From: an uncultured Clostridia bacterium
Lineage (GTDB): Bacteria > Bacillota > Clostridia > TANB77 > CAG-508
DNA length: 64,000 bases
Assembly (NCBI GenBank): GCA_934149075.1
Contig: CAKPDR010000001.1
Coordinates: forward strand, 84,060 to 148,059
Direction of reading: 5' to 3'
A model generated the notes under the pieces. It searched no databases, was not told the DNA's origin, and saw nothing but the letters and a program-made list of their open reading frames with translations. Shown here in pieces: positions 1 to 64,000 of the stretch; positions within the stretch are counted from its first letter, which is position 1, and each line of letters opens with the position of its first letter. Made by a program: the position numbers and the translations under genes.

Positions 1-521
1 TTCTTCTTTTTGCTTTTCTTTTTGTCTACTTTTACTTTTTGTCTACCATTTGATTCTTCTTCATTTTGATTTTGTTTTTTAGGAACTATACTTGCAAATA
101 TAGACCCAATTGGAATTCCTAATGGATTACCTGAGTTATTTTCTCCATCTTCATCATTTTCGTAATCTTCAGCATCAAAATCTTCTGGATCAAAGTCCTC
201 TAAACCTTCAATATTTTCCATTTTTAAATTTGCTGATAAATCTTTAAATAAGCTTTCTAATTGTTTTGACATATTTGACATATCTATATTATTTATTGGT
301 GGTACATTACCATTATTATTACTATTTTTATTTTTTGATTTTTGATTTTTTTCGTCATTGTTTTGTTTTTCTTGCTTATCGTTTACTGGTGGCATATTAG
401 GAATTTCTATACCTCTTTTTTTAGCACATTCTCTGCATAAACCTTCCATTGATGACTCGCCATTTTCGATTTTATTTATAAATATTTCTGCATTGTTTTT
501 ATTGCAATCTGAACATAACAT
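1..521 (-). CDS. Partial CDS (5' part only, runs off the window start). It has a zinc-ribbon-like N-terminus followed by an Asn/acidic linker, resembling the N-termini of some clostridial Clp/AAA+ family ATPases.
   Basis: Hand translation from the ATG at 521-519 gives MLCSDCNKNNAEIFINKIENGESSMEGLCRECAKKRGIEIPNMPP... and is open to position 1. Two CxxC pairs are present. The ORF is absent from the track because it has no stop inside the window. No ATPase motif lies inside the window, so the product is a guess from memory. Confidence 0.4.
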   Translation of the reverse strand, partial: MLCSDCNKNNAEIFINKIENGESSMEGLCRECAKKRGIEIPNMPPVNDKQEKQNNDEKNQKSKNKNSNNNGNVPPINNIDMSNMSKQLESLFKDLSANLKMENIEGLEDFDPEDFDAEDYENDEDGENNSGNPLGIPIGSIFASIVPKKQNQNEEESNGRQKVKVDKKKSKKK

Positions 522-676
522 ATATAAATTTTCCTCTTTTCTTTTTTAATATTATATATAATACATTAATTTTTCCAAATAGTCAATAGAAAATGCATTT
601 TGGGACTAGACAAAATTTTCTTTTTATGATAATATATCTAAGATACAAATTTATTTTGTATTATTTTAGAATATAT

Positions 677-759
677 GCCCGAATGGCGGAACTGGCAGAC
701 GCACACGACTCAAAATCGTGCGGGAAACCATGTGGGTTCGAGTCCCACTTTGGGCACCA
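677..759 (+). tRNA. tRNA-Leu (anticodon CAA), class II with a long variable arm and encoded CCA
   Basis: Hand-folded cloverleaf. Acceptor GCCCGAA/TTTGGGC. Anticodon stem CACGA/TCGTG with loop CTCAAAA. T arm GTGGG-TTCGAGT-CCCAC. Ends in ACCA. Confidence 0.9.
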
Positions 760-770
760 TAGATAAAAAA

Positions 771-793
771 GCACAGAAAATCTGTGCTTTTTC
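771..793 (+). terminator. Rho-independent terminator after tRNA-Leu
   Basis: Stem GCACAG/CTGTGC, 5-nt loop, followed by TTTTT. Confidence 0.75.
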
Positions 794-905
794 ATTTTCA
801 AATTTTTAATAGTGGGACTCGAAAAGGAACGTGCCAAGCTTCGAGCTGGTCAGGCACCAGCCGAAGCGAAGGTAAAAATAGTCCAGTGGACTATTTTTGT
901 GACGC

Positions 906-932
906 GGGTGCGAGTTGTCCCACTTTGGGCAC
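906..932 (+). repeat. Degenerate duplicate of the 3' end of tRNA-Leu (T arm plus acceptor 3' strand)
   Basis: GGGTGCGAGTTGTCCCACTTTGGGCAC matches GGGTTCGAG--TCCCACTTTGGGCAC at 734-757. No matching 5' acceptor strand is present, so this is not a functional tRNA. Confidence 0.7.
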
Positions 933-1323
933 AAAACGAAAATAATTTATCAAAACATTTTTTATGTCAATTTTGTTTGTTCCCTTGATTTTATTGTATA
1001 TTTGTTGTAAGATATTGCCAACCTGACGCTAAGAAAGGATAGCTCTTTCTAAAGAGCGAAAAGGTGGTTCACAGATTGAATGCTAACGATTATAAACACA
1101 TTCATTTTGTACTTAAATAATAACGTATACTTTAAATTTGTCAAACTATTTTCAGAATAAATGGTGTCAAATTAGTTTTCTGTTATTATTATATGCAAAA
1201 CACCTAAAAAACAATATTTTTACAAAAAAAGAGACCATTCATAGTTAATGAAGCAAAAGTAATAATTTTTTTGTAACAAAAATCATTTTATAACGTCTTA
1301 TATACAAAAGGAGGATAAAAGTT

Positions 1324-1464
1324 ATGCAGGATATCAAACAAATATATGAAGAATATTTTGAAACAGTAAACAAATATCTATTCTGTTTAACTCATGATAA
1401 TGATATCTCAGAAGAACTAACCCAAGAAACTTTTTATAAAAATGAATATGAAGTTCAACAATAA
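1324..1464 (+). pseudogene. Truncated ECF-type sigma-70 fragment (region 2 N-terminus only, 46 codons)
   Basis: Strong SD (AAAGGAGGA) then MQDIKQIYEEYFETVNKYLFCLTHDNDISEELTQETFYK, followed by a premature stop. The pattern matches the start of sigma-70 region 2 (..AEELTQETF..). Confidence 0.5.
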
Positions 1465-1525
1465 TCTACACAAAATATCTAAAAACCTACCCTGTAGTAT
1501 TTAAACAGAGTAGATTTAAATTTTT

Positions 1526-1888
1526 TTATTTTTTTATCCCATATGTATTTACTAATTTTACTTTCTGTAGTTTTATATATTCTAATGTACCTCTGTAATT
1601 TACAACCATTGTAATATCATCAGTTGCATCATATTTAGTCATCGAATATGTTTCATAAAAATCGTATTTATCTCCATCAATGAAATTATAGTTACATTTT
1701 CTTGATGGACTCATAGTGCATTCAAACTTTTCTCCTTTATTATTCATAACATAACAACCATTTTCAATATCTGATTTTACATCTATTGTCAAACCGCGAC
1801 TTAAAATCGGTGCATCTTCTTTCTCATATTTCTCTAGCATTTCTTTATATGGTGATGTTACACTCAATTCATTCATCTTTTGACTCAT
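1526..1888 (-). CDS. Hypothetical protein (120 aa)
   Basis: ORF track only. No recognisable motif. Confidence 0.4.
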   Translation of the reverse strand: MSQKMNELSVTSPYKEMLEKYEKEDAPILSRGLTIDVKSDIENGCYVMNNKGEKFECTMSPSRKCNYNFIDGDKYDFYETYSMTKYDATDDITMVVNYRGTLEYIKLQKVKLVNTYGIKK

Positions 1889-1922
1889 TATTTTTTGGCT
1901 TTCTGATGTATATAATCCATCT

Positions 1923-2091
1923 TCATCTAAAACTCCATATTTTTCTATTATATTTTTCCTCTATATCTTCATCTGAAAAATTATTATATTTGTTTCTTAT
2001 AATTTTATATATAGTTATTATAATCTTTCATTGCTAATTCAATATTTAAGATTTTGCCATCCATATAGTTATATATTTTTTGATTATTCAA
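1923..2091 (-). pseudogene. Decayed N-terminal remnant of an ECF sigma factor paralogous to 3921..4466
   Basis: It has the same leader and TTG start as the intact gene (CAATTTAGATCTAAACTCCTTTT at 2089-2112 and 4464-4487). Hand translation gives ..DGKILNIELAMKDYNNY(stop/frameshift)IYKIIRNKYNNFSDEDIEE, against DGVLNIEKIINRYNAYIYKILKNSISSEADIEE in the intact protein. Confidence 0.55.
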
Positions 2092-2264
2092 TTTAGATCT
2101 AAACTCCTTTTTATTTTGAGATATCTTACATTTATATATTACCAATTTTTTTCAATTGGTTGCATTTATTTTTTTTATTTTTCCTGTTAAGTTTTTATAT
2201 GACAAAAAACAGATAGTTTTATTAACTACCTGTGTAAAATCTATAATTTGTATAATTTTTGCTT

Positions 2265-2900
2265 TCAATAGCTATTGTTCTCTAATATCTTTTTTTGTAA
2301 CACAACTTCAAGTACCGTACATGAAAAATTTGTAACCAATAATATAACCAAATTTGTTTGATAGCAATTTTCTATATCCGTAATATATTTTTTAACATCA
2401 TAATTATCAGTACTATTTTTCTTTTCTTCTTTGTTAGATAACCATTCAAATCTACTTCCTAATGCTGAATTAAATCTTATTTCATTATTATATGATATAA
2501 AATAAAAAAATGTAGTAAAACACCAAAATATAATCTGTATAGCAATAATTGCTTTCATCACACTATTTACATCTTCACTTCTTAGTCTATATTTCTTCAA
2601 TACAAACATTGAACTCACAATTACAACCAGTAGTCCAGCTAACACTATTACAATAGAAAAAAACAAAATCTTATATGACAACTCATTGGCTATATTATAA
2701 TAATTTAATATAGAGCTTATTGAAAATTGTTCTTCTTGCATTGATTTTGATCCAACATCTGTTACAATATAAATTCCAATACGATAAATAATCCATGGAA
2801 TTAGTGACAATATAACATACTTTTCTATAAATTCTCCAATTATTTTCTTTTTTGGTGTCGCTACCTTACCATATATTTCTTCCTCTAAAATTTTTGACAT
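2265..2900 (-). CDS. Hypothetical integral membrane protein (211 aa)
   Basis: ORF track. Several hydrophobic segments. Confidence 0.5.
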   Translation of the reverse strand: MSKILEEEIYGKVATPKKKIIGEFIEKYVILSLIPWIIYRIGIYIVTDVGSKSMQEEQFSISSILNYYNIANELSYKILFFSIVIVLAGLLVVIVSSMFVLKKYRLRSEDVNSVMKAIIAIQIIFWCFTTFFYFISYNNEIRFNSALGSRFEWLSNKEEKKNSTDNYDVKKYITDIENCYQTNLVILLVTNFSCTVLEVVLQKKILENNSY

Positions 2901-3018
2901 AAGAAACTCCTTAATATGTATTTTATTTATAAATTCATATTACTATTTTGTTTTTATTCATCCTATCATAAAATCAGATAATTATCAACTAACTATCCGC
3001 TCTAAAACTTGTAGTTTG

Positions 3019-3414
3019 TTATTCTTTTACTATTTTATCAATAAAAAAATAGATAAATATCATAATTAAAGAGATTGCTAATCCAATATAAAACTCTGGA
3101 AAAGCAAATTCAATACTATTATGAATACTCATTTTTCCAGTTATATTCATTATGTGCCAAGTAAAGAATTGATATATTTCTGAAACTACAATTCCAATTG
3201 TTCCTAATGCACCTAATATTTTATTTGTCTTTTTATTTTTAAATGATACCCATACACCTATAATGAATAATACTACCGATATAATTCCTATTAGATTAAA
3301 CAAGTTAATCAACCCACTAATTTCCTGTACACCTTTCTTTCCTCCATATTGATTTAATAACATTGGTAATAAACTAATTAAGAATGCAATTGTTAATACA
3401 ATTTTCTTTTTCAT
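3019..3414 (-). CDS. Hypothetical small membrane protein
   Basis: ORF track. The likely start is MKKKIVLTI, preceded by GGAGG. About 4 hydrophobic helices. Confidence 0.5.
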   Translation of the reverse strand: MKKKIVLTIAFLISLLPMLLNQYGGKKGVQEISGLINLFNLIGIISVVLFIIGVWVSFKNKKTNKILGALGTIGIVVSEIYQFFTWHIMNITGKMSIHNSIEFAFPEFYIGLAISLIMIFIYFFIDKIVKE

Positions 3415-3502
3415 AAATACCTCCACAATAACTTACTATTTTTAAAAATTATACCATAACATAACAAAATACTCCATAAATTTGTACAGAGTATTCTAAA
3501 AC

Positions 3503-3931
3503 TTATTTGTTTTCTATCGTTATACTTTCTTCTCCATCTTTTATATTTTCTTTAAATGTTAAGTTTTGATTATCCAAGTTATTTTTATCTACTTCTATTG
3601 TATGTTCAGCTCCATCCTTTTCTATATGATATTTTTCTATTGTATGATTATTAGAATCTGTGTAAGTAGTTCCTTTTACTTCTTCTTGCTTTCCATCTTT
3701 ATCAGTAAATATAACTTGAATTGTGTCTTTTGCCTTTTCTGCTAATTCTCCATTAGTTGTTGCATTTACTGTAATAAAACTTCCTGTTAGCATTATTAGC
3801 ATAACTACCACTAATGATACAATTTGTTTTCTTTTATTTATTTTCATATTTTCCTCACTTTCTAAATTAGATATAACTACCCTGTTTCTTACACTTTCAA
3901 CAATTTTTTTATTTAATTCATTATTCACCAT
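3503..3931 (-). CDS. Putative anti-sigma factor (single-pass membrane protein) coupled to the upstream ECF sigma gene
   Basis: Overlaps the sigma gene by 11 nt. Short cytoplasmic N-terminus, one TM (IVSLVVVMLIMLTGSFITV), then an extracytoplasmic domain. Confidence 0.5.
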   Translation of the reverse strand: MVNNELNKKIVESVRNRVVISNLESEENMKINKRKQIVSLVVVMLIMLTGSFITVNATTNGELAEKAKDTIQVIFTDKDGKQEEVKGTTYTDSNNHTIEKYHIEKDGAEHTIEVDKNNLDNQNLTFKENIKDGEESITIENK

Positions 3932-4466
3932 AGTTATACCCTCTTTCTTTTAAATTTCTTTTTATGGATTTTCTTGTTCTATATAAAATTATTTTTACTT
4001 TTGCTTCTGATATTTTAAAAATTTTTGCTATCTCCTTGATTTTCTTTTGATTGTAATAAAATGTTATAAAGATTTTTCTATCAAGTTCTTTTAGTTTAGA
4101 GAGTGATTCTGAAACTATTTTTGATTTTTCATTATTTTCTGCTAATTCTTCAATATTAATATGAGTAATTATATCATTTTCATAGTCATCAATACTTTCC
4201 ATATTTACATTATAATCTCTATATTTCTTTTTAATTAGATTTTTGGTTATTCCTACTAAATATGGTTTTATTTCAATATCTTTATCCAATTTCTTATAAT
4301 TCTTCCAAAATATAATAAATACATCTGATAAAATTTCTTCTATATCTGCTTCACTTGATATACTATTCTTTAATATTTTATAAATATAGGCATTATATCT
4401 ATTAATTATTTTTTCAATGTTTAATACTCCATCTTCTTCAAATGTTTTTATTGTTTCTTTTTTCAA
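3921..4466 (-). CDS. ECF-type RNA polymerase sigma-70 factor
   Basis: Region 2 (EEILSDVFIIFWKNYKKL) and a region 4 HTH (KIKEIAKIFKISEAKVKIILYRTRKSIKRNL). TTG start. Confidence 0.8.
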   Translation of the reverse strand: MKKETIKTFEEDGVLNIEKIINRYNAYIYKILKNSISSEADIEEILSDVFIIFWKNYKKLDKDIEIKPYLVGITKNLIKKKYRDYNVNMESIDDYENDIITHINIEELAENNEKSKIVSESLSKLKELDRKIFITFYYNQKKIKEIAKIFKISEAKVKIILYRTRKSIKRNLKERGYNYGE

Positions 4467-4733
4467 TTTAGATCTAAACTCCTTTTAAAAGTACCTTCAC
4501 TTATATAATCCCATTATAACCAAAAAGGTTACAAATTTTTTCAAAAAAAATAGAGAGCTTATTTCTAATATTAGCAAATTACTTATCATACTCTAATATA
4601 TTGTAGCAGTTTCTTTACTTATTATGTAAAGTGTGCTGTACTAAATATATATGATAAAATCATATATTAGAAGACCTCGCGTTCTCACTTATACTTATTC
4701 ACCAGTAAAAAAAAATTTTTGGTGGAAAAACTT

Positions 4734-4871
4734 ATGGCAAAAAAAATGGTATGTTACAATGGCGATACTTTAGCTTATCCTAATTGTTCAGATTCTAGGG
4801 TTCTTGTTAAAGGCAATAGTGTCTATGAAATACTTACTCAAAACAGTAAGTATATTGTAACAATAAACTAA
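4734..4871 (+). CDS. Small hypothetical protein (45 aa)
   Basis: Hand-found ORF MAKKMVCYNGDTLAYPNCSDSRVLVKGNSVYEILTQNSKYIVTIN, with GGTGGA 8 nt upstream and a perfect terminator 14 nt downstream. Confidence 0.4.
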   Translation: MAKKMVCYNGDTLAYPNCSDSRVLVKGNSVYEILTQNSKYIVTIN

Positions 4872-4884
4872 ATTAACTAAAAAA

Positions 4885-4919
4885 ATACGAATTTGGTAAT
4901 TCCAAATTCGTATTTTTTA
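4885..4919. terminator. Bidirectional Rho-independent terminator
   Basis: 12-bp stem ATACGAATTTGG/CCAAATTCGTAT flanked by an A-run and a T-run. Confidence 0.75.
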
Positions 4920-4926
4920 TGTATTA

Positions 4927-5003
<77 letters not shown>

Positions 5004-5073
5004 ATTTCTTAACACCTAATTATAATAACACATATTATTGACAAAGTCAACCATTTTTTAATTTTTTTTCATA

Positions 5074-5940
5074 TTATTTTGAAATTTGATTTATGATTTC
5101 TTCTTTTTCCTCAATTGTATCTTCCAAAAGTTCAGGTTTCTTTAAATATTTTGATAACAATTTAAAAGAAAAAGCATAATAATACCCATCACAAATTCTT
5201 TCATCACCAACAAAAGCTAGCGTAATACACTTTTCTTCTTTAATTTCATCATCCTCATAAATATAGCTTTTTTTCTTTTTACCCATAGAAAAAAACATAC
5301 TTGTCGTTCCAAAATTATATATATGATGATATATACTATCAATTCCAAGAGAACCAACATTAGTTATAAAAACACTCGTATGGAATGGACTAGCATCAAT
5401 TATTTTTCTTGGTAATATTCCATGTTTATCTAAAAATACAAAAAGCTTTACAACAGCTCTAATCAATCCACTAGGAATAACATTTAAAACCGCAACTAAC
5501 TTATCTGTTTTATTTGAATTCTCAAGTTCTTTATTTTGTTCTATTGCATTATCTAGTATATCTTTTATTTCAAAAATATTCTCAGTTCCATTAAATTCTA
5601 ACTTCAATGGAGTTTCAGGACCATCATCAGTTAGGTTCTTTTTTATAACAAGCGAAACATATATTTTATCTCTTTTATATAACACTCCATTCATTGCAAA
5701 TCTATTTAAATTAGGTCTTTGACCTACAATTTTTACAATAGCAGCATATATGATATTCATATATGATAAACGTAGCCCATCTTTTGCCTTTTTCTCAATG
5801 TATTCATCTAAATTTTTTAAAGCTATGTCTTGTTTAAAATATACTTGAGAATCAGCTCTATCAAGCATTACGCAAGGCATAATTTTAAAAATTGGTGGTA
5901 AGTTTTTTATTCTTTTGCCATCTGATCTATGTCCAAACAT
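5074..5940 (-). CDS. 2-oxoacid dehydrogenase E2 catalytic-domain-like acyltransferase (stand-alone)
   Basis: The C-terminal DERICDGYYYA matches the DHRxxDG catalytic motif of the CAT/E2 acyltransferase fold. Confidence 0.55.
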   Translation of the reverse strand: MFGHRSDGKRIKNLPPIFKIMPCVMLDRADSQVYFKQDIALKNLDEYIEKKAKDGLRLSYMNIIYAAIVKIVGQRPNLNRFAMNGVLYKRDKIYVSLVIKKNLTDDGPETPLKLEFNGTENIFEIKDILDNAIEQNKELENSNKTDKLVAVLNVIPSGLIRAVVKLFVFLDKHGILPRKIIDASPFHTSVFITNVGSLGIDSIYHHIYNFGTTSMFFSMGKKKKSYIYEDDEIKEEKCITLAFVGDERICDGYYYAFSFKLLSKYLKKPELLEDTIEEKEEIINQISK

Positions 5941-5958
5941 CTTCTTTTCCCCTTTTGC

Positions 5959-6903
5959 TTACTCTATTCCCAATATTTTTGCTTCAACATTAAACATCTT
6001 GTATTTTTTAGTTTCCTCATCTAATTTAAACTCTATTAACGTATTTTCAAGACTTTCACTATTTTGTCTTAAATCTGTTGTAAAATATAACTTTATTTGA
6101 GGAATTTCTAATTTATTTTTTACTATTTCTTTAAATGTTTCAACAGTATGTTTATCATCTTCACATACAAATATTAATTGTGGTAATGCTGAAAATCCTG
6201 AATCCCCAGGAACAAAATTCTCATAAAACTCTTTATACATAGTCATTTTGTCTACAAGTTTTTTCTGCCAATCTTTTTCTCTTCTAATTACTTCAAATAA
6301 AAATGTTATTGATTTTTTATTTTTAGTAAGTTTTACAGATCCACCTGTTGCCTTAAATACTTTTCCTGACATTTTTGCATTTAAAGCAGGCTTAACAACA
6401 TAACTATCAAATGCTTTTACTTTTCTTAGATAAGCAATTAATGTTTGATTTCCTGCTAATCTTTTCTTTATCATTGCAACTGGTTTAACATTATCTGTTT
6501 GTTGCCATTTACATTCAATTTCTTTTGAAGTTAATAAATATTTTCCCATCTTTTCAAGACAATAAATTCTATATATTCCTTTACCTTCTTCAGATGTAAA
6601 ATAATATCTTGTTAAAATTTTTGATTTTACAAGTTGATCTAATTTATTATTTAATTTATCTTGTGATTTTGGATCTATTCCTTTCCACTCTAGCATTTGA
6701 TATATTTGTCTAGAAGTTATAAATTCAAATTCGTTTACTAACTCTAATATTGCAAAATGAATATCTGTTATATGTCCTATATTAATTTTATGTATAATTT
6801 GATTCATAGACACATATCCGTCTTTTCCATCAAATGTTTTTATTTCACCTTCTCTTATTGCAAATGGTGATACTTGCGCTTTGATTTGGTTATCTTCAAC
6901 CAT
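5959..6903 (-). CDS. Hypothetical protein, possibly a replication-relaxation-like winged-helix protein
   Basis: N-terminal pattern ITDIHFAILELVNEFEFITSRQIYQML...LDQLVKSKILTRYYF...IYRIYCLEKMGKYLL resembles the Replic_Relax architecture. From memory only. Confidence 0.3.
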   Translation of the reverse strand: MVEDNQIKAQVSPFAIREGEIKTFDGKDGYVSMNQIIHKINIGHITDIHFAILELVNEFEFITSRQIYQMLEWKGIDPKSQDKLNNKLDQLVKSKILTRYYFTSEEGKGIYRIYCLEKMGKYLLTSKEIECKWQQTDNVKPVAMIKKRLAGNQTLIAYLRKVKAFDSYVVKPALNAKMSGKVFKATGGSVKLTKNKKSITFLFEVIRREKDWQKKLVDKMTMYKEFYENFVPGDSGFSALPQLIFVCEDDKHTVETFKEIVKNKLEIPQIKLYFTTDLRQNSESLENTLIEFKLDEETKKYKMFNVEAKILGIE

Positions 6904-6962
6904 TTCAATCCCTCCTTATAATTTTAGTTGCTAATTATAGCATCTTTTTTACACCTAGTCTT

Positions 6963-7418
6963 TTAAACTACTATCAATTTTATTTTTTTCTTTTCTGGCA
7001 AGATCTTCTTTATGCATACATCAACTGTTTCACCATATTTTAGTTCTCTTGTATACTCTGTCATACCTACTAAATTAGGTGTTAATTCAATAAATATACC
7101 ATTTTTGTTTTTTTCTGTATCTCTTACAATTCCCTTTACTGTCATTCCTTCTTTAAAGCTTTTTATGTTATCATCCCATGTTCCTAAACAGTTTTTATAT
7201 GATAAACTTACTCTTCCAGTATTTTCGTCTACAGATTTTACCATACATTTTATCTTTTGTCCAACTTTTACTCTTTCTTCTGGTGATTTTATTCTTGCAA
7301 CTGATAAATCTTCTATAAATACAAGTCCGTCTATTCCATTATCCATTTTAATAAAAGCACCATATGGTTGTATACCTGTTACGGTTCCACCAACTATTTG
7401 TCCTTGTTCGACTTTCAT
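6963..7418 (-). CDS. S1 RNA-binding domain protein (two S1/OB repeats)
   Basis: GQIVGGTVTGIQPYGAFIKMDNGIDGLVFIEDLS plus a second repeat GMTVKGIVRD..GIFIEL. Confidence 0.8.
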   Translation of the reverse strand: MKVEQGQIVGGTVTGIQPYGAFIKMDNGIDGLVFIEDLSVARIKSPEERVKVGQKIKCMVKSVDENTGRVSLSYKNCLGTWDDNIKSFKEGMTVKGIVRDTEKNKNGIFIELTPNLVGMTEYTRELKYGETVDVCIKKILPEKKKIKLIVV

Positions 7419-7491
7419 TTTTCTTTTGCTCCTTTTTCTTTTGTTTCAACAATATTATATCTTTTCTTAAACATATTTTCAACTATTTTAA

Positions 7492-8208
7492 TTAATTTTT
7501 TAACAATTCTTCTACTTCTCTTTTTTGTAAGAATCTCCACTTGCCAAGTTCCAAATCTTTTACACCTATTTTTCCTATTTTACTTCTATGTAAAGCTAAG
7601 ACCTTTCTTCCAACCGCTTCACACATCTTTCTAACTTGTCTATTCTTTCCTTCATGAATTGTTATTTCTAATCTTGAAATATCTTTTTCTGCATCAGTTT
7701 TTAAAATCTTTACCTTTGCAGGTTTTGTCGTATAATCATCTATTTTAACACCTTTTTTTAATTGTTCAACTTCTATATTTTTAACAATTCCTTTTACAGT
7801 AACAGTATAAGTTTTTTCTATTTCGTGTTTTGGATGTGTAACCTTGTAAACAAAATCACCATCATTTGTCAATATCAATGCACCTGATGTATACATATCC
7901 AATCTTCCAACAGGTACAACCCTTTCTCTAACTTTTACTAAATCTAGCACTGTATCTCTTCCAAATTGATCATCAGCAGTTGTCACATATCCTATTGGTT
8001 TATTTAATAAAATATAGACTTGTTTAGTAACTTGTTTTACAATTTCTCCATCAAATATGACCATATCTTTGTCTGGATTTATTTTTGTTCCAAGTTCTTT
8101 CACAATTTTTCCATTAACTTGTACTTTTCCTTGTGAAATATATTCTTCACACTTTCTTCTTGAAGCAACCCCACAACTGGCTAAATATTTTTGCAATCTC
8201 TCTTCCAT
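7492..8208 (-). CDS. rluB: rRNA pseudouridine synthase, RsuA/RluB family (S4 domain plus catalytic domain)
   Basis: N-terminal S4 (RLQKYLASCGVASRRKCEEYI) and catalytic GRLDMYTSGALILTNDG. Confidence 0.85.
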   Translation of the reverse strand: MEERLQKYLASCGVASRRKCEEYISQGKVQVNGKIVKELGTKINPDKDMVIFDGEIVKQVTKQVYILLNKPIGYVTTADDQFGRDTVLDLVKVRERVVPVGRLDMYTSGALILTNDGDFVYKVTHPKHEIEKTYTVTVKGIVKNIEVEQLKKGVKIDDYTTKPAKVKILKTDAEKDISRLEITIHEGKNRQVRKMCEAVGRKVLALHRSKIGKIGVKDLELGKWRFLQKREVEELLKN

Positions 8209-8248
8209 TTTTAATCCTCTCTAAAATTTTATTCCTATTTTTTTCTTT

Positions 8249-8279
8249 GGGAAATTTTGTACCGGGTACATTTTTTCCC
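8249..8279. repeat. 31-bp palindrome, GTACCGGGTAC-core family (copy F1, imperfect)
   Basis: GGGAAATTTTGTACCGGGTACATTTTTTCCC. Outer GGGAAA/TTTCCC and inner TGTACC/GGTACA arms pair, with a 3-nt internal bubble. Confidence 0.85.
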
Positions 8280-8427
8280 AAGTACATTTTTACTTTATAG
8301 GACTGGTTCTTTTTTTATATATTTTTGCATATTATATATTAATTCCTTTTACTTTTTTAAAAGGCTTTATATAGATTCTCCGGCAAGGTTCTCTTGCCGG
8401 ATTTTATTATTTAATAATATACATCTA

Positions 8428-9339
8428 CTATGCTCTTTCATCCAGTTTTTTTAATATATCTTCAAAATAGTCTGGTAACGGAGCTTCTAGTTTCATTTCT
8501 TTTCCTGTTACAGGATGTTTAAATTCTAAACATTTTGCATGTAAACATTGTCCTATAACTCCAAATTCATTTTTTCCATTTGAATATATATAATCACCTA
8601 TTATAGGATATCCTATATGTGATAAATGTACACGAATTTGATGTGTTCTTCCTGTTTCTATATTAATTTCTAATAATGTATATTTATCATATCTTTTTAA
8701 TACTTTAATATGGGTTACTGCATTTCTTCCATTTTTATCAACAGCCATCTTTTTTCTATCTGAACGACTTCTTCCAATTGGCATATCTATAGTTGCCTCG
8801 TTTTCCTTAACAATCCCTCTAACTAAAGCAATATATGTTTTTTTTACTTCATGATTTTTTATTTGTTCACTCATATTTACATGTGCTTTATCATTTTTTG
8901 CAACTATTAATAATCCTGAAGTATCTTTATCTAATCTATGCACAATTCCAGGTCTTATCTCTCCGCCAATTCCTGATAGACTGTCTTTACATATTGCCAT
9001 TATTGCATTTACCAATGTTCCATCAGGATTTCCATTAGCAGGATGTACTACCATTCCTTTAGGTTTATTCACAACAATTATATCACTATCTTCATATATA
9101 ATGTCTATTGGTATTTCTTGTGCTTTTAATTCTATCATTTGAGCTTCCGTTTCTTCAATTATAACCATATCTCCTTCAGTAACTTTATATGCTACTTTTC
9201 GTTTTTTTCCATTAACCAATATCTTTTCTTGTTCAATTAATCTTTGTACAGCTGTTCTTGTTAAATCATTATTTTGATTTGATATATAAGTATCTAATCT
9301 TTTTCCTTGATCTTCTTGTTTAACTATATATGTTTCCAT
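8428..9339 (-). CDS. rluD: RluA/RluD family pseudouridine synthase
   Basis: S4-like N-terminus, catalytic HRLDKDTSGLL and GRTHQIRVH. Confidence 0.85.
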   Translation of the reverse strand: METYIVKQEDQGKRLDTYISNQNNDLTRTAVQRLIEQEKILVNGKKRKVAYKVTEGDMVIIEETEAQMIELKAQEIPIDIIYEDSDIIVVNKPKGMVVHPANGNPDGTLVNAIMAICKDSLSGIGGEIRPGIVHRLDKDTSGLLIVAKNDKAHVNMSEQIKNHEVKKTYIALVRGIVKENEATIDMPIGRSRSDRKKMAVDKNGRNAVTHIKVLKRYDKYTLLEINIETGRTHQIRVHLSHIGYPIIGDYIYSNGKNEFGVIGQCLHAKCLEFKHPVTGKEMKLEAPLPDYFEDILKKLDERA

Positions 9340-9354
9340 TTCTTATTCCTCTCT

Positions 9355-9385
9355 GGGACAAAATGTACCGGGTACATTTTGTCCC
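9355..9385. repeat. 31-bp perfect palindrome, same family (copy F2)
   Basis: GGGACAAAATGTACCGGGTACATTTTGTCCC. Its last base is part of the TAG stop of the 9385..10911 gene. Confidence 0.9.
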
Positions 9386-10911
9386 TATTTTGTTATTTCA
9401 TAAAACACAAAATTATCATCTTCTTTTATTAGGTTGTATCCATCTAGTTTTGTATTTTGAATAATCATATTCATTTTTGAATCTTTATATAAGATAATAT
9501 GTGTTATGTCATACTTTTTAAATATATCTTCAAACCATATATCTAAATTTGAACTTTTTATAAAGTCCATAAATATATCTCTTCCTCCATTATATTCTGG
9601 TGCATATAAATCACATCTAGAGTCAATAAATACCGGTATTCCTTTGTATAATAAATAACTTCCATAATTATATTCATTATATAATCTTACATTTTTTATA
9701 TTAATGTTGTTGTTATTAAAATATTGTATAATAAAATCACTCATTTCTACGGGGTATGATTTTTCATCTACATATTTTGCTTTAATTTTTGTTTTCACAA
9801 AATATAAACTTATTATTAAGATTAATGCTGATATCATAAATCCACCAAATAATGTTGTAAATACTTCTATAAGTTTTTCATCTACATCTTTTACTTCTTT
9901 TTTTACAAAGTCATATACTAGCCTATTCAATATAACTGAACATATTATTACAAACATTGTTGATTGTCTTTTTGAATATAGCATTAGCAATACTAATCCG
10001 CCAAGCATAAACAAATCAATTAATCTAATTTTAATATCTGTAAATGCCAATATTGCAATAAATATTATTAACACACATAGTATTTCTGCATTTTTTATTA
10101 ATGTCATTGGTAAATGTTCATTTATGTTTTGTGTTGTATTTCCTTGCATTGTCTTGATTAAATATGTATATGGCGTAGTTCCTAAAGGTGTTAAAAATCC
10201 AGTCAAAGTGCAGATTATCATTACTACTATTAGATATTTTACTCCATCTCTTTTTGTTAATGAGATTTTCTTTCCTTCTTTGAATTGTTTTCCATATTTT
10301 TTTGCAAATTTTTCTTCTATAATAATTACTATATATTCTGCTATATATGGTAAGTATAAAATAAACATAAATGGCCAAACAGCAACATGTAAATTTGCTA
10401 TTAATATTGATATTGCAATTAATCCAATTCCATATCTCTTTTTACTCGTATTGGCTAATTGCTCCATCAAATATATTTGTAGAGAAAATAATATAAATGT
10501 TACAAGTTGTGCTCTTGCTGCAATGTAATCTCTTAACATATACATTGCTCCAATTGTAACTACAAATGATACAACTTTATTTTTTACTAATTTAGAGTTT
10601 GTTTCGTATATCGTTATTCCTAATAATGCTGAAAATATACATGTTGATATATATATTCCAACAATTCCTCCTATTGAATATATTAAATATATTATTACAT
10701 CATATAACCAATGTGGATATGTATATTCTAAATCCTGATGCCACGAAAACGGGTCTATCATGTCTATTCCTTTGTTTTCTATTATGTGTTCTCCTATTTT
10801 TATTGTGTAAAATGTATCATTTTGTAAAGTCTTTGGTGTTATACTTATACAAAATATTGCAATTAAAATTATTGCCATAATTTCGAAATAAATTGTTTTT
10901 TTATTTTTCAT
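9385..10911 (-). CDS. Large polytopic membrane protein (508 aa), function unknown
   Basis: ORF track. More than 10 hydrophobic helices followed by a soluble C-terminal domain. Confidence 0.6.
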   Translation of the reverse strand: MKNKKTIYFEIMAIILIAIFCISITPKTLQNDTFYTIKIGEHIIENKGIDMIDPFSWHQDLEYTYPHWLYDVIIYLIYSIGGIVGIYISTCIFSALLGITIYETNSKLVKNKVVSFVVTIGAMYMLRDYIAARAQLVTFILFSLQIYLMEQLANTSKKRYGIGLIAISILIANLHVAVWPFMFILYLPYIAEYIVIIIEEKFAKKYGKQFKEGKKISLTKRDGVKYLIVVMIICTLTGFLTPLGTTPYTYLIKTMQGNTTQNINEHLPMTLIKNAEILCVLIIFIAILAFTDIKIRLIDLFMLGGLVLLMLYSKRQSTMFVIICSVILNRLVYDFVKKEVKDVDEKLIEVFTTLFGGFMISALILIISLYFVKTKIKAKYVDEKSYPVEMSDFIIQYFNNNNINIKNVRLYNEYNYGSYLLYKGIPVFIDSRCDLYAPEYNGGRDIFMDFIKSSNLDIWFEDIFKKYDITHIILYKDSKMNMIIQNTKLDGYNLIKEDDNFVFYEITK

Positions 10912-11027
10912 ATGTTTTTATACGGCCTATAAATATATAAACGTCCGCTTCTCCTTTCCTTGTTATAATATCCATATTATAACAGAAAAAATCCAAAAAG
11001 GCTAGGCTTTTTGGATTTTGTTTTATA

Positions 11028-11729
11028 TTAAACAGCTTCTTTACTTTCAGTTTCTTCTTTGTTTTCTGTTCCTTCTTCATTTATTAGTTCTAAACTACAA
11101 ATTGAAACCTCATAAGCTACTTTCATTTCTGATGTTCCATCTTCATATTTCTTTTCATATTGTCTTGATTGAACTCTTCCTACTATTTTTACTTGAGCTC
11201 CTACTTCTAGATTTTGACAAAATCTTGCATTTCTTCCCCATGCTATTGTTGGAATATAATCTGATTTATTATATGCTCTGTTTACTGCTAATAATAAATC
11301 TGCAATTTCTCTTCCAAATGGTGTTTGTCTGTAAATTGGTTTTTTACATACAAATCCGATAAGTACAACTTCGTTTGTTGTTTCTTCTTTTCTTACTATG
11401 TCACTTTCTTCTTGTTCTTCAACTTCTTTAAGTTCTTCAACATCTTTTGCAAATACTGTTAATATTAATTTGTTTCTTTCATTTTCATAACTATTATATG
11501 ATCTGAATTGTCCTTTAATTAATAATCTTGTACCTTCTTGTAACATTTCATCAGTTATTAATCTTTCTGATATTGTTATTGGTATGATGTCTGCATTTCC
11601 ACTTAAGCGTGGTATTGATAAGTTGAATGTATAAAATTTCTCTCCGTAAATTTCATGGCTAAATCTTTTTTCGCCTGTAACTTTTCCTACTAATGTTAAG
11701 TAGTTGTTTTCTAAATAATTTGTATCCAA
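11028..11729 (-). CDS. SSB-like protein with two OB-fold-like halves and an acidic tail
   Basis: Two repeats of an N..L.G.V......T..G......F.L pattern, IVGRVQSRQYEKK, and an acidic C-terminus EEGTENKEETESKEAV. Confidence 0.45.
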   Translation of the reverse strand: MDTNYLENNYLTLVGKVTGEKRFSHEIYGEKFYTFNLSIPRLSGNADIIPITISERLITDEMLQEGTRLLIKGQFRSYNSYENERNKLILTVFAKDVEELKEVEEQEESDIVRKEETTNEVVLIGFVCKKPIYRQTPFGREIADLLLAVNRAYNKSDYIPTIAWGRNARFCQNLEVGAQVKIVGRVQSRQYEKKYEDGTSEMKVAYEVSICSLELINEEGTENKEETESKEAV

Positions 11730-11909
11730 TTTTATTTCCTCCTTATTTTTTTCTTTATCAATTGTAAATTTCTCTTCTTGCTTCTCTTTTTTTAAAATTT
11801 TCTACAGTTTTTATTATACTACACTTTTTTGGTTTTGTCTACATAAAAAGTTAATTTTTTCTATTTTTTTTCATATTTTTGCTCAAATATTAGCATTTTT
11901 TGTACTTTT

Positions 11910-12422
11910 TTATAAATTATGCAGTTCTTTTATTATAAAAATTACTAATTTAGTATATATTTTTTTATCGTTTTCTCTAATTAGCTTTATTTCTTTTTCT
12001 TGACTTTCTATTATTTCTCCATTCAATTTTTCTATATCTCTCTGTAAACATACTATTATCTTTTCTTCTTTTACACTTGATATAGATATCGTCGCTTTTG
12101 TGTTAAAACCAAATGTTATTACTTTTATTGGCTTTTCTATGTTCATTTTTTTCAAAAATTCTATTTTGATATCTCCATTTAATACTAAATACTTTGTTTT
12201 TGATATTATCTCATTCATATATTTATATTCATCTGCTTCTAATTTTATATCTTCTAGTACAATTATTTCTTCAAAACAAATATTCTTAACATTTTTTATA
12301 GATTCTTTTGTTATTTCTACAATTTCAATATCACTCTCTTTCAGATTCTTTTTTATAATCTGATTATCTCTTTTTTTCGCAATTATTCCAATTAATGGCA
12401 TAACTCTCTCCTTTGTTGTCAT
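11910..12422 (-). CDS. Hypothetical protein (170 aa)
   Basis: ORF track only. Confidence 0.4.
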   Translation of the reverse strand: MTTKERVMPLIGIIAKKRDNQIIKKNLKESDIEIVEITKESIKNVKNICFEEIIVLEDIKLEADEYKYMNEIISKTKYLVLNGDIKIEFLKKMNIEKPIKVITFGFNTKATISISSVKEEKIIVCLQRDIEKLNGEIIESQEKEIKLIRENDKKIYTKLVIFIIKELHNL

Positions 12423-12459
12423 TATTTCCTAAACTTTTTTTTTTATACTTGTATGCACA

Positions 12460-13221
12460 CTAATTGGAAATCTGTGTTCCATTATTATTAATAGTGTAAT
12501 TATTTTGATATATTAAATCTGAGACAGTAGTAACCTTAAGTCCTTTTGATTTTATATTTTTAATAAGCATATCTAAACTATCAGCTGTATGCTTTGTTCC
12601 ATTATGACTTAAAATTATTGCACCATTATCAAGTTTATTTTTTAGTCTATTCCACATTTCTTCCCCTGTTAATCCTTTATAATCTAATGTGTCCAAATTC
12701 CATTGTATTGTGAAATAGCCATTTTCTTGTGCAGTTTTTATTACTGTGTCATTATATTCTCCATATGGCGCTCTGTATAATGTAGTTTTACTTCCAGTTA
12801 TTTTTTCTAACTTATTTACACTTAACTGTATTTCTTCTAAATTTTTTTCTGCTGATAAATTATTTACATGTGGATGTGTATTACTGTGGCTTCCTATTTC
12901 ATGACCGGCTTCATTTATCTTTTTTACCGCTTCTGGATATTTGTCTGCCCAATCTCCTACTATAAAAAATGTTATATGTACATCATTATTTTTTAATGTT
13001 TCTAATATACTGTCTATGTCGTCTGCATTCCATGCACAATTCATTGTTAATGCAACTTTGTTTTCTTCTGTTTGTACATTATATATAGGTAAATATTTTT
13101 CCTGTGCAAACGTTGGCACTGCACTAATATCTTTTATATTTGCTAGTGCAATTAATACTGCAACTGTTAATATTGACACAGCATATGTTTGTATTTTTTC
13201 TTTATTGAATATTAAGAACAT
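12460..13221 (-). CDS. Polysaccharide deacetylase (NodB homology domain), PdaB-like
   Basis: TFFIVGDWADKYPEAVKKINEAGHEIGSHSNTHPH. An N-terminal signal/anchor is present. Confidence 0.85.
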   Translation of the reverse strand: MFLIFNKEKIQTYAVSILTVAVLIALANIKDISAVPTFAQEKYLPIYNVQTEENKVALTMNCAWNADDIDSILETLKNNDVHITFFIVGDWADKYPEAVKKINEAGHEIGSHSNTHPHVNNLSAEKNLEEIQLSVNKLEKITGSKTTLYRAPYGEYNDTVIKTAQENGYFTIQWNLDTLDYKGLTGEEMWNRLKNKLDNGAIILSHNGTKHTADSLDMLIKNIKSKGLKVTTVSDLIYQNNYTINNNGTQISN

Positions 13222-13277
13222 AAAAAAACCTCCAAATTAAAACATGATACTAATTATATTTAATATTATGTTTTATT
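13193..13277. repeat. Left copy of an approximately 83-bp direct repeat, covering the first 9 codons plus the upstream region of the deacetylase gene
   Basis: ATTTTTTCTTTATTGAATATTAAGAACATAAAAAAACCTCCAAATTAAAACATGATACTAATTATATTTAATATTATGTTTTATT aligns with 15886..15968, with a few mismatches and indels. Confidence 0.85.
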
Positions 13278-13365
13278 CCGAAGATTATGATTTTATATTT
13301 ATTAATTATTAATAGGGAACCTTATTAAAAGTTCCCTATTTTTGCAGTCTATATAATATCAGATA

Positions 13366-14244
13366 TTATTTTTGAAGTTCAATAATTCCTACTCCAAATT
13401 GACTACAGTGATTGTTGTCTGATTTTACTGGTTTAGTTTGTGCAGCAGGCCATAATTTACCTTCATTTATATAACTTCCCCCTACACGCGAAAAACCTGT
13501 CTTAGATAATTCATCTTCAACAATTTTAATGGTATTACCAATCAAACCATATACTCCTCCGAATTCTCTTTTTCCAGTTCGTTCTTTTCCATAATCAGAA
13601 GCTCCAGTAGTATTACTATAATGTCCTATTTCTGATGAATCCACTACAATTTCTTCAAAAGTAGCAATTCCATCTTTTAACCATCTTAAAAGTAACAGGA
13701 AGTATGTGGTCTTTGAACACATTTTACTTTCATTTCTTGGCAAGTAATCCATTATACTTTTCTTCCAAGTTTCACAGCCCCAACCTGTAAAAGGTGCTTT
13801 GTTCTCAACAATCTTTAAACCATCAACTGCATCAAGTGACGGTTCATAAGCTGAAATCCAGCAAAAACCTTTTTGTGGTTTATTGGCTAGTGCCTCTAAA
13901 ACATTGTCTCTAAAACTTTTCTGCTTGCTTGTTTTAAAATTTCTTTTCTTACCTTTTAAATCATACATCAAATCATCTTCTGTCAAATCTCTCGTATAAA
14001 AATGCATGAATACATCATTCATTTTTACTTTACAATACCAGTATAAGCTGCCCTCTTTCCGATAAACCTCTCCACCTCCTACAAGTGGCTCTGGTTTTGG
14101 TATAAAATTATTCTCTACTATATCATTTTTCGGAATATCAGCCTCATCTGTGTATGCAATTCCAATTCTTCCATCATCCATTACACTTACCCGTTGGAAT
14201 CTAGCGCCTTTGGGTAATTCGACATACAACATTTTTTCGTTCAT
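13366..14244 (-). CDS. Hypothetical protein, modular family member A. It joins a shared N-terminal module to a C-terminal domain with weak FGE-sulfatase/SUMF1-like motif spacing.
   Basis: ORF track. Strong SD AAGGAGGA. The C-terminal half is homologous to 23462..24355 (DSSEIGHYSNT against DSTEIGHYFNT). See findings. Confidence 0.7.
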   Translation of the reverse strand: MNEKMLYVELPKGARFQRVSVMDDGRIGIAYTDEADIPKNDIVENNFIPKPEPLVGGGEVYRKEGSLYWYCKVKMNDVFMHFYTRDLTEDDLMYDLKGKKRNFKTSKQKSFRDNVLEALANKPQKGFCWISAYEPSLDAVDGLKIVENKAPFTGWGCETWKKSIMDYLPRNESKMCSKTTYFLLLLRWLKDGIATFEEIVVDSSEIGHYSNTTGASDYGKERTGKREFGGVYGLIGNTIKIVEDELSKTGFSRVGGSYINEGKLWPAAQTKPVKSDNNHCSQFGVGIIELQK

Positions 14245-14303
14245 AAAGTAATCCTCCTTTTGTTTTGAAAAAATATATTTATTTATAAAAAATTAACATA
14301 ATT

Positions 14304-14332
14304 ATTGTATCATGAATTTATTTATTATGCAA
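14304..14332 (-). promoter_or_regulatory. Putative sigma-A promoter for 13366..14244
   Basis: Minus strand reads TTGCAT, a 17-nt spacer, then TACAAT. The same block is duplicated at 15649..15677. Confidence 0.45.
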
Positions 14333-14458
14333 CAGCTATGGTGAAAAAATTTATTTTATAAAAAAACTATCTATAAAATCATAGATAGTTTTTTTACAAG
14401 TATTGTAGTTTTTAGAGAGTTTTATTATTTTTTGTGTTCCTCACAATTTAACCAAAAG

Positions 14459-15588
14459 TTAGATTTTTTTATTTTCTAAAATAGTCTTCGTTTTCTCCTC
14501 CATAATATTTAAATAATCTTCATTTTCCTTTGATACCTCTGGTTCACCTGGTATAGCACTAAGCATTCGATCTACTTTTCGTAATATATGATAACACTTT
14601 TTAGCATATTCTAGCTCTAATACTGGTAATTTACAAAGATTTTCATCACATTTTCTTACATCTTTAAGATCCAATTGAAGAATTTGTAGCATATTTATCA
14701 GCCACATTTTTTCCTCTTTATATTTTTCCTTTATATCACAGTCTCTAATTAATCCCCATATAGTTTTATAATTGAGTTTATTGTGTAAAAAGGATTTCTG
14801 GAACATAAAAGCTGCTTGCTCTTTCTTATCATGCTTAAAATAAAGCATTCCAAGTTCATACTCACCAATACTTTTGCATGCATCTACATTTAGATTTTTT
14901 ACATGGTCATGCTGAACAACTATTGATATATTCTCAAAGTCTTGATAAATATTATATATCTCTGCTAACATACTCCTAAGAATATGAAATGTATAACCTG
15001 TCCTCATATTCAATGTATCTGCAAGATTAGCTAATTTAATAGCACTGTAATTCATTGGGAGATTTAATACTTCACATAGTTCGTCCTCCATTCTCTTACA
15101 GTATATTCTTGCATATTCAAAATGTTCGAATCCCATTCTTTCATCAGCAGTATATTCTTCAAACTCATTTAAAGCTTTTTTCCAAATTTCCTTAGATACT
15201 TTAGCCTTGCATATTTTGGTGTAAGCTCTCTCTTCTTTCGAAAACTTTTGTAACGAAATCTCATGAACCAAACCACATTTACAATATTTTTCCATCATTG
15301 TCATTGATATAAAAAATTGCATCAAAATTATTTTTTCTTTTTTCGGTTTATTCTCCAGTGCCTCTAAAGCATTGGCTTTAAACATTTCTTGCTTCATCTT
15401 AAGATACTCATTTTCTGTTTTTTCAGAATTATAACAAAAGTCTTTTTCTGTTAAATCCTCTACATACAAATACATAAAAGTATCTCCATTTTTAAGCGTA
15501 CAATACCAATTTCTCCGTTCTTTGCTACACTTACCCGTCGAAATTTCGAACCGCTAGGTAATTTTACGTACATAGTTTTTTCTTTCAT
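14459..15588 (-). pseudogene. Modular family member B. It has the same N-terminal module but a TPR-like C-terminal domain. The 5' end is frameshifted with an internal deletion.
   Basis: The ATG at 15588 with SD AAGGAGAA encodes MKEKTMYVKLPSGSKFRRVSVAKNGEIGIV, against MNEKMLYVELPKGARFQRVSVMDDGRIGIA in member A, then hits a stop. The track ORF (14459..15475) continues in another frame with ..NWYCTLKNGDTFMYLYVEDLTEKDF, against LYWYCKVKMNDVFMHFYTRDLTEDDL in member A. Confidence 0.6.
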
Positions 15589-15648
15589 AAAGTATTTCTC
15601 CTTTCTGCATAAAAATATACTATAGTACATCTACATATTAACATAATT

Positions 15649-15677
15649 ATTGTATCGTAAATTTATTTATTATGCAA
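15649..15677 (-). promoter_or_regulatory. Duplicate of the TTGCAT-17-TACAAT promoter, upstream of member B
   Basis: Near-identical 41-nt block ATTAACATAATTATTGTATC(A/G)T(G/A)AATTTATTTATTATGCAA at 14292..14332 and 15637..15677. Confidence 0.45.
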
Positions 15678-15885
15678 AACTCTACATTATAAAATTCTCC
15701 AAGCATTCCAGTAGCATTTTCTTTTTAATTCCAAAAATATTATATTTTCCAAAACATATAATAAATCTTTTTTTATATCTTGTAAGTTTTTTGCTCAAAT
15801 GAGCAAAAACTTTTAGTTTTGCCTGAGTTTTTGCTCAAATTTAAGAAGTTTTATATAACAAACTTATAATTAATTTTCATGTTAT

Positions 15886-15968
15886 ATTTTTTCTTTATTG
15901 AATATTAAGAACAAAAAAACTCCAAATTATAACATTATACTAATTATATTAATATTATGTTTTTATTT
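15886..15968. repeat. Right copy of the approximately 83-bp direct repeat (dead-end copy of the deacetylase 5' end)
   Basis: Same sequence as 13193..13277, but the ATG is lost (AAGAACAAAAAAA) and the reading frame stops after about 10 codons. Confidence 0.85.
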
Positions 15969-15981
15969 AGAGTTTATTATT

Positions 15982-16728
15982 TTATATTATTTTCCCATAA
16001 AATATTTTTAATATTTCTTTATACATAGGAAATTTTATTTTTTCAATTTCTTCTATAGTTTTCTCTACATCATATTCAATTCTCAAATGTTGAAATTCTA
16101 CTTTTCCACTGTTAATATCTAATATCCCTGCATTAGCTATATTGTTACTTATAGGACAACCTAAAGCCCCTGGATTTATATACCATTTATTTTCCATATT
16201 ATTTACGCTGTAAGCATGTGTATGGCCATATATAAATATGTCAGCATTTATTTTATCAAACATATCTTGATTTTCAATGATAGTAGGCTTTTTAATATGT
16301 TTTTTATATTTTCCTTCTTCATTCTCTGGATAATGTACTATATATAATTTTTTATTTTCTATTTCAATACTTTTTTCTACGGGTAATTCTTTTATAAATT
16401 TTATTGATTCTTCACTTAACATACTTTGCGTCCATTTATGATTTTGAATTTTGTCAAAGCTCATTTTTCTTTTATCGTCATGGACCTCTTTAGGTAATCC
16501 GTCTGTAAAATACTTTTCATGATTTCCTCTTACCGATATTAAGCATTCCCTCTTTTTTATTAACATTTGTACTGCTTCTTCTGGGTTTGGTCCTATCCCT
16601 ATTATATCTCCACAACATATTATTTTATCAACTTTTATTTTATTAAATTCTTTCAATACTGCTTTTAAAGCCTGAACATTACTATGAATATCTGATATTA
16701 TACCTATTTTCATCTTTAATCTCTCCAA
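15982..16728 (-). CDS. Metallophosphoesterase, YfcE/MJ0936-like
   Basis: Motifs DIHSN, GDIIGIG, GNHE and GHTH in canonical order. Confidence 0.8.
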   Translation of the reverse strand: MERLKMKIGIISDIHSNVQALKAVLKEFNKIKVDKIICCGDIIGIGPNPEEAVQMLIKKRECLISVRGNHEKYFTDGLPKEVHDDKRKMSFDKIQNHKWTQSMLSEESIKFIKELPVEKSIEIENKKLYIVHYPENEEGKYKKHIKKPTIIENQDMFDKINADIFIYGHTHAYSVNNMENKWYINPGALGCPISNNIANAGILDINSGKVEFQHLRIEYDVEKTIEEIEKIKFPMYKEILKIFYGKII

Positions 16729-17249
16729 ATCTCACCATTTATAAATTGTGTTAATGCCATTATAAAAGCTTCCTTTGTCAAGTCATATCTAGTAATAACA
16801 TCATTTGTAAGATGAGCTATGCCACCTTTTTCATTTTTTAAACCATTTCCTTTGAATATTTTGTCCATTACTATTCCTAAATCTGTATTTATAATTTCTT
16901 CTACATATTTATCTGGAACTGGAAATGCTGGACCTGTACCAAAACCTTCATATCCGTTTTTATCCTTTATTACAGCTATTTGTATAATACACCATTTTCC
17001 TAATTTATTTGTTATTCCTGATTCAACACCTATAAAAAAATCAGCTTCCACATTATTTTCTTTAGCATATTTTACTAAATTATTTACTCTGTTACTTGCG
17101 CCTTTATATATTTCATCATTAACAGGTTCATCACTAACATCTGAACTTACAGGAATTCCTATAACATCTACATTATTATAAAATTTTTCAAATGCCTGTT
17201 TAGCTCCTTCTACCTTTCCTTTATTATTTGTTCCTATTAGTACTTTCAT
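16716..17249 (-). CDS. Non-canonical purine NTP phosphatase (YjjX/DUF84-like inosine/xanthosine triphosphatase)
   Basis: MKVLIGTNNKGKVEGAKQAF...SDVSDEP...GVESGI pattern. Overlaps the downstream gene by 13 nt. Confidence 0.65.
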   Translation of the reverse strand: MKVLIGTNNKGKVEGAKQAFEKFYNNVDVIGIPVSSDVSDEPVNDEIYKGASNRVNNLVKYAKENNVEADFFIGVESGITNKLGKWCIIQIAVIKDKNGYEGFGTGPAFPVPDKYVEEIINTDLGIVMDKIFKGNGLKNEKGGIAHLTNDVITRYDLTKEAFIMALTQFINGEIWRD

Positions 17250-17274
17250 TTTTTATTAATCCTCCTATTAATTT

Positions 17275-18705
17275 TTATTGTCTATACGATATTATTTTAA
17301 ACTCATTTCTCTTATCAAATTTAAAAATTAATACTTTTGTGTAATTATCTTTGTTAGGTTCACTTAGTTCATTAATAATAAAACTTGCTTGATATTTCTT
17401 CAATGTATCAAATGTATTCATAAATCCCATGCCTGTACCACCTTCATTTGCATGTGTGGTAATTGGTTCCTTCCCTAGCTTTGCTAATGTTTCTTTCTCA
17501 AATTCTATACCAGAATCATATATGTACAGACTGTAAATGCCATCAATCTCGCCAAGCCTTACTAAAATACTTCTATTTATATTGTCTGTATGATTTATTG
17601 CAATAATCGCATCTTTTATATGGTCTGCTAACAATATTTCTAAATCTTCTTTTGATATTAGATTATTTACCATATAGTGTATGTTTCCTGATATTTGCAA
17701 TTCAAATTCTATTTTATTTTTAATACATTCTGATTGCATATATTCTAACATATCATCTATATTAGGAATATCAGTTTTGCTCAATTTGGTTACAACCTTA
17801 TCTTTATATAGATCTTTTTCTATTTCTTTTATTCTATCTTGTACTTCTCCTGCATCTTCTTTACTTATTTCTACATTTGTTAATAATTGTTGTATTTTAT
17901 ATTCTAACGCTTTCTGCTTATGTGCTATTGAATGACTTTTCTTACTTAATCCCAAATTTTCCTCTTCTACCTGCTTTAATTCACTTTTTGTTTTTTCTAG
18001 TTCTTCTTTTGTTTCATTTAAGTCTTGAATTAGTAATTTTTGTTTGTAATAAATTTGTAATGATTTTTTGATTGTTGTAAACATTATAAAAATCGCTGTT
18101 ATAATTCCTAAAGCTAATTCTCTAGCAAGTGCTACATCCGTATGTATTAAAATAGCTATTAAGAAAAGAATAATTACTCCAATATTCAATACCAGTATGT
18201 CTAAATATTCATTTTGATTATCACCTTTCAAAAATGAAAATCCTTTTTTAAATCTTTTTATCTTAAATAATGTATATAATAAAATAACATGACTTATTAA
18301 TATAATTATCAAATTTATATAATCATTATTCAAATCAGTACATATACTAACTATAAAACTTATAGCTAAAGTCATACATAAAATAGTATAATTAATAGCA
18401 TGTGATATAATGGTCGCAATTATTGTTTTAGTAATCTTATTAGTTGAAAATATTATGCTAATTATCAAAACTTGACTTATTATGCTTATAAATATATTCA
18501 CATAATTTTTTATTATAGAATACGGAATTCCAAAAATTAGAATTATAATACTTTTCTTTATCAATTCTGAATTTATTTCTATCTTTTTACCAATAATCTT
18601 AAAATTGCTATAGAAAATAAAAAATATCAAAAATATTGTTTTTATAATATTTATATTTAACTCAACATCACTTTGTAAATAAACTGAATCAACATCGCCA
18701 AACAT
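17275..18705 (-). CDS. Orphan membrane sensor kinase-like protein (about 6-7 TM, coiled coil, C-terminal GHKL ATPase), AgrC/LytS-like architecture
   Basis: N-terminal 210 aa are polytopic. Coiled coil QDLNETKEELEKTKSELKQVEEEN. Candidate H in KKSHSIAHKQKA. G-box EGGTGMGFMNTFDTLKKY. There is no adjacent response regulator. Confidence 0.65.
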   Translation of the reverse strand: MFGDVDSVYLQSDVELNINIIKTIFLIFFIFYSNFKIIGKKIEINSELIKKSIIILIFGIPYSIIKNYVNIFISIISQVLIISIIFSTNKITKTIIATIISHAINYTILCMTLAISFIVSICTDLNNDYINLIIILISHVILLYTLFKIKRFKKGFSFLKGDNQNEYLDILVLNIGVIILFLIAILIHTDVALARELALGIITAIFIMFTTIKKSLQIYYKQKLLIQDLNETKEELEKTKSELKQVEEENLGLSKKSHSIAHKQKALEYKIQQLLTNVEISKEDAGEVQDRIKEIEKDLYKDKVVTKLSKTDIPNIDDMLEYMQSECIKNKIEFELQISGNIHYMVNNLISKEDLEILLADHIKDAIIAINHTDNINRSILVRLGEIDGIYSLYIYDSGIEFEKETLAKLGKEPITTHANEGGTGMGFMNTFDTLKKYQASFIINELSEPNKDNYTKVLIFKFDKRNEFKIISYRQ

Positions 18706-19124
18706 ATTATTTCCTCTCCGCTTAATTAATATGTTTATATTATAACTTATAAAATCTCAATATTCAATAAAAAAAGGTAAACTGCATAATTGCAATTTAC
18801 CTAATCAATTACTTTAACCATCTTTTTAACCAATATATAAATGCATCATATATGTTCATCCTTCTCCACCACCTTTTTTTATCTTTCGTGCTCGTTCCGT
18901 TTTGCTATAATAAAAATACCATTTAAAGCTTAGAGCCAAGCAATTTTCGGTGATAGAAAGTGGTGGCAAAAAATGACTATATATGACAAAAAATAGTAAA
19001 ATATATTTTCTGCTTTAAAATCTAAAAAATATTATCTTTTACTATTTTTTACTATTTTTATTTACCATCTCATTGTTCTTTTTATGTTGTAAAATTATAA
19101 AAAAAATTAAGGAGGGGTTTTATT

Positions 19125-19487
19125 ATGGGAAGAAAAAGATCAAACGTAGCAATTGAAGTAGAAAAACAAGAACAAATTGAAAGAGGTAAAAGAATTAAAT
19201 ATATTAGAGAAAATGAGTTAAATCTAAATAAAACTCAACTTGCTGCGAAAATTGGTACATCAAGTCAATTTCTAGGATTGGTAGAAGAAGGAAAAGGTAA
19301 TTTAGTTTATTACAGCCTTAAAAAATTTCGTGAACTTAGTGGACATTCTGCAGATTTTATATTATTCGGTATTGATGATACTTGTATAGATAAAACAAAA
19401 AAATTATTAAAAAATTATTCTGAAGAAGAAATTATTGCCGCTCTTGACGTTGTCGAAAAATTAGCTTTTTATATTAGTAAAAAATAA
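19125..19487 (+). CDS. XRE-family helix-turn-helix transcriptional regulator (120 aa)
   Basis: IKYIRENELNLNKTQLAAKIGTSSQFLGLVEEGKGNL is a classic HTH_3 pattern. SD AAGGAGGGG. Confidence 0.8.
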   Translation: MGRKRSNVAIEVEKQEQIERGKRIKYIRENELNLNKTQLAAKIGTSSQFLGLVEEGKGNLVYYSLKKFRELSGHSADFILFGIDDTCIDKTKKLLKNYSEEEIIAALDVVEKLAFYISKK

Positions 19488-19594
19488 GTTCAAAACATTA
19501 TGTAACTCGATTTTCTCTTTTTACTTGATTTTACGCATAAATCATGATAAAATAAAAAAGTAACTAAATATTTTTACTTCCAACTATAGGGGGA

Positions 19595-21196
19595 ATGGCT
19601 ATGTTCAATTACAAAATTAAACGTGAAAGAAAAAATATTATCAAATTTTTTTATGCTACGGCAGAACGTTTCAAAAACCACAAGAAAAAAACTTTTTTTA
19701 TGCTTCTTGGAGATAATGAAATACGGATGTTCCATATAGCAAATTTATGGGAAAAAGATAAAATAAGTCAAGCATTTAAAAATGCTAATTTACACATCTG
19801 CACAAGTCATCAATTAGATATGTCTTTTGACGACTATTACAAAGATAGTTCATTCATAATTTTTACAAGTTTCTTAAAAAGCAATGAAACAATGTTTTAT
19901 TACTATGTACTTTGCAAACTTTATGGAATAAATGATATATATCCATATGCATATGAATGGGACATTGATTATTCAGTATTATATGTTAATACTGTTGATA
20001 CTCAAAATGACCAGCAAAACAAATGTCTAGCAGCCTATAATAAGGCTTTAAATGAAATAAATTTAAAAAATAATCTTTCTAATTTTGATTTTATGTCATT
20101 ATTAAAAGACTTTGAAAATCGACTTTATTATAAAGCATTAAAAGCTGCACCAAGTATGAGCCTTGATCTTATAGATCAAATTCAGCTTTGTTACAATGAA
20201 GGTATTCCATTTTTTTCAAATACACTTGCTTATCATGAAGAAAATGTAAATTTATATTATGAACCAAATATTTCTAGTGATTTTAAATGGATTTATTATA
20301 ATGACGAATATATTTACAGAATACCATTTATGTCAGAAAATAACTGTCCGCGAGTTTATTTTCTTAAATATGCTAGTTCTTTTTTTGGTAATTTCTTCGT
20401 CAATTTAGGAATTATTGAAAACTTTCAGTATAATAATGGTAAGCGAATTATAACAATTCAACCTTTTGTAATTCCCAAATCATGTACAACAAATTATCTG
20501 CTTTATTTATTTTTTTATTTATATAAAGATACAGAATATAAGAACTATTTACTTTCAATAATAAACTCTAATTTAAATCAATATATTAAAATATCCAGTT
20601 GGGATGAGCTTAGTATTGACTGTAAAAATCAAGTTATTAATTGTGTAAATAAAAATAAAGGTCTATGCAGAAGTATTTATAATGCCATTATCATTTGGGC
20701 AAACATGTTCGTTTGGGAGGAATTTTGCCAAGATGAAAATGTTAATCAAAACATTAAAAGTTTTAAACCTAATTTTTGGGGTACAGAATTTGTTAAAAAT
20801 AATAACGATAAAATTCTTGAGCAAACTCTTTCTAAAATCTCTATTTTAATGAAAGATAACTATTATCGTCAAAATGTAAATTGCAATTACTCTTATATAT
20901 CAGAGGTTGAGCCAATTGAACCCCAATACAATATTAGTTTTAATGGTCAATGTAGGTCAATATCAGAAATAAGTGCAGATGTATTGATTTACGATTTGAT
21001 TGGTGATACTGGTATTAAAAGTTTTACAGCAGAAGATTTATTAGATTATTTTAAAGTACATTCTGATATAAAAGAAAAAAATACTTCTATTTTTTCTCAA
21101 TGGTATATCAGATGGGTACAACCATATTTTGTGAAAATTGAATGTATTCCAGATATTGAAAAGGAAACAGTTTTTATTAATTATGTAATTAACTAG
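19595..21196 (+). CDS. Hypothetical protein (533 aa), no recognisable domain
   Basis: ORF track. SD AGGGGGA. No TM or signal peptide seen. Tyr/Asn/Phe-rich. Confidence 0.6.
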   Translation: MAMFNYKIKRERKNIIKFFYATAERFKNHKKKTFFMLLGDNEIRMFHIANLWEKDKISQAFKNANLHICTSHQLDMSFDDYYKDSSFIIFTSFLKSNETMFYYYVLCKLYGINDIYPYAYEWDIDYSVLYVNTVDTQNDQQNKCLAAYNKALNEINLKNNLSNFDFMSLLKDFENRLYYKALKAAPSMSLDLIDQIQLCYNEGIPFFSNTLAYHEENVNLYYEPNISSDFKWIYYNDEYIYRIPFMSENNCPRVYFLKYASSFFGNFFVNLGIIENFQYNNGKRIITIQPFVIPKSCTTNYLLYLFFYLYKDTEYKNYLLSIINSNLNQYIKISSWDELSIDCKNQVINCVNKNKGLCRSIYNAIIIWANMFVWEEFCQDENVNQNIKSFKPNFWGTEFVKNNNDKILEQTLSKISILMKDNYYRQNVNCNYSYISEVEPIEPQYNISFNGQCRSISEISADVLIYDLIGDTGIKSFTAEDLLDYFKVHSDIKEKNTSIFSQWYIRWVQPYFVKIECIPDIEKETVFINYVIN

Positions 21197-21206
21197 TATA
21201 ATAAAA

Positions 21207-21237
21207 AGCTTAAGAAATATTTTCTTAAGCTTTTTTG
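21207..21237. terminator. Bidirectional Rho-independent terminator between convergent genes
   Basis: 11-bp stem AGCTTAAGAAA/TTTCTTAAGCT with an A-run before and a T-run after. Confidence 0.8.
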
Positions 21238-21246
21238 TTTTTATAT

Positions 21247-21795
21247 TTAAATCTCATCTTCTGTAATTGAATAAATCATTTTATTTTCGTATTTTCCTGT
21301 TTTTTGATTTATCCTTCTATCACGTAGACATGCCTCTTTTTTCATCCCAGCATTTTGTAGTATCTTTTCCTTTATTTGAGTTAATTCTTGATTTCCATCA
21401 TAAAAGTTAGAAATTACAATATAGTAACCTTGTTCTTTAATTAAGTACATAATTACTTTTTTTAATGCTTCCTCCATATACCCTGTATCAGCCCAATCCA
21501 AAGCAATACCAAATTTTATTCTACATCCTCTATTGGTTTTAGATACCTCTTGAGCATTAATAAATCCTATCACTTTACCTGTCTTCTTTTCTTCCATTGC
21601 CCATACAAGTTCATTCATTTCATATTCTTTTATATATGAAGAGATTATTGCTCTTGTTTCTTCAAGGGATTTGTGTGGATTATAATTTAAGCAATCTGCT
21701 AGCTTTTTTTCTGAGCCAAGATACTTATGTGCATCTTCTGTGTCAGTAATCTTGAATTTTCTAATTTTTAAATTTTCTGTTTCTAAATCTTTCAT
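21247..21795 (-). CDS. GNAT family N-acetyltransferase (RimJ/RimL-like)
   Basis: LETENLKIRKFKITD.. N-terminus and an acetyl-CoA fold pattern (GFINAQ.., RIKFGIALD, GYMEEALKKVI). Confidence 0.65.
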   Translation of the reverse strand: MKDLETENLKIRKFKITDTEDAHKYLGSEKKLADCLNYNPHKSLEETRAIISSYIKEYEMNELVWAMEEKKTGKVIGFINAQEVSKTNRGCRIKFGIALDWADTGYMEEALKKVIMYLIKEQGYYIVISNFYDGNQELTQIKEKILQNAGMKKEACLRDRRINQKTGKYENKMIYSITEDEI

Positions 21796-21881
21796 TTTTT
21801 GTTTTATGTCCCCCTTTTTGAATTTTTTCCTTTATTTTACATTTAAAGTAAAAAAATGTCAATTGTTTTTTGGGAATTTTA

Positions 21882-23201
21882 TCAAAAATCTTTTATTCTT
21901 TGCTTAAAATCACTGAAATCCACAAGTTTCCAAGACCAATTTTCATCTTTTTCCACACCTGGTACATTAATTCGTGCACTATCATCTAATCCTAATATAT
22001 CTTGAACTGTTATAATTGCAATCTTAGCCTTACATTTTGCACAATATTGCATAATACCTATATTAACATTTATATCATAACATTCATTTCTTCTTAGAAA
22101 CTCTTTTAATCTTTCTTTATATTCATCATTTAAGGTATTATACCATCCATGTATAGTCTGACAATCATGATTTCCAGGAAATACAAGAACATTTTCCTGT
22201 TCATTGTCTTTATCGTAAAAATTATTCAAATCAATTGAATATTGTAGTATTTTTTGTCTTGTAAATCCATAGTGTTCTCTTAATTTTATTGTTTCTTCTC
22301 TAATATCACCCAAGTCTTCAACTATAAGATTTTCAACTTTTATATTTTCACCTTTAAATAACTCATCAAAAAAGGCATAACTTACACCATCAGTATAAAA
22401 TCCTTCTTTCCCACTTTTTCCTATTGGTATTTCAAAAAACGAATCATATCCTCTAAAATAATCTACTCTAACTTTGTCAAATAATTTTAGATGGTATTTA
22501 AAACGATTGACTAAATATTTAAAATTATCTTTTTTCATGTTTTCTACATCATATACTGGACTATTCCATTTTTGCCCCTCACTGTTAAAGTAGTCTGGTG
22601 GTGTTCCTGCTTCAAATGTAAATTTTCCATTTTTCATTTTAAAACATTCCGGATGATACATTGTTTCTGCAGAATTAAATGTTGGATATACTGGCATATC
22701 TCCTATTATTTGAATATTTTTAGAATTTGCATATTTCTTTAGCTCCATCCACTGCTTATATAATATAAATTGCAAAAACATATAATATTCTTTGTTCTCA
22801 CCTTTTATATTACTTATATATTGAGCATATTCATTAATTTCTTTATTTTTTATAAATTCCACATATTCTTTATTTATCACAAATTTACCAAATGCTTCTT
22901 TATAATATTTTTCTTTAAAATTATCATATACTACTCTATCTTTTACTTCTCTTTCTTCAGCTTTTTCTATTAATCCGCATTCTTTTAATTTGTCTAATGA
23001 TATATAGTCTTCTTCTAATGCATAATAACTTAATGGCGAATATGGTAATCTATTACATACATTTATGGGCAGAATTTCCCAATACTTCATTCCATTTTCA
23101 CTTAAAATATCTATAAATTCATATGCTTCATTTCCAAAATCACCAATTCCATATTTACTTGGTAACGAAAATATTGGAAGTAAAATTCCTTTTTCTTTCA
23201 T
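21882..23201 (-). CDS. malQ: 4-alpha-glucanotransferase (amylomaltase, GH77)
   Basis: GILLPIFSLPSKYGIGDFG..AYEFIDIL...YWEILPI N-terminus typical of MalQ, plus VRVDYFRG. Confidence 0.75.
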   Translation of the reverse strand: MKEKGILLPIFSLPSKYGIGDFGNEAYEFIDILSENGMKYWEILPINVCNRLPYSPLSYYALEEDYISLDKLKECGLIEKAEEREVKDRVVYDNFKEKYYKEAFGKFVINKEYVEFIKNKEINEYAQYISNIKGENKEYYMFLQFILYKQWMELKKYANSKNIQIIGDMPVYPTFNSAETMYHPECFKMKNGKFTFEAGTPPDYFNSEGQKWNSPVYDVENMKKDNFKYLVNRFKYHLKLFDKVRVDYFRGYDSFFEIPIGKSGKEGFYTDGVSYAFFDELFKGENIKVENLIVEDLGDIREETIKLREHYGFTRQKILQYSIDLNNFYDKDNEQENVLVFPGNHDCQTIHGWYNTLNDEYKERLKEFLRRNECYDINVNIGIMQYCAKCKAKIAIITVQDILGLDDSARINVPGVEKDENWSWKLVDFSDFKQRIKDF

Positions 23202-23461
23202 TTGTATCCCCCTTCTTCTTTTGCTTATATTTGTTTTCTAAAATTTTATCACAAACCCTTTTGTTTTTCTATATTATTTAATAATATTTTATGAAAAGAA
23301 CAAAAAATGTATTTCTATATATGAGATTTGGAGGACTTACTTATAAATAGAACAGAGCTCTCTATTTAGAGAGCCCCATTATTCGGTATATCTTTAATTT
23401 AATCAAAATACAAACCAGCCAACCCCATATGGATCTTTAAAGTCCACATCGCTACCAATAG

Positions 23462-24355
23462 TCATTTTGCAATAGGGCACTTATAGCCATACTCTGCAAA
23501 ACTTCCACTTGCAACGCAAACTTTACTATATGTCTCATCTTCCGCGAAAATTTTGCGAACATTTGCAAGACCACACTTACCTGCTACTTTTCTACAACCT
23601 GCGATTTCAAGCGTATCCTGTGCATATTTAGTATTGAAATAATGACCAATTTCTGTAGAATCACAACATATGGCTTTCACAGCTTCATCCTGTTCCCAGC
23701 CCTCCATTTTCATATGCTCAATTAATGTCGCAAGGAATAAAACATAATGATGTTTAGTTCCTAATTTTAAATTATTTTTTTTTGCCAACTGCTTGAGCTC
23801 GTTAAATGATAAGTCAGTTGTTGGACCACATCCTGCACTGAAAATTGGCTTTCCTTTATCATCGATTGTCATGTCGTAAACTGGTACTTCAAAGCTTTTT
23901 ACTCCTGCACTGATAGCTTCGTTAAGCTTATCCAGAAATTCCTTTACTGCAGGCGCTAATAACCAACAGCTTTTAAACAGTTCCTTATAAATATAACTGT
24001 TAGACCCTTCTACATGAATCGTTTCAATTCCTTTGGTAAGATGTGTTTCAGTAAAAATCCTTTCTTTCATAATTTTCCAAAAACACTCATCTACATCTTC
24101 AGGTGTTTCTAAATTTTTTTTCAAGATCTCTTTTACAGATTCCGTTACCTGCGATTTCATTGAAATGACGAGTTCTCCTTTTTCGTCTTCTCTGACGAAA
24201 AATTCCTTGCTATTGTGTATATGCTTTGTTTCTTCGTCTATTGCACTATAAATCATTTGTGCAACTTTCTTGGCTTTTCTTCTTCCTAAATATTCACAAA
24301 GAATATCCCGGATTTTAGTTTCGTTCATAATAGTAGTTGTTGAATTTTTCATCAT
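23462..24355 (-). CDS. Modular family member C. It has a different N-terminus but the same C-terminal domain as 13366..14244. Its 3' end is probably frameshifted.
   Basis: Homology blocks: HYVLFLATLIEHMKMEG against TYFLLLLRWLKDG, DSTEIGHYFNT against DSSEIGHYSNT, GLANVRKIFAEDE against GLIGNTIKIVEDE. A 20-codon ORF (23403..23465) overlaps the stop as ATGA and encodes the missing ..YGVGWFVF end. Confidence 0.65.
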   Translation of the reverse strand: MMKNSTTTIMNETKIRDILCEYLGRRKAKKVAQMIYSAIDEETKHIHNSKEFFVREDEKGELVISMKSQVTESVKEILKKNLETPEDVDECFWKIMKERIFTETHLTKGIETIHVEGSNSYIYKELFKSCWLLAPAVKEFLDKLNEAISAGVKSFEVPVYDMTIDDKGKPIFSAGCGPTTDLSFNELKQLAKKNNLKLGTKHHYVLFLATLIEHMKMEGWEQDEAVKAICCDSTEIGHYFNTKYAQDTLEIAGCRKVAGKCGLANVRKIFAEDETYSKVCVASGSFAEYGYKCPIAK

Positions 24356-24452
24356 GTTTTCCTCCTAATTAATTTGATAACCGATTTTTTATATTTTTGC
24401 TACTTTTGTAGTATATCACATTATGTTAAGTTTTGCAATGATATTGTAGCTT

Positions 24453-25670
24453 TTATTTAAAATATTTTATCGTAAAAATTGTTCCTTTATTTACTTCAGA
24501 CTCAACACTCACATATCCATTATTACTTTCAATTATAGATTTAGCAAGAGCTAAGCCAATTCCAACGCTTTCACTTGAAGAATTTTTACCTTTATAAAAT
24601 CTCTCAAAAATATGAGGCAAATCCTCTTTCTCTATTCCTACTCCATAATCTTTTATTTCTATTTTTGAATATAACTTATTTTCTTCATATGATATATCTA
24701 TTTTAGAATTATCTTTTGAATGTTCTACACAATTTTTTAAAATATTAGTTATAGCTTCTACCTGCCATTTAAAATCACAATTTATCTTAATATATTGCTC
24801 TGCTTTTGGTACTATTTCAACATTTTTCAAATCACACAATACTGAAACATTTTTTATACTCTCTTTTACTATATCTTGCAAGCTTATTTCTTTATTAATA
24901 AATTTTACTGAATTTGCATCTAATTTAGATAATTTCAATATTGAATTTACTAAAAAATTAACATTTATAATTTCTCTTTTTATATCTTTAACAAATTCTA
25001 TTCTGGTTTCTTTGTCCATTTCTGGATTTTCTAAGATATTATCTATCATTATTGTTATTGAAGTTAAAGGCGTTTTTAATTGATGTGATATATCTGATAA
25101 AGAATCTTTTAAATTTACTTTGTCTTGTACAGAATTTTCTGCAGTTTCTTTTAACATTATTGTTGTTTTATAAACTTCATTTTTTAATATTGATAACTCA
25201 TCTTCAGTGTTATCCTCTATATCTAATTTATAGTTTTTATTATTTATCTCTTCAATATATCTTGTAATTTCTTTTAGTTTCTCGTCTTTTGAATTATTAT
25301 ATTTCATAAATATGATTAAAATTACTAATGATAATATTATCAAAATTGTTGTATTTAATATTAAAAATATTTTAAAATAATTATCATTTTCTATTAATAT
25401 TGCATCATCTTGTAAGTTAATTCCATAATTTTTAAATAGATTAGTATCTATATTTTCTTTGCTATTTATTATTTGCATTATTTCGTTATTATCTAAATCT
25501 GGATATTTTTCTTTTACTTCTGATACAATTTGTGCAATTTTATTATTAAAATTATTTGTATATTTTTTATATTGATAATATTGAAACACTCCAAATACTA
25601 TTAAAATTAATATTATTGCAATAAAACTTTTTATTAATGCTCTTTTTAATTCAATTTTATTTTTCATCAA
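24453..25670 (-). CDS. Sensor histidine kinase (2 TM, HisKA plus HATPase_c)
   Basis: H-box SHQLKTPLTSI, N-box and G-boxes (DYGVGIEKEDLPHIFERFYKG, GIGLALAKSI). Confidence 0.85.
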   Translation of the reverse strand: MMKNKIELKRALIKSFIAIILILIVFGVFQYYQYKKYTNNFNNKIAQIVSEVKEKYPDLDNNEIMQIINSKENIDTNLFKNYGINLQDDAILIENDNYFKIFLILNTTILIILSLVILIIFMKYNNSKDEKLKEITRYIEEINNKNYKLDIEDNTEDELSILKNEVYKTTIMLKETAENSVQDKVNLKDSLSDISHQLKTPLTSITIMIDNILENPEMDKETRIEFVKDIKREIINVNFLVNSILKLSKLDANSVKFINKEISLQDIVKESIKNVSVLCDLKNVEIVPKAEQYIKINCDFKWQVEAITNILKNCVEHSKDNSKIDISYEENKLYSKIEIKDYGVGIEKEDLPHIFERFYKGKNSSSESVGIGLALAKSIIESNNGYVSVESEVNKGTIFTIKYFK

Positions 25671-26310
25671 TTCTATACCCTATTCCTTTAATTGTAATTA
25701 TTATATCTGTTACAAGTTTTTCTCTTATTCTTTTTAAATACACTGTTACAGTATTGTCATTTACATCATTTCCAGTCCATTCCCATATTTTTTCTATAAT
25801 ATAATTTCTTGTAACTACTTTATTTAAATTCATAAATAATAAATTTAATATTTTCAATTCTAAACTTGTTAAATTAATTTCTTTTCCATCTCTATATACT
25901 ACCATTTTATCTATATCAAATTCGATATCTTTTACTTTTATTATCGAATTCTTTTTATTTCTAAGAAGTATTTTATTAATCCTTGCTACTAATTCTCTTA
26001 TTGAAAATGGTTTTGTGATGTAATCCTCTGCTCCCACTTCTAAGCCTTTTACTATATCATCTTCATCATCTTTTGCTGTTAAAAATATTGTTGGTATATT
26101 TTTATCTTTTATATTTTTTTCATATAAATTGAATCCATTTCCATCTGGAAGAGATATATCAAGAATTACTAATTTAGGCTTTTCATTTTGTAAAAATATT
26201 ATTGTTTCTTTTGCATTTGTTTTGTGTATTACTTTAAATTTTTCTTGTTCTAAAGAATAAATTATCCCTTTTGCAAGAATTTCATTATCTTCCACTAATA
26301 AAATTTCCAT
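25657..26310 (-). CDS. OmpR-family response regulator
   Basis: Receiver domain (ILLVEDN..VILDISLPDGNGF) plus a winged-helix C-terminus (LTSLELKILNLL...IITIKGIGYR). Confidence 0.9.
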   Translation of the reverse strand: MEILLVEDNEILAKGIIYSLEQEKFKVIHKTNAKETIIFLQNEKPKLVILDISLPDGNGFNLYEKNIKDKNIPTIFLTAKDDEDDIVKGLEVGAEDYITKPFSIRELVARINKILLRNKKNSIIKVKDIEFDIDKMVVYRDGKEINLTSLELKILNLLFMNLNKVVTRNYIIEKIWEWTGNDVNDNTVTVYLKRIREKLVTDIIITIKGIGYRIDEK

Positions 26311-27687
26311 CTACTCATCTATCCTTTCTTCATGCATTTCTTGCATTGGTGAATGTTTTTGTTGATTTTCTTGTTCTCTAAATCTTTTTGCTAGTTCATC
26401 AGTTTCTCTTTGAATTCTTATTTTTTCATTTGGCTCTAATTCCCATGATTTTTTTTCATAAACTTTTTGTTCTACTGTTTCTATTGTTTTATCATATTGA
26501 GATTGTTCTTGTTTCTTATTTAAATTTTGTTTCGAAAATCTCAGTCTCATTTTGTTAAAAAATGCTGAAAGTCTATTTTGTCTTGCTGGTAAATTATTTT
26601 CATTATTTGTAGTTTGAATTATTCTATCATATTGTTTTTTACTATATTGTTCTCTGTCAAATTCCTGTTTTTTATCTACACCTTTATAACATTCTCTTTC
26701 TTTACTTAATAATAAACCCTTTAAAACTGTCTTTGTTTTTCCATTTTCGTCCACAGCACCTTTTTGAGCATCAATAACATAAATATCATTAGGATTTAAT
26801 AAAATTTCTTGTTCTGTATTATCATAATCAGATAATAGTGTCATATATAAGCCTTTAGTTCCTTTAGGTGCATAAATTTCCATAACTGTATCGTAATCAT
26901 CATATTTTGCAAATGATGAATTATATATTGGAGATGTACTAGTATAACCTTTATTATTCATACTTTTTCCAATATAATCTTCTGGATTAATCTTCCCATT
27001 TGTTTTTATTGCCCTATATAATTTCATTGATTGTGGCAATCTTGATTTTGATAATCCATCATCTAAACTTACTAATGTACTATCAATATGTTCCAAAGAA
27101 TCCATACTTTTAACTGCCGTACAAATAGATGGATAGCAATTACGAGGCATATTCGTTTCTTGCCTATATTGATTTACTATTTCGTAGTTTTCATATAATG
27201 GTTTATTAAAATTTAATCTACATATATAATCTTTTAAATTTAAAATCTGTTCTTGCGAAAGACCTCTAGTTTGTAATTTACTAATCATATCAGACGCTAT
27301 TTTATTTTGAAGCTGACCTCTATCTGCCAAACCTCTCTTCATTGATAGAATCATATTACTATCATTACTATACTGATTTATAGCCTTTGCATTATCTATC
27401 GTTAGATTACATTTCTCTAATTCTTGCATAAAGTCATTAATTTCTTTTAGCTTAATTCCTTTTTGTTGTAGTTCATCAATAGAATATCCATCTGCTAATC
27501 CTCTTAGTATATCTTGATAGTTTCCATCAGAACTAAAAGTTTGTGTCAAATCAATATCATTCTGAAAAGATAAATATTCTCCATTTAGTATTTCATTAAT
27601 TTCTGATTCTGTTAATCCTTGTTTTTGCAACATATTTGATATTCGTTGTGCTTGAAAATCAGGCATTTTAATTTGTTCTTTTAACAT
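26311..27687 (-). CDS. ADP-ribosyltransferase domain protein (R-S-E class, C2/C3/Vip2-like ADPrib_exo_Tox) with a helical N-terminal region and a charged C-terminal tail. No signal peptide.
   Basis: Ordered motifs KLYRAI (Arg), GYTSTS (STS) and NTEQEILL (ExE) with toxin-like spacing. Its stop codon abuts the response-regulator start (26310/26311). Confidence 0.7.
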   Translation of the reverse strand: MLKEQIKMPDFQAQRISNMLQKQGLTESEINEILNGEYLSFQNDIDLTQTFSSDGNYQDILRGLADGYSIDELQQKGIKLKEINDFMQELEKCNLTIDNAKAINQYSNDSNMILSMKRGLADRGQLQNKIASDMISKLQTRGLSQEQILNLKDYICRLNFNKPLYENYEIVNQYRQETNMPRNCYPSICTAVKSMDSLEHIDSTLVSLDDGLSKSRLPQSMKLYRAIKTNGKINPEDYIGKSMNNKGYTSTSPIYNSSFAKYDDYDTVMEIYAPKGTKGLYMTLLSDYDNTEQEILLNPNDIYVIDAQKGAVDENGKTKTVLKGLLLSKERECYKGVDKKQEFDREQYSKKQYDRIIQTTNNENNLPARQNRLSAFFNKMRLRFSKQNLNKKQEQSQYDKTIETVEQKVYEKKSWELEPNEKIRIQRETDELAKRFREQENQQKHSPMQEMHEERIDE

Positions 27688-27779
27688 ATATTACTTCCTT
27701 TTACTTTGATATTTTTGTTCTTTAGAATTAATCTTTTATTTTAACCTAAATTAATTATTTCATTTAGTTATTCAATTTT

Positions 27780-27808
27780 ATTCTAGCATAGAATGTAAAA
27801 AATCACAA
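27780..27808 (-). promoter_or_regulatory. Putative sigma-A promoter for the ART/response-regulator/kinase operon
   Basis: Minus strand reads TTGTGA, a 17-nt spacer, then TGcTAGAAT (extended -10). Confidence 0.35.
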
Positions 27809-27876
27809 CAAGCCAAATTGTATTTTGGTTCTGTTTTGCCTCAAAATGAGAACTTTAATATAATAAATTAAATGAA

Positions 27877-27899
27877 GGGACTTTTATAGTCCCTTTTTT
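27877..27899. terminator. Hairpin terminator directly after the permease stop codon
   Basis: GGGACT/AGTCCC stem, 5-nt loop, T-run on the plus strand and a moderately T-rich tail on the minus strand. Confidence 0.5.
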
Positions 27900-30510
27900 A
27901 AATATTTTCATTTCTTATTGTTTCTATTATATTTTGCTTATTTATTTTTGCAATTGAATATCTCATTATTATAAATACTAATATAAATACAGCAATAATT
28001 GAAATTAAAATAGGTTTTATAGGTATATACATATTACCTTCAAATTCTGTTGAAAATGCTTTATATAATGCAAACGTTCCAATCATTCCAAGAGCAATTC
28101 CGTATATTAGTGCTTTTGTTGAATAAAATATTGTTTCTAAATTGATCATTCTATTAAATTCTCTTTTAGTCATACCAATACTCTTTAGCATTGCAAATTC
28201 TTTTTGTCTTAATTCCATATTAGATGTAATTGTATTAAATATGTTTGTTACTCCAATTAACGTAATAACAGTTATAAATCCATATAAGAATATTTTAATT
28301 ATTAAAACCATTGATCTTTCTTCTTTTACTTGTTCTGATATATTAAAATATCCGCTATCAATATTGATTGATTTTAATTCATCTACAAATCCATCTGGAT
28401 TACTAGATTGTATTGATATGTACCTTAATTTAAAATTCATGTCTTTGAAATAATCTAAATTAACAATAAAATACCCTCCATCATAATATGATTTTTCAAT
28501 TCCATAAGGTCTTGTATCAGTTATAGCACCAACTTTAAAACTTGTTTCTTTATTATCTAATTTTCCTGTAATTATATCTCCTACTGAATATTTATAAATT
28601 CTTTGAGTTATTCCCTTTCCTGATTTTTCATAATATAAATAATCATCACATAAGACCCCATTATCTTTTAATTTTTCAGCATTTGCTCCGATCTTTTTTA
28701 TATATTTATTCCAAGAATTATTATCTAAAGCTAAGATTTGTAATTTTGATACTTTTCCTTCTCCTGTTGGAACATATTCTTTTTGTTGTTCATCATAATA
28801 TTCATCTTCTTCCAATTTGATTCCAGCACCACTATTTATTTTGCTTAAATCCTTAATTTTTAAACATTGTTCTGTTTCATATAGCCAATAAGATTCATCT
28901 ATATATCTTAATTTTGAGATTTTATCTATTTCATCTTGTGTTCTTCCATCACAAATTATTTTTATATTATAATCATAGTCTTTATAATAATTACCTGTAA
29001 CATCAAACATATTTGCAATAAAACTGCTCATGGCTATAAATACAAATATACTTACGGCTAGTGATACTACAGTTGTTCTATATTTTTTCTTACTTCTTTT
29101 TAAGTTTTTATATGCCAAAACTCCGCCAGTTCCAAATACTTTAGAAATCAAAAATGGTACTTTTAACTTTTTAGCTTTTAATTTTACTTCATTTGGATTT
29201 TTTAATAAATCTATTGGACTTACTTTGCTTGCTTTCTTTGCTGATGATAATGCTGATAAATATATAGTAATTATTCCAAGTATAGCAGATAATATTATAG
29301 GATATATTGATACTTTAAGCATAATTCCATCAACATTCCCAAACAAACTATCTCCTGCAATCAAATTTACAATTTTTATTAGAATAATTACTGCTAATAT
29401 ACCTGATAATATTCCTAAAGGTATTCCTATCAATCCTAATATTAATGTTTCTGAAATCACATTTCTTTTTATTTGTTTTCTTGTTGTTCCTACGCTTGCA
29501 AGCATCCCATACATTTTCATTTTTTCTGTAATTGCTATTGCAAATGAATTTCTTATGCAAAATATACTTGTAAGCATAATTATAAATATTACAACACCAA
29601 CAACTTGATATAACATTATAATTGTATCATCACTAATTGCTAAAACTTCCCATCTTAAAAGATCTTCATTTACATCAAATTTTTCATAATTTAATTTTGG
29701 TGCAGAATTCTGTGTAGTGCTTGTATTTTCTGTGTCATCCGTAATTTCAGTATCTTTAACTAAATCATTATAATTAGAAGCCCCTAAAATATTAGCTATT
29801 GATGTTTTATATTCTTTTGGATTTTTTAAAGATATAAATGCGTCTTCTGTTCCATCTTTTATATTAGTAGAAATTATTGTATACCCTGGATTTCCATAGG
29901 TTTCAAAAGAATAATTTGGTCTTTCAATAATTCCTGTTATAGTAAATTCATATTTTTTAGTATCAGTTAATTGTTCATCAGCTTGATTATAAGGATTACT
30001 AGTATCTAATGTGTATCCATCTAAAGTCTTTCTTGTACCAATATCAATTTTTATTTTATCTCCAACTTTGTAATTTACTTTTCCATTAGTAGCAATATGC
30101 CTACTAATAACAATTTCATTATTGTTGTTTGGAAATCTTCCTTCTGTCAACTTAAATTTTAGTTCATCAAATATTTTGTTATCCATTGAATATAGCTTTA
30201 GATAAGGCTTATCCTCATTTTTTCCATTCTCTAATTTTCCATATCCAACCTCTTTAATAGTAAAAATATCCTCAATATCTCTATTATTTTTTAGTGTTCT
30301 TATATTTTCATCAGTAACATCATAAAGTTTCAAATGATAATATCCTGTTCTATTTATATCATCTTGCACCAATGTATGTTGAAAGCTTGTAGCCATAGTC
30401 GCAACAGCACAAATCAAAGCAGTTGATAATATTATTCCTATAATAGTACTAATAGTTCTTTTCTTATTTAATTTTAAGTTTCTAATAGATATCTTGTTAA
30501 GAATATTCAT
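27898..30510 (-). CDS. ABC transporter permease with two FtsX-type modules and two large extracytoplasmic domains (MacB/Bce-like superfamily)
   Basis: 870 aa. N-terminal TM then an approximately 260-aa loop, a 3-helix FtsX bundle (twice), and the typical ..NRTGYYH../..MLKSIGMTKREF.. segments. Confidence 0.8.
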   Translation of the reverse strand: MNILNKISIRNLKLNKKRTISTIIGIILSTALICAVATMATSFQHTLVQDDINRTGYYHLKLYDVTDENIRTLKNNRDIEDIFTIKEVGYGKLENGKNEDKPYLKLYSMDNKIFDELKFKLTEGRFPNNNNEIVISRHIATNGKVNYKVGDKIKIDIGTRKTLDGYTLDTSNPYNQADEQLTDTKKYEFTITGIIERPNYSFETYGNPGYTIISTNIKDGTEDAFISLKNPKEYKTSIANILGASNYNDLVKDTEITDDTENTSTTQNSAPKLNYEKFDVNEDLLRWEVLAISDDTIIMLYQVVGVVIFIIMLTSIFCIRNSFAIAITEKMKMYGMLASVGTTRKQIKRNVISETLILGLIGIPLGILSGILAVIILIKIVNLIAGDSLFGNVDGIMLKVSIYPIILSAILGIITIYLSALSSAKKASKVSPIDLLKNPNEVKLKAKKLKVPFLISKVFGTGGVLAYKNLKRSKKKYRTTVVSLAVSIFVFIAMSSFIANMFDVTGNYYKDYDYNIKIICDGRTQDEIDKISKLRYIDESYWLYETEQCLKIKDLSKINSGAGIKLEEDEYYDEQQKEYVPTGEGKVSKLQILALDNNSWNKYIKKIGANAEKLKDNGVLCDDYLYYEKSGKGITQRIYKYSVGDIITGKLDNKETSFKVGAITDTRPYGIEKSYYDGGYFIVNLDYFKDMNFKLRYISIQSSNPDGFVDELKSINIDSGYFNISEQVKEERSMVLIIKIFLYGFITVITLIGVTNIFNTITSNMELRQKEFAMLKSIGMTKREFNRMINLETIFYSTKALIYGIALGMIGTFALYKAFSTEFEGNMYIPIKPILISIIAVFILVFIIMRYSIAKINKQNIIETIRNENI

Positions 30511-30512
30511 TT

Positions 30513-31185
30513 CTACACCTCCTTAACAATTTTTCCATCTTCAATTTTAATAATTCTATCTGCTATTTTAGCAATTTCCATATTATGTGTAATCATAATT
30601 ATTGTTTGTTTATAATCTCTATTAGACCTTTTTAATAATTCAACAATTTCGTCACTTGATTTTGAATCCAAATTTCCTGTTGGTTCATCTGCTAAGATAA
30701 TTGCAGGATTAGTTATCATAGCCCTGCCTATAGAAGTTCTTTGTTGTTGCCCACCTGATAATTCATTTGGTAAATGATTTCTTCTATTTTCTAATCCTAA
30801 AACTTTAATTAATTCATCTAATTTATTTTGATTAACATCTCTATTATCTAAATTTAATGGTAAGGTAATATTTTCTTCAACATTTAATATAGGAATTAAA
30901 TTATAAAATTGATAAATCAATCCAACTTGCCTTCTTCTAAAAATTGCAAGTTCATCATCATTGAATTTGTATATATCTTTTCCATCAATAAAAACTTTTC
31001 CACTTGTTGGTCTATCAACTCCACCAATTAAATGTAAAAGTGTAGACTTTCCACTTCCGTGATGCTCCAACAATTGCTACAAATTCTCCTTTATTTACTG
31101 TAAATGATACATTATCTAGTGCTGTTACTTTTGTAATTCCTTCTCCATAAACCTTGCTTAAGTTTTCAACTCTTAATATTTCCAT
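30513..31185 (-). pseudogene. ABC transporter ATP-binding protein, frameshifted inside the Walker A motif
   Basis: The ATG at 31185 gives MEILRVENLSKVYGEGITKVTALDNVSFTVNKGEFVAIVGAS, then reads ..RKWKV. The track ORF resumes out of frame with GSGKSTLLHLIGG. One extra base near 31059 (GCATCACGGAAGTGG against the expected GCATCAGGAAGTGG). LSGGQQQR and ILADEPTGNLD are intact. Confidence 0.75.
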
Positions 31186-31285
31186 AATTAATTTTTTCCT
31201 TCCTTTTTATATTTGTTAATTAGATTGTATCATGACTAAAGTGACAAGTAAGTGACTATTTTAAATTTTATCAATTTACAAATAG

Positions 31286-31449
31286 TTACCAGTAGGGACA
31301 CCCATAAATGGTAAATTTTTTTACCACTAGGGACACCCTTTGTAATATTGGGGTTAACATCTTTTTTATAATGGTGTCCCTTCTGGTAATTTTTTTTACC
31401 AAAAATGAGTGTCCCCACTGGTAAAAATTCTTACCAACGGGGACACCCT
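31286..31449. repeat. REP-like cluster A: 5 units (2 forward, 2 reverse, 1 forward)
   Basis: Units at 31286-31314, 31321-31345, 31370-31389(rev), 31396-31424(rev) and 31431-31448. Each is TTACCA-NNN-GGGACAC(C/T)C.., with or without the closing TGGTAA arm. Confidence 0.9.
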
Positions 31450-31452
31450 TTC

Positions 31453-31968
31453 CTATTCCTTATTTAAAAATTTCATTTCAACATATAATTTATCTGCAAC
31501 AGATTGAACAACATTTTTTAAAAGATATTGTTCTTCTGTCATTTTCTCAACTTTTGGAAACTGTTTTCTTGAAAATGCGTTTTTTACTGATATTTCAAAA
31601 TTTGCACAAAATCTGTTATATGCTTTACTTAGCTCAAAATATTGTATTGTTAATGATATTAATTTTCCTATATCACTTATACTATATACCTGTTTCAATA
31701 TACATATTACCATTAAATATGCAATATGTGACCTGCTATATTTCTTTTTTTCAGGTGCTGGCATTATTCCTTGTTTTACATAGTTATTTATCATCGTTTT
31801 GGTTATTATTTTGTCTTCTTTATTTGTTGAATATTGTGATAAATATTTTTCTAAATAATTTACTACTTGATCTAAGTATAAATCAATTTCAGGCAATTCA
31901 TTCCATCTTGGTATATGTATTTTCATTATTATTTCTTCTATATCTATATTTATATTATTTTCCTGCAT
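31453..31968 (-). CDS. DUF1836-like protein
   Basis: WNELPEIDLYLDQVVNYLEKYL...ITKTMINNYVKQGIMPAPEKKKYSRSHIAYLMVICILKQV matches my recollection of DUF1836. Confidence 0.6.
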   Translation of the reverse strand: MQENNINIDIEEIIMKIHIPRWNELPEIDLYLDQVVNYLEKYLSQYSTNKEDKIITKTMINNYVKQGIMPAPEKKKYSRSHIAYLMVICILKQVYSISDIGKLISLTIQYFELSKAYNRFCANFEISVKNAFSRKQFPKVEKMTEEQYLLKNVVQSVADKLYVEMKFLNKE

Positions 31969-32035
31969 CTTTTCCGTCTCCTTTATATTTATGTTACTAT
32001 TTTAGCAGAAACTTTTTAAATTATCAACCATTTAA

Positions 32036-34141
32036 TTATTTAAGAATTCTAAGTGTATTAAATATTGTCAAAATTGTAACACCAACATCTGCAAAAACTG
32101 CTTGCCACATTCCGCTAATACCTAAAACACTCAATAATAATATTAATACTTTAACACCTACTGAGAAAATTAAGTTTTGTTTTATTATTCCGCATGTTTT
32201 TTTAGAAATATTTATTGCATCTATAATTTTTGAAATATCATCAGTCATTATTACAATATCTGATGCCTCTATTGCTGATTCTGAACCAACTCCACCCATT
32301 GATATTCCAACATCTGCTCTAGCTAAAACAGGTGAATCATTTATTCCGTCTCCTACAAAGGCTACTTTTCTATTTGTTGAATTTTCACTATTTTTAGTAT
32401 TTGCATTGATTATCTTTTCTAATTCATTATACTTATCTTGTGGTAACATTTCTGATTTTATATTTTGAATTCCTAATTCTTTTCCAATTTTTTCCGCATT
32501 TTTATGGTTATCTCCTGTGAACATACTTGTTCTTATTCCTTGTGCGTTTAATTGTCTAATTGCTTCTTTAGCTCCATCTTTAATTGTATCTCCTAAATAA
32601 ATTATTCCCACAAGTTCATCTCCAACTTTCACATAAATTATTGTTGTATCATCTTTTTCATCAGCTTTATTTTCATCATTTACTAAAGTTGAATTTCCAA
32701 CTAATATAGTTTTTCCATCATATTGATAACTTAATCCTTTTCCTGCAATTTCCTTGAAATCCTGAACTTCTACATTGTCAACGTCAACTTTATTAGCTTT
32801 TATTATTGATTTTGCAATTGGATGATTTGAAAATCTTTCTCCCATTGCAGCATATTTTAATACTTCTTGTTCATTGTAATTACTTAATATATCTATTTTT
32901 TGTATTTCAAATTCACCCTTTGTAAGAGTTCCTGTTTTATCAAATACTATTTCTTTTATGTCTTTAATTGCATCTATATAGTCACTTCCCTTTATTAGAA
33001 TACCCTCTTTTGAAGATTTACCTATCCCTGAAAAATAGCTAAGTGGTACTGATATTGCAATTGAACACGGACATGAAATTACTAAAAATATTAATGCTCT
33101 ATAAATACTACCATTGTTTCCAACATATGGTATATCTGTAAATAATGGTAAAAATATTGCTACAATTGCAGCTAATCCAATAACTATTGGTGTATAAATT
33201 GATGAAGCTTTATTTACAAATGTCTCCGTTTTAGCTTTTTTATCTGTCGCATTTTCTACCAAATCTAAAATTCTGCTAACTGTTGAATTTTCATATTTTT
33301 CTGTTACCTTTACTTCTATCATTCCATCTACAACAATACTTCCAGAAAGTACATTTTTTCCTTCTTGAACTTGTGACAATTTGCTTTCACCTGTTAATGA
33401 AGCTGTATTTAAATCTGCATTTCCTTTTGTAACAATTCCATCTAATGGAACCTTTTCTCCTTCTTTAACTAATATAATATCTCCAATTTGTACTTCTTCT
33501 GGTGAAACTTGCTTTATATCATTTTCAATTTTTAAATTTGCATATTCTGGTTTAATATTCATCAAATCTTTTATTGATTTTCTACTCTTATTAATTGATT
33601 TTTCCTCTAGAATTTTTCCAATTTCATATAAAATTATAACCATTAATCCTTCTAGATGTTCTCCAACTAAATAAGCTCCAATACATGAAATTGTTATTAA
33701 GAAGTTCTCATTTATCTTCTTACTTTTGAAAAGCATTTTTATAGCATTTTTAGCTGTTCTATATAACAAAATAGCATAACCTACTATAATTAGGATTATT
33801 GAAGCAGTTGCTGGTAATTTTGCATACATCCCTATAAATGCAATTGCAATTCCTATAACTAACCTACAAACTTGGCTCATTGTATTTGATTTTTCTTCCT
33901 TTTGTTCTGTATGCTCTAAAGAAGCGTCTATCATTTCAACATCAGGTTCTTGTTCCAATACTGCTTTTCTTACCTCTTCAACAGAAACCTCATCAGTTTC
34001 ATATGTTAATTTTAGCTTTGCGAAATTAACATTTACATTGTGCAAATTTGGATTCTTTTCCAACTTTTCTTGTATTTCATTTGCACATGCTGCACAATCT
34101 AAATCTTTTAATATAAATTCGTATTTTTTCATATTCATCAT
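32036..34141 (-). CDS. Heavy-metal translocating P1B-type ATPase (Cd/Zn/Co-type)
   Basis: N-terminal HMA CAAC, TM CPC (SCPCSIAIS), DKTGTLT, GDGINDSP. Confidence 0.9.
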   Translation of the reverse strand: MMNMKKYEFILKDLDCAACANEIQEKLEKNPNLHNVNVNFAKLKLTYETDEVSVEEVRKAVLEQEPDVEMIDASLEHTEQKEEKSNTMSQVCRLVIGIAIAFIGMYAKLPATASIILIIVGYAILLYRTAKNAIKMLFKSKKINENFLITISCIGAYLVGEHLEGLMVIILYEIGKILEEKSINKSRKSIKDLMNIKPEYANLKIENDIKQVSPEEVQIGDIILVKEGEKVPLDGIVTKGNADLNTASLTGESKLSQVQEGKNVLSGSIVVDGMIEVKVTEKYENSTVSRILDLVENATDKKAKTETFVNKASSIYTPIVIGLAAIVAIFLPLFTDIPYVGNNGSIYRALIFLVISCPCSIAISVPLSYFSGIGKSSKEGILIKGSDYIDAIKDIKEIVFDKTGTLTKGEFEIQKIDILSNYNEQEVLKYAAMGERFSNHPIAKSIIKANKVDVDNVEVQDFKEIAGKGLSYQYDGKTILVGNSTLVNDENKADEKDDTTIIYVKVGDELVGIIYLGDTIKDGAKEAIRQLNAQGIRTSMFTGDNHKNAEKIGKELGIQNIKSEMLPQDKYNELEKIINANTKNSENSTNRKVAFVGDGINDSPVLARADVGISMGGVGSESAIEASDIVIMTDDISKIIDAINISKKTCGIIKQNLIFSVGVKVLILLLSVLGISGMWQAVFADVGVTILTIFNTLRILK

Positions 34142-34149
34142 TCCTTCCT

Positions 34150-34211
34150 GGGCAAAAATGTACCCGGTACAAAATTGCCCGGTAAAAAATGTACCGGGTA
34201 CATTTTTTACC
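34150..34211. repeat. Two tandem 31-bp palindromes of the GTACCGGGTAC-core family (F3a, F3b)
   Basis: GGGCAAAAATGTACCCGGTACAAAATTGCCC followed by GGTAAAAAATGTACCGGGTACATTTTTTACC. They lie between the TAG of the ArsR gene and the SD of the ATPase. Confidence 0.9.
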
Positions 34212-34561
34212 TATCTATGTTCATAGCTTTCTTCTATATGTTTTTTAGCTAGTTCATACATTTCTGAAATATGTTCATCATCTAAAGAATAATAAACTGT
34301 TTTTCCTTCTTTTCTAAATTTTACTAATTTTGCTTGTTTTAAAACTCTTAATTGATGAGAAATCGCAGATTGCGTAGAATTTGTTATTTCTGATATATCT
34401 CCTACACATAATTCAGATTCTAGTAATGCACTTATTATTTTCATTCTTGTTGTATCTCCAAATACTTTAAAAACTTCAGCAATATCAAATAATAAATCAT
34501 CACTAGGCATTACTTTTTTTATTTTATTTACTTTTTCTATATCAATTAATCCTTCATCCAT
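34211..34561 (-). CDS. ArsR/SmtB family metalloregulator
   Basis: ELCVGDISEITNSTQSAISHQLRVLKQAKLVKFRKEGKTVYYSL. Confidence 0.85.
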   Translation of the reverse strand: MDEGLIDIEKVNKIKKVMPSDDLLFDIAEVFKVFGDTTRMKIISALLESELCVGDISEITNSTQSAISHQLRVLKQAKLVKFRKEGKTVYYSLDDEHISEMYELAKKHIEESYEHR

Positions 34562-34799
34562 ACTTCCACCTTCTTTTCAATATGTAAATTTTAATTTTAT
34601 TTTTCTATTATATTTTGTTATATGAATAATTGCTCATATGTTTATATTTTCATACTAACACTATTATATGTTTTTGTCAATAAATTTGTTAAATCTTTTT
34701 ATGAAATAATACTTTAGTTAATTTATTGTGTTTTTACATAAAAAATGTTATAATCTAGTAGATAACAATTATACAAAACCTAAAACAGGAGGAATTAAT

Positions 34800-34997
34800 A
34801 TGCAAGAATTTTTATTACTTTGCTCACTTATGTCGTTTAGTTGTTTTATCGTTATTGTAACAGATTTAATGATAAAAGATAAAAATGCAGTAATACGGTT
34901 TATAGGATACATGATAGACGTCATAATGGCTATACTTGTATTTTATCTAATTTTATATTATTATTTTGATATAAAATTATTAGAAATCTTCCTATAA
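34800..34997 (+). CDS. Small membrane protein (65 aa)
   Basis: The likely start is the ATG after GGAGGA (MQEFLLLCSLMSF..). Two hydrophobic helices. An upstream TGtTATAAT extended -10 lies at 34746-34754, with TTGTGT 17 nt upstream. Confidence 0.45.
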   Translation: MQEFLLLCSLMSFSCFIVIVTDLMIKDKNAVIRFIGYMIDVIMAILVFYLILYYYFDIKLLEIFL

Positions 34998-35043
34998 AAA
35001 TTCCTTCAAAAAAAATATAGTCATTTAACTAATTGTTAAATGG

Positions 35044-35787
35044 CTATATTTTTCTTCTTTGCATATTATAACAAATTTTAGCGACAAGATTATTTGGAGT
35101 GATTTTAGCCCCAAGTTTAGCTAGTCTAATTTTCCACCCTGGTACAATATAAAATTTTCCTTTAAGTAATTTTTCAACAGCATATTTTGCAACATAATCA
35201 CTACTTAAACCTTTTAATGCAAACTGTACATCTGCAACTTTATTAAAATTTGTATTAACCGGACCTGGACACAAAATGCTTATTTGCACATTTGATTTTT
35301 CTCTTCTTAATTCTTCTCTGATAGCTTCTGATATTCTTACAACATAAGACTTTGTCGAATAATATGTTGCCATTAGTGGACCAGGCATAAATCCCGCAAT
35401 TGATGCAACATTTAGAATTTTACCACTGTTCTTTTTTTTCATATCTTGTAAATATAATTTAGTTAAAACATGATATCCTACAATATTTGTATTTATCATT
35501 TGTAATTCTTTATCTAAGTCGGTCTTGTCAAAATATCCACAATCCCCAAATCCTGCATTATTTACAAGTATATCTATGTCATTATATTTATTGTGTAATT
35601 CTCTGCAATTTTCCGATTTAGATATATCCATACACACAACTTCAGATTTTGTTCTCAACTCACTCTTTAATTGGTTCAATTTCTCTATGTCTCTTGCCAC
35701 TAATATAAGCTCATATCCTTTTTTACTTAATTCCCTAGCAATATCTCTTCCTATTCCAGAAGATGCTCCTGTTATTAAAGCTTTCAT
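35044..35787 (-). CDS. Short-chain dehydrogenase/reductase (SDR)
   Basis: TGASSGIG, NNAG and YSTKSY (YxxxK). Confidence 0.85.
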   Translation of the reverse strand: MKALITGASSGIGRDIARELSKKGYELILVARDIEKLNQLKSELRTKSEVVCMDISKSENCRELHNKYNDIDILVNNAGFGDCGYFDKTDLDKELQMINTNIVGYHVLTKLYLQDMKKKNSGKILNVASIAGFMPGPLMATYYSTKSYVVRISEAIREELRREKSNVQISILCPGPVNTNFNKVADVQFALKGLSSDYVAKYAVEKLLKGKFYIVPGWKIRLAKLGAKITPNNLVAKICYNMQRRKI

Positions 35788-35814
35788 TTTTTCATTCCTT
35801 TCGGTTATAATTAA

Positions 35815-36558
35815 CTACCAAAGTTTTGTTGAAAAAGTACTCTTAAATACACTTATAATTGATTTAAATAAATTGACTATTATCCTGAAAAATATATTAC
35901 TTTCATATAATTTTGTAAAAAATCCTTTTACTATTGGTATTTGATAAATCAACATAAATGCTAATATTACAACTAAAATACAACCGACAAGTTTTATATA
36001 GTATTTAAAATTATGTTTATATCTAATTTTATACCCTCTATTTTTCATGTCTTGTATATATGCGTCTTCATATGCCTTATTGTATGCATTTTCTGTTGCT
36101 CTTCTTATTTCTTCTCGTAATATTTTTCCCATATTAGTTATTGCATTTCCTTCTTCAAAACCATTATATTCAGTATTTTGCACCGGTCTTTGATAATTAT
36201 TCTGAATTCTTTCATTATAAAATTGATTATTATTTACTGTAGAATTTTTTTCTAACTCATTTCTTAGTCTTTCATTTTCTTGTATTGCGTTTTCGTATTC
36301 TTCTCTTGATATTATTGTTCTTCTTAATTGTTCATCATATGATGCCTTTTTATATTCATCAGTTAATATAGAATACGCCTCATTTATTTCTTTCATTTTT
36401 TCTTCATACTCATTTTTATTTATTGCATTTTGTAAATCTGGATGATACTTTTTTACAAGTGTTTTGTATGCTTTTTCTATTACTTCGGGTGATGCTTTTG
36501 AATCTACTTCTAGTATTTCATAATAATTTTTCACTTTTTTCTCCATTCTTTTATTCAT
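35815..36558 (-). CDS. J-domain (DnaJ-like) protein with a C-terminal membrane anchor
   Basis: [30 protein letters not shown], plus a C-terminal [18 protein letters not shown]. Confidence 0.75.
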
Positions 36559-36565
36559 GATTCAT

Positions 36566-37105
36566 TTATATTTCTGCTTCAATAATCTCACAATTTTTCA
36601 TTGTTATATCAGATAGCAATTTGCTTTCTGGCATTCCATAAAGATGTGCTTTTATAACCTTAGCAACTCCACCATGTGCAACAATTAATACAGTTTTATC
36701 TGAATATTTTTTCTTTATATCTTCTAAAAAGTCTAATATTCTTTTTTCAAAATCATGTAAATTTTCACCATCTGGAATTTGATAATTCAAATCATAATCC
36801 CATATTTGATTTTCTATTTCATCTGTTATTTCATGTCCTTCTAATTTTCCTAATTTTCTTTCTCTTATTCTTTCATCAATTATTGTTTGAACATTTCTAT
36901 TTTGATTAATTATTTCTGCTGTTTGTTTTGCTCTATACATTGGAGAACATATTACTATATCATATTTTACATTTTCTAATTCTTTTCTTGTTTCATTTGC
37001 TTGATTTATTCCAGTTTCATTTAATTCTTTTTCTGTTCCTCCACCTTGCATTTTTCTTGCCAGATTCCAATCCGTTTGGCCATGTCTAACATAATAAATT
37101 TTCAT
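36566..37105 (-). CDS. Histidine phosphatase family protein (phosphoglycerate mutase-like)
   Basis: MKIYYVRHGQTDWN (RHG motif) after SD AGAGGAG, and VAHGG near the C-terminus. The track ORF starts 17 codons earlier. Confidence 0.8.
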   Translation of the reverse strand: MKIYYVRHGQTDWNLARKMQGGGTEKELNETGINQANETRKELENVKYDIVICSPMYRAKQTAEIINQNRNVQTIIDERIRERKLGKLEGHEITDEIENQIWDYDLNYQIPDGENLHDFEKRILDFLEDIKKKYSDKTVLIVAHGGVAKVIKAHLYGMPESKLLSDITMKNCEIIEAEI

Positions 37106-37247
37106 TAAAATCACTCCTCTGTAATAAAAACTTTTTCTTTTGAAATTATTATCCATTTTTATTATACCATTTATACACTTTTTTTCAATCTTTTATTTTA
37201 TTTTTTTAAAGGACCTTATATTAGGTCCTTATTTTTTGAAACATTCA

Positions 37248-39083
37248 TTACTTTTTAATTACAATAGCACCAAAAGACGATAATTGCTTTTTATTACTGC
37301 CTTGAACTTTAAATAATATTTCAGCAATTTTATATTCTTCTGGCAAATCTACTTTGGTAGTTCGATGTGTTCTACTTGCAACCACAAGAATTTTATCATT
37401 TTTATCATATCGTTCAAATACAAACTGTTCATGATCAATTTTTAAAATTCTAATTTCAGCATTTTTTAAGAATTTCTCCCGTTGACGTATTTTTCCTAAT
37501 ACTCTAAAAAATTTTAATAAATCTTTATCTTTATGGGTCCATGGATATGGTGCTCTATTCGCAAGATTTCCAATTCCTGTGATTCCAACTTCATCTCCAT
37601 AAAAAATTGAAAAAATACCTGGTAAAAATGATAATGCAACAGCATATGATTTGTATACCATTTTTCCGTATTTGTATTCTTCTTTGCTTATTTTATGAGA
37701 TTTTATCCATTCTAAACTATCGTTTTGTAAATTCCAAGCCCATTCTCCATATTGTTGAAAGGCATTGCATCCAAGAATTTCGATCACACGTGAAATATCA
37801 TGTGTTGATGTAAAATTCATCAGTGTTTGTATTGTTTCCTCTGGATATTCAGAGATAATCTCTTTTAAAATATTATTTAATTTTCCAGTGTCACAATATT
37901 TATAGTATCTAATTAATGCATCAACTATAAGATAATTCATTACAGAATGCATTCCTTTTCCTGAGCTGATATATCCTCTATTCATTCTCATAGGATTTTT
38001 CCAGACTTCTCCTAAAATAAATCCATCTGGTTTATTACGTTTTACAGCTTTATGAATTTCTTCAATAAAGTTATCTGAAAGTTCATCTGCTACATCAAGA
38101 CGCAATCCGTCAATTCCAAGAGTAAACCACTTGTCAATTACACCATCTTTGCCCAAAATGAAGTTTTTCCATTTTTCAGAGTTTCCATCACATACAGGAA
38201 GATTCGGCATTCCCCACCAATATGAAAATTTTTGTTGTCCACAAATACACTCTCTTTTGTAAAAATTGTAATATTCTGATTCCGTACTTTGACATGCACC
38301 AACAGTATTATATGTTCCATATCTATTAAAATAAACACTATCATCACCTGTATGATTAAATACAGCATCAAGAATAACTTTCATTCCCATTCTATGTGCA
38401 TTATTACACAAGCTTTTTAACATTTCGTTTGTTCCAACATATGGATCAACATTTTCATAATCTGCCGTGTCATATCTGTGGTTTGATTGACTTCTTACAA
38501 TAGGACTAAGGTATAAAATATCAACACCTAACTTTTTGATATATTTCAGTGTTTCTTCTATTCCTTTTAAATCTCCTCCATAAAAGTCAATGTTCCAAAG
38601 TCCGTTTTCATCAGGTCCAAGCATTGGTGACTCATACCAATTTCCATGAAGTATTCTTTTGGGCATTGGTTCTTTTTTCATATCTTTGCCTTTACGATAT
38701 CTATCAACAAAAATATGATACATGGTTGCACCTTTTGCCCATTCTGGAACGTCAAATCCTACTGACATTTTCCAATACTCTTCTTTTGTTAAACTGGTGT
38801 CTCCCGTAATATTTTTCTTTTTATAATATTGAAATCTTCCATTTGCTTCAAAAGAAAAATAATACTGGTACATAGCACTATTTTCAAGTGTTACTGTAGT
38901 TTCAAAACATGCATAATTATCTTCATTTTTTACATGCTTCATCTGAAATGCATCTTTTTTTCCAAATGATAAAACAGAAAATTTTACCCGCTCTATCCAT
39001 CCCATTTCAAATGGAATTTTAATAGAAACTTTAAAAATTGCTCCATCTTTATTTGTTGCAATTTGTGTTATTTGATGTCTCAT
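37248..39083 (-). CDS. GH13 alpha-amylase family enzyme (neopullulanase/cyclomaltodextrinase-like)
   Basis: Conserved regions DAVFNHTG, GLRLDVADE, ILGEVW and FTSTHD. Confidence 0.85.
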   Translation of the reverse strand: MRHQITQIATNKDGAIFKVSIKIPFEMGWIERVKFSVLSFGKKDAFQMKHVKNEDNYACFETTVTLENSAMYQYYFSFEANGRFQYYKKKNITGDTSLTKEEYWKMSVGFDVPEWAKGATMYHIFVDRYRKGKDMKKEPMPKRILHGNWYESPMLGPDENGLWNIDFYGGDLKGIEETLKYIKKLGVDILYLSPIVRSQSNHRYDTADYENVDPYVGTNEMLKSLCNNAHRMGMKVILDAVFNHTGDDSVYFNRYGTYNTVGACQSTESEYYNFYKRECICGQQKFSYWWGMPNLPVCDGNSEKWKNFILGKDGVIDKWFTLGIDGLRLDVADELSDNFIEEIHKAVKRNKPDGFILGEVWKNPMRMNRGYISSGKGMHSVMNYLIVDALIRYYKYCDTGKLNNILKEIISEYPEETIQTLMNFTSTHDISRVIEILGCNAFQQYGEWAWNLQNDSLEWIKSHKISKEEYKYGKMVYKSYAVALSFLPGIFSIFYGDEVGITGIGNLANRAPYPWTHKDKDLLKFFRVLGKIRQREKFLKNAEIRILKIDHEQFVFERYDKNDKILVVASRTHRTTKVDLPEEYKIAEILFKVQGSNKKQLSSFGAIVIKK

Positions 39084-39177
39084 AATGTTCCCCTCTCTAA
39101 TTTTAGAAAAGATTTACTACATTGATTCATTTATAATTTATTATCATTTATTTAATTTGTCAATACTTTTTTCATTT

Positions 39178-39702
39178 TTACTTATTATGTATTTTTTCTA
39201 ATGCTAAGTTGTATTCTTCCATCCCCAAATCTATTGTAGAAATCATCTCTTTATTTTCTTTCATTTCCAAAAACTTATCAATAGTAACCCATCTTGCATC
39301 AACTACTTCTCCATCTTCAAATTTAATGTCTTCAATTGGAGAATCATTTTTAAATAACCATATATCTTTAAAATCTGCATGAAGGCCATCTTTTCTAATT
39401 TCTTTTAAAAATATAGCATCTTCTGCTTTAAAACTCATTCCTATTTCTTCACTTGTTTCTCTCAATATTCCTTGTAAACTCGTCTCACCAGCTTGCGCTC
39501 CTCCTCCTGTTATCTCCCACTTTAATGGTTCTGCTTTCTTTTTCTCTGATCTTTTAGTTATCAATATCTCATTTTTCGAATTCAATATTAATGCGACAAC
39601 AACTAAGTGATATTCTCCCTCTTTAAATTCATATACTCCTCTTTCTGCTAATCTTCCTGTCTTATTTCTATTTTTATCATATATATCCCAAAATTCAACC
39701 AT
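39178..39702 (-). CDS. NUDIX hydrolase
   Basis: Nudix box GGGAQAGETSLQGILRETSEEIG. Confidence 0.85.
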   Translation of the reverse strand: MVEFWDIYDKNRNKTGRLAERGVYEFKEGEYHLVVVALILNSKNEILITKRSEKKKAEPLKWEITGGGAQAGETSLQGILRETSEEIGMSFKAEDAIFLKEIRKDGLHADFKDIWLFKNDSPIEDIKFEDGEVVDARWVTIDKFLEMKENKEMISTIDLGMEEYNLALEKIHNK

Positions 39703-39989
39703 TATGTTCCTCCCTTTTTATAAAAATTTACAATTTTACCTCTTATTTTATATCATATACATCATACTAATTCAACATAAAAATACCAATTTTTTGCATT
39801 TTTGTAATACTTTTGTAACAAAAATGTAACAGAAATGTAATACACTTTTATGTCAAAATATTGTATAATGAATTTGACGAAATATATTGTAAAAAAATAT
39901 TTTTTGCATATTAATTGCATAAAATGCAATTTTTTATTTAATTAGAAAGGTGTTTAAACGCTTTTCTTGTAGCTAAAATGGAGGATACA

Positions 39990-41072
39990 ATGAGCATCGA
40001 ATCTGATTTAAGAAAAGATGGAATTCGAGTAGTTGACATACTTGACACAATGTCTGTAAATCGTATCGCTCATAATATTGCAACAAAGCTTTGCGAAACA
40101 TTTCCAGAACTTTGTTTCAATGAAAGTGATTTATTTACAAAACTTTCTAGATTAGGTATGTATAGAGCCACAATGCCAGATGGTATGGCTGAGGCTAATT
40201 ACTTTTATAAAAACACATCTATATATTTTAATGCCAAAATTGCTTACGAAGATTTAGAAGAATTTGCAATTCATGAATGTATTCACTATATTCAAGAAGT
40301 AAAAGATAAAAAGAACAATCTTGTTAGAATGGGCTTATGTAATTTTGATAATTTTAAAATTGTCGGTATGGGGTTAAATGAGGCTGCCGTTCAATATATT
40401 ACATCAAAAATTATTAATATCGAAAAAGACTATGTTAAATATTTTGGTGTTTCTTTTAGAACAATTAGCCCTTCATATTATCCTTTAGAGTGTAATTTAA
40501 TTGAACAAATGGCTTATATTACGGGCGAAATCGTTTTATATGATAGCACATTTACAAGTAATGATAAATTTAAAAACACTTTTGTCAATTTAACTTCTGA
40601 AAAAACTTATGATGATATAGAATATTATGTTGATCGTATTCTTGAATTAGAAGAAAACATTATAAAATTAAATAATAAGTCTTCTGCTTATGATGAAAGA
40701 AATAAAACAGTTGATAAAATTGTTTCAAAAATTAACGATTCAAAAAATAAAATTGCTGAATATTATGAAAAAGCTCAAAACCTAATTATAAAAAATTATT
40801 TTGATAAATCATTCAAACTAATAAACAATTTAGAAGAACTTGATAATTATAGAAGAAAATTGGATCATTATAGAGAGTTAGTCGGCCGTACTGACAACTA
40901 TACTTTCTTTGATGATTATTATACAGAAAAGATGTCTCAATTAGAACATAAATCAAATATACTTGAAAATGGAGGCATAGAAACCGCTCTTGAATACAAG
41001 AAACCAAGCAAATTTGTCTCTTGGCTAAGAGCAATCAAAAACTTCGTAACAGGAGAAAAAATAAATAATTAA
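39990..41072 (+). CDS. Hypothetical protein with an HExxH motif (possible zinc metallopeptidase-like) and a coiled-coil C-terminal half
   Basis: FAIHECIHYIQ. The likely start is the second ATG (MSIESDL), 6 nt after GGAGGA. Confidence 0.45.
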   Translation: MSIESDLRKDGIRVVDILDTMSVNRIAHNIATKLCETFPELCFNESDLFTKLSRLGMYRATMPDGMAEANYFYKNTSIYFNAKIAYEDLEEFAIHECIHYIQEVKDKKNNLVRMGLCNFDNFKIVGMGLNEAAVQYITSKIINIEKDYVKYFGVSFRTISPSYYPLECNLIEQMAYITGEIVLYDSTFTSNDKFKNTFVNLTSEKTYDDIEYYVDRILELEENIIKLNNKSSAYDERNKTVDKIVSKINDSKNKIAEYYEKAQNLIIKNYFDKSFKLINNLEELDNYRRKLDHYRELVGRTDNYTFFDDYYTEKMSQLEHKSNILENGGIETALEYKKPSKFVSWLRAIKNFVTGEKINN

Positions 41073-41124
41073 CAAATGAAAAATTAAAAATAAACATAAG
41101 ATTTTTTGCAAGATATATATTTTT

Positions 41125-41232
41125 ACAAAAGATAACTATACAGATGATATCACACTAATGATTATTTTACAAATGATGTCATACTAATGATGTTTCAAAA
41201 GATAACCATACAAATGATATCAAACCAATGAT
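41125..41232. repeat. Three degenerate copies of a 24-nt motif TACA(A/G)ATGAT(A/G)TCA(N)AC(T/C)AATGAT. Copies 1 and 3 extend to 37-38 nt.
   Basis: 41125-41162, 41167-41191 and 41195-41232. Each has an internal TGATATCA/TGATGTCA palindrome. The motif lies between convergent genes. Confidence 0.7.
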
Positions 41233-41252
41233 AATTCTATAGATAATTTTAA

Positions 41253-41279
41253 AAGTCGGCTTACAATTTGCCGACTTTA
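41253..41279 (-). terminator. Terminator hairpin overlapping the stop codon of the gltD-like gene
   Basis: AAGTCGGC/GCCGACTT stem, 9-nt loop, T-run on the minus strand. Confidence 0.65.
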
Positions 41280-42539
41280 TTTTTCATCCAAAAATTTTAT
41301 TATTGATTCTGCTGCATCTCTACCAGAACGAGCTGCCCAAGCAACAGTTCCTTTTGCACCTGCAATATCTCCACCCGCAAAAACTTTAGTTTTTGAAGTT
41401 CGATTATTTTCATCAATTTGAATATATCCCCATTTATTTAGTTGCAATCCTAAATCTTTTACAAAATCTTCTGGCTTAGATCCAAGAGCCATTACAACAT
41501 AATCTATATCTATAACATAATTGCTATCAAGTATATTTACCGGAATCTTTCTATCTTCACCATCTTTTTTAATAAGCTCTGTTTTTATTAACTCTATTTG
41601 TTCAACTTTATCTTTTCCCAAAATTTTGACTATATTATTTTGAAACAAAAATTCTATTCCCTCATGTTTAGCTTCTTGTATTTCCTTATTCTCAGCGGGC
41701 ATTTGTTCCTCTGCTCTTCTATATATAACTTTTACCTCTTGTGCTCCAAGTCTTTTTATTGTTCTTGCACAATCCATAGCAACATTTCCGCCACCTATAA
41801 TTGCAACCTTTTTATTTACATAATTAGGATGGTTTTTTTTCTCTAATAATTGATTTCCTCCAAAAACTCCATGTAATTCTTCGCCGTCTACTCCCATTTT
41901 AGCTGTAATATTGGCTCCAAAAGCTAAATATACAGCATCATATTTTTCTTCAAGTTGTTCTAATAATATGTTTTTTCCAAGTTCTTGATTATACTTTATT
42001 TGTAATCCCATATCTATAATTTTTTTAATCGTCTGTTCTACAACCCTTTTTGGAAGTCTAAACTCAGGAATACCATGTACTAAAAGTCCTCCAAGATAAT
42101 TATATTTTTCATATAAAGTCACAGAATATCCATTTTTCAATAAAAATGCTGCAGCCGTAAGACCAGAAGGACCGCCACCAACTATTGCAATTTTTTTATT
42201 TTTTCTTTGACTATTATGTACTTCCGTTGCAATCTTGTAATTTTCTTTTATTGATATATCTCCAATAAAAGCCTCCAAATCGCCAATACTCACAGAATTT
42301 GATTTAATTGCTCTAACGCAAGAGCCTTCACACTGTTTAGTATGTGGACATATTCTTCCACAAATAGCTTCTAACACTGTAGTTTCAGAAAGTATTTCAT
42401 ATGCTTTTTTGTAATCTTCTTCTTTTATCGCTTTTATAAAACCTGGTATATTATTTCCTAATGGACAACCATTCCTTGAGCAAGGCTTAACAGGACAATT
42501 TAAGCAATAATTTGATTTTTCTTCTATTTCTTTTCTCAT
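41277..42539 (-). CDS. NADPH-dependent glutamate synthase small-subunit-like oxidoreductase (GltD/SudA family)
   Basis: N-terminal Cys clusters (CLNCPVKPC.., CGRICPHTKQCEGSC) and two Rossmann GxGxxG motifs (VGGGPSG, IGGGNVAMD). Confidence 0.8.
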   Translation of the reverse strand: MRKEIEEKSNYCLNCPVKPCSRNGCPLGNNIPGFIKAIKEEDYKKAYEILSETTVLEAICGRICPHTKQCEGSCVRAIKSNSVSIGDLEAFIGDISIKENYKIATEVHNSQRKNKKIAIVGGGPSGLTAAAFLLKNGYSVTLYEKYNYLGGLLVHGIPEFRLPKRVVEQTIKKIIDMGLQIKYNQELGKNILLEQLEEKYDAVYLAFGANITAKMGVDGEELHGVFGGNQLLEKKNHPNYVNKKVAIIGGGNVAMDCARTIKRLGAQEVKVIYRRAEEQMPAENKEIQEAKHEGIEFLFQNNIVKILGKDKVEQIELIKTELIKKDGEDRKIPVNILDSNYVIDIDYVVMALGSKPEDFVKDLGLQLNKWGYIQIDENNRTSKTKVFAGGDIAGAKGTVAWAARSGRDAAESIIKFLDEK

Positions 42540-42600
42540 TTATAATCTCCAAATATTTCTTTAAATTATTTTACATTATTATTCTATACTGTTATCCTAA

Positions 42601-43203
42601 TTAAGTCAATGGATTTGACTGGTAGGTTAATTCGACTTGGTTTAGCAATCCAAGTTCATCCATTCTTTCCATAACCAATTTCAAATCCTTAATAAAATCA
42701 ATCTTTTTAGTTTCATCACGCAAAAGAGCTGCAGGGTGCCAAGTGGGCATATATAATATTCCCTTCTTTTCAATCCATTTACCTCTACTAGCAGTAATCC
42801 CATACTCTTTTCCTAAAATATTTTTTAATGCAACACTTCCCAATAAAACAATAATTTTAGGTTTAACAAGAATCACCTGATTTCTTAAATAATTTAAACA
42901 AGCCATAGCCTCATCATCTTGCGGATTTCTATTGGAAGGAGGTCTGCATTTAACTATATTTGCAATATAAACTTTATTTCTATCTAATCCAATGATTTCA
43001 AATGCCATATTCATTAACTTTCCAGCTTTTCCAACAAAAGGTATTCCCTGAATATCCTCGTCTGCTCCAGGTCCCTCACCAATAAACATTAGATCTGTTT
43101 CTTTGCTTCCTACACCAAATACAACATTACTTCTTGTTTGGCACAATTTACACTTTCTACATTGTTTAGCATCTTCTTCTAATTGTTCCCAATTATTGTA
43201 CAT
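42601..43203 (-). CDS. Uracil-DNA glycosylase, family 4
   Basis: CRKCKLC, GEGPGADED and HPAALLR. Confidence 0.85.
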   Translation of the reverse strand: MYNNWEQLEEDAKQCRKCKLCQTRSNVVFGVGSKETDLMFIGEGPGADEDIQGIPFVGKAGKLMNMAFEIIGLDRNKVYIANIVKCRPPSNRNPQDDEAMACLNYLRNQVILVKPKIIVLLGSVALKNILGKEYGITASRGKWIEKKGILYMPTWHPAALLRDETKKIDFIKDLKLVMERMDELGLLNQVELTYQSNPLT

Positions 43204-43215
43204 ATTTTTCTCCTT

Positions 43216-43273
43216 TTACCAGTGGGGACACCCATTAATGGTAAAAATTTTTACCACTGGGGACACCCATTAC
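43216..43273 (+). repeat. REP-like cluster B: 2 forward units directly 3' of the RAYT-like gene and 12 nt upstream of the UDG start
   Basis: TTACCAGTGGGGACACCCATTAATGGTAA (43216-43244) and TTACCACTGGGGACACCCATTAC (43251-43273). Confidence 0.9.
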
Positions 43274-43288
43274 ATAAATAACTAGTTA

Positions 43289-44051
43289 TTATTCCATCTT
43301 TTTTAAAATTTTTGTAATCTTTGGTCTGTTTATGTTCAAAATTTCTGATAATTTTCTTGCAGAAATATTCGAATTTTTTTTTAGTTCTTTGATAACCTCT
43401 TTAAGATACTCTTCATTATTATTCAACATTTCTATAGAAATGTTTTCGTTATGCAAATATTCGCTAATAACTTCAGCAAAGTTAATCTCTTCGTCAATAT
43501 CATTTATATCAACAATCTTTTTATTTAAATGTTGTTTAAGAAAGACTTCTAAATATTCATCTACACCATAAATCAATTTTGCACATTGTGAATCAATTAT
43601 CTCTTTCTTTCCTAGCCATTCACTATAACTTGAATATTCATAATCCCCTGCATTTTGCACTATTCCGGGCTTTTACAGGGTTATTATGTATATAAACTAA
43701 ACAATTATATAATTGTTCTTTTGACAAAATTGGCTGAGTAAAATATCTATTTCTAAATACTACTCCAACTCTTTTATTTATATAATTATAATGCATTGCA
43801 AAATTTGTGTTGACCATTTGCATAACCTTTGTAACTTCATACGGTTCTATAGTATGAAATAATACATGAGCATGATTTCCCATTATACAATATGAAAGTA
43901 TCTTTGCATTACTTTCTTCTATGTATTTTTTTAAAAGATTTTTGTATTTTTTCTTTAGTTCATCTGTCCTGAAAATAAATTCCTTGTTTATTCCCTGGGA
44001 CATTACATGAAGATATTCTGTCTTCATATCTTTTCTTGCTTTTCGGGGCAT
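43289..44051 (-). pseudogene. HUH/Y1 transposase of the IS200/RAYT type with a C-terminal HTH extension, split by a 1-nt frameshift
   Basis: HUH is GNHAHVL and the catalytic Tyr context is LVYIHNNPVKA. ORF1 stops at 43638. In the other frame the sequence continues GIVQNAGDYEYSSYSEW... to an HTH-like ISARKLSEILNINRPKITKIL. The shift maps to the GCCCGG run at about 43665-43670. The likely start is MPRKARK after AGGAGGAG. Confidence 0.75.
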
Positions 44052-44249
44052 AAGGTCTCCTCCTTTTTTATATTTTATTGCCCCCATCACTCTATTTTAT
44101 AGTTTTATCATATTTTCAAAATTTTGTAAACATAATTCTTGTTTTTTATTAATTTTTTTATTATAAGATAACGATTTATTTTAAATTAATACAAAGAAAG
44201 CTCAATCTTATACTGAGCTTTTTATAGATTATTATAATTTATTTTATTC

Positions 44250-44305
44250 AAAGGTTGTCCCTTGTGGTAAAAATTTTTACCATTAATGAGTGTCCCCAAT
44301 GGTAA
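44250..44305 (-). repeat. REP-like cluster C: 2 reverse units
   Basis: AAAGGTTGTCCCTTGTGGTAA (44250-44270) and TTACCATTAATGAGTGTCCCCAATGGTAA (44277-44305). Confidence 0.9.
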
Positions 44306-45077
44306 AAATTCTTAATGCATTTTCATATGTAATTTTCGCAATTTCATCTATTGGCATTTCCTTAAAATTCGCAATTTTTTGAGCAATGAATTTCACATTT
44401 TTCGAATCATTTCTCTTTCCTCTATTAGGTTCTGGAGACAAATATGGACTATCTGTTTCAATTAAAATTCTATCTAGTGGAACCAATTTTACAATATCTG
44501 ACGCATTTTTTGAATTCTTGAAAGTTACAGGACCTGCAAATGATATATAATATCCTAATTCAAGAGCCTGTTTTATCATCTCTTGATTAAATTGACAGCA
44601 GTGGAAGATTCCTGCCTTTTTCACTGTATGTTCTTTTATAACGTTTATCGTATCAACTGAAGCATCCCTAGAGTGTATCACTATTGGTAAGTTTAATTCA
44701 TTTGCTAAATCTATCTGTTTTATAAACGCTTCTGTTTGTAACTCTTTATTTTCCTTGTTCCAATAATAATCTAGACCAATTTCCCCTATTGCAACTAATT
44801 TATTTGTTTTGTTTTCTTTTATAATTTTAGTTATTTTCTCTATATCTTTCCACAGTTCTTGATCAGATTGTGGAATATCATTAGGCGAAATACCACAAAT
44901 TGAATAAATAAATTCATATTTTTGAGATAATTCTATAGCTTTTTGTGATGACTCTATATTATAACCAGCACATACAAATTTTGTTATTCCAGCTTCATAC
45001 GTTTCTTTTATTATTTGTTCTCTATCTTTATCAAATTTTTCGTCATTATAATGTGAATGCGTATCAAAAAGTTCCAT
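44283..45077 (-). CDS. tatD: TatD-family metal-dependent DNase/hydrolase
   Basis: MELFDTHSHY.., ..GEIGLDY.., ..IHSRDA.., ..ETDSPYL. The last 8 codons and the stop lie inside REP unit C2. Confidence 0.9.
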   Translation of the reverse strand: MELFDTHSHYNDEKFDKDREQIIKETYEAGITKFVCAGYNIESSQKAIELSQKYEFIYSICGISPNDIPQSDQELWKDIEKITKIIKENKTNKLVAIGEIGLDYYWNKENKELQTEAFIKQIDLANELNLPIVIHSRDASVDTINVIKEHTVKKAGIFHCCQFNQEMIKQALELGYYISFAGPVTFKNSKNASDIVKLVPLDRILIETDSPYLSPEPNRGKRNDSKNVKFIAQKIANFKEMPIDEIAKITYENALRIFTIGDTH

Positions 45078-45135
45078 ATTTTTATCCTCTTTTCTGTTTT
45101 TAATTTTAATTACATTAAATTCTTACTCTTTTCGC

Positions 45136-45226
45136 AAAGGGTGTCCCCAATGGTAAATTTTTTTACCATTAATGGGTGTCCCCCGTGGTAAACTTTTTTA
45201 CCATTAATGAGTGTCCCTAATGGTAA
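45136..45226 (-). repeat. REP-like cluster D: 3 reverse units
   Basis: 45136-45156, 45163-45191 and 45198-45226 (AAAGGGTGTCCCCAATGGTAA, TTACCATTAATGGGTGTCCCCCGTGGTAA, TTACCATTAATGAGTGTCCCTAATGGTAA). Confidence 0.9.
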
Positions 45227-45584
45227 AAATTGCATTTGCAACTGCATATTCTCTGCAATGAGATATACTTACATCTACGTCCTCAGATTTTATATCATGA
45301 TTTAATATGTTTACATATGGTTTTCCTGTATCATCATTTAAAATTTCTATGTCTTTCCAATTAATGCCATATTTGTCAGGTATCATTACTGAAATTGCTT
45401 TAAATACTGCTTCTTTTGCAGCAAATCTTGCAGCATAATGTTGATATTTTTGTGTCTTTTTACTTTCACAATATTCAATCTCTTTTTCCGTGTACACTCT
45501 CTCGCAAAATTTTCCTTCAGTTTCTTCGATACATTTTTTTACTCTCTCTATTTCAATTATATCTACACCTGTTTTTATCTTCAT
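45204..45584 (-). CDS. acpS: Holo-[acyl-carrier-protein] synthase
   Basis: GVDIIEIERV, FAAKEAVFKA and SISHCREYAVA. The terminal codons and the stop lie inside REP unit D3. Confidence 0.9.
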   Translation of the reverse strand: MKIKTGVDIIEIERVKKCIEETEGKFCERVYTEKEIEYCESKKTQKYQHYAARFAAKEAVFKAISVMIPDKYGINWKDIEILNDDTGKPYVNILNHDIKSEDVDVSISHCREYAVANAIFTIRDTH

Positions 45585-45709
45585 TTTTTACTTCCTTTTA
45601 CTTTTTTACTTATAAATAAAGTTGATATATACAAATATATATATCAACTTCTTTTGTTTTATTTCTTTTATTATTTACGTATGTCTAATTTTTATATTAC
45701 TGAACTCTT

Positions 45710-46939
45710 CTATTTTCCTAAAAATAATATATTAATCGTATTTATTATTAATGTAATAATTAATATAATTGTAATTGCAACATTATTCTTAGCACTTTTT
45801 TCTATATTCATTTCTTTATATAAAATATCATATTTGTTTTTAGTGTCAAAATAAATTGTATTTAAATCTAAGACTTCTTTTAAATTTTGATAATATAATG
45901 AGCCAGTATCTTCTGATGTCACTTCATTTACCCATAATGTTTGAGTAAAATCAATAAACTCTTTTCTTACTTTATTTATATTTGTTCCTTGTCTAAAATT
46001 TAAGTTAATTTTTGTTAAATAAATTTTGGTATAAAATGCTAATATATATGTATATAAATATTGTTCCTCAAATAAATGTGGAAATATTGTATAATTGTTC
46101 ATGTCACAACTTGAACTAAACAATGTCACTCCTTGTTTAGTTACTCCTAATTTTGCATATTTCCATTTAGATATTACTTTCATATCTTCCTTTGAATAAT
46201 TTACACTATTATCATTTGGTAAAATGTTCAAAAATCTCATATAACTGCTACGTATTTGATCAAATTCAGTAGCACTATTCCAGTTTTCTTGATCAATACA
46301 TACATAAGAAAAAGTTAAAAATCTTTCTGTATCTATGTCAAGCTTAATTGATTCTGTTGTTGGCCCTGTTAAACTTTCTATAAATTCTTTGAAGTATTTT
46401 ACATCATCAAAACAATCTGTTTGAACTCTTATATTATCATAATTATTCATATTCAAAAATTCCTGATTAATATCTCTAAACTTATAGTTAAAGTTTAATA
46501 CATCTGAAAATTTATTACTTCCTTCAATATTGGTTTTAATACATAAAAAACATATTCCTGTATTAAAACATATTATTTCGATCTTTGGTATTTTGAAAAA
46601 TATTCCATTTCTTTCATCAGTTTTTCCTTGTATATCATTTTTTATTGTATATTCAAATATTGTACAAGGATTTTTTGCTAAAACTGCCGCTTTAGTGTCT
46701 AATGGTAATTCATCTAGTCTAGCTAACCTTGTTTTACTTAAATTGAAACTGCTAAACATATAATTTCTTTCTCTATGTGAGAAATACGAATATATATTTA
46801 AATCTTTTTCTTTTCTAAATATTCTTAATTTACAATTTTTATCTTTTAATAGTTTTAATAAATATTTTGCATATCTATTTTCTTTTATTACATAAGGGTA
46901 TATAAAGTATGTATATTGATATTTTGTCTTTAGCTCCAT
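45710..46939 (-). CDS. Hypothetical tail-anchored protein (409 aa; soluble N-terminal domain, single C-terminal TM)
   Basis: ORF track. C-terminus NNVAITIILIITLIINTINILFLGK. No motif recognised. Confidence 0.55.
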   Translation of the reverse strand: MELKTKYQYTYFIYPYVIKENRYAKYLLKLLKDKNCKLRIFRKEKDLNIYSYFSHRERNYMFSSFNLSKTRLARLDELPLDTKAAVLAKNPCTIFEYTIKNDIQGKTDERNGIFFKIPKIEIICFNTGICFLCIKTNIEGSNKFSDVLNFNYKFRDINQEFLNMNNYDNIRVQTDCFDDVKYFKEFIESLTGPTTESIKLDIDTERFLTFSYVCIDQENWNSATEFDQIRSSYMRFLNILPNDNSVNYSKEDMKVISKWKYAKLGVTKQGVTLFSSSCDMNNYTIFPHLFEEQYLYTYILAFYTKIYLTKINLNFRQGTNINKVRKEFIDFTQTLWVNEVTSEDTGSLYYQNLKEVLDLNTIYFDTKNKYDILYKEMNIEKSAKNNVAITIILIITLIINTINILFLGK

Positions 46940-46999
46940 ATATTATTACATTCCTCTCTCCAGTTAGAAAGTTTTTTTCATTTACTTTCTATCTTCTGG

Positions 47000-48517
47000 T
47001 TATTTTTCACAATAGTAATTCATATTTAAATCTTCTCCTAAGTGCCATTTTCCTATAAAGTCAATTTTTAAATTATTTTCTAAATTGTATTTTGGTTCTA
47101 TGCTTTCTTTTCCTTCTTTATCTATTGAACCCCATAGTCCATCTTTTTTTACTGCTGCATATCCATATTGATTTTGTTCGGTGGCATCATCATATATGTA
47201 TTCTGTTATAGCATTTCCCTTTTTATCAACAAATCCGTATTTACCATCTTTTTTACTTAAAAATATTGTATTATTTTTAAGAGCTTCAATATTTGATATC
47301 TCTTCACCTTTTAAATTATAGTATTTATAATCATCATCAACTCTCATTCTTATGTACTCTTCATCTGTATTTATTTCAGATAATATTCCTGTTGCCTTTA
47401 TATTGTATTGATTATCTATTATTGATGTTTTATATTCTGAGTCATCTGCCAAAAACAATTTTGCTTTTTCATTATAAGTTATTATTTGATACTCAAATGG
47501 TATTTGAATATTTCCTACATTATCTATAATTCCGTATTTATCATTTTGTTTTGCTATATAAATTCCATTGTTGGCTTCTTTTAAATCTTGATATTCAGCT
47601 TCGAGTACAATTTCACCTGATGTGTTCATTTCTCCAAATAAATTGTTTTTTTCGAAAATTATTCCATTTGTTGTTACAGATTTTATTTGATCAAATCCAT
47701 TTTCAATTACTGTTTCACCTTTTGAATTTATAAGCTTAACCTTTCCATCTTCTTTTACTTGATAGTATTCTTTTAATGCAACTTGTGATATTTCATCATA
47801 TTTATTATCTAATATTTGTTTTTTTGTTGCACTTATCACTCCATATTTTCCTTGTTCATCAATTGTTATATATCCATCTTTATATGTATCACCTAGTTTT
47901 TTTATTTCTTTATAATTACATTCTATTATAATACTTCCTGTGTCATTTACTAATCCTATTTTATCAGCCTTTTTTATTAATATACTGTTTTCTGTGCCAT
48001 CTAGTACTGTTATTTCATCATACTCTACTGGCAATATCTCTTTTCCAAGTAAATCTATTAGACCATATTTTCCATTTTTCTTTACTCTTAAAACATTCTC
48101 CTCATACCACACATTACCATTTTTGTCCATATTATCTAATGCTTCTATTTGATCATATCCAGTTAAAATTTCTTCATTATTACTATTTACTGCTTTTGTT
48201 TGATATGTCCCATTTTCTTCATTTACATTATATGTACATATAAAAACTTCTTTTGTTTTATCAGGTATTACTATCATTTCTTGATATGATGGCTGAATCA
48301 CCTCTTCTCCTTCTTGATTTATAACTCCCCATTTGTTTTGTGCATATAATGCAAAATATTCATACTCCTTTTTTATTTCTTTTCTTTCTTTCAGCACATT
48401 TCTTATTATAAATATGAACATTATTACAACTGCAATCGCAATAATAACTGCAAATACCTTCTGATAGTTCAGTTTTCCTTCTGTTTCATATCTTTTTCCC
48501 CTTGCCATATTTTTCAT
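47000..48517 (-). CDS. WG-repeat (KWG-type beta-propeller-like) protein with an N-terminal membrane anchor
   Basis: At least 6 repeats of the form KYG(L/V/I)ID..G..I.P.YD.I (for example KYGLIDLLGKEILPVEYDEI and KYGFVDKKGNAITEYIYDDA). TM FAVIIAIAVVIMFIFII. Confidence 0.7.
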   Translation of the reverse strand: MKNMARGKRYETEGKLNYQKVFAVIIAIAVVIMFIFIIRNVLKERKEIKKEYEYFALYAQNKWGVINQEGEEVIQPSYQEMIVIPDKTKEVFICTYNVNEENGTYQTKAVNSNNEEILTGYDQIEALDNMDKNGNVWYEENVLRVKKNGKYGLIDLLGKEILPVEYDEITVLDGTENSILIKKADKIGLVNDTGSIIIECNYKEIKKLGDTYKDGYITIDEQGKYGVISATKKQILDNKYDEISQVALKEYYQVKEDGKVKLINSKGETVIENGFDQIKSVTTNGIIFEKNNLFGEMNTSGEIVLEAEYQDLKEANNGIYIAKQNDKYGIIDNVGNIQIPFEYQIITYNEKAKLFLADDSEYKTSIIDNQYNIKATGILSEINTDEEYIRMRVDDDYKYYNLKGEEISNIEALKNNTIFLSKKDGKYGFVDKKGNAITEYIYDDATEQNQYGYAAVKKDGLWGSIDKEGKESIEPKYNLENNLKIDFIGKWHLGEDLNMNYYCEK

Positions 48518-48675
48518 TCCTTGTATGTATATTTAGGTTTTTATGGATGCCTATAAACCATTTTATTCTATTTTAATATATATTTTTTTACATGTATAAT
48601 ATATCACAAAACTTTTTTGGTTACAAGCAATTTTCTATTTTTTCTAAAAAAATAGAGCTCACAAAAATATGAACT

Positions 48676-49047
48676 CTATTTTACTTTTTTATATTTAGCA
48701 ACTTGTTGTTCTTTAGATTTGATTGTTCTTTTTAAATCTTCAATTTGTTTATCATATAACATACACAAAGAATTAATTTGTTCTTGAGTCAAATCGCTAT
48801 CAGCAATTTCTCCTCTACGATATCTTCTTTGAAGTTCAAAAAGCACTGTTTCCTCGTCTTCTGTTCTTTTTATATATTCTCTGAAATTATAACTTTTTTC
48901 AGCTTCTTCTAGTACAGATTCATCTATTTCGTTTTCAGTATTCTCTTCTTTTTTACTAAATATTTTTCTAAAAAAACTTTTTATCTTTCCAAATATATTA
49001 TTTTCGTTTCTTTCAATTAAATTTTTTTCTTGAGTATTATCTTTCAT
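48676..49047 (-). CDS. Hypothetical charged/coiled-coil protein (123 aa)
   Basis: ORF track only. Confidence 0.45.
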   Translation of the reverse strand: MKDNTQEKNLIERNENNIFGKIKSFFRKIFSKKEENTENEIDESVLEEAEKSYNFREYIKRTEDEETVLFELQRRYRRGEIADSDLTQEQINSLCMLYDKQIEDLKRTIKSKEQQVAKYKKVK

Positions 49048-49051
49048 AATT

Positions 49052-49210
49052 TTATTCTCCTATTTCATTATCATCTTTAGAAATAATTTCTTCAAGTTCA
49101 GCTGTAACTTGTTTGTCTTTTTCTTCTAGCATTTCTGCTTCTGCTTTTCTTCTATGTAAGTCTTCGATTGTAAAGTTTCTTTCTTCTGTTTCTAACATAT
49201 TCTTCTCCAT
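49052..49210 (-). CDS. Small acidic hypothetical protein (52 aa), translationally coupled to the downstream gene
   Basis: Hand-found ORF MEKNMLETEERNFTIEDLHRRKAEAEMLEEKDKQVTAELEEIISKDDNEIGE after GGAGGAG. Its stop lies 4 nt before the next start. Confidence 0.4.
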   Translation of the reverse strand: MEKNMLETEERNFTIEDLHRRKAEAEMLEEKDKQVTAELEEIISKDDNEIGE

Positions 49211-49287
49211 ATAAACTCCTCCCTTGTATAATAAAAGTATATAACATCTCTTTTAGAATTTCAACACTTTTTATGAAATTTTATTAT

Positions 49288-49415
49288 TTACCAGTAGGGA
49301 CACCCATCTTTGGTAAAAAATGTTACCAGAAGGGACACCCTTCATCGCCAAAATGTTGTAAATGGTGTCCCCGGTGGTAAAAAATTTTACCACTAATGAG
49401 TGTCCCCAGTGGTAA
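49288..49415. repeat. REP-like cluster E: 2 forward plus 2 reverse units forming a 128-bp composite palindromic element
   Basis: 49288-49316, 49323-49340, 49360-49380(rev) and 49387-49415(rev). Confidence 0.9.
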
Positions 49416-51807
49416 ATAATTTACAAACAATTATACTCATATCATCCTTTGCAATCCCATAACTATTATCAATCGCCTCATTTAATATTAAATCGGCTAT
49501 TTTTTGTGTATTTGTAGTTTCAATATCTTCTAGCATATATTTGACCCAAAGTTCTTTATTTTTATATTCAATATTTGAATCTAAAATTCCGTCACTGCAC
49601 ATTACTAAAATGTCTTGGTTTTCAATGTCCTTGTCATATGTTGTTAAATTTATATCTTTTAAAATTCCTGCCGGCAAGCTTAATGATTTTACAATTTGAA
49701 CTTTTTTCTTATTTTTTACATATGTTGGGCAAGCACCATTTTTTATAAATTCAATTTTTCCATTATATAAGTCTATAATAGCAATATCTAGTGTTGCAAA
49801 TATCTCTTCATTTGTGTTCATAATTGTTGTATTTATTAAGTCTATTGATGTGTCTTTATCAAATCCAGACATCAATAATCTTTCCAACATTTTTATTGCT
49901 ATTTGGCTACTTTTTCTTGCTTCTGGTCCAGTTCCCATTCCATCACTTAATGCTAACAAATATTTTCCGTCGTTTAATCTAATTTGTATAAAACTGTCTC
50001 CTGATACTGGACTTCCATCTTTTATTTTGGTTGCATGTCCTATTTGAATAATGTACTTATCTGCTGATAAATAACTAAATACTCTTTTTCCTTGCTTATT
50101 TAATTTTTTTGTTTTTGCTTCATTTCTCATTAATTTTTCATTTAAGCATTTTTCTAAAACCTTTTGTACTTTGTCAATATCTGTATTTTCACTTGTTTTA
50201 CTATTTTCTTGTAAATATACATCTATAAAATACCTATTATCTTGCTTATTTATTTCTATTCCATCCACCAAAATTTCTTTTATTTCAAGTGCTGTAATAG
50301 CCTTCTTTTTTTCTTCTAGTAAATTATCATCTTGTTTTATTTCTTCTTCTATCTTTACTGCAATGCTTGAAATTGCTTTTGATACTCCATCTAATTGTGC
50401 TTGTACATTTTTCTTATTTGATTTTACTTTTTCTTTCCAGATAAAATTAGATTTACTTACTTTGTATGCATAATTTACTGCTTTTACTATTTGTTCTATG
50501 TCACTGTTCATTCTTTTGCTGATTTTTTCATCATCATATTGAACTATATAATTATTGAATTTTGCAAATGTTTTTAGTAAATCTTCTCTATCTATTTCTT
50601 GCTTGTCTAATAGAATATCAAATAATTCATTTACAATTTCATTTTCTGGTTTTACCATATCTTCATATAGCATATTGTCTTCAAGACCATCAAGATTATT
50701 TAATAATTCTGTTATAAATGATTGTCTATTTTTAAAGTACATATTTGTTTCTGGTTTTTCTTGATATGTATTTGCCATATCTTTTATTGTTTCTGAAACC
50801 ATATTTAACTGATTTATTGTTTCTTTGCTTTGTTCTAGACCTCTTTTATTATATTCAGGTAACATATTATCACTTTTAATAAGTTCTTCTACATCTATTC
50901 CCGCCCATTTTGGAATTGCAAGTAGCCCTAATGATGCAACTAATGCTTCTTTAAATACAACTAAATCCGTTGCTGTTCCTTTTGAGGCATATAACAATAT
51001 TCCATTTCCTATCAAGAATCCTATTATTACACCTAATTTTCCAAATCTATTTAAAAATCCTGCAATCATTCCTGAAATAGCATATACTGCAATTACCATT
51101 GGTTCATTTTGAGCAATTATTCCTAATGTTACTCCTATTGTAACACCTGCTGTTGTTCCTACTAGTACTCCATTTCTCCAACCAAGTATCAATACCATTA
51201 ATATACTTAAAATATTTCTGATTGATAATCCTAATATTGAAAAGTCACCAAATGCTGAAACTGCTATTGATACAAGCAAACTTGCTCCAATTACTTCTTC
51301 TATAGAAAATGCTCTTTTTTCTGTTATTTCTTGTATTACTATCAATGAATTAACAAAAATTTTATAAAATACAACAGAAAATATTGCTAAAGTTATATGT
51401 AATAACATATCACCAATTGTGAATTTTGTTAAAACTAATTTGGCAATCATTACCAATAATATACTTGCAAATACATGCATTGATATTTGCATTTGCTCAT
51501 TTTTGTATTGGTCGTTCTCTTTTGGAGGTTTTATGCATAATAATATTAATAGCATTAATATTATTAATATATAATTTAAAACACCTATGGCTCCAACCCC
51601 TATAAAATTACCAATAAGTCCTGCTACTACAACCATTATGGCAGGTACTCCTCCTGCTAAACTAGCAGCTACTATTGCTATACTAAATGGTGAAACTTCT
51701 TGTCCCATTCCTATTGTTGATATCATAAATGCTATTATATATATAATTATATTCTTTATATTTATTAAATTTTTTAGTATTTCTTTTCCTGTATTTTGTT
51801 TTGACAT
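49393..51807 (-). CDS. spoIIE: Stage II sporulation protein E (polytopic membrane PP2C phosphatase)
   Basis: About 10 N-terminal TM helices, a central domain and a C-terminal PP2C (ALSDGMGTG...MCSDG..., DDMSIIV). The likely start is MSKQNTG after GAGGTGG. The last codons and the TAG stop lie inside REP unit E4. Confidence 0.85.
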   Translation of the reverse strand: MSKQNTGKEILKNLINIKNIIIYIIAFMISTIGMGQEVSPFSIAIVAASLAGGVPAIMVVVAGLIGNFIGVGAIGVLNYILIILMLLILLCIKPPKENDQYKNEQMQISMHVFASILLVMIAKLVLTKFTIGDMLLHITLAIFSVVFYKIFVNSLIVIQEITEKRAFSIEEVIGASLLVSIAVSAFGDFSILGLSIRNILSILMVLILGWRNGVLVGTTAGVTIGVTLGIIAQNEPMVIAVYAISGMIAGFLNRFGKLGVIIGFLIGNGILLYASKGTATDLVVFKEALVASLGLLAIPKWAGIDVEELIKSDNMLPEYNKRGLEQSKETINQLNMVSETIKDMANTYQEKPETNMYFKNRQSFITELLNNLDGLEDNMLYEDMVKPENEIVNELFDILLDKQEIDREDLLKTFAKFNNYIVQYDDEKISKRMNSDIEQIVKAVNYAYKVSKSNFIWKEKVKSNKKNVQAQLDGVSKAISSIAVKIEEEIKQDDNLLEEKKKAITALEIKEILVDGIEINKQDNRYFIDVYLQENSKTSENTDIDKVQKVLEKCLNEKLMRNEAKTKKLNKQGKRVFSYLSADKYIIQIGHATKIKDGSPVSGDSFIQIRLNDGKYLLALSDGMGTGPEARKSSQIAIKMLERLLMSGFDKDTSIDLINTTIMNTNEEIFATLDIAIIDLYNGKIEFIKNGACPTYVKNKKKVQIVKSLSLPAGILKDINLTTYDKDIENQDILVMCSDGILDSNIEYKNKELWVKYMLEDIETTNTQKIADLILNEAIDNSYGIAKDDMSIIVCKLFTTGDTH

Positions 51808-52081
51808 CCTTACCACCTCTTAACCTTTTCATAATATAGCAATATTTTAATCCTTTTCTTTTGTGTTTTTTGTCTTTTTTAGTACTCTACTATAAAAAAG
51901 TTTTTTACATTTTGTGATATTTATTTTTTTCTTTCATTATTTTCTTTTGTTTTGTGATTTCTATTTTATTATAGTTTGTCGAAAATTACAAGTTTTTTTA
52001 ATAATTTATGAAAAAAAGCACATTTTTTATTTTCATACATATAATGTAAATAAAAAACATAAATTGTTTAGAGGTGATACT

Positions 52082-52561
52082 ATGTCTAATAATATGGATG
52101 AGTTATTTGCTAACGTAAAAAAAATGGTTGATAGCGGTAATATCCCTAATGATATAAAACAAATGATGAATAACCTAAATAATTCTAATAGCAATTCCAG
52201 CAATAATAATCATCAAAACCCAAGCATTAATAATACAGATTTAAATAATCTATTAAATCAAATTTCTCCTGAAATGATTAATAATTTAGGCAATATATTA
52301 AATTCCAACAGTTCGGGCTCCTCTCAAGAAAATTCTCAGCCCAATAACTTCAATTTAGATATGAATACAATTATGAAAATGAAATCAATTATGGAAAATA
52401 TGAATAATAAAAATGATCCTCGAGCAAATTTGCTTTATTCTTTGAAACCTTATTTACGTGATAGCAAAAAAGATAAACTTGATCAGTATGTAAATTTACT
52501 TAATGTTTCTAAAATAGCTGAACTTATGAATAAAAATAATAATAACGAAGAAAAAAAATAA
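52082..52561 (+). CDS. Asn-rich low-complexity hypothetical protein (159 aa)
   Basis: The likely start is MSNNMDELF after AGGTGA. The track ORF begins 56 codons upstream in a Phe/Ile-rich stretch that is probably non-coding. Confidence 0.45.
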   Translation: MSNNMDELFANVKKMVDSGNIPNDIKQMMNNLNNSNSNSSNNNHQNPSINNTDLNNLLNQISPEMINNLGNILNSNSSGSSQENSQPNNFNLDMNTIMKMKSIMENMNNKNDPRANLLYSLKPYLRDSKKDKLDQYVNLLNVSKIAELMNKNNNNEEKK

Positions 52562-52599
52562 TTTTATAACCAAACATTATTTATAGAAAGGAGTAACAA

Positions 52600-52938
52600 A
52601 TGCCTATATTTAAATATTATAGTCCTTATAGAAAACCTAATTTTTATAATTATTATAGACCTACTTACAAAAGAAACTATACTCCAATTTCTTATAATAA
52701 CAATTTTTCTAACATCACACCAGTAAATCCTCCCAATCAACAAATAATTGAAAATATTTCCAATTCTGAACAGTCTCGTTCAAAGCAAAAATGTGATGAC
52801 AATGTTTGGTTCGATTTGTTTGGTATAAAATTGTATTTTGATGATGTTCTTATTTTAAGTCTTTTGTTCTTTTTATATAAAGAAGAAGTTAAAGATGAAG
52901 GTCTCTTTCTTGCATTAGCGTTATTACTTATTAGCTAA
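52600..52938 (+). CDS. Tyr/Asn-rich hypothetical protein with a C-terminal hydrophobic segment (112 aa)
   Basis: ORF track. SD AAAGGAG. Confidence 0.45.
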   Translation: MPIFKYYSPYRKPNFYNYYRPTYKRNYTPISYNNNFSNITPVNPPNQQIIENISNSEQSRSKQKCDDNVWFDLFGIKLYFDDVLILSLLFFLYKEEVKDEGLFLALALLLIS

Positions 52939-52943
52939 AAAAT

Positions 52944-52974
52944 GGGGAAAATTGTACCAGGTACAAATTTTCCC
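52944..52974. repeat. 31-bp palindrome, GTACC(A/G)GGTAC-core family (copy F4), between convergent stop codons
   Basis: GGGGAAAATTGTACCAGGTACAAATTTTCCC, 5 nt from each flanking stop codon. Confidence 0.85.
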
Positions 52975-52979
52975 TAATC

Positions 52980-53600
52980 TTATTCTATGACTATTTTATC
53001 ACCATTAACATATATATAGGCATGTTCATATATGTTTTCTTCTTCTCTATCAATTTCCATAACAATATTAGAAATACGCAATTGCACAACATCAAGTGTA
53101 CTAGCAGCAATAATTGCTTCTTTATTTCCTTTTGCTCCTGCATGAGCTAATCCCCTAAGATTACCAATAACAATAATATTATCAGCAGCAATAACCTCAG
53201 CCCCAGAATTAACATCTCCAATTATCACAATACTTCCTTCCACTTCAATTTTTTGTCCAGAACGAAGTGAACCTTTATGAAATGTTGTTTCAGAAGTTCC
53301 AACATCTTTTTTATAACTTCTTGTAATACTATGTAGCCCTAGTGTTGTTGGTGTATCAAAACTTATTTCAACATCAATTTGATTTTTTATAAGTTCTTTT
53401 ATTTCTTCTAATTCTTTATTTTTTAAAATTTTTCCAGTAACTCGAATTGGCGTTTTCTCTTCTTGGTACATTTTTTTTAATTCCATCAATTTCTTTGTTA
53501 ATTCTAATATTATATCATCTTGTGTAGCATTATCTTCTATTTTTATTATTACTTCATCTGTTTTTAAATTTATACTAACATTATTTATCATTTTAAACAT
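52980..53600 (-). CDS. minC: Septum site-determining protein MinC
   Basis: C-terminal beta-helix GSIVIIGDVNSGAEVIAADNIIVIGNLRGLAHAGAKG. Confidence 0.85.
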   Translation of the reverse strand: MFKMINNVSINLKTDEVIIKIEDNATQDDIILELTKKLMELKKMYQEEKTPIRVTGKILKNKELEEIKELIKNQIDVEISFDTPTTLGLHSITRSYKKDVGTSETTFHKGSLRSGQKIEVEGSIVIIGDVNSGAEVIAADNIIVIGNLRGLAHAGAKGNKEAIIAASTLDVVQLRISNIVMEIDREEENIYEHAYIYVNGDKIVIE

Positions 53601-53639
53601 CCTTTCAGCAATTATGTATTATGCGAATTAATTCGTCAA

Positions 53640-55814
53640 TTATCTTATTTGCTCTACAAATGGAACTGCTGTAATGCTCTCATTTATTTCAGTTGTTGCT
53701 ACATTCATTCCAAAATATTGATTAAGAACATCTCTTGCAACTTCTGCTGCATAATTTCCATGTCCACCATTTTCTATCATTACAACAACTGCAACTTCAG
53801 GTTTTTCATATGGTGCAAAACATACAAACCATGCATTAACAAGATCGTTTCCATTTTTATCCTTCCCAGCTTCTGCTGAACCAGTTTTTCCTGCAACTTC
53901 TACTTTAAAGTTTTTAAAAATATTATATGCTGTTCCTCCAGCTTCGCTAGCAGCCATTCTCATTCCTTCTTTTGCAATTGCAATACTTTCTGGATTAACA
54001 CTTATTCCGTCATCCGTATTTTGATTTCCAAGTTCTTCACTAACATACTTTTCTACTTCTTCTCTTGAAACTTCAGTACCATCTGAATTTAATACTGATT
54101 TTATTACAGTCGGATTAACAACAGTTCCTCCATTTGCTACTGATGAAATATATTTTGCTATTTGCATAGGTGTAAAGTTATTATCACCTTGTCCAATTGA
54201 TGCATTCAAAACATCTCCTGGTCCAATCATTTTTCCTGGTCTTATTTTAGAATATGTTTCTCTTGAAGCTACATCTCCAGACTTTTCACTTGGCAATTCT
54301 ATTCCAGTTTTTTTCCCAAGTCCAAAATGCAATGCATATTTGGCCAAGGTATCTATTCCCATTCTGTCACCTGTTTCATAGAAAAAATAGTTACATGAAT
54401 GTTGTAATGCCTGTGTTACATTTAAATATCCATGTCCTCTATGATAACTTGTATAATACCAACATTTAAAACCATCTTTTGTTGCACTTTTGTATTTAGT
54501 GTAAATACCTGTGTCATTAATTTTTTCTTTTGATGTAATAGCTCCTGATTCTAATCCTGCAATTGCCGTTACCATTTTAAATATTGATCCTGGTGCATAT
54601 GCTGATTGTGTTGTCTTATTCAATTGTGGATGTCTTTGATCATCTCTTAAATATGCCCAATTTTCTTGTGATATTCCTCCAACAAACCATTGTGGTTCAA
54701 ATGTAGGATAACTAGCAGTTGCAAGAACCTCTCCTGTGTTTACATTCATTACAACAGCAGATCCTCCTTGTGCATCATATGTTTGAGAAAAACCTCCACT
54801 TCTTATTTTATTTATACAATTTTCTAGTGCATCCTGTGTTACTTTTTGTAGATTTGAATCTATTGTAAGGACAACATCGCTTCCAGCAATCGCATTTTTA
54901 GAAACATATTCTCCAGTAATTGTTCCATCAACAGACATTTCAATTTGTCTTTCTCCATCTTCTCCTTTAAGATATTTTTCAAAAACTGATTCAACACCTG
55001 TTTTTCCAATTATATCATCAATGTCATAATTATCTTTGTTTTCATTATATTCTTCTTCCTTAATTTTACCTGTATATCCTATTACATGTGAAGCCAAATT
55101 TCCAGCTAAATATGTTCTGGCAGCTTTTGTTGAAATACTAATACCTGGGAAGTCACTGTTTCTTTCACTAATCTGAGCAACAACTTCTTCATTAACATTT
55201 GTCGCAATTGTTATTGATTTAGTAGCACTATACCCTGTTGTTGTAATTAAATATCTCATTGAAATTGTTTTTCTGATATCATCTACGTTTTCGCTTTTGA
55301 TTTCATATTTGTCTTTAAATTTATAAAAAGCCTCTTCCGCAGTTGCCTCTTCTGCAATTTTATATTTTTTCTTCCATTCAGTTAATTGTTCTCCATTTAT
55401 CGTGAATTCGAATGGATTTATTTTTATAGGAAATGTATCATTATATCCAATTTGATATTTTTCCAACAAATTAACTAAATTCAACATAGATTTATTAAGT
55501 TCATCATTTGATATATTAGTTTTATAAATTTCTATATTATTTTCCGTTTTTACTCCTGCAATTTCATTGCCTGACCTATCTAGAATAGAGCCTCTAGCAG
55601 CTTTAATTGTTGTTATTCTGGACAGTCTAGTATTTGATTGTTCTCTGTAGCTTTCGCCATTGACTACTTGAAGATTAAATAATTGAACAATTAAAACTAT
55701 TCCAATTAGATAAGCTATAATTGTTATTATATTAAATCTAAAATTTATTTGATCATTTTTTATTTCGTCTCCCCATGATGTTTCTTTATCTAAACTAATT
55801 CGATTGTTCAACAT
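53640..55814 (-). CDS. mrdA: Penicillin-binding protein 2 (class B transpeptidase of the elongasome)
   Basis: SxxK (GSIFK), SxN (HSCN) and KTG (GKTGSAE). Located in the mre operon. Confidence 0.9.
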   Translation of the reverse strand: MLNNRISLDKETSWGDEIKNDQINFRFNIITIIAYLIGIVLIVQLFNLQVVNGESYREQSNTRLSRITTIKAARGSILDRSGNEIAGVKTENNIEIYKTNISNDELNKSMLNLVNLLEKYQIGYNDTFPIKINPFEFTINGEQLTEWKKKYKIAEEATAEEAFYKFKDKYEIKSENVDDIRKTISMRYLITTTGYSATKSITIATNVNEEVVAQISERNSDFPGISISTKAARTYLAGNLASHVIGYTGKIKEEEYNENKDNYDIDDIIGKTGVESVFEKYLKGEDGERQIEMSVDGTITGEYVSKNAIAGSDVVLTIDSNLQKVTQDALENCINKIRSGGFSQTYDAQGGSAVVMNVNTGEVLATASYPTFEPQWFVGGISQENWAYLRDDQRHPQLNKTTQSAYAPGSIFKMVTAIAGLESGAITSKEKINDTGIYTKYKSATKDGFKCWYYTSYHRGHGYLNVTQALQHSCNYFFYETGDRMGIDTLAKYALHFGLGKKTGIELPSEKSGDVASRETYSKIRPGKMIGPGDVLNASIGQGDNNFTPMQIAKYISSVANGGTVVNPTVIKSVLNSDGTEVSREEVEKYVSEELGNQNTDDGISVNPESIAIAKEGMRMAASEAGGTAYNIFKNFKVEVAGKTGSAEAGKDKNGNDLVNAWFVCFAPYEKPEVAVVVMIENGGHGNYAAEVARDVLNQYFGMNVATTEINESITAVPFVEQIR

Positions 55815-55837
55815 TTCACCAACTTTCTTTTTCTAAT

Positions 55838-56371
55838 TTAAAAATATTTGGTTAGAATTCTATTTCCTTTTATTTCATCTTCAATTTCATATCCAGTTTT
55901 ATTCATCACTGGATATAATATAATTATTAATAACATATTATAAATAACTTCTACTAACAATGTTTTTATGAAACTTAAAATTTCCAGGTTTATTCCATAT
56001 ACCATATATTGCATTAAATATAATATCGTTTCATAAATTACTGTACATGCAATTCCCATTAATAAAACTGTCATTCTATTATCTTTTGAAAGTGTTTTGT
56101 CAAACATTCCGCTTATTAATCCAATTATAGCTAAAGCAATAGATGTTAGACCTATACTTTTTCCAATCCATATATCTAAAAATATTCCATATATTATTCC
56201 ATAAATAATTCCCATTGTTCGTCCCATATACAGACCTATATACAGCATTAAAATAATAAAAATATTGGGCATTATTCCTGCTATAGTAAAATGATTAAAA
56301 AAGATTGTTTGCAAAAGATATATTATAATAAATACAATAACTAGTGAAATATGTATAAATACTTTTTTCAT
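55838..56371 (-). CDS. mreD: Rod shape-determining protein MreD
   Basis: Polytopic 177-aa membrane protein immediately after mreC. Confidence 0.75.
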   Translation of the reverse strand: MKKVFIHISLVIVFIIIYLLQTIFFNHFTIAGIMPNIFIILMLYIGLYMGRTMGIIYGIIYGIFLDIWIGKSIGLTSIALAIIGLISGMFDKTLSKDNRMTVLLMGIACTVIYETILYLMQYMVYGINLEILSFIKTLLVEVIYNMLLIIILYPVMNKTGYEIEDEIKGNRILTKYF

Positions 56372-56402
56372 CTATTTTTCCTTTCTTCAGAAACATATTT
56401 AT

Positions 56403-57221
56403 TTATTGATTTGTTATTACTAGAACCGTTTCAATTTTTTCAAAATCAACAGCTGTTTCTATCGTTGCATATGAATCTGTTTTGTTTGAACCTTCATTTA
56501 CCTTTTTTATTTTTCCAACATGTATTCCCTTCATGTAAATTCCACCAAGACCAGACGTTTCTACACTATCTCCTTGTATTATTCTCGCATTTGTTTCTAT
56601 ATTGGATGCACTTAATGTTGTTTTGTTTTCAATCGTACCTTTACATATCATAGAGTCTCTAGTACTACTTGCTAAACAGCTTGTAGCACTTGCACTATCT
56701 ATTATTGTTTGTACTTTTGCTGTTTTATTTGTAACTGATACAACATATCCAACAAGTCCTTCATCTGCAATTACTGTCATTTTTTCCTTCACACCATTAT
56801 CACTTCCAATATTTATAACAAGTGTTTTTGAATAATTGCTTATATCTCTTGCTATTATTACTCCTGGCACAGTAGTATATTGTTCATATTTCTGAGCTAA
56901 ATTAAGTTCTTGTTTTAATTGTTCATTTTCATTTTTTATTATTTCATATTCTCTTAATTGTTGTTCTAAATCACTATTTTTTTGTTTTAATGAATCATTT
57001 TCTGATTTTAATTCATTTACATTTTCAAAAAATTTATCATTATTATTTATTTTGTTTTTTAAATATGTTAAACCATTTTCTATTGGCATTACTATTGTAC
57101 TTACAATATTTTCAAATACAGATATATTTTCTTTATTTGTATTTGAAAATACTACTAATATAATTAGTATCAATATAGTTATTATAACTCCTATAATTCC
57201 ACCTTTTCTATCTCTTTCCAT
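56403..57221 (-). CDS. mreC: Rod shape-determining protein MreC
   Basis: N-terminal TM, coiled coil (ENDSLKQKNSDLEQQLREYE) and beta-rich C-terminal domains. Synteny supports the call. Confidence 0.85.
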   Translation of the reverse strand: MERDRKGGIIGVIITILILIILVVFSNTNKENISVFENIVSTIVMPIENGLTYLKNKINNNDKFFENVNELKSENDSLKQKNSDLEQQLREYEIIKNENEQLKQELNLAQKYEQYTTVPGVIIARDISNYSKTLVINIGSDNGVKEKMTVIADEGLVGYVVSVTNKTAKVQTIIDSASATSCLASSTRDSMICKGTIENKTTLSASNIETNARIIQGDSVETSGLGGIYMKGIHVGKIKKVNEGSNKTDSYATIETAVDFEKIETVLVITNQ

Positions 57222-57224
57222 ACA

Positions 57225-58256
57225 CTATCTTCTCTTTCTTGAATTTAATAAAATAGTTTTTAATTTTCCTAAATCTTGTAATGTCTTTTCAGTTCCTTTT
57301 ACAACACAATCTAATGGCTCTTCTGCAATGTACACAGGCATACCTGTTTCTGCACTTATTAACTTGTCCAAATTTTTTATTAATGCTCCTCCACCTGACA
57401 ACATAATTCCTTTTTCCATTATATCAGATGCTAACTCTGGTGGTGTTTTTTCTAATGTAATTTTAACCACTTCTACAATTTTATCAATAGATTCTTGCAT
57501 TGCCTTTTCTACTTGGTCAGATGTGATTATATCTGTTCTTGGTAATCCATCATTCAAATCTCTACCCTTTATCTCCATTGACATTTGCGTCATTAATGGC
57601 ATTGCGCAACCTATTTCTTTTTTTATATTTTCAGCTGTTGATTCTCCAATTGCTAAATTAAGCTCTTTTTTTACATAATTTACTATATCTTCATCAAGTT
57701 CATCTCCAGCAATTCTTATAGAATTGCTTATTACAATACCTCCTAAAGATATTACCGCAACCTCTGTAGTTCCACCACCAATATCAACTATAATATTTCC
57801 ACTTGGCTCTTCTATTTCTATATCGGCCCCAACTGCCGCTGACATAGGTTCTTCAATTAAATATACTTCTCTCGCACCAGCACGCATTATGGCTTCTTCA
57901 ACAGCTCTTTCTTCAACTTCTGTTATACCTGATGGCACTCCAACTAAAACTCTAGGTCTAATTGCGTTGTACCTTTTACACACTCTTTCCAATAAATTTT
58001 TTAATAATAATTTTGTTGCTGTAAAATCTGCTATTACTCCATCTTTTAAAGGTTTTATGGCATTTATCTCTTTAGGTGTTCTTCCAACCATTTCTTTTGC
58101 TTCAAAACCTGTTGCTATTATATTTCCGTTTTTTGTATCTACTGATATTACAGATGGCTCCCTCAATACTATTCCTTTTCCTTTTATTGTTACTAATATA
58201 TTTGCTGTTCCTAAATCTATTCCAATATCTTTAGATTTGAATGACAAAAAGTTCAT
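57225..58256 (-). CDS. mreB: Rod shape-determining actin homologue MreB
   Basis: DIGIDLGTANILV, DIGGGTTEVAVISLGG. The likely start is MNFLSFKSK after AAGGAAAG. Confidence 0.95.
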   Translation of the reverse strand: MNFLSFKSKDIGIDLGTANILVTIKGKGIVLREPSVISVDTKNGNIIATGFEAKEMVGRTPKEINAIKPLKDGVIADFTATKLLLKNLLERVCKRYNAIRPRVLVGVPSGITEVEERAVEEAIMRAGAREVYLIEEPMSAAVGADIEIEEPSGNIIVDIGGGTTEVAVISLGGIVISNSIRIAGDELDEDIVNYVKKELNLAIGESTAENIKKEIGCAMPLMTQMSMEIKGRDLNDGLPRTDIITSDQVEKAMQESIDKIVEVVKITLEKTPPELASDIMEKGIMLSGGGALIKNLDKLISAETGMPVYIAEEPLDCVVKGTEKTLQDLGKLKTILLNSRKRR

Positions 58257-58282
58257 TATACTTCTTTCCTTTCGTTTTAAAA

Positions 58283-58987
58283 TCATCTCTTCAATTTATT
58301 ATTTCTTTCAGAAAAGATGCTAACATAGTTTGTATTTCCAATTACAATATGGTCTAATAGTTGTATCCCTAGTATTTTTGATGCTTGTTCAACATTTTGT
58401 GTAAATTCGATATCTTGCATACTTGGTGTTGGATCTCCTGCAGGATGATTATGTATTAAAATTATTTTTGCTGCTTCTATTTTTACTGCTTCGTTTAATA
58501 CAGATTTTATTGTTGTTGCTACAAAATTTCCTCCACCTTTCGCAATATCTTTTATTCTGATTAATTTATTTCTATTGTTTAACAATGCAACTTTTAGTAT
58601 CTCTTGTTTTTCAAATCTCATTTTTTCCATTAGTGCTATAGCAATATCTCGAGGTTGTGTTATTATTTTTTCTTTATAATTTTCCACAGTATTAATTCTT
58701 GTTGCTAATTCACTTACTGCTTTCAATTGTATTGCTTTTACTTTTCCTATACCTTTTATTTTCATGAATTCTTCTACTGTTAAATCCATTAAAAATTTCA
58801 AATTATTTTCTTTTGCAGTATTTAGTTTTAAAATTTGTTGAGCTAATCCTACTGCAGTTTCTTCTTTCGTACCTGTTTTTATTATTATTGCTAGTAATTC
58901 TGCATTTGTTAAAGATTTTGCACCATATTGTTCTAACTTTTCATATGGTCTTTCTGTTTCTGGTAATTCTTTCATTTTTATTGGCAT
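58283..58987 (-). CDS. radC: RadC-family (JAB/MPN domain) protein
   Basis: N-terminal HhH region and the JAMM motif HNHPAGDPTPSMQD. Confidence 0.9.
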   Translation of the reverse strand: MPIKMKELPETERPYEKLEQYGAKSLTNAELLAIIIKTGTKEETAVGLAQQILKLNTAKENNLKFLMDLTVEEFMKIKGIGKVKAIQLKAVSELATRINTVENYKEKIITQPRDIAIALMEKMRFEKQEILKVALLNNRNKLIRIKDIAKGGGNFVATTIKSVLNEAVKIEAAKIILIHNHPAGDPTPSMQDIEFTQNVEQASKILGIQLLDHIVIGNTNYVSIFSERNNKLKR

Positions 58988-59165
58988 ATATCCATTTCCT
59001 TTCTTTTTTATTTTTTTACTAGAAAGGTCCCCTATACCACTTTATTATTATATATTGAATTTGTATTTTTTTCAAGTATTATATGCCTTTTTTACCAAAA
59101 ATTGTTCCTTTAAATATAATATTAATAGTAGTATAATATAGTTAAAGGATTCACGGAGGTTTTAA

Positions 59166-59753
59166 ATGAAATTTGAGAAAATAACAGATAGTAAAATAAA
59201 AATAATTGTTTCAATGCAAGATATGGGATTAAATAATATCTCTACTGAAAATATTTTTTCTAATTCTACATCTTCACAAAAACTATTGCAAAGCATACTA
59301 AATAGAGCAAAAAAAGAAATTGGTTTTGAAACAGGTGATTCAAGACTTTTAGTTGAAGCAATAATGTCCTCAGGTGTAGAATATATATTTACAATAACAA
59401 AACTTGATGACAATCAATTATATTTAGAAAAAAACAATAATTTATTTATTTTTAAATTTATTTATTTTGAAGATTTTTTAGCACTATGTACTTTTTTAAA
59501 AAATTTTTCTTTTTTATGTTTAAAAGATATCTCAAAGAATTTTTCTTTAATTTATTATAATAATACATATTATCTAAAATTTCTAAAAACAAAAGAATAT
59601 TCTATTGTTATAGATTATATAAAAAATTTTTTTGATGAATTTGGAGAAGATGTCTCTAATTCAACTAATATTGATGGATTTTTAAATGAATATGGAAAAG
59701 TAATTTTTCCCAAAGATGCTATTTCTAGATGTTTATATTCATTCAAAAAATAA
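59166..59753 (+). CDS. mecA: Adaptor protein MecA
   Basis: MKFEKITDSKIKIIVSMQDM.., FIFKFIYFEDFLALCTFL, SLIYYNNTYYLKF and LNEYGKVIFPKDAI parallel the B. subtilis MecA blocks (FVLRFGDFEDV.., LYSFENRYYLYV, LEEYGKLI). Confidence 0.75.
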   Translation: MKFEKITDSKIKIIVSMQDMGLNNISTENIFSNSTSSQKLLQSILNRAKKEIGFETGDSRLLVEAIMSSGVEYIFTITKLDDNQLYLEKNNNLFIFKFIYFEDFLALCTFLKNFSFLCLKDISKNFSLIYYNNTYYLKFLKTKEYSIVIDYIKNFFDEFGEDVSNSTNIDGFLNEYGKVIFPKDAISRCLYSFKK

Positions 59754-59779
59754 CGGAGTTTTTAAAAGCTCCGTTATTT

Positions 59780-60781
59780 TTAATATAAATAATTTTGTGG
59801 ATTATATGCAACTCCATTTACTCTAATTTCTAAATGTAAATGTGGTCCTGTACTATTTCCTGTGTTACCAACAGCCGCAATAACATCACCTTGATTTACT
59901 TTTTGTCCAGCTGTAACATATAATTTACTACAATGTCCATAATATGTTTCAACTTCATCACTATGTGATATTACTACCATATATCCATAAGACCCCTTAT
60001 AGCCTGAAAATGTTACTGTTCCCGCTGCCGCAGCCTTTATTGGGGTTCCTATAGAGGCTCCTATATCTAATCCAGTATGATTACTAACTCTTATACTGCT
60101 TTTAGCACCAAATCTAGAAGTAATGATTCCAGAAATTGGTTTTATCAAATTCAATGTTAATGGCACTTTCTGATATGAGATATTTAGTGATGTATTTACT
60201 TTTCCTGTTACCACTTTTTTAGGAGCTGGTTGTTCTATAATAACTTTTTGTTGATACAATGCCGCTACTGTTGTATCAACCTCAGCAAAATTTTTAAGTT
60301 CAGTATCATACATTTCCAATATTGATATTTGGTCAATATTATTACTTTCTTTTTCTCTTAATTTATTAACAATTTCTTCAGCTTGTGAAAATTCACTAAC
60401 ATATGCCTTTTCTTCTTCACCTTCGATTATTGCATAATATTTATAATATACAACTCCAGACTGTTTTATTTTTTCAAAAATCTCGTCATCATTTGTAACT
60501 ATATTTCTTTTTAATAAACACATTTTATATTCTGGTAAATTATCTACTTGAACAAATGCTATATTACTATTATTTTCTTCTCCTTTTTCCATATATTTAT
60601 TTATTCTTGTTTGTAATTTACTTTTATCTTTACTATAACCTACGGCTTCACCATTTATAGTTACACTATATATTGGTTTAAAAAGTAATGCAACCGCACA
60701 TATGATTAAAAATATAGAGACTGCTATAAGTATTGTAAGCTTCATTGATTTTCTAGCAAATATTAATATTTTTTTAATCAT
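59780..60781 (-). CDS. M23 family metallopeptidase with an N-terminal membrane anchor
   Basis: HTGLDIGASIGTPI..., GNTGNSTGPHLHLEI. Confidence 0.85.
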   Translation of the reverse strand: MIKKILIFARKSMKLTILIAVSIFLIICAVALLFKPIYSVTINGEAVGYSKDKSKLQTRINKYMEKGEENNSNIAFVQVDNLPEYKMCLLKRNIVTNDDEIFEKIKQSGVVYYKYYAIIEGEEEKAYVSEFSQAEEIVNKLREKESNNIDQISILEMYDTELKNFAEVDTTVAALYQQKVIIEQPAPKKVVTGKVNTSLNISYQKVPLTLNLIKPISGIITSRFGAKSSIRVSNHTGLDIGASIGTPIKAAAAGTVTFSGYKGSYGYMVVISHSDEVETYYGHCSKLYVTAGQKVNQGDVIAAVGNTGNSTGPHLHLEIRVNGVAYNPQNYLY

Positions 60782-61043
60782 TACATTCTCCCTTATACAT
60801 ATTTTTTTTAATTTTATAATATTTCTATATTTTTTTGCAATTTTACTTAATTAGCTTTTTTACTTTATTTTCTCTATTTTTCTCTTATTTTCTTTTTATA
60901 GCTCATAATTATTTAAAAAGACAAAAAAGAAAACAAGTATAAAATTTGCGTCTTTTATAGTTTATAATAATAACTATATTTTTATTAAACCACAAATTTT
61001 ATACCTGTCCCATTTTTTAACTATCTATATATTTTTTTGATAA

Positions 61044-61292
61044 TTATCCTTGTTGTAATTCAGTTTTTACTGTTTCAACTTCAGTTGTTGTAGCTTTTTG
61101 CGCAGGTTTATAATATCCCTTAGCATTTGCCACTTTAAATAATTCGTATTGAAAACTTTCATCACTATTTCTTATTTGTTGAAATGTTTGCCTTAATTGC
61201 ATATTTTCTGATTCAGAAATTGCTGTTTGGTAAGCTGTTAAATCTGATTTTACATTACCTAAAATGTCATTAACCATTGTTTTCTCATCCAT
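61044..61292 (-). CDS. Spore coat protein, CotF-like
   Basis: NDILGNVKSDLTAYQTAISESENMQLRQTFQQIRNSDESFQYELFKVANAKGYY follows the Coat_F pattern. Confidence 0.7.
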   Translation of the reverse strand: MDEKTMVNDILGNVKSDLTAYQTAISESENMQLRQTFQQIRNSDESFQYELFKVANAKGYYKPAQKATTTEVETVKTELQQG

Positions 61293-61328
61293 TTTTTAAT
61301 CTTCCTTTCTTTTATAGAATACAACTTA

Positions 61329-61517
61329 TTAGTTATTTAAAAAACTCATTAATTTTTGTTTCGTATTTAAAGCATCTTGTGCTGATTTTGTAAACATTTG
61401 CCTTATTTGAGCATCTTGCACCTGGCTTGAATATGTGTTTAGTTTTTGATAAGCAGTTTCATGTGCCCCAATTAAATGTCTTAAATGTTGTAATTCTACT
61501 TGTGTTAAATCTGCCAT
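61329..61517 (-). CDS. Small coat-associated-like helical protein (62 aa)
   Basis: The likely start is MADLTQVELQHLRHLIG after AAGGGTGA. It is paired with the CotF-like gene. Confidence 0.45.
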   Translation of the reverse strand: MADLTQVELQHLRHLIGAHETAYQKLNTYSSQVQDAQIRQMFTKSAQDALNTKQKLMSFLNN

Positions 61518-61599
61518 AAAAATCACCCTTTCTAACAATTTTATAATGATATTATGTACAGAATAACCTCTTTTATACAATTGAAAGATTAAATATTTT

Positions 61600-62391
61600 C
61601 TAAATCATTTTCTTAACCTTATCTCTATAATAATATAAAAATTCCATTGTTGTTGGTATACCTGTTTCGTAATTTACTCTAGCCGTATAATATTTTGTCA
61701 AATCTTCTATTGCTGATGTTCTCCATGCATGATAAATTGCATTTTGTATTCCATTTGTAACTGTTGTTGCGGACTTTTTATGAATTGTTGTTAAATATTT
61801 AATAACATTCAAATCACTATCTTCGTTTTGAATCAAATATAAAATTGCATCATGAATATATTTTCTTCCCTTAAGATTAGAAGTAATACCAATTAATTCT
61901 AATTCATGATTAATACAATCAGAAATCTTTTCTTCACTCTCTTTTATAATATCTTCTACTGAGCCACCTTTAGCAACTTCAACTGGAATTTGTCTTAAAT
62001 TTATAAAATGGTTTAATACTAAATTACTTGAATAATTTGGATGGTCTTTATAAAGTATTAAATCAACTCCATTTCTATGTAATATTTCATAAGTTCTTTT
62101 TGAATTTACATGTGTTGTCACTATAACTATTGGCTCATATTTTAGCCTAAGCTTTTTCAAATTTGATAAGAATTCTAATGAGTCTGTGTTTCCAGTTGTA
62201 CTATTGTTTAGTTCTAAATCTAATACAATTCCTTCTGGACTTTTTGTTTGTACGTATTTTAGACCAGTTATATCCGAATCTGTTACTGCAACTATTTCGA
62301 TATCATTTCTACTCTTTGCGCAATCAATAAATTTATTACAATCATTAATGTCATCTTCTATGATTAAAATTTTCATGGGTTTATCATCCAT
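61600..62391 (-). CDS. Divergent Spo0A-like response regulator (receiver domain plus Spo0A_C-type DNA-binding domain)
   Basis: The C-terminal blocks LIGITSNLKGRKYIHDAILYLI, KKSATTVTNGIQNAIYHAWR and IPTTMEFLYYYRDKV parallel the B. subtilis Spo0A blocks IGVPAHIKGYLYLREAI, TTASRVERAIRHAIEVAW and KPTNSEFIAMVADKL. Confidence 0.6.
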   Translation of the reverse strand: MDDKPMKILIIEDDINDCNKFIDCAKSRNDIEIVAVTDSDITGLKYVQTKSPEGIVLDLELNNSTTGNTDSLEFLSNLKKLRLKYEPIVIVTTHVNSKRTYEILHRNGVDLILYKDHPNYSSNLVLNHFINLRQIPVEVAKGGSVEDIIKESEEKISDCINHELELIGITSNLKGRKYIHDAILYLIQNEDSDLNVIKYLTTIHKKSATTVTNGIQNAIYHAWRTSAIEDLTKYYTARVNYETGIPTTMEFLYYYRDKVKKMI

Positions 62392-62525
62392 ATTAATCAC
62401 ATCCCTTTCTTATCTAATATTGACATTAATAATACCATAATTTCCTAAAAAATACTATATTTAACAACAGGAATTTTCTATACGCAATTTGCTAAAGTCA
62501 TGTATTTATACATTCCTAGGAAATA

Positions 62526-64000
62526 TTATAAAACTTCTAAATTTGCAAATTTTGCCATTAAACGTTTATGTCCAACTTTATCAAAATTTATATCAACCTT
62601 TAAGTCTTCACCTTCTGGCTCAACATAATTAATTGTACCCTCTCCAAACTTCTTATGATATACTCTTACTCCTGATTGATATGCTGAAAAATCAATATTA
62701 TTATTTGATTTTTTACCAATATTATTTAAGAAACTTTCTGCAGTTCTAAATGCAAATCCTGTTATTCCGTTATTCTTTTGAACACTGGTAGCTGATGTAG
62801 CATATTGTGGTTCTACATTTTTATAAGTTTTAATATTTCCATTATTTTTGCTTCCATAACTCCACGTATATCCACTGTCTCCAAATATATTTTCTTTCTT
62901 AGGCACACTAGTAACTGCATCTTCATATCCATCAAGTAATTCTTTTGGAATTTCTTGTAAAAATCTTGATGGCGGATTATGTGTTGTAGAGCCAAAAGTT
63001 GTACGTTGCTTACTATTGGTTAAAAATAAATTTTCCTTTGCTCTTGTTACTCCTACATAACATAAACGCCTTTCTTCTTCCAATTCCTTTTGTTCCCCAA
63101 TTGATTTGTAACCTGGAAATATTCCTTCTTCCATACCAACTAAAAATACAACTGGAAATTCAAGACCCTTAGCACTATGTAAAGTCATTAATGTAACAGA
63201 CTCTTCTGCTTCTTCCATATTGTCCAAATCACTTGATAATGTGATTCCTTCTAAAAAGTCACTTAACCCATTATCTGCTGACTCTTCTTCAAATTCAACT
63301 GCAACATTTAAAAATTCTTCTAAGTTTGCAATTCTATTTTCAGCTTCAATTGTATTTTCATTTTCAAGTGCTCTTGTATAGCCTGTATCTTTTAACATTT
63401 TTTTAACTAATTCTGAAATAGTAAGTTCATCTTTTTTAGCAATAATTGACTCCATGCAATCTATAAATTCCCTAGAGTTTAGATATACTCTATTTAAACC
63501 ATAAATTTCTGCATTTTTTATTACTTGATACATTGATATATTATTTTCTTCAGATATTTGAGCAATTTTATCTAAACTTGTTTTACCAATTCCTCTTTTA
63601 GGTTCATTAATTACCCTATTCAAACTCAAATTATCAGCAGGATTTTGTACTAATCTTAAATATGAAATAATATCTTTTATTTCTTTTCTTTCATAGAATT
63701 TTAAACCTCCAACAATTTTATATGGAATATCTTCTCTTCTTAATATTTCCTCTATAGCTCTTGACTGCGTATTCATTCTATATAATACAGCAAAATCTGA
63801 ATATTTATATTTTTCTTCCCTTATTAGATGTTCTATTTGTTCAGCAATATATTTACCTTCATCATATTCATTATCAGCAGAAAATACTTTTGGTAAATTT
63901 CCCACATCATTTTCTGTCCAAAGCTTTTTATCATATTTAACTTCATTATTTTTAATAACAGCATTTGCAACTTTTAAAATATTACCAGTACATCTATAAT
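62526..64000 (-). CDS. pcrA: ATP-dependent DNA helicase PcrA/UvrD (3' part; the gene continues beyond the window end)
   Basis: VTLMTLHSAKGLEFPVVFLVGMEEGIFP and EEERRLCYVGVTRAKENLFL. The frame remains open upstream of the track's internal Met. Confidence 0.85.
   Translation of the reverse strand, partial: YRCTGNILKVANAVIKNNEVKYDKKLWTENDVGNLPKVFSADNEYDEGKYIAEQIEHLIREEKYKYSDFAVLYRMNTQSRAIEEILRREDIPYKIVGGLKFYERKEIKDIISYLRLVQNPADNLSLNRVINEPKRGIGKTSLDKIAQISEENNISMYQVIKNAEIYGLNRVYLNSREFIDCMESIIAKKDELTISELVKKMLKDTGYTRALENENTIEAENRIANLEEFLNVAVEFEEESADNGLSDFLEGITLSSDLDNMEEAEESVTLMTLHSAKGLEFPVVFLVGMEEGIFPGYKSIGEQKELEEERRLCYVGVTRAKENLFLTNSKQRTTFGSTTHNPPSRFLQEIPKELLDGYEDAVTSVPKKENIFGDSGYTWSYGSKNNGNIKTYKNVEPQYATSATSVQKNNGITGFAFRTAESFLNNIGKKSNNNIDFSAYQSGVRVYHKKFGEGTINYVEPEGEDLKVDINFDKVGHKRLMAKFANLEVL

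Follow-up and report, generated by a model that had tools for sequence, protein, structure and literature searches.

A REP-like palindromic repeat has very probably been inserted into the last codons of spoIIE in the 64-kb stretch of DNA analysed here (the window), with the C-terminal tail and the stop codon of the gene supplied by the repeat and a nearby Y1 transposase as the candidate mobiliser. It was previously reported that REP termini often give stop codons to adjacent open reading frames (PMC3733652); stop donation by repeats of this kind is thus already known, and spoIIE is not a special case.

Table 1. Positions of the repeats, genes and associated sites in the window
Feature	Coordinates	Strand	Basis or remarks
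Composite palindromic REP element, REPIN-like	49283..49420	.	60-nt arms 78% complementary; RNA fold; architecture elsewhere
Outer full unit E1	49288..49316	+	Head toward downstream small gene; sequence, core match, arm pairing
Inner half unit E2	49323-49340	+	Sequence, arm pairing, same architecture at other loci
Inner half unit E3	49360-49380	-	Sequence, arm pairing, same architecture at other loci
Outer full unit E4 (head)	49387..49415	-	Hairpin TTACCACTGGGGACACTCATTAGTGGTAA; holds last spoIIE codons and stop
spoIIE (SpoIIE_N and PP2C SpoIIE domains)	49393..51816	-	PF19732 and PF07228, TIGR02865, structure matches
Seven repeat-encoded codons (TTT ACC ACT GGG GAC ACT CAT)	49396..49416	-	Encode F T T G D T H
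spoIIE TAG stop	49393..49395	-	Within 3′ half of E4 hairpin stem
Promoter-like site of small downstream gene (start 49210)	49236..49264	-	TTGAAA-17-TATACT
Second composite of the family	31286..31448	.	Two forward and two reverse units plus an extra half unit
RAYT/TIRYT-type Y1 (HUH) transposase gene, candidate mobiliser	43289..44051	-	Profile matches, motifs
Conserved +1 frameshift site GCC_CGG_A	43664..43670	-	
Repeat array, udg side of transposase (full and near-full unit)	43216..43270	+	Head abuts udg Shine-Dalgarno sequence
Repeat array, tatD side of transposase	44255..44305	-	Head gives last tatD codons and stop
tatD	44283..45077	-	End RIFTIGDTH-stop repeat-derived; native ends RIFNI-stop or RIFEI-stop
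Three-unit repeat array after acpS	45141..45226	-	
acpS	45204..45584	-	End IFTIRDTH-stop repeat-derived; native ends VIAVL-stop or VVVIF-stop

The Repeat Family and the Composite Element at spoIIE

The repeat is a 29-nt hairpin unit with the consensus TTACCA-N3-GGGACAC-yCAT-N3-TGGTAA, which recurs with a 35-nt period in arrays. Its core, TTACCASNRGGGACAC, has 16 matches with at most two mismatches in five clusters of the window (0.05 expected), a number reached by none of 100 shuffles, and the unit was also found in 49 further metagenome stretches. Single units form predicted DNA hairpins of -4 to -8.6 kcal/mol, and they belong to the class of short (20-40 nt), many-copy, mainly extragenic imperfect palindromes. 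The positions between TTACCA and GGG vary (GTA, CTA, GAA, GTG, CTG, TTG, ACG, CGG, CCG), and GTAG, found in many units (CCAGTAGGG), is neither invariant nor terminal; the family therefore has no invariant GTAG/CGTC end. The name REP used in the initial annotation is correct in kind, RAYT/TIRYT-associated repeat being the more exact term.

At spoIIE, the composite consists of a full unit and a half unit, a spacer of 18-19 nt, and a half unit and a full unit, with the heads of the units pointing outward. Re-reading the sequence gave the same coordinates and strands for E1-E4 as the initial annotation. The extent of 49288-49415 proposed there covers these units, but the inverted repeat is wider, with arms of 60 nt each (49283-49342 and 49361-49420) lying 18 nt apart. 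Folded as RNA, the composite has a predicted energy of -72.2 kcal/mol versus -34.3 +/- 3.9 for shuffles (z = -9.6), and the E4 DNA hairpin reaches -7.0 kcal/mol (z -4.2). E2 and E3 are truncated units, in which TTACCAnnnGGGACACCC is followed by TTTA without the closing TGGTAA, and the spacer between them (within 49323-49380) is locus-specific. The 2+2 architecture of full and half units was seen at eight loci, including this one, and the central spacers of the eight composites differ in both sequence and length. Because the spacers are not conserved, the composite at spoIIE may derive from two independently inserted arms rather than from one mobile REPIN. The second composite in the window ends 5 nt from the stop codon of a DUF1836 gene.

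Searching the whole window against Rfam with gathering thresholds returned two tRNAs only and no known RNA family over the repeat. No intrinsic terminator was predicted between 48900 and 49700, and the hairpin is not followed by a U-tract. CRISPR arrays are made of direct repeats of 24-48 nt with unique spacers of similar length between them; this identity was rejected for the present repeat, whose units lie 6 nt of A/T apart, number two to five per array and occur in both orientations at many loci. The promoter-like site of the small downstream gene lies just outside the element and is conserved in relatives without it.

The spoIIE Gene and Its Tail

The product has the N-terminal multi-pass membrane region and C-terminal PP2C phosphatase domain of SpoIIE. 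It matches TIGR02865 with an E-value of 1e-127 (427 bits, below the cut-off of 490.8) and the Bacillus subtilis SpoIIE structures 5UCG, 5MQH, and 3T91 at E ~1e-44. The listed start is GTG; relatives start at an ATG three codons in, giving 804 aa. The open reading frame ends in IIVCKLFTTGDTH and a stop. Direct reading of the minus strand bore out the original observation that spoIIE runs into E4 and takes FTTGDTH and its stop from the repeat: TTT (49416-49414), ACC (49413-49411), ACT (49410-49408), GGG (49407-49405), GAC (49404-49402), ACT (49401-49399), CAT (49398-49396), and TAG (49395-49393). The PP2C homology to 5UCG stops at VCKL, directly before the tail, the TIGR02865 match stops at residue 800 of 807, and the tail probably sits past the last beta-strand of the PP2C domain.

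Residue differences number 16/56 in the tail and 263/6376 in the SpoIIE body. Because it diverges ~7 times faster than the rest of the protein, the tail is probably a neutral passenger sequence and most likely inconsequential. It is very unlikely that the tail has gained a role in SpoIIE, for instance in directing its degradation or localisation. As such a role might require, 9/10 tail-bearing homologues stop at the same position (804 residues) despite sequence drift, and D-T-H is relatively well preserved; against it stand the rapid divergence, the presence of the same peptide in the unrelated TatD and AcpS, and native tails that are short and variable, one of them arising from a 21-nt deletion.

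Tails and the Insertion Site in Relatives

Tails were compared in 120 SpoIIE homologues (86-98% identity) and in 35 species-representative genomes. A seven-residue tail of this kind was found only in the closest clade of the 120, as FTTGDTH, FTTVDTH, FTNVDTH, FTTMDAH, CMSNDTH, FSMGSTY, or FDTGETIK, while the remaining homologues, at SpoIIE identities of 92% or less, have CK[LF/I] followed by three to five unrelated native residues (VKQ, GKK, VKKA, VKQKE, IKNL). The species-representative genomes show the same split between repeat-derived and native tails. The repeat-capture reading thus survived the alignment of SpoIIE C-termini that had been suggested as its check.

The DNA of two related loci (L002 and L037) is collinear with the window on either side of the element. 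The junction reads TGTAAATT, the element, and then TGG(T/A)AA(A/T)AATAAAATTT...GTGTTGAAATT, and the comparison with L002 gives a clean insertion of ~120-135 nt. Since both flanks can be aligned, the element is an insertion, and it took the place of the native tail and stop. The repeat family and the transposase are both present in L037/L038, whose spoIIE has a native end (FVKQ-stop), which makes theirs a true empty site; a different stop in relatives lacking the element, raised at the outset as a second check, was accordingly found. Relative to L037, the event needs an additional loss of 21 nt; the alternative is an L002-like ancestor. The insertion uncoupled the native tail of 3-4 residues and its stop (FVKQ-stop or FGKK-stop), and F-T-T-G-D-T-H and TAG now come from the first repeat unit. 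These comparisons date the insertion to after the split from the L037 lineage, in an ancestor that the window organism shares with its closest relatives.

The exact spoIIE junction is ambiguous, as the native right-end neighbour, TGGAAAAAAA, resembles the unit's own TGGTAAA foot, and the filled and empty sites of spoIIE, tatD, and acpS yielded no unambiguous target-site duplication of the sort that accompanies the terminal inverted repeats of a MITE. TTTA flanks the head side in all three genes, and TAAA past the far end is limited to spoIIE and tatD; at acpS, the last unit of the array is a half unit, after which come GATGAA and, across the boundary, TAAAAAAGT. Where present, the flanking TTTA/TAAA can equally be read as unit stem.

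Four close relatives (L091, L093, L092, L039), sampled over 5-22 kb, contain few intact repeats or none there, yet carry a REP-like tail of 7-8 residues. No transposase gene occurs at the tatD-udg junction of L091, L093, or L039, and the 5.4-kb L092 contig stops short of it. It might be argued from such relatives, which keep the tail and the same stop place, that FTTGDTH is native to SpoIIE and its resemblance to the repeat coincidental, or that the 3′ end of spoIIE gave rise to the repeat family. But their DNA contains decayed relics of the same spoIIE insertion 3′ of the stop (L091 keeps a relic palindrome), so their tails descend from the insertion and are not independent native tails. With unrelated tails of 3-5 residues in all homologues of at most 92% identity and in more than 30 more distant species, an empty site in L037 despite its repeats, and the seven codons shared by tatD and acpS, whose own native ends differ, a native origin is extremely improbable. 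In L001, perfect 20-nt hairpin arms share derived changes.

We consider it just as improbable that a metagenome assembler fused the spoIIE contig to a repeat copy and so produced a chimeric 3′ end. Repeats do break assemblies, and many contigs bearing transposase homologues are only ~1 kb long; against this, junction and tail are identical in independent assemblies from different samples (P0004, P0006, P0009, L014), and repeat-free relatives show synteny with both flanks of the element. The preferred reading remains insertion of the repeat.

Other Gene Ends and the Placement of Repeat Heads

The initial annotation had implied that spoIIE was unique, which does not hold: in the window, the same repeat frame also closes tatD and acpS, both of which were captured earlier than spoIIE. 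Three conserved housekeeping or developmental genes within 6 kb thus share seven foreign codons.

Placement was surveyed for 59 non-redundant array heads from the window and the 49 gut-metagenome loci, 34 of which are gene-facing, pointing at the 3′ end of a reading frame 100 or more codons long. The repeat takes in the stop codon for 10/34, the head starts 0-6 nt past the stop for 14/34, and it starts 11-12 nt past the stop for 6/34; 11 other heads adjoin the Shine-Dalgarno sequence of a gene transcribed away from the array. Captured tails are in the FT.GDTH frame in 7/10 cases, which is weakly significant (binomial p ~0.02 for a pre-specified frame), and this bias was set aside as a sign of targeting on account of its weakness. 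Gaps between stop codon and Shine-Dalgarno sequence in this compact genome are often below 20 nt. Selection would spare only insertions that fall a few codons before a stop, or between a stop and the ribosome-binding site that follows. The repeat head would provide early stop codons (in frame a after 7 codons), so that a gene losing its own stop would be closed almost at once. C-terminal differences among close strains can arise by repeat capture, a point to bear in mind in gene calling, orthology clustering, and proteomic work on metagenome-assembled gut Clostridia.

The same placement could be read as design, with the arrays not as selfish insertions but as host-selected modules put at gene ends for their function (mRNA 3′-end stabilisers, attenuators, or protein-binding sites), the Y1 protein as a domesticated maintenance or processing factor, and the stop overlap as regulation, for example hairpin-dependent control of termination or of read-out into the gene downstream. 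In line with this, 30/34 gene-facing heads lie across or within 12 nt of a stop and 11 others at a Shine-Dalgarno sequence, hairpin symmetry is kept in decayed or variant copies (the 20-nt arms of L001, the relic palindrome of L091), the transposase is single-copy at one syntenic site under purifying selection, and RAYTs have been described as domesticated (PMC5581495). On the other hand, the U-tract signature of a terminator is absent, many close relatives without arrays share this gene order, with genes that look normal, both the tails and the relics are drifting freely, and purifying selection on random insertions in a genome with short spacers gives equally tight placement. On balance we regard this reading as unlikely, although it is the most serious competitor to the insertion of a mobile repeat. 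The long hairpin enclosing the stop may nevertheless affect mRNA 3′-end stability or termination efficiency.

The Transposase Gene between tatD and udg

The transposase gene lies 5 kb from the spoIIE element, between tatD and udg, as a single copy flanked by inverted repeat copies. Frame 1 (44051-43668) encodes the catalytic core (HAH and Y-IHNNP), and the +1 frame (43666-43289) the Ser motif and a C-terminal winged HTH. The protein matches PF01797 (E 3e-11), and ORF1 scores better against NF047646, "REP-associated tyrosine transposase" (E 2e-13), than against the IS200 model (E 6e-4), while its 50.6 bits, for ORF1 only, fall below the NCBIfam REP_Tyr_transpos cut-off of 80 bits. H60-A-H62, Y120-IHN-N124-P125, and S140 are invariant in 34 homologues. 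A PDB search with the single sequence returned nothing; only the family profile reached a solved structure, the best being E. coli TnpA_REP (4ER8, E 3e-5 versus ~0.5 for IS200-family structures). The protein therefore has the RAYT signature of HUH, Y---NP, and a closer relation to TnpA_REP than to IS200 TnpA. The conceptual product of 253 residues contains HTH_24 at residues 216-253 (E 4e-6) and is covered over 100% of its length by uninterrupted homologues of 250-280 residues.

IS200/IS605 elements are multi-copy, encode a TnpA of ~130-155 residues and often tnpB, and have subterminal hairpins and no amplified non-autonomous arrays. Such an insertion sequence was rejected on the basis of the single copy, an IS200 score of 20 bits (cut-off 55), and the lack of a tnpB neighbour.

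The transposase occurs in repeat-bearing loci only, with a single copy in the window and in each related locus (L001, L014, L037/38, and L089/90, the last with a variant repeat). A search for more copies in the 49 metagenome loci yielded one C-terminal fragment only (L085). L089 combines the variant repeat with a 53%-identical intact orthologue at the same site and in the same layout, and lineages without the transposase at the tatD-udg site have no repeats or decayed relics only. Among very close relatives, presence of the gene does not track SpoIIE identity (L093, at 98%, lacks it). Simple gain followed by vertical descent was rejected, since the native tatD-udg junction of relatives at 97-98% SpoIIE identity is not derivable from the filled junction by deletion; the pattern of presence and absence means that recombination or repeated loss must be invoked. 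Co-occurrence and the flanking arrangement point to this transposase as the putative mobiliser, which would move the arrays in the form of single-stranded hairpins, by the mechanism proposed for REP/REPIN-RAYT systems.

The frameshift site is the same in the window, L001, L014, and L037, and both frames are under purifying selection (dN/dS 0.10-0.18 and 0.21-0.42). CGG is rare, at 0.42 per 1000 codons. The conceptual peptide across the shift reads YIHNNPVKA-GIVQNAGDYEYSSY, and the L089 orthologue has no such split. Since the ORF is divided, activity would depend on frameshifting or on a core of 137-150 residues acting alone.

More tentatively, and with more doubt than belief on our part, these features could belong to an undescribed active REP system of low-G+C gut Clostridia. 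Its full-length TIRYT/subclass-2.1-like enzyme (core and HTH) would be made only via programmed +1 frameshifting at the rare CGG (GCY_CGG_A), the enzyme, and not selection alone, would direct heads to stop/Shine-Dalgarno junctions, and the head would act as a multi-frame stop cassette rewriting the C-termini of ~30% of adjacent genes, including spoIIE, tatD, and acpS. If true, CGG frameshifting would be a tRNA-dependent throttle on repeat mobility for the host or the element. The filled, empty, and decayed sites in close relatives, together with the pair of variant repeat and diverged transposase, provide material for tests of co-evolution and mobilisation.

Comparison with Known Systems

The TIRtron/TIRYT systems (Di Nocera, De Gregorio & Rocco 2013, PMC3733652) have their counterparts in TnpA_Y1 subclass 2.1 (Quentin et al. 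2018, PMC6006769) and in RAYT Group 1 (Bertels et al. 2017, PMC5581495). RAYT-like genes flanked by inverted repeats with the motif GGGGWSAS have been reported (PMC3733652; motif also PMC6006769), subclass 2.1 is marked by C-terminal HTH domains, Y---NP, and the Ser motif (PMC6006769), and Group 1 RAYTs are known from Clostridia (PMC5581495). By its motifs, HTH domain, and flanking repeats, the present transposase would be of TIRYT/subclass-2.1-like type: this Y1 HUH protein exceeds IS200 TnpA in length, has a C-terminal HTH, Y---NP, and the Ser motif, and is encoded by a single-copy gene between GGGGWSAS inverted repeats. The repeat core GGGGACAC fits this motif and is present in both flanking arrays, as in a TIRtron, and the genome contains amplified copies of the flanking repeat, both single and in dimers and clusters. 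Subclass 2.1 was reported without REP-like structures near the gene, and Group 1 with low-copy flanking 16-mers only (PMC6006769, PMC5581495), whereas the flanking units here are abundant REP-like hairpins in 35-nt tandem arrays (five clusters per 64 kb). The conserved +1 frameshift and the host, an uncultured gut Clostridia lineage of 26% G+C, are further differences. The window thus adds a system from a Firmicute, with an HTH-bearing Y1 transposase whose flanking repeat is abundant and clearly forms hairpins.

With the REP/BIME-RAYT systems (REPtrons) and REPINs of Enterobacteria and Pseudomonas, the family shares short extragenic palindromes mostly just 3′ of genes, inverted doublets folding into long hairpins, a cognate single-copy RAYT between its own repeats, and vertical co-evolution of repeat and transposase, as in L089. 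Decay of repeats where the RAYT is missing is also common to both, as is the donation of stops to flanking ORFs by REP termini (PMC3733652). Unlike in REPtrons, there is no invariant GTAG head; unlike in BIMEs, units do not alternate but follow one another head-to-tail with a constant period of 35 nt and a distinct terminal half unit; and the transposase has an extra HTH domain and scores under the NCBIfam RAYT cut-off.

Rickettsia palindromic elements (RPE) are palindromic repeats that add translated residues to conserved functional proteins, inserting in frame within the protein body and adding 20-50 residues. Enterobacterial small mobile sequences of the RU/ERIC type in genes (PMC2759123) resemble the present case in the same way, a palindromic repeat adding translated residues to conserved functional proteins. 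In contrast to both, only the extreme C-terminus is replaced here (7 residues and the stop), and a cognate transposase is present. Liang, Rudd, and Deutscher reportedly found in 2015 that an E. coli REP within 15 nt of a stop lowers translation via ribosome stalling. In both cases a stable REP hairpin begins at or beside the termination codon, but at spoIIE the stop codon lies inside the hairpin.

Organization of the Repeat Element

The element at the 3′ end of spoIIE comprises four repeat copies within positions 49283-49420. The full unit, TTACCA-N3-GGGACAC-yCAT-N3-TGGTAA, is 29 nt long and forms a hairpin; it is trailed by approximately 6 nt of A/T, so that tandem copies have a period of 35 nt. 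The element as a whole is an inverted repeat whose 60-nt arms (78% complementary) are separated by 18 nt, and its RNA is predicted to form a single extended hairpin at -72.2 kcal/mol, against -34.3 +/- 3.9 for shuffled sequences (z = -9.6). The window contains 16 core-motif matches in five clusters, the chance expectation being 0.05. Within tatD, a stretch that codes for LPIVIH (TTACCAATAGTGATACAC; 44675-44690, minus strand) matches the core with two mismatches; it was rejected as an insertion and is regarded as a chance match, since repeat-free relatives (e.g., locus L002) have it too.

Table. Repeat units, repeat clusters and neighboring genes in the window
Feature	Position	Strand	Remark
Repeat cluster	31286-31448		Core-motif matches
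Repeat cluster	43216-43270		Core-motif matches
Repeat cluster	44255-44305		Core-motif matches
Repeat cluster	45141-45226		Core-motif matches
Repeat cluster	49288-49415		Core-motif matches; spoIIE element
Outer full unit	49288-49316	+	
Inner truncated half unit	49323-49340		Terminates ...GGGACACCC-TTTA
Inner truncated half unit	49360-49380		Terminates ...GGGACACCC-TTTA
Outer full unit	49387-49415	-	
Transposase ORF, upstream part	43638-44090	-	
Transposase ORF, downstream part	43289-43660	-	
Frameshift site GCC_CGG_A	43670-43664	-	One surplus C
tatD	44283-45077		
acpS	45204-45584		
409-residue protein	45710-46939	-	
52- and 123-residue proteins	48676-49210	-	
Promoter-like site, gene downstream of spoIIE	49264-49236		Intact
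spoIIE	49393-51816	-	807 codons

The Repeat-Derived Tail of SpoIIE

The spoIIE product contains SpoIIE_N and SpoIIE PP2C domains (TIGR02865, E 1e-127; B. subtilis SpoIIE structures, E about 1e-44) and terminates in ...DDMSIIVCKLFTTGDTH*. The outer unit holds its codons TTT ACC ACT GGG GAC ACT CAT and the TAG stop (49416-49393, minus strand), while homology to the PP2C structure and TIGR02865 ends at ...VCKL, residue 800 of 807, immediately N-terminal of this tail. The initial annotation had described these unit positions and the reading frame ending in the repeat, and every detail proved correct when the sequence was re-read.

Its proposal that the tail is derived from the repeat is borne out by the relatives. 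The 7-residue tail of the repeat type occurs only in the closest clade (best 120 SpoIIE homologues, 86-98% identity), and the remaining homologues of this set end in CK(L/F/I) plus 3-5 unrelated residues (e.g., VKQ, GKK, VKKA, VKQKE, and IKNL). An identical pattern was found in 35 species-representative genomes, all of which are metagenome-assembled genomes of uncultured gut Clostridia (~26% G+C). The repeat-free DNA of L002 is collinear with the window on either side of the element, upstream through ...ATTGTTTG(T/C)AAATT and downstream through TGG(A/T)AA...AAATTT...AAAAAGTGTTGAAATT, the promoter region of a conserved small gene; it follows that the element was inserted here and measures ~120-135 nt. 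The best control for this insertion is provided by L037/L038 (SpoIIE 92% identical), which carry the repeat family, the transposase, and the repeat-derived tatD and acpS tails, and in which spoIIE is empty, ending in FVKQ-TAA with repeat-free sequence downstream. The spoIIE insertion is thus younger than those at tatD and acpS; it hit a genome that already contained the repeat family.

Owing to the insertion, repeat sequence now stands in place of the native SpoIIE tail and stop codon. The exact junction of the insertion is ambiguous: compared with L037, the window has lost a 21-nt stretch that contains the native stop, whereas compared with L002, which likewise lacks this stretch, the change consists of the insertion alone. 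There is no evident target-site duplication. The native tail is itself labile, as the 21 nt just past the CK(F) codon in L037 (GTAAAACAATAAATTAAAATT) are absent in L002, which removes the VKQ-TAA end and gives GKK-TGA.

Few or no intact repeats were found in the sampled DNA of four close relatives, L093, L091, L039, and L092 (98, 97, 94, and 90% identical), whose SpoIIE proteins end in FTNVDTH, CMSNDTH, FDTGETIK, and FSMGSTY, respectively. Their DNA contains eroded relics of the spoIIE-site insertion, such as a forward and a reverse unit, both damaged in the core, in L093 and a residual palindrome, GACACTCATTAAGTG...CACTTATGAGTGTC, in L091; these lineages thus descend from the insertion and do not count against it. 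The transposase gene is absent between tatD and udg in L093, L091, and L039 (the 5.4-kb L092 contig stops short of this site), and the relics decay in lineages without the gene there.

Two other relatives display distinct arrangements. In L001, a perfect 20-nt palindrome lies 3′ of spoIIE (12411-12455; AAAAACCTCATTAATGGTAA, 5 nt, TTACCATTAATGAGGTTTTT), both arms sharing a derived core with AAAAACC in place of GGGGACAC; SpoIIE here ends in FYTEKPH. The pattern points to either a concerted change inside the palindrome or selection maintaining the hairpin. In L014 (12434-12688), spoIIE has just a single repeat unit behind it, then a palindromic element of another kind (~255 nt; 68-nt arms, 78% complementary), and then native downstream sequence, as if another small mobile element had nested within the repeat site.

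The SpoIIE tail drifts: in eight tail-bearing homologues, it has 16/56 mismatches versus 263/6376 in the protein body, a divergence about 7 times faster and consistent with weak constraint. The tail, located outside the fold, is probably neutral, and its capture is a typical by-product, probably a neutral one. The stop codon sits in the base of the -72 kcal/mol hairpin, which could affect mRNA stability or the efficiency of termination; 3′ of the hairpin, no U-tract of the terminator type was found. The 409-, 52-, and 123-residue proteins encoded 3′ of spoIIE have no Pfam match, and their synteny is kept across these Clostridia.

Repeat Capture at Other Genes

The spoIIE gene is one instance of a general habit of the repeat. 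In the window, tatD ends in ...RIFTIGDTH* (native forms, ...RIFNI* or ...RIFEI*) and acpS in ...IFTIRDTH* (native forms, ...VIAVL* or ...VVVIF*). A full-unit scan of public metagenome contigs yielded 49 gut-metagenome stretches, which together with the window gave 59 non-redundant outward-facing array ends (heads). Of these, 34 point at the 3′ terminus of a co-directional ORF with 100 codons or more. In 10 of the 34, the array itself contains the stop; seven of these ten tails use the F-T-x-G/R-D-T-H frame (e.g., ...FFKNFTSRDTH*, ...ILNFTNRDTH*, and ...LQKITSGDTH*), and the tails observed in the other frames are YQ*, YQWGHS*, and LP.GTPISG*. The native stop is 0-6 nt upstream of the head in 14 and 11-12 nt in six; the distance is greater in just three, and one case is likely read-through. 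Eleven further heads, including that at udg in the window, lie directly against the Shine-Dalgarno sequence of a gene that points away from them. The arrays in this sample thus mostly occupy the gap between stop and ribosome-binding site, and about three in ten run past the stop. Since native spacers are tiny (6-30 nt between tatD and udg where the site is unoccupied), insertions that are otherwise unspecific could come to be so placed through purifying selection; enzymatic targeting is a possible alternative. It was also reported that REP termini frequently supply the stop codon of neighboring ORFs (PMC3733652).

The Associated Transposase

A RAYT-like Y1 (HUH) transposase (gene at 43289-44051), encoded jointly by two ORFs ~5 kb from the element, co-occurs with the repeat family. 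It matches PF01797 (E 3e-11), the NCBIfam model for REP-associated tyrosine transposase (E 2e-13; 50.6 bits, under the curated cut-off of 80), and, at merely E 6e-4, the IS200 model. The H-A-H, Y-x3-N-P, and downstream Ser motifs are invariant across 34 homologues, the best solved-structure match of the family profile is E. coli TnpA_REP (4ER8, E 3e-5), and the C-terminus is a winged HTH (E 4e-6). Two inverted repeat arrays flank the gene, heads outward.

The site between tatD and udg is occupied only in repeat-bearing lineages (the window, L001, L014, and L037/L038). In L091, L093, and L039 (SpoIIE 94-98% identical), the native tatD end and tatD-udg spacer are found without the cassette (compare window 43203-44305), a junction that simple deletion from the filled site cannot produce; it therefore seems that the cassette is polymorphic for presence or absence and that recombination has shuffled it among close lineages. 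The more distant L089/L090 carry at this site an intact 279-residue orthologue (53% identical) flanked by a repeat variant, TTACCATGGGGACGGAGTTAATGGTAA, with the 35-nt period retained, so that repeat and enzyme have co-diverged. In L089, a sister lineage, the lineage-specific variant (core GGGGACGGAG) surrounds the gene at 2880-3000 and 3840-3906, and tatD, ending in RIFEILPQ*, runs into a degenerate head in another frame. Contigs with full-length homologues (P0121-P0240) are mostly ~0.9-1.3 kb, about gene length, as expected from assembly breaks at flanking repeats; this hints at related families being widespread in gut Clostridia.

One surplus C breaks the transposase reading frame. Without it, the family consensus ...YIHNNPVKA-GIVQNAGDYEYSSY... 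is restored, and the full conceptual product is covered by uninterrupted homologues of 250-280 residues. The window, L001, L014, and L037 share the identical frameshift, despite dS of 0.5-0.9 between them, and purifying selection acts on either part of the gene, with dN/dS of 0.10-0.18 before the site and 0.21-0.42 after it. The downstream frame stays free of stops over 125-132 codons, and a GTG that might restart the second ORF is missing in L014. CGG is among the rarest codons of the window (0.42 per 1000). In glass-sponge mitochondria, +1 shifts occur at a rare CGG_A, where a C is inserted before GGA, and are read in a similar manner to the yeast Ty3 site GCG_AGU_U (PMC5009743). The conserved site, the selection on both frames, and the rare codon make it plausible that the transposase is produced through a programmed +1 ribosomal frameshift at GCC_CGG_A.

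Proposed Mechanism and Comparison with Known Systems

Briefly, the Y1 enzyme would mobilize arms of arrays, or whole composites, in the form of single-stranded hairpins, only insertions at gene boundaries would survive, and the head would terminate any incoming ORF, within seven codons in the commonest frame. The whole system is well suited to serve REP-RAYT biology as a natural data set, since it brings together a family of hairpin-forming repeats with an HTH-bearing Y1 enzyme in its midst, filled, empty, and relic sites, and a possible programmed frameshift.

TIRtrons are RAYT-like genes (TIRYT) located between inverted repeats with GGGGWSAS, which can form dimers and clusters (PMC3733652); GGGGACAC of the window repeat fits this motif. 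Subclass 2.1 of TnpA_Y1 bears an HTH (PMC6006769), as does the window transposase, the comparison being with the published description. Unlike classical REPs, the window repeat does not have the invariant GTAG head. The element adds a new member, from a lineage of uncultured gut Clostridia, to the RAYT/TIRYT-associated repeat families already described.
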